DNA of 64,000 bases, taken from NCBI GenBank assembly GCA_964252035.1, contig OZ176213.1; one strand, written 5' to 3'. This DNA is from Podarcis erhardii. Taxonomy: Eukaryota. Every line of letters starts with the position of its first letter. The first letter of the stretch is position 1. Positions 1 to 64,000 of the stretch are shown here, piece by piece. Position numbers and translations under genes: made by a program. Below the pieces are notes generated by a model. It was given only the letters and a program-made list of their open reading frames with translations. It searched no databases and was not told the origin of the DNA.

Positions 1-111
1 GAAGCCAGATCCCACTTGCTGTTCGGGCTTCTGGGATTCAGAATTTTTTTTTTCTTGCGTCTTAGGTGCGTCTTATCGTCTGGTGCATCCTATAGAGCGA
101 AAAATAGAGTA
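1..111. mobile_element. End of a Tc1/mariner (Tigger-like) non-autonomous element
   Basis: ggtgcgtcttat...catcctatagagcgaaaaatagagta resembles the terminal repeat of a common lizard TcMar MITE (recalled). Confidence 0.45.
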
Positions 112-169
112 CACTTAGAACATAAAACAGCTCACCCATTACCTCCACTGCCATCCCCGTAGTCCTTGG

Positions 170-556
170 TCAGATAAGCTCCATCTTGAACTGGCTGAAG
201 CTTGGCAAGGGTGGCGAGGGGTCAGCCACGTTGTAAGGAGTACAGGAGGCATGGGCAGGGACCGCCCCATGGCCAACAGTGGAGCTGAGCTGCTGCAGCG
301 TCATGAGAAGCTCCTGTTGGAAGCGCTGCTGCTGCTCCTGTTGGCGTTCCAGTCGGCACTGGCGCTCCAGCACCATATGCACAGCCTGCGCAAGCTTCTG
401 GACCTCAGTGTGCACTGTGTCCAGTTTCTCTGCAAGTGGCTGAGGGTTGGCAGCAGGGACCAAGGAGGTAGTCATCTGAGCTCCCCACTGAGGATTCTGA
501 TGAACTGGAGGGTAGGTGGGGTTAAATGTACAAGTCTGAGTACTGGCATCTTTAGT
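170..556 (-). CDS. HTH/coiled-coil gene, coding exon 4 (TKDASTQT...FKMELI*)
   Basis: Acceptor ccctcccctttctag|ACT; frame open from 556 to the stop at 170; extends the supplied ORF 170..475. Confidence 0.8.
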   Translation of the reverse strand, partial: TKDASTQTCTFNPTYPPVHQNPQWGAQMTTSLVPAANPQPLAEKLDTVHTEVQKLAQAVHMVLERQCRLERQQEQQQRFQQELLMTLQQLSSTVGHGAVPAHASCTPYNVADPSPPLPSFSQFKMELI

Positions 557-3500
557 CTAGAAAGGGGAGGGGGAATCCAAAAAAGAAGAAGAAATGGCGT
601 GTTAAGTTGTGGGTGAACATATCAGACGACACAGCGATTCTTCAAACAGCTCTTGTTTATTCACAGGCCAGGACAGAACTGAACTGAAGGGCTCAGTCAG
701 CCTGCTTATATAGAGCTCCAGTACCACGTTACTGTAACAACTTTCTAAAACTTTCCAATCATTGAACGTCACTTTCGATCCTTCATTTGCATAACTATCT
801 ACAGTATCCCCCTGCTGGGCCAGGGTGTGAACTTCAGTACATAACACGGCAGGATCACCAAATAGTTATTCTCTTCTTCAATTAAAGACTCTAGCTCAGG
901 AGTCACAAACATCACAGGTGCCAGGATGCCTCCTGTGGCATTTGCAGCAGGTCTTCATAAATATCCCCTCTGAAATCCACCAAACACCAGGGATTGTTAG
1001 CTCTTCCTGCTCAATTCCTTGCACCGTCTCAGCTTCTCCTACTTTGAACATGCCCCCTTAAAACATGTCAATATTTCATTGGGTTGGCATCTTACCCTCT
1101 GTTCAGAGGAGAGGTGCAAAGAGGTTCTCTCTGCGAGTGAGCATGGTGGTGGCTGATGTAGCTGCCTTCCCCCCCCCCTTGTTGCGAGGGGAGAGGGAGA
1201 GCACGCCCACACCATTTTGTGGCCCTGTCTCTGTCTCTTCCCTTTCAGATGATGTGGCAATTACCCCATGCCCTCAAGGCAGCCATTTTGTAACTGATGC
1301 CCATGGCACTTTCTCAAAATTCCAAGCATTCCCCAAAAGGTCAGTGGCCCCCTGCCCTAACTCTTCTCCAACTGGGTTCTGAAGTTCTTACAGACTCTCT
1401 TACCACCTCAATGTGCACAATCCTTCAACTCCCACCCCCGCCCCCCAAAAAACAATGAACCACCTTTTGCTTGGGAGCCTTTTCTCTTTCTGACATGCAT
1501 CGCTATTAAAGCATGCAAACTCCGCATCACTTACGTCTGCAGAGCAGCCAGAAGATGCCATCGGGACAGGAGTTGTCCCCCTGGAAGGATGGCCAGTTGG
1601 CTGCACCCTCACCATGAAGGGCAAACTGGGTGTAGAACCAGATGAATTCTGCCCATTCTGTACATTTGCCTAACGGACAAGGGAGAAGACTCAGTTTCAG
1701 CTTAAGAACTGTACTTCCAGAATATGAAAAAAGTGCAGGTGGGAACATTCATTCAGTTCAAGGGCCACATTCCGTTCTGGGAGCGAACTACATCCCAGCC
1801 ATGCAAAAGGCAAGAGGGTCGTCTCCAGTCACTTTCAATATGTCTACTCTGAGTAATACTTGGCTAGATACAATGCAGACGTTTGGCACTCATGCAGCAC
1901 TTCTATCCATCCTGCATCCACCCTGTGTATATTTTGCTCTAGGAGGCTTGGTCTGGTCACAATCGAGTATACAACTTCCAAAGTTAACACTAAATACATT
2001 ATTTCTGAATAAATTTAAAAAAATTAAAATTTGTTCAGTAGCACCTTAGAGACCAACTAAGTTTGTTCTGGGTATAAGCTTTCATGTGCATGCACACTTT
2101 GACTGCATCAGACCAACACGGCTATCTACATTATTTCTGCTAAATGAGCCACCATAACCACTAGAGGGCCATGAAAATTTGTGTCCCGGGCTTTTTAGAC
2201 TGGTCTACCCATGCGCTATCTGAATCCAAAGGGAAAAAATCAGCTCTCATACCCCACTGAAGGACACCAGACCCATCCTTTCTAATGCTCTAGGGGTTGC
2301 ATGAAACTACTCAAGAATAATAGGGCTAACTTGGGATTCTATTCTGGGCTTCCAATCATTTCTGTCTGTCTCTCCCTCCCTCTCTCTGTGTGCCTTTCCC
2401 ACCTTTTTCTGGAGATGAATGGCCCGGCCTACGATCTTCCTTTTCACAATCAAGGCAGGATTCCGGGCAGGTGGCAGAAAGGCCTTCCCTTTGCCATTCA
2501 GATTATGCTGAGGAATTGCAGGTGCAAATGGAGTCAAGCAGCTAGGCGACACAGGTTTTGGCCCTGGGCAGTTGTCACCTGGAAGAGAAAAAGAGAAAGA
2601 AGTGAAGGTGCCTCAGTGTCATCCCAACAGAGAAAAGCAGGGTAGCAAACTAATATGGTGCCTCCCAGATGTGCTGATGGGGACACATGCCAGGAATGTG
2701 TGATACCATTGCTAAACATCTGCACTGGCTGCTCATCTGCTGCCAAGCCAGGATTAGGGTCCTTGTATTGATTTACAAAGCCCTGAACAACTTAGGTCCA
2801 GGGTACCTTAGGGATGGCCTGAACCCTTAGATTGATCACTGAGATCATCTGCAGGTGTGTTGATAGCTGTCCCCCAAGTTGGTGAGGCTCATTTGACATC
2901 AACACGAAACAGAGCCTTCAGTGTTATTGTCAGCCCAGTGCTATGGAATACTCTGTCCATGGAGACTTGGCAGCTGCCTTCTGTTTCAACCTTTAAACAC
3001 CTGAAAACTTTTATCTTCCTCCAAGCCTATGCAGACAATTAAGAATGCATCTTCCCATAATTGTTAATTGATTCATTTATTTTTAATGTGTTCCTTAGTG
3101 CTGTCAATCGCCTTTGAACTCTCCATCAGTGCTTCTTAGCCGATAGGCACTGACAGGAAGCCCCACTTGCAAAGAAATTTGCAGCAAAGTCTGTACCTGC
3201 CCAACACCAATGTTCACATACAAGTGTGGGGCAAGTGGGAGCAGTTTCTGAGGAACAGCCTCATGGGCCAAATTGGGACATGTGCCAGGACGAATTAGGC
3301 CCATGGGTTTGGTGCCTTAAGGCCCATGGGTTTGCTGCCTTAAGCCCTGGCCATTAAGGGCTTCATAGGTCACACGGCACTCAGAACCAAAATAGAAGCT
3401 ATTACCCCTTAGAAGTGCTCAGTGGCGTAGCGTGGGGGGTGCAGGGGGGGCCGGCCGCACCGGGCGCAACATCTGGGGTTAGGGCAAATCCACGGGTTAG

Positions 3501-4264
3501 GGGGCGCAAATCCACGGGTTAGGGGGCGCAAATCCACGGGTTAGGGGGCGCAAATTACTTGCCTTGCCCCGGGTGCTGACAACCCACGCTACGCCACTGG
3601 AAGTGCTACTAAACCGTCACTCACCCTCCAGCCCAGAAACCCATAGAAAGTGGACCCCTGACAGCCTGCACTTGCAGAGGGTGGTTGCTGTGAGCAAAGG
3701 TTGTGGGAGTTTTCTTAAACAGGCCTCAAGCAGAAGCCAGCAGCACATGTGAACAAGGAGGCTGTGCAAAGCTTTACCCATATTCTGGCCCAGCTGAGAT
3801 CCGCTGGAGAGGCCCTCATGGGAGGCACTCTGCTTCCCAAACGGCCCTCCATCCTTGCTCAAGGAAGTCACGCTAATTATTTTGATGTGCTCCTCGCCAT
3901 CACAATGGCCGTTACAAGGCGGCACCTCATAGCTTGGGCCAACTCCTGCCACAGAGCCAGCAGGTTCTCTCTGCCCATGGCGCTCAGTCTCGTTTTCCTG
4001 CAGTAACTTCCAGAGCTGGTTGTCCTCCCAGCCAGCTTGGTCCACAAGAGTCTTCCTGCTTCCATTCTCGAGAGCAGGTTGCAGAAAAGAGACAGGTGGG
4101 GGCTGGCTGGGCTCAACATTCTTGCGCTTAAGGAACAGGTAGATGGCTTGCGGGGTGACCCGGATGTTGTCCAGCTCCAGCACCTTTTTGATCTTGCGGA
4201 AACTCAAGCCGGCTTTGCGCAGCTCCACAATCCGTTTCTTGGCATGGTCGTCTAAGCGACCCAT
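170..4264 (-). CDS. Uncharacterised HTH / coiled-coil protein, 394 aa, join(complement 3778-4264, 2403-2578, 1535-1669, 170-556)
   Basis: ATG at 4264 lies in a perfect Kozak context (CCACCATGG). All three introns are GT-AG with pyrimidine-rich acceptors. Phases 1/0/0 join into one open frame of 162+59+45+128 codons. N-terminus MGRLDDHAKKRIVELRKAGLSFRKIKKVL...VTPQAIYLFLKRK is HTH-like; the C-terminus has heptad repeats. Confidence 0.8.
1535..1669 (-). CDS. HTH/coiled-coil gene, coding exon 3 (ANVQNG...GCSAD)
   Basis: Acceptor ttctcccttgtccgttag|, donor |GTAAGT, 135 nt, phase 0-0. Confidence 0.75.
2030..2129. mobile_element. Penelope-like element fragment
   Basis: agtagcaccttagagaccaactaagtttgttctgggtataagctttc...gaccaacacggcta; same family as the copies at 19306 and 27157. 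Confidence 0.6.
2403..2578 (-). CDS. HTH/coiled-coil gene, coding exon 2 (GDNCPGP...RNPALIVKRKIVGRAIHLQKK)
   Basis: Acceptor ttctttctctttttctcttccag|, donor AAG|GTGGGA, 176 nt, phase 1-0. Confidence 0.75.
2760..3060 (+). mobile_element. L2-clade LINE 3' fragment
   Basis: ORF 2857..3042 RAFSVIVSPVLWNTL...STFKHLKTFIF resembles the L2 ORF2 C-terminus (RAFS..AP.LWN.LP...FK..LKT.LF). Confidence 0.6.
3420..3599. mobile_element. hAT-type MITE with internal 22-bp tandem repeat
   Basis: TIRs cagtggcgtagcgtggg / cccacgctacgccactg; 8-bp TSD gaagtgct at 3412-3419 and 3600-3607; internal repeat gggttagggggcgcaaatccac about 3 times. Confidence 0.85.
3778..4264 (-). CDS. HTH/coiled-coil gene, coding exon 1 (HTH domain)
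   Basis: Start of ORF 3617..4264 with strong Kozak; donor G|GTAAAG at 3777. Confidence 0.85.
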
Positions 4265-5599
4265 GGTGGGGCCAAGGACTTTGGCCTCTTCCTTTAGTCA
4301 AATGGACAGTGGCTACATTCCAGAAGAATACGCCGTTTTCAAGGTAGGGTACGTTAACAGCCAACAGAGACCTTGATGTGGACGCTGCTAGATTAGCAGG
4401 TCAAACAGGCAAAATGGTACTGGGGAAACAACCAGTGTTTCTTCCAAGGTCAAATGGTCACAAAGACTGTTGCACCATCCTATAGAAAGCCACTGCAAAA
4501 GTTAAATCCATTCTGAAATCCAGCAGCGATCACCAGCTCCTGAGCTGGCCAATGGTCTTTTCCATGGAACAAACACTTGTGTATTTTTGGATTTATATCT
4601 CCCCTTCAGAAGATGGGCAGGGAGTTAAAATATGTATATCCTTTTCTGTAGCAAAGGAAGACTCCAATAATGCTTGTGCAGGAGTTAAAAGCATCAGTCT
4701 AACCCTGTCCACTCAATGCCCACACAAGAAGAGAAGCCATGCTGGGGAAATCCCTCTCTGATTTCTTGCAGTTTTCTGTTTCTTAAGCAGAACTTTGGGC
4801 TGGAAGAGAAAAGAAGAAAAAACAACAACAACCAAGGATAGAATAAAATTATTCTCATTAAGAAAGAAAGAGAGAATAGGGCTCTATCTGGTGGATGCTT
4901 CTGAACACCTAAATGGACCATCTGGCTGAGGATTAGGCAGCGTTCTAACTTCAGGTTTCCCCTATGATCACACAAACCAGGGTAGCTACCCTGTGGCCTT
5001 CCAGGTGGTGTTGGAGCACAACTCCCATCATCCCCAGCTGTTGGCCATGCTGGTGAAGCCGATGGGAGTTGGGAGCCCAATGACACTGGTCTTATTGCGT
5101 ACATTTGTTTCTAACATCTGTTGATTTTAACGATAATTTGGTCATTTTATTATGTCTGCTGTTTTCGTTGCTATTTTATACCATTTTATGGAAAGTACTT
5201 AAGGATTTTATTGCAAACTAAGTGAATATAAATGCTGCTAAATAAATAAATGCCTCTGGAGGGCCACACTGTTAGCCAGCCCCACAGAACTTAAACAAAT
5301 TCCAAGGACAAAGCAAGTTAAAGTGACAGTATTACAGGATAAGCAGCTGTGCACTTATCAAAAGCACTGTGAATTGTTTACTGTAGCAGGGCCTGGGGGC
5401 TCAGATGGCAGCAAAGTAAAATCAAGCAAGGTTGACCACCAAGTGGAACAGAGGCATGCTCTGCCAGAGATCTTGACACCCCAGTTCGGGGGACGGGGAC
5501 GGGACTTTTCTTAAACTAAGGGCCTCATTCCCATCTGGGCAGGGGCTTCAGAAGCGGGCAGAGCAATGGATGCAGATTTTACCTTTGCAGAGTAGACTA

Positions 5600-5911
5600 C
5601 AGTGGTGCCTCGCAAGACGAAAAGAATCCGTTCCGCGAGTCTCTTCGTCTAGCGGTTTTTTCATCTTGCGAAGCAAGCCCATTGACGGCTTAGCGGATTA
5701 GTGCTATTAGCGGCTTTTAGCGGCTTAGCGGATAAGTGGCTTAGCGGCTTAGAAAAAGGGGGGGGAAGGGGGGGAAACCAGCAGGAACTCGCAAGACATT
5801 TTCGTCTTGCGAAGCAAGCCCATAGGAAATTCGTTTTGCGAAGCACCCCCAAAGCCTTTCGTCTAGCGGGTTTTCCGTCTTGCGAGGCATTTGTCTTGCG
5901 GGGCACCACTG
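5600..5911. mobile_element. Tc1/mariner (pogo/Tigger-like) MITE, copy 1
   Basis: TA flanks at both ends; TIR CAGTGGTGCCTCGCAAGAC.../...GTCTTGCGGGGCACCACTG. Confidence 0.85.
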
Positions 5912-6296
5912 TAGTTTCTACAGCCAGCCCTCCTCTATTTTTCATCCAGCCAACAAGAAGCAGTATCAGAGATTATGGACACATTCCAGCCAGGAAAAAA
6001 CAACAACCCAAAACACTCCAAGACAGCTAGGAACAAAGTAGGGTTGGTGAGAGGTATGGCCAGAGGAAGGTATATGGGGCCACACAGAGAGGCCTGGAGG
6101 GCCACATTTCCCTCATTGCTTAATAACATCCTACACACCATTTCTAGAGCATTTTGTCTACGTAGAGTCTTCAGAAACAAAGCCTTGCTTCTATGGTTCT
6201 CTGCCCTGTTAGGAGGGCATTCAAGGAAATGTGTGAATTGTTACTCATGTTGCCACAACAAGCTTTCAAAGTTAGAGAATGTTTTGAAATTCAAGG

Positions 6297-6297
<1 letters not shown>

Positions 6298-6328
<31 letters not shown>
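6298..6328. repeat. (CA)n microsatellite
   Basis: Direct reading. Confidence 0.9.
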
Positions 6329-6331
<3 letters not shown>

Positions 6332-8215
6332 CTAGTGAGCCAAAGAAGGTTTTTTTTACAGATGATGCCACAGCAACGATGCACTTTTGTAGGCCAAAAG
6401 CCAGGCCTGTACAGACACATTTCAAACAGTACACATTGTACAGAATTCATGGGTTATTTGCCCTAGAAGTGAATTGTGATGTTGCAAGGATCTCTTTTGA
6501 ACAGATTCATGACAGTGGGAGTATTTCCACAGGATCAGAGTCCACCTAATTACACATCATTACAACCTTTCAGAGAAGCTTTAACCTAAAGACAATGCTG
6601 GTTATCCCAAGGAAAGAAAGCAAAATACAATCTGAGCTCTTTGACTTACAATTTAGAGGAGGTACAGAAGTTTTCCCTTTACAATGAAGGTTTAAGGGTT
6701 GAGAGAGAAGTCTAGGGGTTCACAGCTGCCTGGAAGCTTCCACCTGGGCTTACTGTGTTATTTTAGGTAGACTAAAATCTATAAAGGCCAATACCATTTT
6801 CTCCTGTAATAAGCACTAACAATAGATATGTTTCATTATCCAAATGTAATAAATGTCTCCAGCCCAGGGAAAGTAGACTATCAATTTTTGATAGTAGTTA
6901 AAACCCTAACCCTGTGGGCATGTCCAGTGATATTTTCTTTTTGGTCCAAAGATGTTATTCTTATCAATTTTGCACTGGCAAAATCCTAGAAATTTGCAGA
7001 TGTTCATGTACTTTTAAATTATATTTCTATTGTATGCTGCTTAATGGCAGAACAACAATAATAGATTTTACATGTCCTAATGGTCACTAAAAGCCTGGAA
7101 CAATAAAAATGCACCATCTACTGTTCAGTGGTCTGATGACCTTAAAGTCCTTGCAACATTTGAGTGCACTTTCTATGAACACCAAGTTCATTTGAAGACA
7201 TATTAGGACATCTAGATGGCACATATTGATCTATATGTACAAACTAAGATGACTGTATTGATGTTTAAATGTATTATTAATGGCAGCTTTTTTCTATTTT
7301 CCTTTACACCCTAGATTAGGATGAACAAGCAGCTAAAGCCCTTATAATGTTCAAACCATTGCCTAGCTAAGTGGAATGTTACCAGGAGACATAATATTCC
7401 TTTACTAACTGCAGTGGGTTGGCTTGTTAAACACAGCAGTTAAGATACTACACTAAGAAAACAGAAGATTTTACTGTTAGGCAACACTTATTAAAGAGTT
7501 ATACAACATATAAGAAGGTACACTTAGAATCCCTGAAGCTGTCATTTGTTAGTATAACCCACAATCCTATTTCTCCTAAACTGGCTTCTTGCCCAAGGGT
7601 ACATAATCATCAGGGATTACAGGTTCTGGTGCATTACTTACCTTGAAAGCTAAGAAAAATCTGTTGAAGGAACTGTATGATCTGTATGTCTTCCTATATT
7701 TTAATAATCAAGCCTAACTAAAAGGTCACAATGAGGTGTATAAAATATTTTGAGTTCATCAAAGCTCCTCACCAAGCCGAATGTGAAGCAAAATAAATAA
7801 AGAGTGGGCAGGAAGAGGTTGTTAGGGTTTTAGGCTGCAATCCTTAAACATGTCTAACCTGGAAGAAGGTCCCATTTAACTCAGAGGGAGATATTTCTGA
7901 GTAGACATACGGTACCTAGGATTACATTAACACACTGCCCAGGCTTGCGCCTAGTGCAGTGGTTTGGCTTCACCCCAGGAGGTACCTCCATTCTCTTTTG
8001 GGACAGACAGATGCCAACAAAAATAAATGTACGTATTCCGTTTTCTACTGCAGCTGGCATGCAAGTTACATAAGTAAGACTGAATGTGTGTGTGCTTTAT
8101 TTTCCAGCCAGGTGAAAAATTGTGTTATTTCTGTTTCTATTTATACCCCGACATTCAAGTTTGAATCTTTCCAAGAGAGCTCTCTTTTATTACTTGGGAT
8201 TGTAAACTAAGAAGA

Positions 8216-8312
8216 GTTAACTGCACAATCTTATGCATGCCCAGTCAAAAGTAAACCCCGTCGAGTTCAATGGGGCTTACATCAGGTAAGCAGACAAGAG
8301 AATTATAGCCTA
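8216..8312. mobile_element. Short palindromic MITE-like repeat (aagtaaacccc..ttcaatggggcttac family); related copies near 7830-7930, 22690-22740, 22975-23060, 42625-42710
   Basis: Recurrent imperfect palindrome gcaatc...ccccattgagttcaatggggcttac...gattgcagcc. Confidence 0.45.
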
Positions 8313-8439
8313 AAAGGTTTTGATTAATTCGGGGGAAACTTCCTCGCTCCTTTATAGATGTTTATTACTAACATTAGCATTGATACCAAAAGGTATTACC
8401 CGGGGGTTCCTTTTAGTTTGTTTGGTGATGGACAAAACA

Positions 8440-9070
8440 ACAACAACAAAAACCTAGCCGCGATTTCTGCACAATTTAATAACAAACGACGAGAGCAATG
8501 AGACAAACCTGCTAAAATACAAAGCGCCCTTCACCAAATCTTGACCGAAGAGGCGATCTCCATGGCAGCCAGGTGTGCAAAGCTAGCCCCTGCACGCTTA
8601 AACATATGTTACTCCCACGCGAATCTCATTCCCTAAATTGGTGCAAAGTTGCAATCTTCATAGCCTCCTTCTGTTCAAAACTGTTCCGGCTGCTTCATAA
8701 AGGATCGCGCTGCTGAGAGGAGAAACGCCGCTCCGCCAACTCAAATGCTCTTTTTGCACCTCTCTAACCCCAAGTGCTTCGGTTCTGCACAGCCTGGACT
8801 AAGCAGCAGCAACGCTCCAAACTTACGCCGCCCTTCTCCCCAACTTTGCACAGTCCCGGGGCTGCTGACGAGGCTTCAGCAGCTGTTCGAAAAGCTACAG
8901 CCTTCTTTGTTTGATTGGGGGAAAGCCAAACTTCTCAAAGCCTGCTGGGAACAAGGTTTGTGTACTAGGAGGAGCTCCGCTGTAACCCTTTCAGGGAAAG
9001 GGGTCAAGGGAAGAAGCAGCTTAATTAACCCTTGCAGGAGAAGAGCCGCCTTCCTTCCAAGGTTTATGTA
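8440..9070 (-). promoter_or_regulatory. CpG-enriched segment; candidate promoter/non-coding first exon of the HTH gene
   Basis: Visibly more CpG than the flanks; minus-strand donor GGC|GTAAGT at 8826-8821. Confidence 0.35.
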
Positions 9071-9114
9071 GGATAAACGTTTGCTAATGTTTGTTTGTTA
9101 GGCAAGTCTCCCCT

Positions 9115-9432
9115 TACATTTTCCCAATAGTGATGTATGGAAGTGAAAGCTGGACCATAAAGATGGTTGATCGCAGAAGAATTGATGCTTTTGAATTATG
9201 GTGTTGGAGGAGACTCTTGAGAGTCCCATGGACTGCAAGAAGATCAAACCTCTCCATTCTTAAGGAAATCAGCCCTGAGTGCTCACTGGAAGGACAGATC
9301 GTGAAGCTGAGGCTCCAATACTTTGGCCACCTCATGAGAAGAGAAGACTCCCTGGAAAAGACCCTGATGTTGGGAAAGATGGAGGGCACAAGGAAAAGGG
9401 GACGACAGAGGATGAGATGGTTGGACAGTGCT
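9115..9432 (+). mobile_element. RTE-BovB LINE, 3' ORF fragment
   Basis: Translation FPIVMYGSESWTIK..DRRRIDAFELWCWRRLLRVPWTARRSNLSILKEISPECSLEG..LQYFGHLMRREDSLEKTLMLGK is the characteristic BovB C-terminus. Confidence 0.9.
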
Positions 9433-11019
9433 AAAGTTAACTATCAGCTTCTACTCCTCAGCATTAACCCATGCTTACTCTACTCAGACCTCTGCCATTT
9501 TTTAAAACAGTTTCCTCCAATCTTGCAGCATCTGACATGGTTTTAAACCACCATCCCCGCCTCCCTATTAGTGGCCCTCCCTTCTCTCTTTTCCATGCCC
9601 TGGCCACTGCTGTTTACTTTTGCTTCCCTATCCTGTCCTGACAAGATAGAAATCCTGGATTGTGATGCAGCACTACAAACCCTCCCACGGGGTCTCTGTG
9701 ACTGCACTACATTCTTAAATATTTATTACAGTACATGCTTGCCAGACATTTGAGGCCCTTGAGCATATTTGTAAACCACAGCTAGGCATTGTGCCACCTA
9801 GGCATTGTGCCACCTGCTATGATAGAATGCTTCCTTCAAACCTATTTTCAGCTGGTGGGGGTACCCTACGGGCACAAATGTGCCTGCAGCTGAGACATTG
9901 ATGACCTTTAAGTGATTATAACATTTTACATTTAATAAATAAATATGGTCGGTTCCAAACAAAATTAGCTGAACTTGTGTCCCATTGAAATTAGTCAAAC
10001 AAGTTTGTCATGATTTAACTCAATTCCCACTGAAATCTATGGGAATTTAGACTGCCATTCTAATTCTACTGGGAGAAAGTCTCACTAAATTAAATAGAAC
10101 TTACTCCCAAGTAGATATGGTCAGAATTACACTATAAATTGAACGAAGTCTAGATACAGTACATCCCACAATGAGGCGTGTGGTGGTTGCTTTGTTTTAT
10201 AGCTGGTAAGTAGATTTAGTTTGTTGTACTGGACATTAGTCATGTCATGTCATTAAACTAACATATTCACAGGTAGCTGTGTTGGTTAGCTACCTATAAA
10301 GAAAAAAACCTCTAGAAATAACAGTGGTGTAATAACTTTTTTGGAACAAACTAAAAGTCATAATACATAAATAGGTTATGTGTCTATCTGTACAACCTGC
10401 CAACTAAAGATAGCATTTCATATATTTTATGAAGTTGACCCTACTCCATGAAAGCTCACACCAGAGTAAACACTGTTTGCCACATGCCTCTTTTATTTTG
10501 CTGTTTTAATCCTTGCCTGCCTGCCACACAGCTGCTTATTGATTACATTTTATCCTAACCTTCCTCCAAGGAATGCAGGGCATTTATGAAGTATCCTATT
10601 TTATCCATGCAACAGCCTTGTGTGGTAGGTTAGGCGCTGCCTACCGAACCTCACAGGGTTTGTGCAAGGATAAAACTGGTAAGGGAGAAAACAATGCATG
10701 CCACCTTGAGCTCCTTGCAGGAAGAATAACGACATTAAAGGGATCTGGACAGGCTCTAAGCAGTCTCCTTTAGCCTCCCGTGCCAGGGGTCTCAGCAGGC
10801 CTTCCCATTTGAGTTTATTAAAATGTTTAATGTCCAAAGTGCTAGGCATTTGGAAAAAAATCCTACACGAGCTAATAATTCTTTCAACTTCCATTTCCCC
10901 TTTCCATTATCATGTTTTAAGAACACCTAAGTGGGTTGTTGTTGGGTTCTCCCCACCCTCCTAAAAAACCTTCTTTTTTATCTCCATGGGGCCTTAAACT
11001 ACCACAACAAAAAGGGTTG

Positions 11020-11620
11020 ATCTGCCCCTTTAAGTGGGGACGGTAACCATGGAGATAAATGGCTACCCCGCCTCTCCTTTCTGCGCTTCCTTTCGTTCGG
11101 TGACGCTATCAGCGCGCGCCGCCTAGCGGCTCTTTGCCGCTGTGGGGAAGGCGGCAATCCATACGTCACCGCGAGCGCGACGAGGGGGCGACGGTCGGGC
11201 TCTGAGGATGTAAGTAGAGGGGAGAGGCGGTAATCCGTCGCCATCTGCCCCGGTCCGGTTGCAGTTAGCCGTGACTGCGCCCGAGTGTGGCAAGAAAAGG
11301 TTCCCAGACGCTGGGGGTGGGTCTGTGAGGGAGGTCGGCCCCGCGGATGAGCTCGAGGAGCGGGGAGGCCTTGGCTGGAGGGGAGAGTTTGGGAGCCCTT
11401 AGAGGCGCTGAGGGGGGTCGGTTGACTGAAGCGGCAGAGCCGATTTGCTCCGCCCCTTCCCGTTTCCCTCTTTCTCCGTGTCGGGCGAGGAAAACTCGTC
11501 TCGCCAGCTAGGCCCGGTTGAGGAGGGGGTTCGTTTCTCTTCCCACTCCGCTCTTCTCCCTTGAGGGGTCTCCCGAACTTCCGGGAGCCCACTCTGAAAG
11601 TCTCCTTCAAGCCCCCTTAT
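11020..11620 (+). promoter_or_regulatory. RNPS1: RNPS1 CpG-island promoter
   Basis: High GC and CpG density, CRE-like acgtca near 11163, GC boxes; contains the first-exon donor. Confidence 0.8.
11080..11209 (+). other. RNPS1: RNPS1 first exon (5' end approximate), ending in ...GGAT|gtaagt
   Basis: Consensus donor GTAAGT at 11210 inside the CpG island; exon ends in AT. Confidence 0.65.
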
Positions 11621-11739
11621 TTGCCTGACCAGTACTGTGCACATTCGAGTTGCCTCCTTCTATTATTATATTGATCGTGTTATCTATTTTATGTTGGGAA
11701 AGATAACCCCTTATCCAAGGAAATATACAGGATGGAGTT

Positions 11740-11900
11740 TATGGTTCTTCTCTCCCTTACCCTCGTTTTAACCTCATAACAGTCCTGTGAGTTAGGCCTG
11801 TTGTGATCCCTCAGACTAGCCAAGGCCACTCAGTTGAGTTTTTGTGACTGACCAGGGATTTAACCCTCTTGCTTCTGTAATGCTAAGTGTTGCACCACAC
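11740..11900 (-). mobile_element. Squam3/MIR-like SINE with L2-type tail (degenerate); similar copies near 10550-10700 (-) and 21795-22015 (+)
   Basis: ttttaacctcataacagtcctgtgagttagg resembles the reverse complement of the cctacctcacagg.ttgttgtgaggataaaa core. Confidence 0.5.
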
Positions 11901-13609
11901 TGGCCCCATTGGTTACCTCTTAAACCTTGGCTTCCAGCGTAGGGATTCTCAGATATGGCTTTATGTTGCAGCAATATGGTGCTTCTGCTAGTAGGATTCT
12001 TACTTTTACATGTAACCTGTTGTCTGTTCAGCCAGCTTGCAGAGCTAGTACAGGATATAGCTTGTACCTGGGAAGCTCAAGTTCAAATCTCTGGTCCCTC
12101 TTGGGCTTAGAGGGTGGTCTTGGTCTTAGAGGGTCTTCTTGGGATGGTGGTAGTGAAGAGCAGTAGTGTGGCAGGTGCTATTATAATTCACTTAATATTT
12201 CATTATCAATAGCAACAAAATTGCCTTTCAATAATATCAGTGATTACTTAGACAAATATGCAAGTCCACTGATATGTTAAAAACACTAAGACTAAAAACA
12301 TTCACTTGATTATGTAACAAGTGGCTTTTCACCACAGTGAAGTAAATGTACTGTATTGCCCAAACACAGTAAGGTATACAGGTAGCCATTCTGCTAGCTT
12401 TGTGAACATGCTGATAAGAGTCAGTTTGCAAAGCCTGATTCCCACAGAAAGACCTCTAGGCACTATTGAAGTTTGTACACAATATTGTTTCTTTTTGGGC
12501 AGCACTGGTAAGCCTGGGCTTGGTGTTCCTGGTTTTACAGCACTGAGGATGTGATATACAGCAGACACAGTTCTCTCTTACTGAGGGTTCACTGATTTCT
12601 CTTAACCACCAAGTTATTTCAAGACCTCTTTTAACCTGAACAGTTCTTTCAAATTGTTTTTGTACCATTTAGAGAGTGGGTCATGAAGTGTGGATATAGA
12701 GGAATAATACCTTTAATCCCATTTAATTTCTTTGTTGATGAAAACATCTGCTGGAGTACGTCCTACTGCTTCTTCTGAAAATGCTCCTGTCTGCTACATA
12801 ACACAGGGCTACATTCAGCATTGTCAAAGCAGAATGACTAAGAAATCTGGGATATCCAGACACAGGTTTTCTGAATTTGAGTTCTTCCCTAGGGCAGGGA
12901 ATATCATTACACACCTATGTTTCTACAATAGCTGTGAGTGACACAAAAGCAAGAGCTGCCTTCTTGAATGACTCGTGCAGAAACACTTAACCAGAGCTTC
13001 AAGTGAAAAGCTAAGCTTGTGGGAATAGTCTTCTGCTATAGCAGAAGCAGAGTGGTATAACAGTATGTGCTTTCCCTTATGTTTGAACTTGCAATTTAAG
13101 TTACAGACATCAGTAGAATAATGGCCTGTTGGAGCTTACTTTGGACCTTCCCAAAGGGTTATTTGCATAAGCACATTATACACAGTTTGTGTGTATAATG
13201 TGCCTGAGAGAAGTCTCAGCACATGAAAATGCATCTTTAATTTTAATCCATGTTGCCCTCTGTAAAGTAATAGTTCCAAGTGTTAATCTTAAAGATGACA
13301 AAACATATTTGTCCTTTGTATGTCAAATGTACATCAAAGCAACCTTGCTCTCTCAGTGCCTGTTGAGTTACTTGAGCATAGCAGTGTACAGGAATTGAAC
13401 TACAAGGATGAAAACCTTTGTTTTCAGAGTTTCCACCCATTTCCCATAGGTTGCCCTGATGCTTGTTCGCTAGAGAAAAATACATACACTTAATCTGAAA
13501 TGTACAGTACCCTGTACTCTACCATTCTAAAATAGTCATTGTTTTTACCTTGGGTTCTATACTGAGGGGTAGAATTAAAGTACTTGAAATAAGCTATCGC
13601 CTTCTCAAT

Positions 13610-13868
13610 CCAGCCCACGGATGGTCCAGGAATCAGTGTGTTTCTACATCAGTAAAATGTGTCCTTTTATTTGCATCTCTGGGTTATTTGTGGGGCCTGC
13701 CTGGTGTTTTTACATGAGTAGAATGTGTGCTTTTATTTAAAATGCATCTCTGGGTTATTTGTGGGGCATAGGAATTAGTTCATTTCCCCCTCCAAATATA
13801 GTCCAGCCCACCACATGGTCTGAGGGACAGTGGACCGGCCCACGGCTGAAAAAAGTTGCTGACCCCTG
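13610..13868. mobile_element. hAT (Charlie-like) non-autonomous element fragment
   Basis: Ends ggaccggccc...aaaaagttgctgacccctg; internal duplication atgcatctctgggttatttgtgggg. Confidence 0.55.
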
Positions 13869-13956
13869 GTGTAACCCATAAGGACTTCCTGTAGCTTATC
13901 TGGAAAAGCCAGCAGCATTTCCAACTGAGGTTCTTTTATACCACAGATGGGAAATA

Positions 13957-14285
13957 CAGTGGTGCCTCGCAAGACGAAATTAATCCGTTCCGTGAGGCTC
14001 TTCGTATAGCGGTTTTTTCGTCTTGCGAAGCAAGCCCATTGACAGCTTAGCGGATTAGCGCTATTAGCGGTTTAGCGGCTTTTAGCGGATCATCTGATAA
14101 GCGGCTTAGGGCTTAGGAAAAGGGGGGAAAAAGGGAAAAAAAACCGCGGGAACTCGCAAGACATTTTCGTCTTGCGAAGCAAGCCCATAGGGAAATTCGT
14201 TTTGTGAAGCGCCTCCAAAACGGAAAACCCTTTCGTCTAGTGGGTTTTCAGTCTTGCGAGGTGTTTGTCTTGCGGGGCACCACTG
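13957..14285. mobile_element. Tc1/mariner MITE, copy 2
   Basis: TA flanks; same TIR and tagcgg-rich core as 5600-5911. Confidence 0.85.
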
Positions 14286-15255
14286 TACCCTCCAAATTTT
14301 GTTGGCTTGCCAACTCCCATCACCCCAACCATTGGCTATGCTGGCTGGGGCTGATGGGAGTTGGAGTCCAAGAACATCTGGAAGACCACAGGTTTTACCA
14401 CCCCTGTTGTGTGATCTGAGGATAGGGTTTTGCGCTGTGCTTCTGCTCTGTTACATTTAATAGTCTCTGGGGGTGACCCTGGAGCTGAAATTGCAGACTT
14501 AACTGCAGCACTCTATATCAATACAAATTAAAGCTTAGCAGTAGTAATGAGAAACTGCATTAAGAATTTAGGAAGAGCAGTAGAAATCCTTATAAACAAT
14601 TAAAATCTACTATAGTTTCCCTGGGACTTAAAATGCTTTCTTGCTACTACTGTACCACAATGTCCTGTTGAGGTACCTTGCTTTCTATTGCAGAGGTAGC
14701 CGACGTGGTGTTCTCCAGATGTTGCTGGACTATAACTCCAATCATCCATGAGAGTTGGCTTTGATGACAGGCTGATGGGAGTTGGAGTTCAATTCATATG
14801 GAGGGCATCATGTTGGCTACCACTGTCCTGTTGTAATGCTGCATATCTTAAGGAAAAGTACTAAGAAATTCAGGCTGAAAAACTCTTGTGTGCTTTGCTG
14901 TGTGTTCTTCCTCCTTTTGAAGGGTGATTAGAAAGAAAATTCAAATGCTCTGTGTAAACACACTCTTAAGTTGTTCAGCAGATGCGGTTTTCAAATGGGA
15001 AATAACAAGCCACACAGAAGTGTGTGAACTATAATGCTTTGCATGAAGCTTGTGCCTTTTCTTGTGAAGTGGGTTTTCTTTTCCTCTGCCTATATGTTAA
15101 CTGTCTCATATCCCTTTTATCTTGTCACTAGGCTGCTCTTTGGAGTTTATTGCATTCGCTTAGGGATCGTTTCTCAGAATCAAGGAGTTAGAAGTAAGCT
15201 TTCAGATAAGTGAGCCCCCCCAAAAAAGTGCCGCTTTTGGACTCGGAAGGGGAAA

Positions 15256-15326
15256 ATGGAGCTGTCAGGAATGAAAAAGAAGAGTTTGCTAGGAATCAAA
15301 GAAAATAATAAAAAGTCCAGCACTAG
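15256..15326 (+). CDS. RNPS1: RNPS1 coding exon (long-isoform N-terminus)
   Basis: MELSGMKKKSLLGIKENNKKSST, donor AG|gtaata. Confidence 0.85.
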
Positions 15327-18300
15327 GTAATAATTGTCTGAATGTTCAAGGCCTCACCCCTCTTGGGGGATCTGTGCAGACTCCTAGGGATTTCCCATCA
15401 AGCATGAGGAATTAGAAATGCATCTTCCCTCCTTTTCATAATCTCCATATATTCCACACCATTGGCTTTCTTTCATGAAGCCGCTCCATAGTGTAAACAC
15501 TGGGGATTTGTCTCTTAGCATCTTTGTAGCAGTGACATTTCTTGCTTTTGTTGCAACTGAAATTGCGGGGTTGGAAATTGAGTTTCTGAACCTTTGTACA
15601 TTAAAGGGCTCCCTCTCCTACCAAGCGCAAGGACCGTACAGAAGAAAAGTCCAAGGACCGATCCAAAGACAAGCCAGCTACAAAGGAGTCAAGCGAAAAG
15701 GATCGTGGGCGCGACAAAACTCGCAAGAGGCGCAGCGCCTCCAGTGGTAGTAGCAGCACCAGGTAAGCAGAGTCAGGAATTCTTGGGTTTCTGAAGGCCG
15801 TTTCAAGGACCAGGCCTTCCCAAGGATTCTTAATCGGCAGTTAAAAAATGATGCCGCCATGCTCAGGCAGAGGAAACCTTTTAACTCTTCAGATGTTGGA
15901 TACAGGGATGGAGTTGTGGTGGCTGTCTCACCATGCCCTACTTGTGAGATTCCCAGGAATGTAGGGCAGTTAAGCTTGAGAACTTAAAATACGCCCCTTG
16001 ATGTGAACCAGCAGGTCGGTTGTAAGTTGAGTGAAGCAGTAATGCTGAACACATACTTGACTTCAGATCCTCTTCTCTGATTGAGATATTGGGGGTTTGT
16101 GTGTGGTTTCGTACAGGAGGTCTGTTTGCACCCCAATGATCTGTTTGGAGGGGAGGCCCTTCTTGGTGTTCATCTTTAGAAGATGTGTGTCCTGCATTTA
16201 CAAAGGGGTGTGTGTGTGTTATGGGCACTTCAACTGTGGAACACCCTCCAAAGGGAGGTAATTTCAGAGACTGTTAAAACATTTTTCTTTGCCTGAGCAT
16301 TTTAGATGGTGGCATTTTTAGTGGGTTGAATGGTTTTTCTCATTCTTCATTAAATTGGTTTTATAAGGTAATTGTAATTTGAGGTGAATTTTGTATATTG
16401 CTCTGAAATCTGTTTTTCGACAAAGGACCATTTATACAATAAGTGAAATGATTTAGAAAGATCATCACCTCTGCATTGGGAAGTGGCCAGGTTTGGGTTG
16501 GAACTGCAAAAGACAATGGTGTGTTCTTTCCAACACCTTCAACAGTTATTGGGGGTTATCGGGAGAACACCCTTGCTGCCATTAGTCTCTTGCATGACAC
16601 CTTCTCTGCCAGGTCTCGCTCCAGTTCCACATCCAGTTCTGGTTCTAGCTCCAGCACCGGCTCCAGCAGTGGCTCCAGCTCCTCCTCCGCGTCAAGCCGC
16701 TCTGGGAGTTCAAGCACATCCCGCAGTTCCAGCTCCAGCAGCTCATCGGGTTCTCCAAGCCCATCTCGACATCGGCATGACAACAGGAGGCGTTCCCGTT
16801 CAAAGTGAGTCTAGAGTACCGGAGGCTACTGGCTACTTTATTTCCATTGGCCTTGATAAGTGCTTCCTGTAAGACAAGGGTGGCGAACACTTTTCAGCTC
16901 AAAGGCCATGTTTCTTTCTTGGGGAGGGGCACATGCTAGCAAACTTGGTAGATAGTATCAAATAAAGGTCCCTCCAAGCCCTACTGAATTTTAGTTAAGC
17001 CTCAATAGTTACTCACTTTTAGCATAATTATTTCTTGCAAACTATAAATGGCCTGTAGTTGTTGCACCAGCCACTTTTTTTTAAGTAACAAATTTAGCAA
17101 GGAATACAGAATAAGATCATTGGTGTTTTTTTGTCATGCTGCATTGATTGGAGTTAATGAAGAGCTTGGGTTGCAAATCCATACGTTTAAATTTTTGTTT
17201 GACACTTTTTGTTTATTTCCACCAGGTCTAAACCGCTCAAGAGAGATGAAAAGGAACGGAAGAGAAGGAGTCCATCACCCAAACCTACCAAAGTACATGT
17301 TGGGAGACTCACCAGAAATGTGACGAAGGTAACAGATGCCTGTTGTTCACTCGTACCCAGAAAGAAGTAAAAAGGCCAAAGGGGGTGGGGAAACATAAGT
17401 CCCCCAGAACCCATGGTCTGACTCAGTATAAGACAGCTTCCTGTAAGTCCATATTGAATATGAATGCTGGGAATGCTGTTGACCAAGGGTCCCTCCCAGT
17501 ATTGATACACTAGATCTCTATGGGGAGAGTGCTGTTGTGCTCAGGCCCTGCTTGCGAGTGGCTTGACCCCTGTGAGAACAGTGTGCTGGACTAGATGGGC
17601 CACTGGCCTGGTCCAGCAGGCTCTTCTTATTCTCCTATAGATATAGCTGAGTAAAGTTCAGGTAACCTGGGAAGCAAAACTGTTGAAGCATTTCAATATG
17701 TAACTGAATGGTCTTCACTCTTTCTGTTCAAATCCAGTTAAAGGGGTGTGTGTGTGTGTTGCTGCTGCTTCCGCCGTTGCCCATTCAGTGTTTTGTTGTT
17801 ATGAAGATGGAAGGTAATGAACATTTGCCATGAGCGTTAAGGAGCTTGCTTTTCCTCTTCCAGGACCACATAATGGAAATATTTTCCACTTATGGAAAGA
17901 TCAAAATGATTGATATGCCAGTCGACAGACTCAACCCACACCTCTCAAAGGGTTATGCATATGTAGAATTTGAGAATCCAGATGATGCTGAGAAGGCACT
18001 GAAGCACATGGATGGAGGTGGGTTTCAGAAGCTGGCTGCATTGTTAAGAGGTTTGACTCCTACATGACTGAAAAATCTGTAATTTGAGATGATCCCCCCA
18101 TTAAAGCAAGGGTTTCAGATTTCCCAAAAGTGATATAGGTTCTACCAGCTAGGAGGGCTCTTTGCAGAGCACACCTGAACAAAATAAGGCTCTAGATTCT
18201 TCCAAGTTTTACTCTTATAATAATACAAATATATCATTTAACTGTATGACTTCTTTTTAATAAATCAACCTCGTCTGCCAGGAATATGGGCTGGTGGGAC

Positions 18301-20091
18301 CTCTGCAACCACATCATGTTGGTTCTGGCCCAAAGTGAGAAGGGTGGATCATCCTGATGAAAATGGCCCCCAAGGTAAACTGCATTCTCCAGAAAGGCAA
18401 TGGACCTGTGGGCATGAGCAAAAACCTTGGAATAAGTTGGCAGCAATTATTCATAAAGAAAGCAGAGGCTTGTCCCAGGAAAAACTTGCAGTCCCATGTT
18501 GGACATTTAAAAACTTATAGTGTAGGTCAGAGGTTACAAATCTTGATGCCAAATCTTGGGGGGCTAATGACCCACAGAGGGAATCAGTCAGGGAACTGGG
18601 CCTGATTGTAATAGGTAAGCAAAGTGGTGTTTGCAGTTCCCCAATGTCTTTTTGGTACCCCCCTGCATGTATGTTTTACCTGTGTATTAATATCTCCCTC
18701 TAGGTTCCCTGCTCCCCCACACCATTGCCATAGTTTGACCTTCCCTAGTGAGCAAGAAGGCAGTGGCTGCAGGGGGCCTTTGCGTCAATCCCTCACCCTG
18801 CTGAAACAAATCAACTTTCTGCTTCTGTGATCTTTAAATAGGGCAGATTGATGGTCAGGAGATCACTGCCACAGCTGTCCTGACTCCTCGGCCCAGGATG
18901 CCTCTCAGGCGTTTCTCCCCTCCGCGGAGGATGTTGCCGCCACCGCCCATGTGGCGTCGTTCTCCACCTCGCATGAGGAGAAGGTAGGTTGCCTTTGTGG
19001 AGCTGGGTAAGCTGGAGGGGCTTAGTTGTTCACAGCTGGTAGGAGCTCTGTCCGGGGAGGCAAAATAAAAAGAAGACACCTGCGGACTCAAATGGGTCAC
19101 ACCAAGGATGGGCAGTGAGTTACTTCCTGCACTACAGCTGATGGCAAACAAAGACTGTCCCTGCACAAAGTATTTGAAGGATAGGCATTAGCATCAGTTG
19201 GTTTGTATGCCACTTTTCCACAGCAGAGCTCAAAGTGACTCACAGCATACCAAATGTACAATAATAAATCCAGCAATTTTATTTTTAAAAATACTTTAAG
19301 AAATACAAAATAAAAAAATTCCTTCCAGTAGCACCTTAAAGACCAACTAAGTTAGTTCTAGGTATGAGCTTTCGTGTGCATGCACACTTCTTCAGATACG
19401 AAACACACGAAAGCTCATACCTAGAACTAACTTAGTTGGTCTTTAAGGTGCTACTGGAAGGAATTTTTTTATTTTGTTTTGACTATGGCAGACCAACACG
19501 GCTACCTATCTATATTTAAGAAATACATTAGGGGAAGGCAGGTGGAAGTACTTGCGCCATAATAGTTCCAGCATTCTCTCCCCTATAGATCCTTCTCAAG
19601 TGCTCAGGGGACATGTGTGTAAAATCTTACAACTAATAAACATATTCTAAGTTTGAACCTATGCTTTAAGTCGAGATTGATGGAATATTTTTATTGTTAA
19701 TATAAGCTGATGTTTTGTATTTGCAAAAATAAAACACTGATCTAGGAACTGAGAAAATATTTATTTTATTTAGTTACTATTATACAGTTGCTATATTGCT
19801 TTTTGCATTAGGGTTCATTTGCAAAATGTTAGCATGCTGAACTGCCTTCACCCTTTAGGATATAAGAACTACTCTTGAATGCTGTTGAATAAAAAGGGAC
19901 TAGAAAAGTTTGGATTACTTTTGATATCCATCCATTCTCCTAACTGAAGCTCTGCTCTCTTCCTCACAACTATATTCCCTTTCAGGTCCAGGTCTCCCAG
20001 GCGCAGATCCCCAGTTCGCAGACGGTCACGATCCAGATCTCCAGGCCGCAGGCGTCATCGCAGCCGATCCAGTTCCAACTCTTCCCGATAA
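15256..20091 (+). CDS. RNPS1: RNA-binding protein with serine-rich domain 1 (EJC/ASAP-PSAP component), 307 aa, join(15256-15326,15607-15762,16613-16804,17226-17328,17864-18017,18842-18983,19986-20091)
   Basis: MELSGMKKKSLLGIKENNKKSSTRAPSPTKRK..., S-rich domain, RRM (KVHVGRLTRNVTKDHIMEIFSTYGKIKMIDMP...KGYAYVEF), RS/P tail ending SSSNSSR*; exon lengths sum to 924 nt. Confidence 0.97.
15607..15762 (+). CDS. RNPS1: RNPS1 coding exon
   Basis: APSPTKRKDRTEEKSK...SGSSST; AAG acceptor, GTAAG donor. Confidence 0.95.
16613..16804 (+). CDS. RNPS1: RNPS1 coding exon (serine-rich)
   Basis: SRSSSTSSSG...RHDNRRRSRS. Confidence 0.95.
17226..17328 (+). CDS. RNPS1: RNPS1 coding exon
   Basis: SKPLKRDEKERKRRSPSPKPTKVHVGRLTRNVTK. 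Confidence 0.95.
17864..18017 (+). CDS. RNPS1: RNPS1 coding exon (RRM)
   Basis: DHIMEIFSTYGKIKMIDMP...ALKHMDG. Confidence 0.97.
18842..18983 (+). CDS. RNPS1: RNPS1 coding exon
   Basis: GQIDGQEITATAVLTPRPRMPLRRFSPPRRMLPPPPMWRRSPPRMRR. Confidence 0.95.
19306..19514. mobile_element. Penelope-like element insertion forming a 73-bp perfect inverted repeat
   Basis: Arms 19306-19378 and 19404-19476 are exact reverse complements; flanking duplication tttaagaaataca at 19295-19307 and 19515-19527. Confidence 0.75.
19986..20091 (+). CDS. RNPS1: RNPS1 last coding exon
   Basis: SRSPRRRSPVRRRSRSRSPGRRRHRSRSSSNSSR* (TAA 20089-20091). Confidence 0.95.
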
Positions 20092-20901
20092 AATGTGGGA
20101 CTTGGCAGCAGTTGTTTTTTTTTTAAAACTTAAAAGTGCATTCAGTTTAAAAATTGTACCTTTTAAAAATAAAAGAGGAAGGAAAATAAAACGAAGGGAA
20201 AGCTGAGAAACTGAAACCTAGCCTAGTGTCTTGGGCCCAGCAGGGTGAACTGTGGACTTTTGTTGGACTTAAAAGTCCTTTTAAAAGGGAGCTTTGGTTT
20301 GCAAGTTCTCAACAAGAAACATTGTTCTTTAGACATGATACTGTCCTCTTAAGTCCAGTGAAGTCTCTTGTTTTTAGGATATGTCAAAAATAAATTTATA
20401 CTGTTGGAAGTAAGAAATGGCAGGTTGCAAGAAAACCCTCAGCAAATTTAGATACAGACTGGTTCCTCTCCCCCCACCACCACCCTCAGCCCTTAGGGAT
20501 GTTGGCACACAGAAAAGCTTTTTCATATTCCTTGCAGCTGGTGCATTTAACCAGCCTAAGAACTGGGGGACTAGGACTAGTGTTCTTTTTAAGTCATCCC
20601 TTCCTTTACTAAAATGTTTCTGGTGCATTGTTCACACGCCCTGTCCTTCCCAAGACCGATGTAAATGCTTTCGCTTTTAGAATATGTGAAACAAATAGGC
20701 AGAAAAGCTGTTTCTCTTGCCGCCTTCCTCCTGGGGCGGAAGGTGAGGAGTCTGAGACCAATTGGGATAACTAGTGTTCAGTTTGCAAAAGGCCAAGAGA
20801 TTTGCAACCTATTGTACAGTCATTACTATAAAGTTTGATTTTTGTATACCTTTAGCATCTTGTAGTCATGTTGTTGGTACTTGTGTGGAATGGCAAGACT
20901 G

Positions 20902-20927
20902 AATAAACCAATAAGGTTTGGAATAAA
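20902..20927 (+). terminator. RNPS1: RNPS1 polyadenylation signals (AATAAA x2)
   Basis: AATAAA at 20902 and 20922, followed by a U/GU-rich tract. Confidence 0.6.
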
Positions 20928-21349
20928 TGTGTATGGATTCTTTTGTATTTGAGAAATGTGGTGGTGGTTCTGTGGGCTTAAAATTTTACCACTGAATCCT
21001 GCAATGGCTATCCTGGTTTCTCAGCCCAATTTTCAATGAGGCATCCAAATAAACCATGTCTCCACCTGCTCAGAACAGTGTGTAGGACAAAAAGTGTACA
21101 GGACGAAGACAGGATTTTAATGTTTCGATATTCATTTAATATTGCTGTATGTTGCCTTGAGGTTTGGTTAGGGAGGTGGTATAGAAATGTTTTTAAAGTA
21201 ACAAGATATTACTAAATTTGTTACCTGCCCTGAGTTCATAAGGTGGCTTCAGCTAAAGGGCAGATCATCAGCAAGAGAAAGTCCTTAGCTGTAGACAATT
21301 TTATTGCCTGTGCTTCCAAGTATTTCCGCACCTCTTCTTTCCTAGGTGA

Positions 21350-21490
21350 TCATAGAATTGTAGATTTGGAAAGGGACCACAAGGGTCATCTAGTCCAAAA
21401 TATGCAGGCATATTTTGCCCATTGTGGGGCTTGAACCCATGACCCTGATATTAAGAGACTCCTGCTCTACAGAATGACCTACTCTGGCTT
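21350..21490 (-). mobile_element. tRNA(Lys)-derived SINE with CR1-type 3' tail
   Basis: Minus strand reads gtagagcaggagtctcttaatatcagggtcatgggttcaagccccac (tRNA-Lys-like head), then ggactagatgaccctt...tctacaattctatg (CR1 tail). Confidence 0.65.
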
Positions 21491-22129
21491 AGAAGCAGCC
21501 ATTCCAGAAGCACAACCTGTCATCATGGCGGCCTCTGTTTTCCCCTGAAACAAAATAAGATTGCCAGCGGGGTTCATTTTCTGCCTTTTAGGCCATGATT
21601 AAGTGGGCTACACCACTGCAAGATGTAAGAAGGGTTCTGCAGGAGCTTGGTGACTTCAAAGATTAGCTAAATGTTCCACTCTGATTAATTACTTTTTAAA
21701 AAATAATAAAAATGCAACTGGCAAGGGCATTTTAGAAGAGCCAGATGAGGGGCTGGTGCTCAAGACAGTCAACAAGTCTTGGGATCGATTTCAGGGTTAG
21801 GGGTAGTGGTTAAGAGCATTGGATTAGGTAGGATCCCAGGGAGCAAGATTCACTTTCCTGTTCAGCTACAAAGCTCTCTGGGTTATATTGGCCAGCTCAA
21901 TAACCTACCTCACAGGATTGTTGTGAGAATAAAAACGGGGAGGGGGACGAACATACATGCCAACCTCCAAAATCCTTGGATAAAGAATGGGGTATGAATA
22001 CAATAAATAAATAAAATTCAACCCAACAGGGAAACCAGATTCGGGATGTAACACACCACGCAGAGTCTCAAAAACAGGCCCTCTTCCATGACCTGGCACT
22101 ATAGAAACTTTATCGTTACTGTCTCTTTA

Positions 22130-22760
22130 AGAAGGAGGGCGGAAGAGAAAGGGGGCGGACCGGGAGAGCGCGAGAGCTGCGAAGGGTCGTAAGACATATC
22201 AGCAGATTCGACAGGCTCTGCTCGAGGCGGCCGCACATAAGACAGGAGCGTCGAATCGGCTGCTGCTGTTTAGACCAACGTATTACCCGGAGTGTTGAGG
22301 ACGGACCGTAGAGAAAAGGCAGCGCAACACACAGAGATAAACTTCCGGTAAAAAGCGACGCCACTGGCGGTTCCGCCGCAATTAGGCACCATAGAGAGCG
22401 CGAAGCAAAAGCTAGAATGACGCGCGCGCGCGCACACACACATACACGCACGCGCACGCGCGCACGCGCGCGCGAACTTCCGGTTGAGGTTCACCGGCTT
22501 GATTGGGTTTCCGGTCCACATGCCTGGAGAGTGTCTTGGGGGGTTCACTGTTAGCCGTGGCATCATTTCTGCCCTTGGTGAGGCCTCGCGGTGTGTGTGT
22601 GTGTGTGAACTTCTAAAGGCGGGAAGCGAGAGGCTGAGGCGTTTCTCCCTCACGCCGGGCGGTCCTGTTCTACACCTCAGCGTGGGGATTAAGCCCCATT
22701 GAACTCGGTGAGCCCTACTTCCGAGTAGATGTGTCTTGGGTTCCGCGTTGCGGTAATTTC
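22130..22760 (+). promoter_or_regulatory. TELO2: TELO2 CpG-island promoter and non-coding exon 1 (donor at 22578)
   Basis: CpG-rich; ETS/GABP-type acttccgg near 22341 and 22474; NRF1-like gcgcacgcgc; GC boxes; donor G|GTGAGG. Confidence 0.75.
22421..22473. repeat. Alternating purine-pyrimidine (CG/CA) tract, 53 nt
   Basis: cgcgcgcgcgcgcacacacacatacacgcacgcgcacgcgcgcacgcgcgcgca read directly. Confidence 0.85.
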
Positions 22761-23514
22761 CAGAGCAACAGCCGTGTTAGTCTTTTTGCAGCAGCAAAAA
22801 GCAAAAGCAAAACCCAGCGAAGAAATCTTGTGGCTTCTTAAATACTTAACGCGTTTACAGTATTTTGGCTTAAGCTTTTTGTGGTCGGCAGCCCATTTCG
22901 TGAGGGCCTTTCTGAGGTTGTGATATAATAAATTTGTTATGTCTTTAAGGTGCCATGAGACTCATTGTTGCGGTGCTAAAGCAATGCGTGTCTACTCAAA
23001 ACTGAGTTCACTGGGGCTTATTCCTAGGTAGTAAGCAGATAGAGGATTGCAGGCTTAGTCTGAAGTTTCCCTTAGGCCACACAATACCTACACAGGTGGG
23101 AGCATCCTGAAGTTTTGTACTTGCATGTTTATTTAGATTTTTAAAATCCCACTCTCCGCTCCCACAAGGAGTTCAGGATGTTGGTGGTTCTTATTACTTA
23201 CTATGTTTATATCCCACATTTTCCACCAAGTAACTCAAGGGTACTAAGTCAGATCATTTGTCCATCTGGCTCAGTATTGTCTACTGATGGGCAACAACTG
23301 TCCACTGTTTCAGACTTTGAGTCTGTACTAGCCCTACTTTTAGATTCTGGGGGTTGAATCTGGGACCTTCCGCATACAGTGCAGAAGTTGTACCCCTGAG
23401 CCATTACCTTTTCCACTTCTTCTGTTCAGGGGATAATAATTACCAGCTCTACTTTCTCAAACCTTGGTGGTATTACTTATCGACCTTGTTGTTTTCCAGA
23501 AGTGACCAGGATAA

Positions 23515-23846
23515 ATGGATTCTGACTTGCTTCAAGTTCGCCATATAGTACAAGAAGCAATTGGCACCCTATCTGTTTCCAGAGATGGAGCCCAGATCTG
23601 TGAGACTTTGCGGACAATTAAGAGCTACCTTGGTGGAACTGAAAATCCACCCTCCATGAAAGAGAAAAAAGAATTTACTCGCAATCATTTTACTACATTT
23701 CTGCAGTGTCTTATCAGTAACCTGAGTCTTGATTGGCTGGAGCAGTTCCAATCAGATGAAGATAAGGAGTTATGGGATTGCTTTTTCTTGGAAGGACCAG
23801 CAGACCAAACTTTTATGGTTCTTTTGGACACCATCATTTCTACAGC
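23515..23846 (+). CDS. TELO2: TELO2 coding exon 1
   Basis: [19 protein letters not shown]...[19 protein letters not shown]; acceptor upstream at 23499. Confidence 0.93.
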
Positions 23847-26800
23847 GTAAGCATGGCTACTGTGCTGTGATCTCTATATCTGAAACTATTTTGTTTTTAG
23901 GGTTCTCTCAGTTTAGAGGCCTGAATCCAAAGAGCCCAGTGCTAAAAGCACTTTTGCACATACAGGGAGACTGCTGATTTTTATTTCTGACAGCTGTCTC
24001 TCACTTCATCAGATGCCACTCAACATTTCATAGCAGCTTTTTGGAGTAGGGTGGAATGTTTGAGCTGCAGTAGGAAGGAGGATCCCAAAAAGTCAAAATG
24101 CATATGCAAAGGAGTGTATATGTGTTTTTAAATCCCACTTGTAGGCTCAGTTCAGATGTGATTTGAAAATCCATTATTTGGTGCTATGTGAGTTGGCAGG
24201 GAATAAGCTTTGTGCTCATGCACTGTGTCTTCTCCCTCCTTGTTTGAGTCTGTTTGCCCATCTTAGGTTTCAAGCCAATTACAAACTGTAGTTTCTGAGT
24301 TTGGATGTAAGGGCAAACTAGTTTGCCACAAGCCATAAATGGAAGGCAATGCCAAGGGGCTGAGGGTATGCCTAATCATTCAGCCATGGTTTGGCATAAC
24401 ATCTGAACTGAGTCATTGGCTGCATTCAGGCATAACTCTATAGCATGGTTTTGCATCATGAGAATGAGCATGGCTAAATCTTAGTCTCATGTGCCCTCGT
24501 CTTCAGCGTTCATGAGAAGATTGAAAGCTTCTCCTTTCCCTTTAAAACTAATCACAGGTCCCTGTATGTTCTAACTTAGGAACTGAGGTTTGTCTAACTG
24601 GTTACTTAAAACAAACAAGACTCAAAACAATGTTTTTTAACTAGCTGCTGTTAGTGCAAACCATAGTTCACATGTTTAGAAATAACAGGTGATTGTGGTT
24701 AATTCAAAAAACAAAAGCAAAGGCTTTTGATCTTCTCATACATGCCAAGAAGTAGTGAAGAGGAGAAAGAGCATGATCCCAAGACTCATTTTCCTAATAT
24801 TGAACTGTAGTTTAGTGTTATTTCTGAACCTGGTAATTGTTTCAATATACAGTACTGCATGGACAGAACCCAAATATGCTTTTATTTTACCTCTCACTTT
24901 GCAAAAGTTGCTATCGTGATTGATCATAGTTTTATACCATGAATACAATTTCTACACCACAAAAAGTTAAAAATTCCCCTTTAGAAAACAATGTAGACTT
25001 GACTATTTTGCCTAATTCACACATTCTTAGGTGCAGTATTTTGGGCTTCACAGAATTTTGAATCCCTTAGTAAGGGATATCACCCCGAGGTTCAAAGAAA
25101 GGAGATGTGCGATTGCAGGAGTTATACAAGAGTTATGGGATGATAGTGTGGAAATAATTGTGGTGTGGATGTGTTTAAAGGAAGACTGAACTGCCATTGG
25201 TCAAAGATGCTATAATTCTTTCCTGTAGTTGGGTTAGATGACCTTTAAAATTCCTTCCAGTTCTAAAGGTGGTAGCTAACAGAAATTGATGTTCCTTAGT
25301 TGATTTCAATGGGTGTGCTTTGATTATAACTAATGTTGGATACACCCTAAAATTCTATGATTCTAGAGCAGCTTGATGGACATCTGTGAGTCCTCAAAAA
25401 GTATTGCTTATACATTTTCAAGTCTTTGCCCACAACCAGGAATCATAGAAAAGTGTTGTTTAAAAAACAACCACCAGAATTGCAGGTGATGATGTTATCT
25501 GTTGAATTGCTTTTTCCTTATGAATTGAAAATAAAGGCAGAAAAATACCTTTCCATGCAGGCCCAGTTTCCGTCTGAATAAAGTCGTCGATGTGCTGGAG
25601 CAGTTCCTGCAGAGAGCTGGACTGTCTGCTCTGATGTGGGAAGTCTGCAAACAACAAACACAAGCTGGCCCTTCAGTGCTACAGGAGGCCATCCTCAATA
25701 AGGTGGCCTGTCTCCCTGATCACCTAGGCAACAAGCTCCAGGGAGAAAACCGGCCTGTTTTCTTCCCCCAAAACTATTTCCCGCTGCTTGGTGTGGAGAT
25801 GGTCCAGGTGCTGGAGAGGATCTCTGATTCACTGCGAGGTGAGATTTCACAGGATCATCATCATCTGCTGCTGCTGCTGCTGCTGCTGCACTGACAGGCC
25901 ATGGCTAAGAATAACAAGTATTTAAAACCAGTTCTGAAATTAGGGGAGGGCAGAGGGAAGGGAAGAGGACCCTTAATGAAATCTGCAAGACTTGCCCCTG
26001 CTTCCTCCCAAGTTTAGCCAAACGACAGGCTTCCCCACAACCTTTTGGAAACAATAGCTAAGGAGGTGTCAGAAAATATAAAGGGGCCAGACTTTGCCTC
26101 TTGTCTTCCAAATAAAGCAGTTAACACATGTGAAACTGGATGGCTGGTCTCAACCAAACCAAGCAATGCATAGCTGAAGACCAGATTGCTGTCCTCAGCC
26201 AGGTACATAGTTACAGAAACGGGAAGGATCCTAGCTAATGACCGTTGAGCAGAGGTAGAGGACCAAATCATGTCCTCCCTTAGTCTTTTAAAATGGAAGC
26301 AAAAGGAACCCAACACAAAAGTTAGGGTGGAGGAAGCCTCTCCCCATTTGACTGCCTGTAATTTGAGCACTAGACTAAGCAATAACTTTGAACCTACATT
26401 GGTATAGTAGGAGTATTCAAATACTTTTAAGGTTTTTGTTTTTTTAAGAATTGTTTGTTGTGGATAATTTTTTTGTCTAGATACTGCTTGATGAAGAGCT
26501 CTGTGAAGACCAAACTTACAAACTGAACTTGGTCCAATAAACTATATTTGTATTTCTTGTATTTGTATTTCACAGTGATCACAGCTATCAAACTACATTG
26601 TTACTTAAAATAATAATCTGACACCCGTATATCTTTAGGTGCGTGTGAATAATTAAAGGCAGAAGGTTGTGTGTGTGTGTGTGTGTGTGTATGCGTGCAT
26701 GTGCAGTCCAACCAAAATAAAGCACATTTAAATCCCATTGTTGTCAGTGTGAGTCTTAGGCCTGGATAATTCAAAAAATCTTTTGCAGGTATACAGTAGT

Positions 26801-29236
26801 TTATTGATTTATATTGTGCCAGTGATGCAGATGGTGCTTTGCATCTATCTCAGGGTACACTGACCAGCCATGGCTCTCTGGAGTTTTTGATGAGGAACTT
26901 TTCCCGCACTCCTGGAGGGGGTGGGCCTTAGTGGTTTGCTGTGTAATCAGCTGGGTCTGTGGTCATTCATTATCTCACAGAAATGGATTAGTTTTCCTAG
27001 CCTTGAAAGGAAGGCCAACCTGTTTTGTGCAGAGCTGGCTTCTCTCAAACCTCATAACGAGGCTTTCATTGAGTAGTGAGTTTTATTCTTCTGAAAGGCT
27101 TTGTCATCCTCACTTGCATGGACCCACTTTTCATTCTTCATGTTTAGCTCACTAACAGTTTGTTCTGGGTATAAGCTTTATCTGAAGAAGTGTGCATGCA
27201 CACGAAAGCTTATACCCAGAACAAACTTAGTTGGTCTCTAAGGTGCTACTGGACAATTTTTTATTTTTTTATACATAGCTCCAGGTTATTGACTTCCCCT
27301 GAGGACTTCCACTTTTATGCCAGTGCTCTGTTCATCTTTGTGGAAGCTTTGCAGCTGGAGCTTCAGTCTCAGTTCTGTGATCTGACGGATTCATCGACTA
27401 ACGTGGCTTTTTTTGTATTCCAGGTGGCTTGGATTGCTCAATCTCCTTTGTGTCCCAGGTGCTAGGGAAGGTATGCATGCATGGAAGACAAAGTGAGTGC
27501 TCTTTAAAGCTTGCAGTAGGCCATAGTTTCCTTTCAACATGTCTGCTTTCAAAGTTGCTTTCTCTCTGCTCTGTCACTCTGGTTGAATCAAACTGCAGCG
27601 ATTGATTATCACTTGATGTCATGATGCTTCAAAGAACTCCTATGTAGGCTGGTTAGAGTGTTGCAGTTGGTAGTGTGGTTCATATGAACATTTGAAGCAG
27701 CTTTATGCTGAGTCAGACCATTGGTCGATCTAGCTCTGCCTAGCAATCTGTCAGCAGCACTCCAAGGTCTCAGGCAGATTTCCCTCCCGCAGCCCTGTTA
27801 CCTGAACTGAAGGTGCTGTGGATTGAACTTGGGACCTTATGAGTACAGAGCCTGTGCCCTACAACTGTTTTATGCACCGAGTCCCCAAGCTTGGCATATC
27901 ACAGGAGCTCATCTCACAAAAAACAGTCACACTCATTCTAAAGATTTAAGTGTATGTGCATAATGAAGTGTAAGAAATTACACCGTATCGTAAAAAGTAT
28001 TTAGCCTCTAGAGTTACAACTCTGTGAAGATTATTGTCTTATGAGGAGGCTGGAGTCTCTGGAACCTGGAAATTTAAGCAACTTGATAATAGTGTTAGTT
28101 AATAATAACAACAAATGATGATTTTGGGCCACTAAGGAGAGAATTCCAAGAGAGCTTTTAGCTTTACCAGATAACTTGATTTACTGTTCCTGCTGACCTG
28201 CCCTCTTTTCCCTGCACCCCCCCCCCCCATGGCTTGTGAAAAGCCATTGGGTGCTCTTGCACATTACAATAAACCATGTGAGGAAGAGACAAGGAAAAAC
28301 AGCTGGAATACATAATCAAGTTACCTGGTAAAGATAAACCATGGTTTATTGTGGTGTGCATGAGCTGCAGTGAACCTTGGGTTCATGTGAATCCTTCCCC
28401 CAGACTGGAGGTTAGCCACCTCTGCTGTGATGAATTCTTAGAAACTGTCTAACCTATAAATGACCCGGACAGCCAGGCAGGTGGCCTGGAAGAGGAACTG
28501 GATGCTAGATAAACAGGGAGCATTGGTTTGATAACCAGTTTTTCTTTCGTATTCTGTGTCTCTCTTTAAATGACTTGATCTCAACAGACATGTTGAACAC
28601 TTAAGACTGAGCACTGCTTAAGAAAAGTCAGCTGTTACCCCTTTTTCAGCCACTAAGAGGCAGACTTTTAAAGAACAACGCAATGGAAGGAATATATAAT
28701 ACCATGGTTTACAGTGGCGAAGAACAATCTTATATGATGTGCGAAGGGCATTCTTATAAAAATGTTTTTGTAGCTCTCCTTCTTGAAGAACAGCAGGAAA
28801 GATCCCCCTCGTCCCACCACCCAAATTATCTTAACTACTGGCCAAAATAAATAAATAAATAAGGAAGTAAAAAAGGATGTTTGTTCTTCCCTTTCTGATT
28901 TCAAAGCAACTCCTTTTCTTCTTCTTTTGGGATGTAGAAGAAATCCTGAACGTGTTGGTGTCCCACCTGACGGATCGTACCCAGTCTGACTGCATCTGGC
29001 AGAGGATATGCTGGCGACTGGTGGGGAGTGTGCCGGATCGCTGGGTGGAACCTGTGGTCTGTGGCTTTGTTCAGGCAGCAGCAGGGTAAGTAGCCAAACC
29101 TCTGCGTGGAACGATGGGCGCATGCCATGCCTCCTTGTATCCTTGCAGCAGTTGAAAATGGTTCCCCCTGCACTACAAATTAGATTTCCTTTCAGCCTGC
29201 TCAGCTGTTGAAGTTTGAAAAGGAGGAAGGCTTATT

Positions 29237-29279
<43 letters not shown>

Positions 29280-32200
29280 TTTGTATGTATGCCTCCTCAT
29301 AAAACACAGCCCTTTGGGCAACTTACAATAAATGACTCTTTAAAACAAGCTGAATATAAGACCGTTAAAATATAAACTGAAATAACTACAAGAAAAACAC
29401 AGGTCATAGCATCTCCAAGATGTAAAACACAGACTTAAAAACTGGAGAGAACCTGGCAATATAAGTTGTTTAGGTGGCCTAGGTAACGAGAGAGGTCTCT
29501 ACCTGGCACTGAAAAGTCCACAGGGATGACACCAGGCAAGCCTTCCTGGGAAGGCAGTTCCATTACTAGGTGCCAGAACCAAAAAGGCTTCTCTCTGGTG
29601 GTTGTCCATCTCTCTTTATTCAGTGGGAGCACCCCAATACAGCACCTGAAAAGAATCTTAAAAGTTTGGTTAGGCAGAGGCTGGTCTTTCAGACATATAT
29701 GATTTGAGCAGAGAGACATCTCTCTTGCTTTTATCTGCCCTTATAGGAGGGGATAATGCCTGGCGTGCTCTGGTCCATGGGGTCACGAAGAGTCGGACAC
29801 GACTAAACGACTAAACAACCTAGGAGGGGAACTTGAATATTGCACATCTTGCTTTACCAATACATTCCAGACTTCTATTTGTGAATCATCTAGTCTTGTA
29901 ATCCAGTTGCGATTTTAAAACAGCACCGATTTAGAAAAAAGACACTCATGGTTGAAATGTTGCTTTGTCTGTATTGCTAGACCTGCCGTCCTGTCACGAT
30001 TGTTGGGGAATTTGGTTGTCAAAAGCAAGAAGGCTCAATTTGTGATGACCCAGAAGATGCTGCTGCTTCAGTATAGCTATCCGGTGAGAATCCTTGGATG
30101 TCATTAATCAGGAGGCAAGCATGTTTGTTGGGATGGCATTATATGCTGTGTCTAAGAAGGGTGACCTGTGTTTTTACAAGTTGTGATGTTGCGGTGCTTG
30201 TGCTCTTGGACTTGCAAGTACAGTGGTGCCTCGCAAGACGAACGCCTCGCAAAACGAAAAACTCGCAAGACGAAAGAGTTTTCCATTTTTGAGTCGTTCC
30301 GCAAGACGAATTTCCCTATGGGCTTGCTTCGCAAGAAGAAAGCCCATAGGGAAATCTCCGGGGACCTCTTTTAAATGCTGGCGGTGGGGAGCAAAGCCTT
30401 TCGCCCCCCTCTGGCCTTCAGAAGAGGTCCAGGAAGGCCAGCGGGGGCCGAAGGGCTTTGCTCCCCACCGCCAGCATTTTAAAAGCGGTCCGGGATAGCA
30501 GGGAAGTGCGCTGCGCTTTCCAGCTATCCCGGACTGCTTTTAAAATGCTGGCTGTTGGGAGCAAAGACTTTCGCCCACCGCCGGCCTTCAGAAGAGGTCC
30601 TGGACCTCTTCTGGAGGCCGACGGGGGGCAAAAGTTTTTGCTCCCCCCCCGCCTGCCTTCCCGGGATAGCGGAGAAGCGCAGCGCGTTTCTCCGCTATCC
30701 CGGATGGCTTTTGAAGGCAGGTGGGGGGGAGCAAAGACTTTCGCCCACCGTCTGCCTTCAGAAGACCTCCGCTGTCCTGGGGGCTTTTAAAATGCTGGGG
30801 GTTGGCAGCGAAGGCTTTGCTGCCGCCCGCCAGCATTTTAAAATTGCCCCGGGACAGCAGAGAAGTCTCCGCTGTCCCGGGGGCTTTTAAAATGCTGGCG
30901 GTCAGCAGCAAAGCCCTCCTGTCCCCGGAGCTTGCGGGGCGGGAGGTGGGGAGAAGGGCTTTTCTTCCCACCGCCAGCCTTCAGAACAGCCTTCTGAAGG
31001 CTGGCGGTGGGAAGAAAAGCCCTTGTCCCCCCCCCCCAGCCTTCAGAAGAGGTCGGGGGACAGACTGTCCCCGGACCTGGTCTGTAGGCGGTTTCCATAG
31101 GAACGCATTGATTGATTTTCAATGCATTCCTATGGGAAACCGTGCTTCGCAAGACGAAAAACTCGCAAGAAGAAACAACTTGTGGAACGAATTAATTTCG
31201 TCTTGTGAGGCACCACTGTACAAGTTTCAGGGTGCCCCTTCTGAGGCAGGTTTGGGGAAACATAGGCCAGCAGCATCAGGAGGACATCACATTGGCAAAC
31301 CCTGGTTAAAGGAAATAACCCTGCCATCCTGCTTTCTGACCGTAAATCTGTAATTTGCATTTATTGTTTTTCTTTTACAATATCAACACAATGCATATCG
31401 TAATGGTATACTGAGCATATTTGTAAATTTTACAATTACAACAAATTGGTCCACTAGGAACATTCATGGTCAAGCTCCTATTCCCATATAATGATCTGAA
31501 TAGTAGGTCACCCAGTTTGGTTTATAGTTCATATTGAGAGAGTTTGTTCCTTTCTCAAAGGATCTGCTGTGATTTCCATGATTTGTCATGCGTATGAGCT
31601 CTGTGGTTTCATTAATACAGACTATGGTGCTCCAGAACCTCCTTGGTTATCTAGCCCTGGACAACATGCGGCGTCTCTTACTGATCAAGGTAAGCAGGGT
31701 GACGGTTAGCAAAATGTATTTCTATATATGTGTGAGAGAGATTACATGCAACTTGGTAGAGAACATAGGAGCACCTTCCCAGCCCTGTTATGTGTAATGT
31801 AATAAAAACACATCAGAACTAACTTAGAATGAAAGAAGAGTGACCCCAGAGCCACTGATCTTGCTAGCCTGTGTTTCACTCCTTTTCAGTGTGCTAACAA
31901 ATGAAAGGTTTAAAAGTGAGATAAATGGGTGGTCATTTCAGAGTGGCCTTTCTCTTGTCAGTGGATGAGATCTTTTCATAAGGTTGGCTCTCCTACTTGA
32001 CACAAGATGCTGAATATCCTGTGTGAGAGAGGATTTTCTAGTTCTGGGAAATATTAGATGTTGATGGAGCACCATTGCACTGAAACCAAGATGGGTTCTC
32101 CATCCTCCCCTCTTCTGGTTTAGCTTGCTAGGGTGGGAAGAGGAGGCGATAATCACTAACCAACTGAAAAAGTTGGTGGGATTGCAGATGCAGCCACGTG

Positions 32201-35200
32201 TTCCTTCCAGCAGATTGATGAGAATGTTGTGTTTTGGCTGCTCCATCTGGAGGGCAGGGGGGTTGTAGCTGGTACTGTTGCAAAGAAGGAGACACACACA
32301 CACCCCTTTCTCCCAAGACATCCTGAGCCCAAGCAGCAAGCTCTGCACACACTGGTGGGACTGTCTCCCTGGAGCCCAACCCTTAAGAGGAGGCCTCAGA
32401 TGGCAATTCAGCCCAGATACGCAGGGCAAATATGAGGGACGCGGGTGGCGCTGTGGGTAAAACCACAGAGCCTAGGACTTGCCGATCAGAAGGTCGGCGG
32501 TTCGAATCCCCGCGGCGGGGTGAGCCTCCCGTCGTTCGGTCCCAGCTCCTGCCCACCTAGCAGTTCGAAAGCACTCTTAAGTGCAAGTAGATAAATAGGT
32601 ACCGCTTTATAGCGGGAAGGTAAACGGCGTTTCCGTGTGCTTCGCTGGTGCTGGCTCGCCAGAGCAGCTTCGTCACGCTGGCCACGTGACCCGGAAGTGT
32701 CTCCGGACAGCGCTGGCCTCCGGCCTCCTAAGTGAGATGGGCACACAACCCTAGAGTCGGACACGACTGGCCCGTACGGGCAGGGGTACCTTTACCTTTA
32801 CCTTTATGCAGGGCAAAGCTTTCTGAGTAAAGCACAGGGCAGATGATCCCGAGACATTGAGAGTTAGTGCCTTGACTAAGAGGTTCTGTACATCTTACTC
32901 CTCCTTGACCCTGCTGGTAATTGGGGAGCTTTTACACCCCAAAATTTTGCTTCTGGATAAAAAGGGGATGACAAGAGATCTTAACCAAGCTTTTAAGAGG
33001 CATAGGTCTGGCTCCAGCAGAAGTCTCCCTCATACAAAATGGAATTGGGTTCATTGGCACTTACTGTGAAGATGCCTCCTCTGGTGGACGAAGGGAGTCG
33101 GTCACTGCTGGGTTATTATGCTAAGAGGCCCAAAAGGAGGCTTGTGGGGACAGGGGCAGAATGACATGTTGAACCCGACATTCAGGCTTCTAACACAGGT
33201 TTTGAAAGAGCTGCTGGAGACCTGGGGAAGCAGCACTGCTGTGAAGCACTCCCCAGTGGAGCAGCAGCTGTACATCAGCAAGGCCATTCTGATCTGCCTC
33301 TCTCATCTGAAAGAAGCAGAAATACTGAATGACAGACAAGGTAAGGGAGAGAGAAAAGGACCAAGCTGGCATCTTGGGCCGCTGGGCCTCAAAATCTTCA
33401 TGGTGGAACCTTGGGAGATGCTCACAGGGTGGCTGCAGCAATTGGTTGTATCCAGTGGCAGTCTTACTCAGAGTATACTTATTGAAATGAATACGCCTAA
33501 GGTTGCCCTGTTCATTCTCTTCAGTGGGGCTATACTGCACAGGACCACCATTGGATAGAACCTATTATCTTGGTGTGAATGTCATAAAACTGCAGTTTAT
33601 TGAGATGTGGTGAGATCAGTAGGATGTCTTGCCAATAGAGATCAACTGAGAAGTAACCCAACATAGGGTGGGATAGTCCACCTGCGGCAGCCTTCCCTAA
33701 CCTTGAGACCTCCAGATGTTTTTGGCCTACAACTCCCATCACACCCACCTAGCATGTGCTGGCCGGGGCTGATGAGAGTTGTAGGCCAAAGTATCCGAAG
33801 GGCAGTAGGTTGTTGAAGGATGTTCATGGGATGGTCATGTGCTTTGAGCTTGGAGTACTGGTGCAGAGTGTTGCTTATGATAAGTTATTAGTGATGGAAG
33901 ATCACAGGCCTGTTAAGGATTTTAATTTTGACCCATGGGCAGAAACAGGTCTTTATCTGTGGATCATTGTGCAAATCAGCCAGTATGTACTGTGGATCAG
34001 TACCCAGCTGGGCTCTCCTGTTAACATTAAGGATTCTCTTTTAAAAAATAAAATGAGTGCAGATTGTGGGGTTGTCTTGTGTGGCTTCTGTCTTCTAATG
34101 TATTGGTACAACAAGGTTCAAGAAAAGGTACCATATACATTGTTGAGTCTATGTAAAAGGAGAAAAGAAACCGATCTCATACTATTATGTTGCACTTCTT
34201 AAATATACAATGAAAATTTTTATTTTTCTGTAAAAAACCAAAAAAGACTAGCACATTTATTATGAGTCTGCCTCATTAGATCCATCATTCTTCGCAGACC
34301 ATAAAACTTTCGGAAGTAATACATTTTGTAGCTATTAAAATGTTTTGTTTCTGTTTTAACCTGTGTTTAGTTGGCTACTCCTTTGAGTAGTGTACCCCCA
34401 CCGCTAAAAAAAGAAGAAAAGGAAAGTTCAGCACTGTCTTCTTCTGCTTGCATTGGAAAGCCATAGCAGATGGTTCAAAAGATGCCAAAATATATATTTG
34501 CCCCATTGTGGAAAGCACAACACCTGCTTATCAGGTTTTAAATATGTCAGAGTTGGCTATTGTGCTTTTTGCTGAATTTTCTTGGTCACCTTCTGCTTGT
34601 CCTTCCAGAGCTACTCACAGTCATGATGGAAGGGATGAAGTGTCACCTGGACAGCAACTTGCCAAAGATCCGCCATATAGGGATGGTTGTGGCCGAGTGC
34701 GTCAGTGCCAGGGTAATGTCTGAAGGCCCCGCTCTGAAATTTCAGGTGAGACAGCCAAGTGAACTTTCTGCCGTGTTCGGTTGTGGCAGGGAAAAAAATC
34801 CTTTAAATATGCTAGTGGAATATACCTTTGGTATTGTGTCCCAGTTTCTGCCATTTAAAATTGTTGTGTGTATATGTTTGTGTGTGTGTGACAGAGAGAA
34901 TGGTTCTGTTTAAATATAATGGGAAATCAGGATTTCCTACCATGTGAACAAGTCTGTAGGAGCCTTTGCCTCTCAGGAGGAGAGTGCAAGCTTTTGCTTC
35001 TGCTTTTAGAAAGGCAACATCTCCTTGTTAGGTCCAAACTTGGGGGACTGGTTTGCAAGACTGTGGCTTCAGATCCTGGCCTTTTTTCCCTGAAACCACA
35101 GTTGAAACAAACCATGGTCTTTCAAATCTGGTTGTAATGGGCAACTGTGGATTGTTTCAAAAATGGAAGCAAAACCTTATGTCTCCTTGTGGCTGTACAA

Positions 35201-38200
35201 GAGGCCGGGAGGGAAAGTATGCAAGTGTGAGGCTTGTTGATTCATTTAGCAGGAAACTGTGGTTTCCTCTTATGTCTGAATCCAACCAACATTTAGTTGA
35301 GTCTGGCCTTGCTTTTAAGCCGTCACCTGTCTCTTGTTACAAACCTTGCGGGTCAACCTGTTTCAACCATTTTCTGAGGTGAAACAACAAGCGCCATCCC
35401 AAGAATGGACTTAGTAAATCAAATTATGTCTGCCACTTGCCTTTATGCAAGAGCCAACCTGTGTATTAGTACCCTTATTCTATCTTAATGTTTTGCTTTG
35501 TTCTCAATGTGTTAGTATGAAGAAGATGATGAGATCAGAGATTTAAAGACCTTGCTGATTCAGAGGCCAGAGCAGATTCCTGACAGTGATTCCCAGAGCA
35601 TTGGGTAAGTTACCTTTAGACTCCTTCAGCTTCAACTTGCACTGGCTGCTTTCTGTCATTGTTTTCTCTGCTGGAGACTTTGGCCTACTTAACACATTAA
35701 GCTAAACCATGCTCAAAACTAATCTGCGTTAATTTGTATGGTGCTAAAATACACTTTGTTGAATAGGCCAGGATTATAAACTGGTTTGATCTAACCTTGT
35801 TTCAACAAAGCATGGTTTAAGCTAACCACAGTTTGTCCCTTTCAAATGTAATCATAAACTGTGTTTGATTTAAAATAGGAAGCAGGTGTTCCCAGACCTC
35901 TCACCATGGCTATGCCAGAGGAGGGCGGTGGGTGGGGGAAGGAAAGATCACATGAGCCGAGAAGCTCACTAAAACATGATGTGGCATTCTGTGCAAATGG
36001 GATCTTTTAGTCTACATAACAGTTTTCTTATTTCTTTGTGGAGTTTCAGGACATAACGTCTGACGTTTTTAGAACCCAGGCTAATTTGCAGCATGTTTAC
36101 ATAATAGTTATGTTTTCACCTGCTGTTGCAACTCTTTCCTATTATCAACATAAGCAAGACTTTCCCCTCAGTTGGTAGGAACTTTTTTTTTTGCTACTGC
36201 AGGAACAGCAGACCAGCCATGACACCAGGCACCATTCTGAAACCCAGTGTGAAACCACAGCCAAGTGCTTCTGAAGGACTGGACCAGGGGGATGACTCTG
36301 AGCTTGATAGGTATGTGGCAAAATGTTGTTGCCAAGCAAGAAGATAGATACAATGTAGGATCTTCGCACTGTGTGCATGAATCAAATCTCATTTGAGGAA
36401 GAATTTAAATTTGTTTCTTTTCCAGCGATGATGACCTCGTTCCGTATGACATGTCAGAGGACAAAGAACTGAAGAAGACCAAGGCTCCCACCTACATCCG
36501 AGACTGTATTGAAAGTAAGTGATTAGGGATAAGATGGTATGAAGTCCATAGCATTGTTCACATGACACACTAAACCATAGTTAGCATGACAAGAGCAAGT
36601 AAGAATGAGCCGCAGTGAGCCATGGGCCTTCAGACTTCCCCTTCCCCTCCTCTCATTTGACCAGGAGAAACAATTTGGAAGTGTTTGTTTCCACTTTTGC
36701 TTAACTGCATTATCCAGACCAGCAAACTGTGACTGACACGAACTGGATAGTTTCAATCAAGCAAACATCAAACCGTAGTTACTAAAGCTGGCTTGTTTAA
36801 ACTAACCATAGTTAAAATTGACCACTGTTTCTGGTCTGTACAGCATAGCAAGCTGTGGTTAATCAAATACAGAAGCAAAAGCTTTGGAACTCCTTGGAGG
36901 AAGAGAGCAAATGTTCCATTGTTCAAGTTGTGTAAGCCTATGGTTTAGTGTGACATGTGAACTAGCTTTCTGGGATGTTTTGTTTGTTTCTATCCCACCT
37001 TTCATCCAAGAAACTGAGGACACCGCAGTGGCTCTCAACATGTGTTGTGTTTCCTGGTTGAAGTAAACACATTTATTGCCTGTGAAACATCCTGTGGCTT
37101 TTCTGTTGGGCTGACACATTCTATGCCTTATTCAGAGCCTCCTGCACTTCTTTACTATCTTCTGTCTCCCAGACTAGGGCAAGTCAACATGGTGCCTAAC
37201 TGATGGGGCTGGACTCCAATTCCCATCATCCCCTAACCATTGCTCATGGGGTGATGGGTGTTGGAGTCAAGCAAATTTTGGAAGGCACCTCATTGGCTAC
37301 TTTTGTCCCAGACCTATCTATGAAAGACTGCCACAATTATTTGCAAACCCAAATCTTTTAGTTTAAAGCATATGATTGCATGAACTTTCTGCGTAACATA
37401 TATTCCTGGTACAGCATTAACTTGACTGGACAACTGGGAAGTCAAATGTGAGCTTCCTTCTCATCTTTCCTTTCTCTCAGTCCTGACTGGTCCCGAAGAT
37501 CCGGACAAGTATGAAGCCACAATGAGCACCCTGGAGAATTTGATCCGAAGGAATGTGGCAGCTGCACAAGAAGTAAATGCAAATTCCTCTTGGTTTGATC
37601 TTGATTCGGCTTTAGAAATAACCAATGAGAACTTGTTGGGGCTCAGGGGCTTGCCCTTGACGAGTGAGAAATACAGGAGGGTGGTCCCCTTTGCTATTCG
37701 AAGGCAATGACAGTTCTCTGTAGTTATGGTGGCGGCAGTTGACTTCTTTGCTGTCCAAGGAAAAATAGCGTATTTGGGGTGGGGGGGGAGGCGCAGTTAG
37801 GACTTTAGATCATACACCCCCAAACTCGGCCCTCCAGATGTTTTGGGACTACAACTCCCATCATTATCCCTAGCTAACAGAACCAGTGGTCAGGGGCGAT
37901 GGGAATTGTAGTCCCAAAACATCTGAAGGGCCAAGTTTGGGGGTGTATGCTTTAGATGATTTCCAGTTGCTCTGCACATACGTTGAAGCTCATTGGCAGC
38001 TTAATCAGTCTAGGCCACCTTGGTGATCTCTTGAACACCCAACTTAGGGTGTCATGGTGGCAGCAAGAGAGGGGGACTGTCATCTGTTCCCTGCCCCCTG
38101 CAAACTTTTTATTACACTCGATGAGACCAGCTGACTCTCAACTTGACCTGCCTGAAACATCAAGCCTCTTGAACAGCTGAGACTTCAAAACACACACACA

Positions 38201-41138
38201 TACACTCTTTGGTATTTTTGTGCAGGTGAGCGTGGAACTGGCAAAGGTCCTGCTGCATCTAGACGAGAAGAGCTACATAGAAGGCTTTGTGGGGCTTCGT
38301 CAAGGCGCTCTGGTGGCCATCGCTGTCACAGACCCAACACCAGTGAGTCCTTGTGCTGTCTTTGGTTCTGACTGGAGGGGCTGAGGAGCTGCAGCTGGCC
38401 TTTCTTAGCCAGGCTCAGAGAGGGCCATTTGAGAAGCTAGCTAAGGGGCTGGTAAGACAAGGAGATTGGTAAGGTTGCACTAGGTGGACAGGGAAAGCAT
38501 CTTGCTAGGAAGAAGGAAAGCCATGGGCAGAAGCACTGGAATATAGCGGTCTGTTCCTCTGCCCCTAGCTTGCCAGATTGATGGAGCAGCTTGTAAGACT
38601 AAGGAGCCACAGAACACCTCTAAACTCACCTTTGTTTTCTGTTGCCAAGGTGGCCAAGTTTCTGACCTCTGAGTTCTACTCCCTGAACTATAGTCTCCGC
38701 CAGCGCATGGACATCCTGGATGTAAGTCGCCCTTTTCCAGCATATTATAAGCAAGCCTTGCGAGAGGTAGTGTTGCATTGCAGCTAAGAGACTGAGTTAC
38801 CTGTAGGAAGCTCCCCAGTTCACCCCTCACCTCTGCCATGAAGTTGTGTATATGTGAAGTTCTGACTCCCGCATCCCTTATTTTGCTATTGTAAATGGTT
38901 TCTTGTAGTTTGAACGATGCTCTGTGTTTTATATTTGCTATCCTCGTGAAGTGAGTGGAATGCACTGCACCTCCAGGCTAGAAGCGCCTGACAGCTTCTT
39001 GTCTATTCACTCAGGTGCTGGCCAGAACAGCCCAGGAACTGTCTCAGCCCTTTTCTCCCAAAGCAAAGCAGCTTCCTAGTCTGAAACAGCCCAGCATCCA
39101 GATCCTGTCTAGCAACAGCTCTTCTCCAGACTGGCAAAAAGTTGTGGATGAAAGGATCCGAAGCAAGACCAGAAGGTTTGCAAAGGTGAAGCCAGGAAAT
39201 GCAAAACTGCCTTGAGCTGTAGCAGGGGGCATATCAGTGCAGACAGACGAGCTGGTCTTGTATTCAAGGGCTTAAGAAATCCAAGAAATATGGTTTTCTG
39301 TTTAGTTCAGGCTTCCCAAACTTCTGGTAATGGGAGGGGCCATACATTCACCTACCCATATGGAGCGGAGTTCTCTCTTTGTTCTGAAGGCCTTCATAGA
39401 AACTTCCTTTACTCAGCCCAGGAGAGACAGCAGTCCATAATGTTATTAGGGTCTTGTTTGATCGGCTCTCCTCAGCTTTCAACCCCCACCCTCCATGTCT
39501 TTAAATTATAGACCTGTTCCGGCCTGTCCTTGATCTCTCCTGATAGGACTACATTGGTGGAAGCACCTTGAGAGCTCTATCCCTGATCTGGTCAAAGTAA
39601 CAATTAACAATTATATTAACTCAGGTGACCTGTGGCTCCTTCTGAATCACTACTCCAGGATGCAGATTGTTTGCCTTAAAGAGCCAGTCAACACAGCAAT
39701 GAAACGCTTAGCATACTTTTTATTTCAAAGGCACATCTTGTTCCAGGAAAAGAAAAGCTATAGCATATTCTTATTTTCATCCTGGGATGGGCCTCCTGCC
39801 TCTGATGGTCATCTCAAGGGAGGACAACTTTTCAGTCCTATCTCGCGTCTTTTATTGCCTCCATATTTCCCTCCCACGGATCTGTGCCATAGAAGGTGAT
39901 GCAGTAAAATCACATTCCACGATTGGGTCCTGCCCTCCACCACCAAACATCACCACCCCCACCCCCGACATCACTTGATTTTGAGTTAAGCTGATACCAC
40001 CTGAAATTCAGAAATATATGTACTTTCCCTGTCTGTGGCTGAACTTGGTCATAAGATGTTGCACTGCTAACCACAAAGGTGCTTAAGCATTTCAAAAGAA
40101 ACTTCCCTTTTCTTACCTACGGGCAAATGGCAACACATTTCATGTTTCAGACACCAGTGCCCTTTAAAACTGATGCTAAGCTGATTAACTATGTTTCCAA
40201 GTAATCAAAGCATTACCGTGGATCTGGATTGGCATGTCTGAAATTCATAGAATCATAGAATTGAAGGGGACCCTGAGAGTCCTACAAGGAAAGCATATTG
40301 GTCTTTTTAAGGGAGAGTGGAACAAAACATTGCATCCATGAAGCCTCTTCTGGGGTCTTCGTCAAGTTTCACTTGCTAGTGACGGTTCTCCTGCCTGACC
40401 TTTCACTTTGTTTGGAACAGGGCCAGTCCCAAGCAAAGCCACCATCTGCCCCCAACAGATTTGGTCCAGTTGCTGGGCATTTCTTTTTCCCGCTTCTTCG
40501 GAACTTTGACAGGTGAGGCCACCTGCATTTTCATGTCCCTAGGGCTGTGTTGTGTTATCAGAGGTGTGCATGGAATACATTTTGAATATCTCCTGCAACA
40601 GCACCCATTATATTCATGGCTGAAATTTATCTCATTGCAGAAAAAGTAAGCTAGCAACCAACCAGGTGTGTGATTCAGGTTTGGTAGGTGCTGGGCTGTG
40701 TGTCTGTATTCCATGTTAACAATTGCACCAGGCATTTATATTTAAACAAACAAGTAGTTTAATTTAAACAGAGTACAGGACTTTTTCTGTCTTTTTATTT
40801 TGCCACTCCCAACAGCCCAAGAGCCAGAACAGTCCAAACTCTTTAAAAAGACTAAACTGTAGTTCACCTTTTCATTTGCAGGACTGCTGCAGCAAAAATG
40901 TCCAAAGGGTGCCTTTGCACCCAGGTCCTTGGCTCCTTTTGGAATTGCTGGATGTCTGTTCTTGCTCAGCTTCTGAAAAAGAAGGCTCTGTCTTGGCTCC
41001 TGGAATTCGGTTCTCTTTAGCAATAGCAGAGGGTGCCTGATGGAGAACAACTGTTCTCAGCTTTTTATAAACAGCAATTAGGATAGGAGCTGGGAGCTGC
41101 AGTTTAAGACCAAGGCTTGCTGCTTCTTCTTCTCTTTC

Positions 41139-41183
<45 letters not shown>

Positions 41184-44100
41184 TTTTAACAAATAGAACA
41201 AATTGCTGTCCCAGGAAAACGTGTATATCAGGTGTCAGAAGTGTGTCTTCACACAAAGGCAACCAATGAAGGTTCTATATATACACCTGTGGGGGGGAGA
41301 ATTCCCCAACCTAGGAGCTGCCACAGATAACGCCCTCTCCCACCTGGGCCAACTCCCTTCCCAAAACTTTTTGAGGGCAGTGGAGCTACCAAGAGGCTCC
41401 CTTTGCTGATCTTAAAACCTAAGGGGGGTTGTAGGGAAGGATACCATCTTTCAGAGCCAGTTAGAACATTCTCCCTCTCTGCTTTCCAGGCCACTGACCA
41501 CCTTTGACCTTTTGGGAGATGATCACCTGGTTTTGGCCCGGCTGACACACACCCTGGCAATTCTGATGTACTTCGCTGTCAACACTGTGGTGAGGATACT
41601 AGATAGGCCCTTCCAAAGTACCTGAGAAGTACACAGTTGCCTGTGTTTGGCTTTTGGCATGCTGTGGCATCCCATCTTTTGCCAAAGGGAGCCAGTGAAC
41701 ATTTGCTTTGGCAGACAGGATGTGAGGGGGTGAAGCACATGGTGTATGCAGGGAGTTTTTGAAACTGTGTGGTCTATTCTGGCTCTGAATTAGTAGAGAC
41801 CCTTTGGTTTCAAGGCAGAAGCTGCTGCTCACCTCTCCATGCTTCACTCTGTAATTACCACTGGCTCTGGGACTTTGCTTCCCTCTGCCCCTCTAAAATC
41901 AGGGTGGGAAAGTTGTGGCCTTCCAGATGTTGCTGGACTGTAGCTTCCATCTTTTCCGACCACTAGCCATGCTTGCTGGGGCTGGGAGCATCTGGAGGGC
42001 CACAGCTTCCCTGCCCCAACTCCAAAAGCCAGGTGCTCTCAGGATTCTGCATAAGCTGCTTGGTTTCAGAACTGCAGCAATAGCCAGCAGACCTAGCGAA
42101 TGCAGGTGGGTGGAACGTCCACTCTCGACACAGCTCTCAGTCACTGTTGCCTTCCTATTCTTCAAGCACTAACATACCCGGTGGCCTCCCAAGATTGAGT
42201 CCTTTATCTTTGATTGGGTCACTTGTAATTTAAAAAATAAATAAATCCAGATTCCTTGGTCTAGCAAGCAACTCCAACAATGTGTTCAATAGGGAGATAT
42301 AAATACATATCTCACAAAATAAAATAAAAAACACAATTTGACAGTTTATTTAAATTTCAAATGTGATGCTCAGTTTTTAAAATGGATGTCAATATTTCTT
42401 AAATCAGTGCATGCCGAGTTTCCCCCCACTATGCTCCACCTGCAGGATGTGGCAATTCCCCTGCCTCCGCGCCCAGGTACGAAGCAGTAGTGCCTTCAGT
42501 TGTGGATAATGTTTGAAACCAGGGCAGACTTTCTGAGGGAGAGCGGAGGAGGCTGCTGATCTCAAGCAATAGCCAGCAGTACTGTAAACAGATGGCAAAC
42601 TGATCACTGCTTTTCGGTACAATTCTATACCTGCCTACAAAGGAGCAAGTCCTATTGAGTTTGGTGGGGCTTACTCCAAGGAAAGTGACTATGGGATTGC
42701 AGCCTTTGCTTATATCTTTACCATTTGGATTTTCTGCCTCAGAAAGCAAAATACCCGAGGCTAACCATGCAATGCCTCTTCCATGGATCCTGATTTGTGT
42801 GTCTCCTCCAGGTAGCATCTGCGATGGGGAAGGCATTGCTCGAGTTCGTCTGGACCCTGCGCTTCCATGCAGACACGTGAGTTCCTGTGAGCATCGTGGT
42901 GGCAGTGGGAGGGTCCCTCTGCACCCAAAGCCAGGGAACCCAATCAAGTGGGCGAAGGAGTTTGTTCTCTTTGCCCCATTCTCGCCCTTTGGGCCCCCCC
43001 CCCAGTAGTACCAAGATGCCAGAACCAGGTGGGGAAGAGAAACGGCTACAAAAAGGGAAAGTCAGGTTGAGTAAAACTGAGGCTAAGAGAGTGTTTCAAG
43101 TCACACTGCCCTCTTCAAGTTCTTGAACGAGTCAGCCATTTTCATAAGCAACTTTACAATGTTTGAATGTGAATGTGACACAATCTCAGGCATGAATATG
43201 TCATTATTTTTATTTTTATTACTATGTCCCCTATTTATTTAAACAAATTTAAATAAATAATTTGTTCGTTGCTTTTTCTTGCCCAAGGGAACTCCCAGGT
43301 AATCTACAACCAAACAAACACATGAACAAATTGTGTATAGACGTACTATGGACAAATTTAACAATATTTTGAATTCAGTTTTATAAACAAATGTATTAGG
43401 TTAAATGTAAGTTAACTACAGTGACGATCTTGTAATGTTTATAAGTTCTGGGTTTTTCAAATATTCCATATGGGTGTTAGTTCTTTTTTCCCCTTTTCTT
43501 CCCCCACTTTTATTTCTTGTTTCGCCCTGTGCACTCACTCTCTCTCCCTCTCTCTCTCCACACACACAAAAAGAATAAATTTTAAAAACCCATGTAGATA
43601 CATTAAAACCAAGGAGGGGGGGAAGGACAAACCACCCATATTCTAGGAAAGCAGCTTTAGCTACAGCTTTCTCGGTGCTGTTCTTTACGCTCCAAAGAGC
43701 AACTAGAAGCTGTGAGTGGGACAGAAATCTCCTGAGTTCAGCTCTGGGTAACTCTAGGTGCAATTCAAGCAATTAAGTTTGGTGACTCCAGCAGAAAAAT
43801 GAAGCTAGCAAAGCAGAAGGCGGTGTCAAGGCCACCAGCTATCAGTTGGGTAGGGATGAGATTCCTTCCTGCTGGCTTTCACAAGGGCACTCCTTTTCCC
43901 TGCAGATATGTGCGCCAAGGGCTTTTGTCATCTGTCTCTTCCACACTCCTGAGTGTCCCTGCTGAGTGCCTTCTGGAGGACATGACGGAGGAGCTTTTAG
44001 AGACCCAAGCCTGGCTGGCAGGTGAGAAGTCACTGTGAGAGCAGGCCATTGGCAGGGGTTGTGTTGAGGTCAACCCTTCTCTCACTCTCTGATATTGGCT

Positions 44101-46379
44101 AGTGGCAGAGAAGCTACATCCCAGGCTGGAATTTCTCTGTCCTTGTTCCCAGTGTGCCAGTTTGGTCATGTGAATGGATCTGTCTTCCTGAGGGGTGTAT
44201 GGAAGTGGGGAATTCCACTGGGCCATTTTTCTCAGCACCCCCCCCCCAAGCAAAGGAGGATACAACCAGTCTCCAGTCAGGAGAGGGCAGTTGAGTGTCT
44301 CCTGCATGCCCAGAAATGCACAAGACGATGCAGCCTGACTCAGATTTCATTGCTGAAGGGGCGAGTTGCTAGGAATCAAGTGCCACATATCCTGGATAAG
44401 CTCAGAATCCTTCCCATTTCTGCCCTGGGTTGCTTTCCCTCACCATTTGGATCCTGAGAGTGAGCTTCCCACGGGAGCTGGAGAGGATGTGACACCAACA
44501 CAGCTAGTCTTTGATCCCTGGACTGGCTGCTAGAAATCTGTGCCCTTAAAAGGGAAAAGGGCTGCCATGGAGCCTAAAGATTCCCTCTTTTCCCATGCTG
44601 TGGTATGTGTGGAGGAATAGGCTTTTGCTGTCCTCGAGCGTAGCCTGCTGAGCAATGAGTTGAGGCTAGCCTGAAAGGAGACGGGATGCATGGTCTTGGA
44701 CTGATAACGCTCAGGAGGGCAACTGGACAGGTGGAGAAGAGTCTTCCTGGGCTGGTGCTAAAATCCCATATCCTCCTTCGCAGATGGAAAGTATTGTGCA
44801 ATGTGAATAGGGTAGGATTTGCATACGCAGTCAAGGTGTGGAGGGGCAGAGTCATCACATATATAAACATCTCTCCAACCATGATGACTAGAAACTTTGG
44901 CCTTGTGGGTAACATGTTGCCTGGCCCATGAAGTGATATAGGCATATGGAAAGGGAAGGCAAGAGCTAGTGGCTTAGAAAATTGTGATAACACAGAGGTT
45001 TTGACTTTTATTTCTTCTACTGGGCTAGCCATCTGCTTCCACGGTGCACATTCTCTCGTTAAATGAGCCTTTGTTACATTGGGGCAACTGCTGATGTTAA
45101 TCATTTTGGACCGCAGGCTGCCCTTAGAACTATGTTCCATTCTGTCATTTTATAAATAGAGGGGGGCTATCTGAGTGAGTCATGTACCCAGACTGACCTA
45201 GTGCTGGGCTTCAAGCGCTTAGCTTGTGCGCACAGGATTTCCTCCCACAGACTCGCCACTCTTTCAGGCTCCCCTCTGCTCTGACATCCTGATTTCCACT
45301 TTGCAAGACTGTTAGAAATATAGAGCTGCCAGCCACCCCCTCCCTCCCCCTGGTACAGTGCCTATTAGCTGCCTAGCAAGCAAAAATTCAGTAGCTGAAA
45401 TTTATTCTGTCCTGGCATCTGTGTGTTGGGGGAAGGGAATGAACTGCCTGCTGCATTTCTCAATTCTTAATATATCTGCAGCTGTATAAGGTACAAAAAC
45501 CTAGCCAGAACAAGACCAACAAGCCGAGTTGATGTGCCGTATAGCACAGTGCTTAAGACAAGGAATGATGCAAGTGCCACATCAGATGCTAACTTATCTG
45601 TATGGTATGAGGTCTGTTTGTGCTTCACAGTACAAAGAAGTGCATAACTCGTTTCATATAGTTGCCAGTTGATAAAAATGCACCTGTACAAAGTGGCTTA
45701 TTGTTGCTCATGCATTGTGCAGTTGGAAGCATACCTCTGAGTAGGATGGCATAAATTTATTTCACACACAGATAGGTGCATGCCTGAAATGGCTTTGTGG
45801 AAGTCACCACTTCACATAAAGTTTTATGCAAAATGTGGATTTGTAAACTTGAGCTGGCTTTGTGTGGGAGTCAGGCTTTAAATTCGTCCTTTAAAACTAG
45901 TTTAGAGGTAAAGAATCTGAAATACTGAGCCAAAAAAAGATTACGTTCCAGTGTTCCCTCAGTTACTCAGTGTTAAAACTCCTCCAATCTTTACTTGGTC
46001 CTGTGGTTAAAGAAAACAGACAGCTGCTGCAACTTTATTTTGCCAGCACCTAGTGCTGAGATGTTTTGGTTACACGGGGTAACTGTGTAAAAAAGAAATG
46101 TTGCTAAATAAAGTTTGGTCTAAAATCAAACAAGCTGGATATTTGGAGAGCTGGGGTGGGGATAACTTCCTTTTATTGTTCCTTTACTGAAGCACACTTG
46201 ACAGTTCAACTAATGCTTTACAGGGATTTCCTCGAGCCATTCTTTCCTCTCCTCTTGTCTGTCTTTTCCTATTTTCTGCAGATGTTGCAGAGAAGGACCC
46301 AGATGGTGACTGCAGAAGTTTGGCACTGCAGAATCTGCTACTGATGGAAAACCTGAAGAAAAAAACTCTTGAAACGTGA
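23515..46379 (+). CDS. TELO2: Telomere length regulation protein TEL2 homolog (TTT complex), 828 aa, 20 coding exons
   Basis: Exon translations follow the TELO2 sequence ([71 protein letters not shown]); all joins are GT-AG and in phase; total 2487 nt. Confidence 0.97.
25090..25270 (+). mobile_element. Old CR1 LINE 3' fragment
   Basis: gtgtttaaaggaagactgaa...gggttagatgacctttaaaattccttccagttct resembles a CR1 3' end. Confidence 0.45.
25561..25838 (+). CDS. TELO2: TELO2 coding exon 2
   Basis: PSFRLNKVV...[23 protein letters not shown]...DSLR. Confidence 0.95.
26668..26690. repeat. (GT)n microsatellite
   Basis: Direct reading. Confidence 0.9.
27157..27270. mobile_element. Penelope-like element fragment with 23-bp inverted repeat
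   Basis: Arms 27157-27179 and 27205-27227; continues ttagttggtctctaaggtgctactgga. Confidence 0.7.
27424..27492 (+). CDS. TELO2: TELO2 coding exon 3
   Basis: [22 protein letters not shown]. Confidence 0.92.
28938..29085 (+). CDS. TELO2: TELO2 coding exon 4
   Basis: [10 protein letters not shown]...[16 protein letters not shown]. Confidence 0.93.
29234..29730 (-). mobile_element. L2-clade LINE 3' fragment with (TAAA)n tail
   Basis: (TTTA)n at 29234-29283, then gggaaggcagttccattactaggtgccagaaccaaaaaggc, typical of antisense L2 3' ends. Confidence 0.5.
29750..29820 (+). mobile_element. BovB extreme 3' tail
   Basis: gcctggcgtgctctggtccatggggtcacgaagagtcggacacgactaaacgactaaacaac. Confidence 0.85.
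29981..30083 (+). CDS. TELO2: TELO2 coding exon 5
   Basis: [34 protein letters not shown]. Confidence 0.93.
30221..31218. mobile_element. Tc1/mariner MITE, copy 3, about 1 kb with internally expanded repeats
   Basis: TA flanks; TIR CAGTGGTGCCTCGCAAGACGAA / TTCGTCTTGTGAGGCACCACTG; internal direct and inverted repeats. Confidence 0.85.
31621..31689 (+). CDS. TELO2: TELO2 coding exon 6
   Basis: [23 protein letters not shown]. Confidence 0.92.
32436..32806 (+). mobile_element. Full-length Sauria SINE
   Basis: gggacgcgggtggcgctgtggg head, B-box ggttcgaatcc, BovB-like agagtcggacacgact, (accttt)n tail; flanking duplication gcagggcaaa at 32421-32430 and 32808-32817. Confidence 0.92.
33199..33340 (+). 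CDS. TELO2: TELO2 coding exon 7
   Basis: [34 protein letters not shown]. Confidence 0.95.
34609..34745 (+). CDS. TELO2: TELO2 coding exon 8
   Basis: [29 protein letters not shown]...GPALKFQ. Confidence 0.95.
35516..35604 (+). CDS. TELO2: TELO2 coding exon 9
   Basis: [14 protein letters not shown]...; phases fit both neighbours. Confidence 0.9.
36203..36310 (+). CDS. TELO2: TELO2 coding exon 10
   Basis: NSRPAMTP...QGDDSELD. Confidence 0.9.
36426..36514 (+). CDS. TELO2: TELO2 coding exon 11
   Basis: [29 protein letters not shown]; joined to the previous exon it gives the DSDD motif (CK2/PIH1D1 site in human). Confidence 0.95.
37481..37572 (+). CDS. TELO2: TELO2 coding exon 12
   Basis: [30 protein letters not shown]. 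Confidence 0.92.
37811..37949. mobile_element. hAT-type palindromic MITE (ctcccatc/gatggga family); degenerate relatives near 4985-5090, 14295-14405, 14700-14825, 33695-33800, 37195-37300, 41895-42020, 51290-51365, 63265-63335
   Basis: TIR catacacccccaaact / agtttgggggtgtatg; 8-bp TSD ctttagat at 37803-37810 and 37950-37957. Confidence 0.8.
38226..38342 (+). CDS. TELO2: TELO2 coding exon 13
   Basis: [39 protein letters not shown]. Confidence 0.95.
38650..38721 (+). CDS. TELO2: TELO2 coding exon 14
   Basis: [24 protein letters not shown]. Confidence 0.95.
39015..39185 (+). CDS. TELO2: TELO2 coding exon 15
   Basis: [12 protein letters not shown]...[19 protein letters not shown]. Confidence 0.95.
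40421..40512 (+). CDS. TELO2: TELO2 coding exon 16
   Basis: [30 protein letters not shown]. Confidence 0.95.
41138..41460 (-). mobile_element. (AAT)n microsatellite (41138-41183) followed by an antisense L2-like fragment
   Basis: About 15 AAT repeats; gagaattccccaacctaggagctgccacagataacgccct resembles an L2 3' end. Confidence 0.5.
41490..41589 (+). CDS. TELO2: TELO2 coding exon 17
   Basis: [33 protein letters not shown]. Confidence 0.95.
42812..42876 (+). CDS. TELO2: TELO2 coding exon 18
   Basis: [21 protein letters not shown]. Confidence 0.95.
43906..44021 (+). CDS. TELO2: TELO2 coding exon 19
   Basis: [38 protein letters not shown]. Confidence 0.95.
46282..46379 (+). CDS. TELO2: TELO2 last coding exon
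   Basis: [32 protein letters not shown] (TGA 46377-46379). Confidence 0.95.
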
Positions 46380-47235
46380 AGGTGGGCTTGATGATGGAGA
46401 TGCCCTTTGCCTGCCCTCTGTTCAGCTGGTGGCTCAGAATCTGCCCTGTCTCTGCTTGGAGGAAAGGAAAGGAAGGAGGACACTGAGTTGTAAGCCATAG
46501 ATAGGTAGCTTAACACCTGGGCTTGGTAGCAGAGGGTAGTTGAGTATGCATTTGTTGTTGGTCTGTTGGTAGAGAGGTGTGCTGGTACTGCTGCTCTTCT
46601 GCAAACACACACTTGTGTGTGCATAGGCTGACACTGTAGCCAGGACAGGAGCAAAGAGACTATTTACTCAGTGTTCTTGAACCAGGTTAATATGAGTATG
46701 TTGCAAAGGAAAGGATCTACGCCAGCTCCTAGAACCTGTGTGTTGTTCGTCTCATCTGAGCTCTGGATAGAGCATGGGCTCCTTTTGACTTTGGGTCCTT
46801 ACTGGGTATCATGCATTAACTTCTGTTTGACTTTTGTGCATGACTACAGTGGCCAATGGTAACACAGCAGGATTCTATTGACTGATCAGGTCTGATAAAA
46901 TGGCTTGAAAGTGCTGTTAACTCAGCCTAAGATGTTCACTATCAGAAGACTGGTGCACAGGTCATGTGGCTCATCTGCCAGGAGCAGATGAAGTCATTTC
47001 TCCTGGCACTATTTCACACACACTGCAAAAAGCGCGCTCTCAACTTGCACTAAATGCGATCCAAGAGGAGAAGGGGGTGGGGTGAGGGAAAATGGAAGTC
47101 ATGTTGGATGCTCTGTTTGATTACATCAGATTTTCAAACAATGTGTTATGAGGTCTGTTTTGGCCCAAACCTCTTGGTCTCTCATCTTTTCTGATATACA
47201 AAATTACTCAAGACATTTGTGTTTCCCAAAAATGT

Positions 47236-47442
47236 AATAAAAGTACTAAAATACCTGAAAGTGGGCTGAAAACAAAAATGGCTATCTTAAACTATACATA
47301 TTTTTACCACTACTAACTTGCTAAGAGATGCACAAACCTCAAAAATTGGGCAGTGCATTCCAACCGTAACATCTTGGAAAAAGCCAAGCATACAATATAG
47401 CTTAGAAACTGCCTTCCCACCAGTCTATTTACCCCTAATAAA
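47236..47442 (+). terminator. TELO2: Candidate TELO2 polyadenylation signals (AATAAA at 47236 and 47437)
   Basis: First canonical plus-strand hexamers after the TELO2 stop. Confidence 0.45.
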
Positions 47443-47516
47443 ATGAGGCAAGGCAATCCTTTGGCTCTCCTCTAACAGTGCAGGAATGGAAGTTACAGGG
47501 ACCAAGCTCAGACTGC

Positions 47517-57891
<10,375 letters not shown>

Positions 57892-58584
57892 CTGCAGGAA
57901 ATAAGAAGGGGTGAGGTGCTGAGAGTTGCATTTTGCAAAGGAGGAACCAATCTTAGGAAGACACCGTGGCAGCTGAACATGCCCTCATACAATACAATTA
58001 CAATACATACACACTTGGATTACACAGTAGAAGATTCCCAAAATATTGTAAAGGCCTACGGAAGCATGGCATGAGAATCTTGCCATAAACCCACACTAGA
58101 AAGAGGGAGGTGGGGAAGGAAAGTATGGCTGTCCTTAAAGCAAGGCAGAGTATGTTGAGTCTTAGGGGAGGGAGCGCTGGGTTAAGTGCTGTCCTGTTGG
58201 AAATGTGAGAGCTACCTAACCTTTGAATTTAGGTTTTTAAAATGCAATTATCTGAACCAAGGCACCTCTGCCTTTAAATCACCTTAGCATTGTGTGGATG
58301 GATCATTCTGAGGAGCTGAGTATTCTGTACTTAGCAACTAAATTTGCGTGTGTTAATCTTTTAAGTCAGATGTGGGTGAACTCAGAATATGACCAAATGC
58401 CTTTCAGCAGGGGGCTGGGATCAGTCTTTTTCCAAAGTCACTGAAGCTAATCATGGAGGGTCTCATGTTATATGGAAGTTATGTCAATCCTATGCAATGA
58501 TCTACAGAGATAAACCATATCATAAATTCAGATTAACACACACCTCCTTACAGCACCCCCTTCCCAGGCTTGTGCTCCGAACAG

Positions 58585-59480
58585 TGGTGACACAGGGTGC
58601 TTCAGCTCCCCCCAGTTTTTTTTGCAGGTTGCAGCACCACCCCCTGCTGCTGGCGGGGACCCTCCACATGTCCCAGCCCCAGCCTCTGCTCGGCAGCCCA
58701 GAAGCCAGGAGGCGGCTTGGAGGGCGATGGAGGGCGTGGAGGGCGATCTCCATGCTTGCTCATCCCAGCCGCAGCTCAGCTCCCTGGCTGTGGCTAGGCT
58801 GTGGAAGCACAGAGCCCTTCGCGCGTCCTGCCTCTGCATGGTGCATGCTGGGGCGCATCACATGACAGCGCCCCCTGGCTTCAAGCTGGACTGTTGCAGC
58901 AACAGTGTGACCACACCTCCACCTAAAGTTAAGTACCCTTGCCTGACGGAGTGCATGCAAGCTACCTGCAACTACTCCTATACAGAAGTTGTTCCTGTGC
59001 CTGCCTCTTCAAGCCCCTGCTGGTCCTTGGAGACAGTTGCAGAGAGGATGGAGGGGATTCTACTGGCCCAGTCATCTCAGGAACAGTTTGCTCCTGGCAT
59101 GTCCTGCACCTCCTCCCCTGTCTCCAACTGCTTGGCCTCTTCCCCTTCCTTCAGCCATGGCTCCTGCCTCATGGGAGGCACAAAACTCCATAAATTGTTG
59201 ACCCCTTCTCCTGGATCAGTCTCAGAGCCCCCTGCCTCTGCCACACACACCTCAGAGCCCTGCCATCCCTGACACCAGATGGAATTTTGAATCAAGTCGG
59301 CAGACCAAAACATCACTTTGGCTTGACTTTGCCTGTTTTTTGACATTGCTTTGACCACCACTCAAGATATCATTGCCAAACTAGGCATGAGGGTTCCCAA
59401 AGTTGGGGCGAGGGTCATCTTTGATGTTTGGGTGTCAGACACCATTTTGAATCAAAATGAGTATTGCAAAATTCAAAGGA
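58585..59480. repeat. GC-rich degenerate DNA-transposon-like remnants (family unresolved)
   Basis: Begins cagtggtgacacagggtgcttcagctcccc (hAT-MITE-like); short local duplications (ggagggcga, tcagagcccc, gacacca..ttttgaatcaa). Confidence 0.3.
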
Positions 59481-59949
59481 TAATTGAATTGCGGTCTCTG
59501 CATTCATCCAGGGAAGTGTAAATCAAGTTGGTTCACTAAAAATGCAGACTGATCCTTAAGCATCTCTGCTCTTCGGAAAATGCAATTAAGATGGCAACCT
59601 AAAGGAATTAGAAGGAATGTTAATGGACAGAAGGCACAGACCTATTATCTTTAAAAATATCTCATGGAATCTCCCTCTTGAAGGCTGCTGTTTTTGTCAG
59701 TGCAGTCTATCAAAGGCCGCTTCTTTTCCTGCTGAATATTAAGCTCAGCACCCCAAACAAAACAGAGCAAAAGTCAAATAACAACCAACTCAGCCCCCCA
59801 CAGCAGACTCTGAGAATTTCCTGAGTTTATCTTTGGAATGCTACCTCACATCTGCACTTCATCAGCTAGAGCAAGAGGTCCTAACAAAGACCAGATGCAG
59901 CAAGGGGAGAAGTGATGGATTACAATATTTCTCCCCTCATTTAAAGGGG

Positions 59950-60045
59950 CACATCCTCAGTTTTCCACCTGTAAAATGGGAGTGCAAGCTGCCCGCTTCA
60001 TAGAGTTGTGAGGATAAAAGCAAAGCATTCATTTTTAAAGTGTTA
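59950..60045 (+). mobile_element. MIR/CORE-SINE remnant
   Basis: cctcagttttccacctgtaaaatggg...gttgtgaggataaaa. Confidence 0.65.
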
Positions 60046-62829
60046 TGAAATTATACATTTAATTATAACAATTCCAGACTCGGATGTTTTCTTGTCATTT
60101 GCTCCCCCCCCCACACTTTATTTGTGTTTCATTCATTCATATCAAAAGGACAGGGCATCAACTAGAAGAAGTGATGTGGGACAATTCTGCTGAAAACAGA
60201 AACTGAAGTGAAAATTGATGATGTTTGATTATTTGTCCCATGTCCAGAATGAAAATTAAACCAGCAAACACAGCCAGTATTGCTACGGTTGCTGCTTTTA
60301 GCCCACAAATGATACATAATTGATTATGTTTTCCCCTATTTAAACTGTGTTTCCTTTGCATTGAAATGGATGGGGTGGAATAACATAATGGCAACATAAT
60401 CTATGTCATTAATTAACTAAATTACAGAAGTTTTGCCATAGCAAACAGCATGACAAATAATATGGATTTTGGAGGAAAATGAACTGCAGTGGAATGGAAA
60501 CAGTGCTGCATGTAAAAAACAAAGGGTGGAATGGAAAATGATGCCTTCTTACATTCCTACCTAGAAGTATAGGATATATTGCACCTTGTTCACAAAATCT
60601 CTCACTGATGTGATTGAGATGCTTTTTAGAATGGCAAATGGACTAAAGACTGAAAAAAGGGGCATCCTGAATTACCTTGTGGAACAGCAGCTCTCATAAG
60701 GCTAAAAAGTTATCTAAAACTGAGAACATTGCAGTACCTTAGTGACATATACAAGTCACAAAAACAAAGTATGTAAAAATGAACTTCACCACTAGATGTG
60801 GGAACTAAAGAATATGACCTAATTTTGCAAGGGCTATGATTGAGCATCCTTTCTTAAAATCAATAAATCTTCAGCTGTCCAACGGAACATATGCAGTTGC
60901 CTTATGCCAAGTCAGGCCATTGGTCTACCCAGATATACCACTGAGCTACAGCCCTTCTTGTTAGGGACCTTGCAGGAGAAAGACATCTACTCAACAGAAG
61001 GCAGCAATGCCATGTTAACACTGCGAAAGTCACTTCCCATTGAATTAAAATCAATGGGGATAGCTTTGCTGCGGGTGGGGGAAGGAGAAATTTTATCTTT
61101 TGCAGGACAAATATGCTCCAGCAGATTAGCACAGAAGAACGTAATATTAAACTGTGGGGGAGAGACAACTGGTAACTGATGTGGGATTAAAAAATGATAG
61201 GGGTAAAGGGCTGTGTGTGTGACATGCCTGACAGTGATGTAACTGAGCTACCACTCAGCCACACTGATAGAAGTAGGAAGCCAAGGACTGCCATTTACCA
61301 GCAAGCTGGGTTAGTGACTTGAATGGTAATAAAATACTGATTCTCCATGCAATAGGAGCATGTGATGGGCTGGCTTTGTCTGGGTGACAGCTGCAAACAA
61401 CTCCACAAACCCCAGGAAAACCACAGTATAAATGCCTGATGACTAATTTCAGCGTTCTCATTGGAAAAAAGCAGCAACACAACACTAAATAAATGTGAAG
61501 AACCCTAATGTTGAACAGTACAAACAACTTTGTCCCCTCTACCCAGCCCCACCTGCTTCCCTCCCCAGGAGGAGACAGGAACTAGAGAAGGAAAAGTATC
61601 ATCCTGTCAGGTCCCCATCAGGATGGGAGCCATATTGAAGAACTATATAGCTGAAATGGACCTCAAGATTTCCTGAGTTAAAAAAACACACCCTAGGCCG
61701 GGGCCAGGAAGAGGGCAAAGCACTATTCCCAGCTGGCTCATACTTCTCCCTCCCGCTTCCACTTTCAGAAGTAGAAACAGAAGGATGCCCAAGTCCCCAG
61801 AAACACCTTCCGCTCTGGGTTCCTCTACGGTTTGCTTCAAGCACACAAATGACAGCTGGAAATTATATGGAAGGGCCACTGTACAGCTTACTTCCATTTC
61901 TGGCGCATGTCACCAAGCTCCTGCCATACACTGGCTTCAGTCAACTTAACAGGGTGAAGTTTCTGCACGATACCTATAATAACAGGTAATAATTCCCTTA
62001 GGTTGTGCATTTGGAAAAAGCCAGGTTTTATAATTGGTTTATTTGCTGTTCACCCATGTATTTTAGCATTGCAGGAGCAAAAGCAAAGCAGATACCAAGT
62101 TATATTGGTTTTAGCTATCATTACATCCTGCAGAGAATCCTCATAGCTGTAGTTTGGTGCCGGTGCAGATCTCTGTTAGAGATCCCAAACGAGGCAGAAT
62201 TTGCTGATGAAACAAATGACAGTTAAACCAATTCAGTTCTGTTGCGCAGACATCACCCCTTTCCCAGTCCATTCTACCGTCTACATATGTATGCTTATTT
62301 TTTATAAAAGAAAAAGATGGATATAAGCATCTGTTGTTTCCCAAAGAAAGCCAAGAACATCTGTAACTTGGGCTTAAAAAGATATAATCATCACACATGT
62401 TTGGATTTAGTGAAGGATACAACTAACACAAAAATTATGCAAAAAAGGAAGAAAGGCACAGAGGGTTGTATCCAATGCTAGCCCTACTATTGAAATTAAT
62501 GGAAATACCTAACTTAGTTTCATTAATTTCAGTAGGCCTACTCTGAGCATAACTGAGATAGCTACAACCTTGAATATTCAAAAATTTAAAAAAGCAAAAC
62601 ATACTGATTTCAAGCTACAGTTAGCTGCTATTCTTATTTTAACATTCTTGTAGTTCGGTGGGGGGTGGGGGAGGCAGGTCTGTGACCCTCCAGATATTGC
62701 TCCAGATCTGCCATGGATCTCAAACCCTTGGTAAATTAAGAACTTGCCCTGCATGTGAAAACAGGCTCTGGTAAATTGAGCAGACAAGACCAACATTGTG
62801 CCCAATGGTAAAGAAGGTGATTACTGCAT

Positions 62830-63230
62830 GTGCTATAGAGGAAAGTTAGGGGCAGATGGGGCTTATCAACTGGGAAGGTAGCCCATCTGGAAGAAACACT
62901 TTGATTCTAAACGTCCGCTGCCTTGAGGGATATCTTCAGGAGAAGAGAAGGCTAAGGAGTAAACCCTACATAAATCCAGAGTTGAGTCCCTAAGACAGTT
63001 GGATGGTGCCTTGTACACATCCTTCCGTCAACTCCTGCAGCCCAGCTGGTGTCAAATGCATTGCTATACTTTCCTCTGGACCACATGAGAGATGCCAAGA
63101 AGTGGGTATTGTTGTCTGGGCAGCCTGGGAGCTCCATACACACTGCCTAGGCTTGCACTCCAAGAAGGTCACTTCGGTGCTGCTAAGGCAGCATTTTGAT
63201 TTCACCCCTGTAAGTGTACTCCATTGTCCC
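62830..63230 (+). mobile_element. RTE-clade retroelement 5' fragment (tentative)
   Basis: gcccatctggaagaaacactttgattctaaacgtccgctgccttg...aggagtaaaccct resembles recalled RTE 5' regions. Confidence 0.35.
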
Positions 63231-64000
63231 TTGAGACTGATGAATGCCATCATCTCTAAACATTAAGCCATGCTGGCTGGGGACGAAGGGAGTTGGAGTC
63301 CAGCAGTATCTGGAGGGCAACAGATTGTCCACCACTGATTTAGTTTTACCACTATATTAGGAACTGTGTATAGAGATATGATATGAATGAGGAGCACAAG
63401 TTGCACCTTTATTTATTTATTGCTCCAATTGCCAGGTGTGTGTTTTTTACTGGATACTTCTGCCACTGTTTCATATTATTCATATACATTTTTGCTTTTG
63501 TTCTTTTTACATCTGCTGTCTGTTTTTACAAGCATTTTACTGCTTTTTACTATAGATTTATTTTGATTGAATACTTTCAGGTCATTAGCTGTTTTCAATT
63601 TTTTATGTGAAAGGCATATTTTAAAGTAAAATTAGCTTTTGCAAATAAAGACAAGAGCTGTAGTAACACACACACACACACTGGAGAAAGAGTTGCTTGA
63701 CTGTCCTTAGCACTCATCAACATGACCAATTTTTGTCCTGCAAATGGAATTACTCTCATAAAGTGCACATCAGCATGATGCGATGCTAAATTTGTCTTTG
63801 GAAGACAGATACGGCAAGAGAAACTCCCAAGTGACAATTTCCCCTCACATACTTTTGGTTATTTTTCCTGTCAGTAAGCAATTAAAAAAAAAAAAAAAAT
63901 CTCCAAACTTCTTGCTTTCATTGCCAGGATCTGAGAGTTTGATTTTTAATTTTGCTTGGGAAGAGGCCCAGATAACTCTAGTCCCTGAAAAGCCTTGATT

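What the first reader, a model, noticed from the sequence alone, without database searches (positions are those of the whole stretch)
170..4264. Unnamed 4-exon gene with a transposase-like HTH but no transposase catalytic domain: candidate domesticated DNA-binding protein
Seen in sequence: a perfect Kozak ATG and three GT-AG introns whose phases (1,0,0) join into an uninterrupted 394-aa frame. The ORF track shows it only as disconnected pieces. The N-terminal ~48 aa (KKRIVELRKAGLSFRKIKKVLELDNIRVTPQAIYLFLKRK) follow the pattern of Tc1/IS630 paired-type HTH domains: RxxIVEL..AG...KKI, then V[ST]xxAIYxFL as the recognition helix. The rest is low-complexity linker, a basic hydrophobic block (RNPALIVKRKIV, possible NLS) and a coiled coil. 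No DDE/D motif and no flanking TIRs are visible. Inference: an intron-acquired, host-domesticated transposase DNA-binding domain acting as a transcription or chromatin factor. I recognise no human gene at this position (human RNPS1 is flanked by ECI1 and ABCA3), so it may be restricted to non-mammalian vertebrates.
Basis: partly seen in the sequence, partly recalled or inferred. Interest (0 to 1): 0.78.

Follow-up and report, generated by a model that had tools for sequence, protein, structure and literature searches.

The report
Ancient domesticated Tc1-transposase HTH gene
This is a real four-exon lizard gene, conserved in bony vertebrates from teleosts to marsupials but not seen in placental mammals, whose first 47 residues are a DNA-binding helix-turn-helix inherited from a Tc1-type transposase; no source names the family and no paper was found on it.

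Summary
On the minus strand, four exons (4264-3778, 2578-2403, 1669-1535, 556-170) with GT-AG introns of phases 1, 0, 0 give a 394-codon frame behind a CCACCATGG start.

The gene is unnamed but already annotated. Orthologues are listed as "uncharacterized protein LOC…" in other lacertids, squamates, turtles, birds, amphibians, marsupials, monotremes, lungfish, bichir, paddlefish and teleosts. No placental mammal appears.

The position is syntenic, head-to-head with RNPS1. In wombat the gene lies between the RNPS1-side neighbour and an ABCA gene.

A koala transcript contig carries the spliced reading frame. Exon 3 is an old cassette exon.

The transposase reading is supported:
- A profile of residues 1-60, searched against 1.84 billion proteins, finds outside the family short ORFs at E 2e-5 to 1e-3. 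Two of the three I looked up sit just upstream of DDE_3 (DD34E, Tc1-like) transposase ORFs.
- hhalign gives 99% probability and 41-43% identity, from Met1 to residue 47-49.
- No RED subdomain, DDE domain or terminal inverted repeats remain.

HTH dN/dS is about 0.04. The rest of the protein is disordered apart from short conserved motifs and a long C-terminal helix.

Function as a dimeric DNA-binding regulator is inferred, not shown. This is a new member of a known kind (domesticated transposase genes).

The parts
3778..4264 (-). Exon 1 (start codon 4264-4262 in CCACCATGG; 162 full codons plus 1 base; phase-1 donor)
   Evidence: aligns to residues 1-162 of lacertid isoform X2 proteins and to Varanus, wombat and crow genomic exon 1
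4115..4264 (-). Three-helix HTH, residues 1-50 (helices 6-17, 22-31, 38-48), homologous to the PAI subdomain of Tc1-like transposases
   Evidence: AlphaFold pLDDT 88-94 over residues 11-50, 80 over 1-10; 31 invariant columns in 29 species; Pfam HTH_SB 29/29 members, best E 7e-5, below cut-off; hhalign to transposase N-termini 99.3%; dN/dS 0.044 against Varanus
3995..4033 (-). Conserved tryptophan motif G-W-E-D-x-Q-L-W-x-L-L (residues 78-90) in the disordered linker
   Evidence: W79 invariant and Q83 nearly invariant from lizard to teleosts; not alignable to the transposase RED subdomain
3860..3895 (-). Conserved acidic-then-hydrophobic motif E-E-x-I-K-I-[IV]-S-V-T-S-L (residues 124-135); fits the psi-x-psi-psi pattern of SUMO-interacting motifs (inference)
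   Evidence: I127 and L135 invariant; I129, S131, V132 and S134 at 90% or more; also present in fish members
2579..3777 (-). Intron 1 (GT...AG, phase 1); holds a small inverted-repeat element at 3420-3599
2403..2578 (-). Exon 2
   Evidence: residues 164-222 of lacertid isoform X2; dN/dS 0.20 against Varanus
2403..2477 (-). Conserved basic block L-P-P-A-R-N-P-A-L-I-V-K-R-K-I-V-G-R-A-I-H-L-Q-K-K (candidate NLS or basic amphipathic helix)
   Evidence: N203, A205, L206, V208, K210, K211, V213, D214, A216, L219, K221 and K222 at 90% or more; recognisable in fish members; short helix 207-210 at low confidence
1670..2402 (-). Intron 2 (GT...AG, phase 0)
1535..1669 (-). Exon 3, a 45-codon cassette exon skipped in isoform X2 of other lacertids
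   Evidence: orthologous segment in gecko (z 12), Pogona, turtle, tinamou, opossum, platypus and salamander proteins; no match in Varanus
557..1534 (-). Intron 3 (GT...AG, phase 0)
170..556 (-). Exon 4 with stop codon TGA at 172-170
   Evidence: dN/dS 0.25 against Varanus
272..442 (-). Long single helix (residues 261-317 of the Zootoca orthologue), Q/E/R-rich, candidate coiled-coil dimerisation region
   Evidence: AlphaFold pLDDT about 97; conserved E-R-Q-x-R-L-E-R-Q-Q-E core from tetrapods to teleosts
173..199 (-). C-terminal motif F-S-Q-F-K-M-E-L-I; the last residues keep hydrophobic-K-x-E (the SUMO-acceptor consensus; inference)
   Evidence: F345, K346, M347, E348 and L349 at 90% or more in tetrapods; fish members end in I-K-V-E, F-K-V-E, V-K-A-E or F-K-A-E plus 2 residues

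Best explanation
This is a single-copy, four-exon host gene of a lacertid lizard. It belongs to an unnamed family present across bony vertebrates.

Its first 47 or so residues, counted from the initiator methionine, descend from the PAI (first) helix-turn-helix subdomain of a Tc1-like (DD34E, DDE_3) transposase. The RED subdomain, the catalytic domain and the terminal inverted repeats are gone.

The HTH is joined to a mostly disordered region with four short, deeply conserved motifs, then a long C-terminal helix, then a C-terminal hydrophobic-K-x-E motif.

Shown: the gene structure, orthology, synteny, the transposase homology of the HTH, purifying selection, and a spliced transcript in koala.

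Inferred: the protein enters the nucleus, pairs through the long helix, and binds specific DNA sites with two HTH recognition helices, acting as a transcription or chromatin regulator. The SIM-like motif and the C-terminal SUMO-type site may tie it to SUMO-dependent repression.
For: - Gene model and boundaries.
- Orthologues in squamates, turtles, birds, amphibians, marsupials and monotremes, one contig each. Salamander, lungfish, bichir, paddlefish and teleosts.
- Synteny: RNPS1 N-terminal exons lie head-to-head at about 15.2-15.8 kb. Wombat has a 306-aa gene, then the focal gene, then an ABCA gene. Varanus and crow share a downstream gene for a lamin-tail-domain (LTD) protein.
- Transcript: koala contig L003 holds the uninterrupted 339-codon frame.
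- HTH fold: with Tc3 transposase among the tied top structural matches (Z 6.6-6.7).
- Transposase homology: Pfam HTH_SB in 29 of 29 members. Library-wide hits at E 2.4e-5 to 9.7e-4 go to ORFs that start M-[GPAS]-[RK]-L. P0190 is in frame with a DDE_3 domain across one stop, with DD34E spacing counted by me. P0175 lies 580 nt upstream of a DDE_3 ORF. hhalign gives 99.2-99.3% probability and 41-43% identity over residues 1-47/49.
- Selection: HTH omega is 0.044 against Varanus, and lizard versus marsupial differ by 2-3 amino acids against 27-29 synonymous-only codons. Other parts give omega 0.20-0.40.
- No DDE domain and no TIRs.
Against: - The Pfam HTH_SB score (about 21 bits) is far below the curated cut-off of 43, and it covers only helices 1-2.
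- Fold searches cannot tell Tc3 from GcrA, SANT/Myb or small-terminase HTH domains. All have Z below 8 and Foldseek E of at least 0.6.
- The PDB sequence search found nothing.
- The transposase-side alignment A3 was chosen from the hits of the family profile, so the hhalign E-value is not independent. Only the library-wide E-values are.
- The host organisms of those transposase contigs are unknown, and no TIRs were found around the L005 copy.
- There is no RNA evidence from this lizard itself.
- DNA binding, dimerisation, nuclear localisation and SUMO links are untested.
Confidence: 0.7

Rival explanations
1. The gene is real and conserved, but its HTH is an ordinary host tri-helical domain (Myb/SANT-like, PAX-derived or other). 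The resemblance to transposase PAI domains would then reflect a shared fold and basic composition, not descent from a transposon.
For: Structural matches are generic and tied: GcrA Z 7.8, CoREST SANT 6.7, Tc3 6.7, Myb 6.4. The Pfam hit is below the gathering score. Tandem-HTH proteins of resolvase type (HTH_7) also score in the big search.
Against: The best single-stretch non-family hits are all N-terminal ORFs that align from Met1 through helix 3 at about 40% identity. Two of the three I looked up lie next to DDE_3 domains. HTH_SB is the top Pfam family in every member, while PAX appears in 1 of 29 at E 0.099. The tandem-HTH hits owe their E-values to summed repeats.
Confidence: 0.12
2. The gene is a domesticated transposase fragment, but the HTH no longer binds DNA. 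The protein would work as a scaffold or adaptor, for example in a SUMO-dependent or coiled-coil assembly, with the HTH acting as a protein- or RNA-binding module.
For: More than two thirds of the protein is predicted disordered, with short linear motifs typical of interaction hubs. A single PAI subdomain without RED and without the GRPR-type linker binds DNA weakly in known Tc1 and PAX proteins (established knowledge, not tested here).
Against: Helix 3, the recognition helix, is the most invariant part: T37, P38, Q39, A40, Y42, L45, K46 and R47 are invariant or nearly so. The adjacent helix could supply avidity by pairing two HTHs. Basic residues flank the HTH.
Confidence: 0.15
3. It is a dead transposon copy or a mis-predicted ORF chain, not a functional gene.
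For: Decayed copies exist in some bird-like contigs (L009, with stops in the first and last exons; P0135), so the gene can be lost.
Against: Orthologues are single-copy and syntenic across lineages that include both ray-finned fishes and tetrapods. Exon structure is conserved from lizard to marsupial. HTH omega is about 0.04. There is a spliced transcript in koala. There are no TIRs and no DDE domain.
Confidence: 0.02

Closest known systems
PAI subdomain of the bipartite (paired-like) DNA-binding domain of Tc1/DD34E transposases (Sleeping Beauty, Tc3; Pfam HTH_SB, HTH_Tnp_Tc3)
   Same: Three-helix HTH at the extreme N-terminus. The pattern is R-x-R-I-V-x-L ... G-x-S-x-R-x-I ... V-[ST]-x-Q-A-[IL]. 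There is 41-43% profile identity to N-termini of DDE_3 transposases from Met1. Tc3 is among the top structural matches.
   Different: There is no GRPR-type linker, no RED subdomain, no DDE_3 catalytic domain and no TIRs. The gene is single-copy and syntenic. The Pfam gathering score is not reached.
Host-transposase fusion and domesticated transposase genes of vertebrates (Cosby et al., bioRxiv 10.1101/2020.05.07.082677; for example SETMAR, and pogo-derived CENPB, TIGD, JRK and POGK from PMC7386202)
   Same: A transposase DNA-binding domain is kept under purifying selection inside a host gene with host-type exons. Tc1/mariner is the commonest donor superfamily (36.1% of fusion genes).
   Different: The transposase part is only about 47 residues and escapes Pfam thresholds. 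The partner is not a KRAB, SCAN or SET domain but a disordered region plus a long helix with no known family. The family is older (bony vertebrates) and is missing from placental mammals. RNPS1 does not occur in that paper's main text; its gene tables were not checked.
PAX paired domain
   Same: From established knowledge, the paired domain is regarded as a Tc1-like transposase DNA-binding domain recruited by a host gene. Here PAX-6 and Prd paired domains appear among weak Foldseek matches, and related transposase N-termini hit Pfam PAX weakly.
   Different: PAX keeps both PAI and RED subdomains (about 128 residues), whereas this family keeps PAI only. Pfam PAX matches 1 of 29 members at E 0.099.

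Membership tests
Autonomous Tc1/mariner transposon | DDE/DDD catalytic (RNase H-like) domain | tested here: not met
   No DDE_3 or other catalytic family in any exon. The AlphaFold model has no globular domain beyond the HTH.
Autonomous Tc1/mariner transposon | Terminal inverted repeats flanking the coding region | tested here: not met
   No inverted repeats bracket 170-4264. Only small unrelated pairs were found.
Autonomous Tc1/mariner transposon | Multiple dispersed copies per genome | tested here: inconclusive
   Annotated orthologues sit on one contig each and in conserved synteny. The lizard genome itself could not be searched.
Autonomous Tc1/mariner transposon | Bipartite PAI + RED DNA-binding domain | tested here: not met
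   PAI is present. The alignment stops at residue 47 and RED is not detectable.
Pfam HTH_SB (PF25787) | Score at or above the gathering cut-off (43 bits) | tested here: not met
   18.8-21.3 bits for the window protein. All 29 members match, but the best E is 7e-5 and only profile positions 11-36 are covered.
Domesticated transposase-derived host gene | A domain homologous to a transposase domain | tested here: met
   Library-wide E of 2.4e-5 to 9.7e-4 to N-terminal ORFs. Two of the three looked up (P0190, P0175) adjoin DDE_3 domains; the third, P0189, has no DDE_3 in the next ORF. hhalign gives 99%.
Domesticated transposase-derived host gene | Orthologues at a conserved genomic position across distant taxa | tested here: met
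   The gene is next to RNPS1 in the lizard and the wombat. Varanus and crow share the same downstream LTD gene. The family is present from teleosts to marsupials. Fish synteny was not checked.
Domesticated transposase-derived host gene | Purifying selection on the transposase-derived part | tested here: met
   Omega is 0.044 (lizard against Varanus) and 0.04-0.06 (squamates against crow). Lizard versus marsupial shows 2-3 replacements against 27-29 synonymous-only codons.
Domesticated transposase-derived host gene | Transcribed and spliced | tested here: inconclusive
   Met for koala: contig L003 carries the joined frame. Several 1.2-2.2 kb Logan contigs hold full-length frames. No RNA data for this lizard were available.
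PAX (paired box) family | Complete paired domain recognised by Pfam PAX | tested here: not met
   1 of 29 members matches, at E 0.099.

The most novel reading that the evidence does not exclude
The family would be an unrecognised vertebrate DNA-binding regulator, born in or before the common ancestor of ray-finned and lobe-finned fishes, when a host gene kept only the PAI helix-turn-helix (start codon included) of a Tc1 transposase. That would be a second capture parallel to the origin of the PAX paired domain.

It would act as a coiled-coil dimer with SUMO-dependent partners, and was later lost in placental mammals. That loss would explain why no human or mouse study has met it.
Probability: 0.4. 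Interest if true: 0.7.

Novelty: new member of a known kind. Interest (0 to 1): 0.55.

Why it matters
Domesticated transposase DNA-binding domains are a recognised source of vertebrate transcription factors. Catalogues are built from Pfam-detectable domains and centre on genes found in human and mouse.

This family falls outside both. Its transposase part is 47 residues and sub-threshold, and placental mammals appear to lack the gene. It has therefore stayed an "uncharacterized LOC" in hundreds of genomes, even though its HTH is almost invariant from teleosts to marsupials.

The gene is present in Xenopus and in Danio (D. aesculapii was listed; D. rerio was not checked by name), so it can be tested directly. 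It gives a clean case of minimal domain capture (PAI only, start codon included) and of lineage-specific loss of an otherwise highly constrained gene.

Tried and rejected
- A sequence search of the HTH profile against PDB chains gave nothing below E 0.3.
- Foldseek and VIA fold searches, on the full model and on the HTH alone, returned only generic tri-helical HTH matches that do not discriminate origin.
- Pfam on exons 2, 3 and 4 gave no credible family. The SKA2, CFAP141 and similar hits on exon 4 are coiled-coil noise at E above 0.01.
- I tested whether the conserved W-motif is a relic of the RED subdomain. hhalign stops at residue 47, so this was rejected.
- I looked for close lacertid DNA to compute dN/dS. 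The isoform X2 products of Zootoca, Lacerta and Podarcis are not on record as gene products, so Varanus, wombat/koala and crow were used.
- Exon 3 has no detectable counterpart in the Varanus intron.
- TIRs were sought around the related transposase copy in L005 and none was clear.
- Literature searches by LOC identifiers and by topic found no paper on the family.
- Earlier notes of this scan had nothing near this place.
- I suspected P0160 might be a placental-mammal relic. It is instead most like bird sequences.

Left out on purpose: the joined 394-residue product of the window was never assembled or searched as one string. Each exon was used by reference, and the database orthologue P0001 (Zootoca isoform X2) served as the full-length proxy for alignment and structure prediction.

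No fetched contig was taken for human.


Full report
OBSERVATION

- The ATG at 4264 sits in CCACCATGG. An in-frame stop lies 11 codons upstream (the stop-to-stop piece runs 3620-4297).
- Exon 1 ends at 3778 and is followed by GTAAAG (phase 1).
- Exon 2 is 2578-2403, preceded by a pyrimidine tract and AG, and followed by GTGGGA (phase 0).
- Exon 3 is 1669-1535, bounded by AG and GTAAGT (phase 0).
- Exon 4 is 556-170 and ends in TGA.
- The sum is 1185 nt, which is 394 codons plus the stop.

The joined product was not assembled or searched as one string. Exons were used by reference, and a database orthologue served as the full-length proxy.

IS IT A GENE?

A word-based search with exon 1 returned 241 proteins. 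The best is 96% identical (Zootoca vivipara, "uncharacterized protein LOC118092826 isoform X2"). It was followed by Varanus, Pogona, turtles, marsupials, platypus and echidna, caecilians, frogs and many birds. Nearly all are labelled uncharacterized, and the few other names are automatic '-like' labels.

The 90% cluster of the best hit also holds Lacerta agilis and Podarcis muralis. The window matches none of them exactly, so it comes from another lacertid.

The 350-residue isoform X2 proteins align with exon 1 (1-162), exon 2 (164-222) and exon 4 (223-350).

Exon 3 is not an artefact. Its A-N-V-Q-N-G-Q ... L-P-F-x-V-x-V-Q-P pattern aligns to the same position in gecko (z = 12 against shuffles), Pogona, turtle, tinamou, opossum, platypus and salamander proteins. 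It is an old cassette exon. It is undetectable in Varanus.

A 2-kb Logan contig (L003) carries the uninterrupted 339-codon frame of the koala protein. Against the wombat genome this frame splits into four blocks, the same exon plan as in the lizard.

DISTRIBUTION AND SYNTENY

A profile of residues 1-60 (A2) was searched with HMMER against 1.84 billion representative proteins and gave 78 hits.

Named members now include Pleurodeles, the lungfish Protopterus, the bichir Erpetoichthys, the paddlefish Polyodon, Scleropages, Megalops and salmonids. A further word search lists well over a hundred teleosts, including Danio, Ictalurus, cichlids and Gadus.

Fish members are longer (470-610 residues) but keep the same order of modules.

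Every unnamed hit is closest to a bird, monotreme, frog or fish member.

No placental mammal appears, where such proteins would be expected to rank beside marsupials.

The window has the first coding exons of RNPS1 at about 15.2-15.8 kb on the plus strand, head-to-head with the gene. I recognised RNPS1 from its N-terminal sequence, from my own knowledge.

In wombat the order is a 306-residue gene, the focal gene, then a 1717-residue ABCA transporter. Varanus and crow share a downstream gene for a lamin-tail-domain (LTD) protein.

ANATOMY

An alignment of 44 orthologues (A1) shows these conserved parts:
- a nearly invariant HTH (31 invariant columns among 29 species in A2);
- a G-W-E-D-x-Q-L-W motif;
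- an acidic E-G-I-K-I-V-S-V-T-S-L motif;
- a basic R-N-P-A-L-I-V-K-K-K-I-V-D-R-A-I-x-L-Q-K-K block;
- V-K-D-A-S-T-Q-T;
- a Q/E/R-rich segment;
- a C-terminal F-x-Q-F-K-M-E-L-[IL].

AlphaFold, run on the Zootoca protein with A1, gives three helices at 6-17, 22-31 and 38-48 (pLDDT 91-95 over residues 11-40, about 83 at either end). It gives one long helix at 261-317 (pLDDT about 97) and disorder elsewhere. The HTH alone folds with mean pLDDT 85.

ORIGIN OF THE HTH

The cheap tests are weak but consistent.
- Pfam's only hit for exon 1 is HTH_SB, the Sleeping Beauty transposase HTH, at E 1.4e-3.
- HTH_SB is the top family for all 29 members tested (best E 7e-5). It is always far below the 43-bit cut-off and covers helices 1-2 only.
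- Fold searches give a generic tri-helical HTH list: GcrA Z 7.8; Tc3 transposase Z 6.7 and 6.6; CoREST SANT, Myb and small terminase at similar values. The tool's own note says such values can be mere common arrangement.

The decisive evidence is the large search. Outside the family, the single-stretch hits (E 2.4e-5 to 9.7e-4 for the whole library) are short ORFs that begin M-[GPAS]-[RK]-L-S. They run through the same three helices and then continue into a P-R-x-G-R-P-R-K-[LI]-T linker and a second HTH. That is the bipartite paired-like domain of Tc1/mariner transposases.

- P0190 lies in frame with a 247-residue segment across one stop codon. That segment matches Pfam DDE_3 (E 4.6e-15) and has F-T-D-E, D-N-D-P-K-H and N-P-I-E with 34 residues between the last two catalytic positions, which makes it DD34E (Tc1-type). 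It occurs on at least eight contigs.
- P0175 lies 580 nt upstream of another DDE_3 ORF.
- P0187 joins the same N-terminus to Tc3-type HTH and BEN domains.

Profile-profile comparison of the family with these N-termini gives 99.2-99.3% probability and 41-43% identity, aligned from residue 1 of both sides to residue 47-49.

A caveat applies. A3 was picked from A2's hits, so the hhalign E-value is not independent. The library-wide E-values are.

With a longer family alignment the match still ends at residue 47. Only the PAI subdomain survives, and the W-motif is not a RED relic.

SELECTION

Values are per exon, by the Nei-Gojobori method.
- Against Varanus: HTH codons 1-52 give omega 0.044 (2 replacements, 11 synonymous-only codons); the exon 1 linker gives 0.40; exon 2 gives 0.20; exon 4 gives 0.25.
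- Lizard against koala or wombat: 2-3 replacements against 27-29 synonymous-only codons in the HTH, with dS saturated.
- Squamates against crow: omega 0.04-0.06.

NOT A TRANSPOSON

No catalytic domain was found. No inverted repeats bracket the gene. Orthologues sit on one contig per genome, in synteny.

MECHANISM

Shown: a constrained N-terminal PAI-type HTH, a constrained long helix, and constrained short motifs.

Inferred:
- nuclear import, or DNA backbone contact, by the basic block;
- pairing through the long helix, so that two recognition helices (T-P-Q-A-I-Y-L-F-L-K-R-K, invariant) read a bipartite site, replacing the lost RED subdomain;
- a regulatory role on transcription or chromatin.

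The I-K-I-V core preceded by acidic residues fits the SUMO-interacting motif pattern. The terminal hydrophobic-K-x-E (F-K-M-E in tetrapods; I-K-V-E, F-K-V-E or V-K-A-E in fishes) fits the SUMO acceptor consensus. Both readings rest on established consensus patterns and are hypotheses.

COMPARISON AND NOVELTY

The closest known things are the PAI subdomain of Tc1/Sleeping Beauty/Tc3 transposases, the PAX paired domain (which keeps PAI and RED), and the host-transposase fusion genes catalogued by Cosby et al. In that catalogue Tc1/mariner supplies 36.1% of events.

No paper was found for this family.

It is a new member of a known kind. It is notable for its age, the minimal size of the captured piece, its sub-threshold Pfam signal, and its apparent loss in placental mammals.

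No contig fetched here was taken for human. The unknown-organism contigs L009-L011 are most like bird sequences.

Noticed in passing
window 3420-3599 (intron 1): A small element of about 180 bp with perfect 17-nt terminal inverted repeats (CAGTGGCGTAGCGTGGG / CCCACGCTACGCCACTG). It encloses about three tandem copies of a unit of roughly 21 nt (…CCCCTAACCCGTGGATTTGCG…). It looks like a MITE inserted in the intron.
   Followed up: no
window about 15214-15763 (+): The first coding exons of RNPS1 (M-E-L-S-G-M-K-K-K-S-L-L-G-I-K-E-N-N-K-K-S-S-T-R, then A-P-S-P-T-K-R-K-D-R…). They lie head-to-head with the focal gene about 11 kb away and match the wombat upstream gene in L002. RNPS1 was recognised from my own knowledge of its N-terminus.
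   Followed up: partly
window 9088-9543 (+): A 152-codon open frame with 70% identity to one place and 40-47% to another in the Varanus locus L001 (18656-18898 and 874-1075). It has no Pfam family and is probably a dispersed repeat shared by squamates.
   Followed up: no
L009 1633-3211 (also L010, L011; Logan contigs, organism unknown): A decayed copy of the gene. It has a 2-residue deletion in helix 1 and in-frame stops in the first and last exons, and it is most similar to bird orthologues. P0135 is another degenerate bird-like copy. The gene seems to be decaying in at least one bird lineage.
   Followed up: partly
L005 7250-7837 (-) and L006 2158-2745 (-); protein P0187: The Tc1-like transposase copies related to the family HTH are followed by a BEN-domain ORF on the other strand in two contigs. 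P0187 joins the same PAI/RED N-terminus directly to a BEN domain. This may be a transposon-carried BEN gene or an independent host-transposase fusion.
   Followed up: no
proteins P0161-P0163, P0165, P0174, P0181 (metagenome contigs): Proteins built of 4-6 tandem copies of an E-L-R-[KE]-x-G-[LM]-S-Y-[RK]-x-I HTH unit (Pfam HTH_7, HTH_23, HTH_32 and HTH_SB). They score against the family profile through summed repeats. Organism and function are unknown.
   Followed up: no
L001 17733-23542 (-) and L004 13713-21786 (-): In Varanus and crow the downstream neighbour is a gene of 1064-1075 residues with a lamin-tail (LTD) domain. In wombat the downstream neighbour is an ABCA transporter. The interval differs between sauropsids and marsupials.
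   Followed up: no
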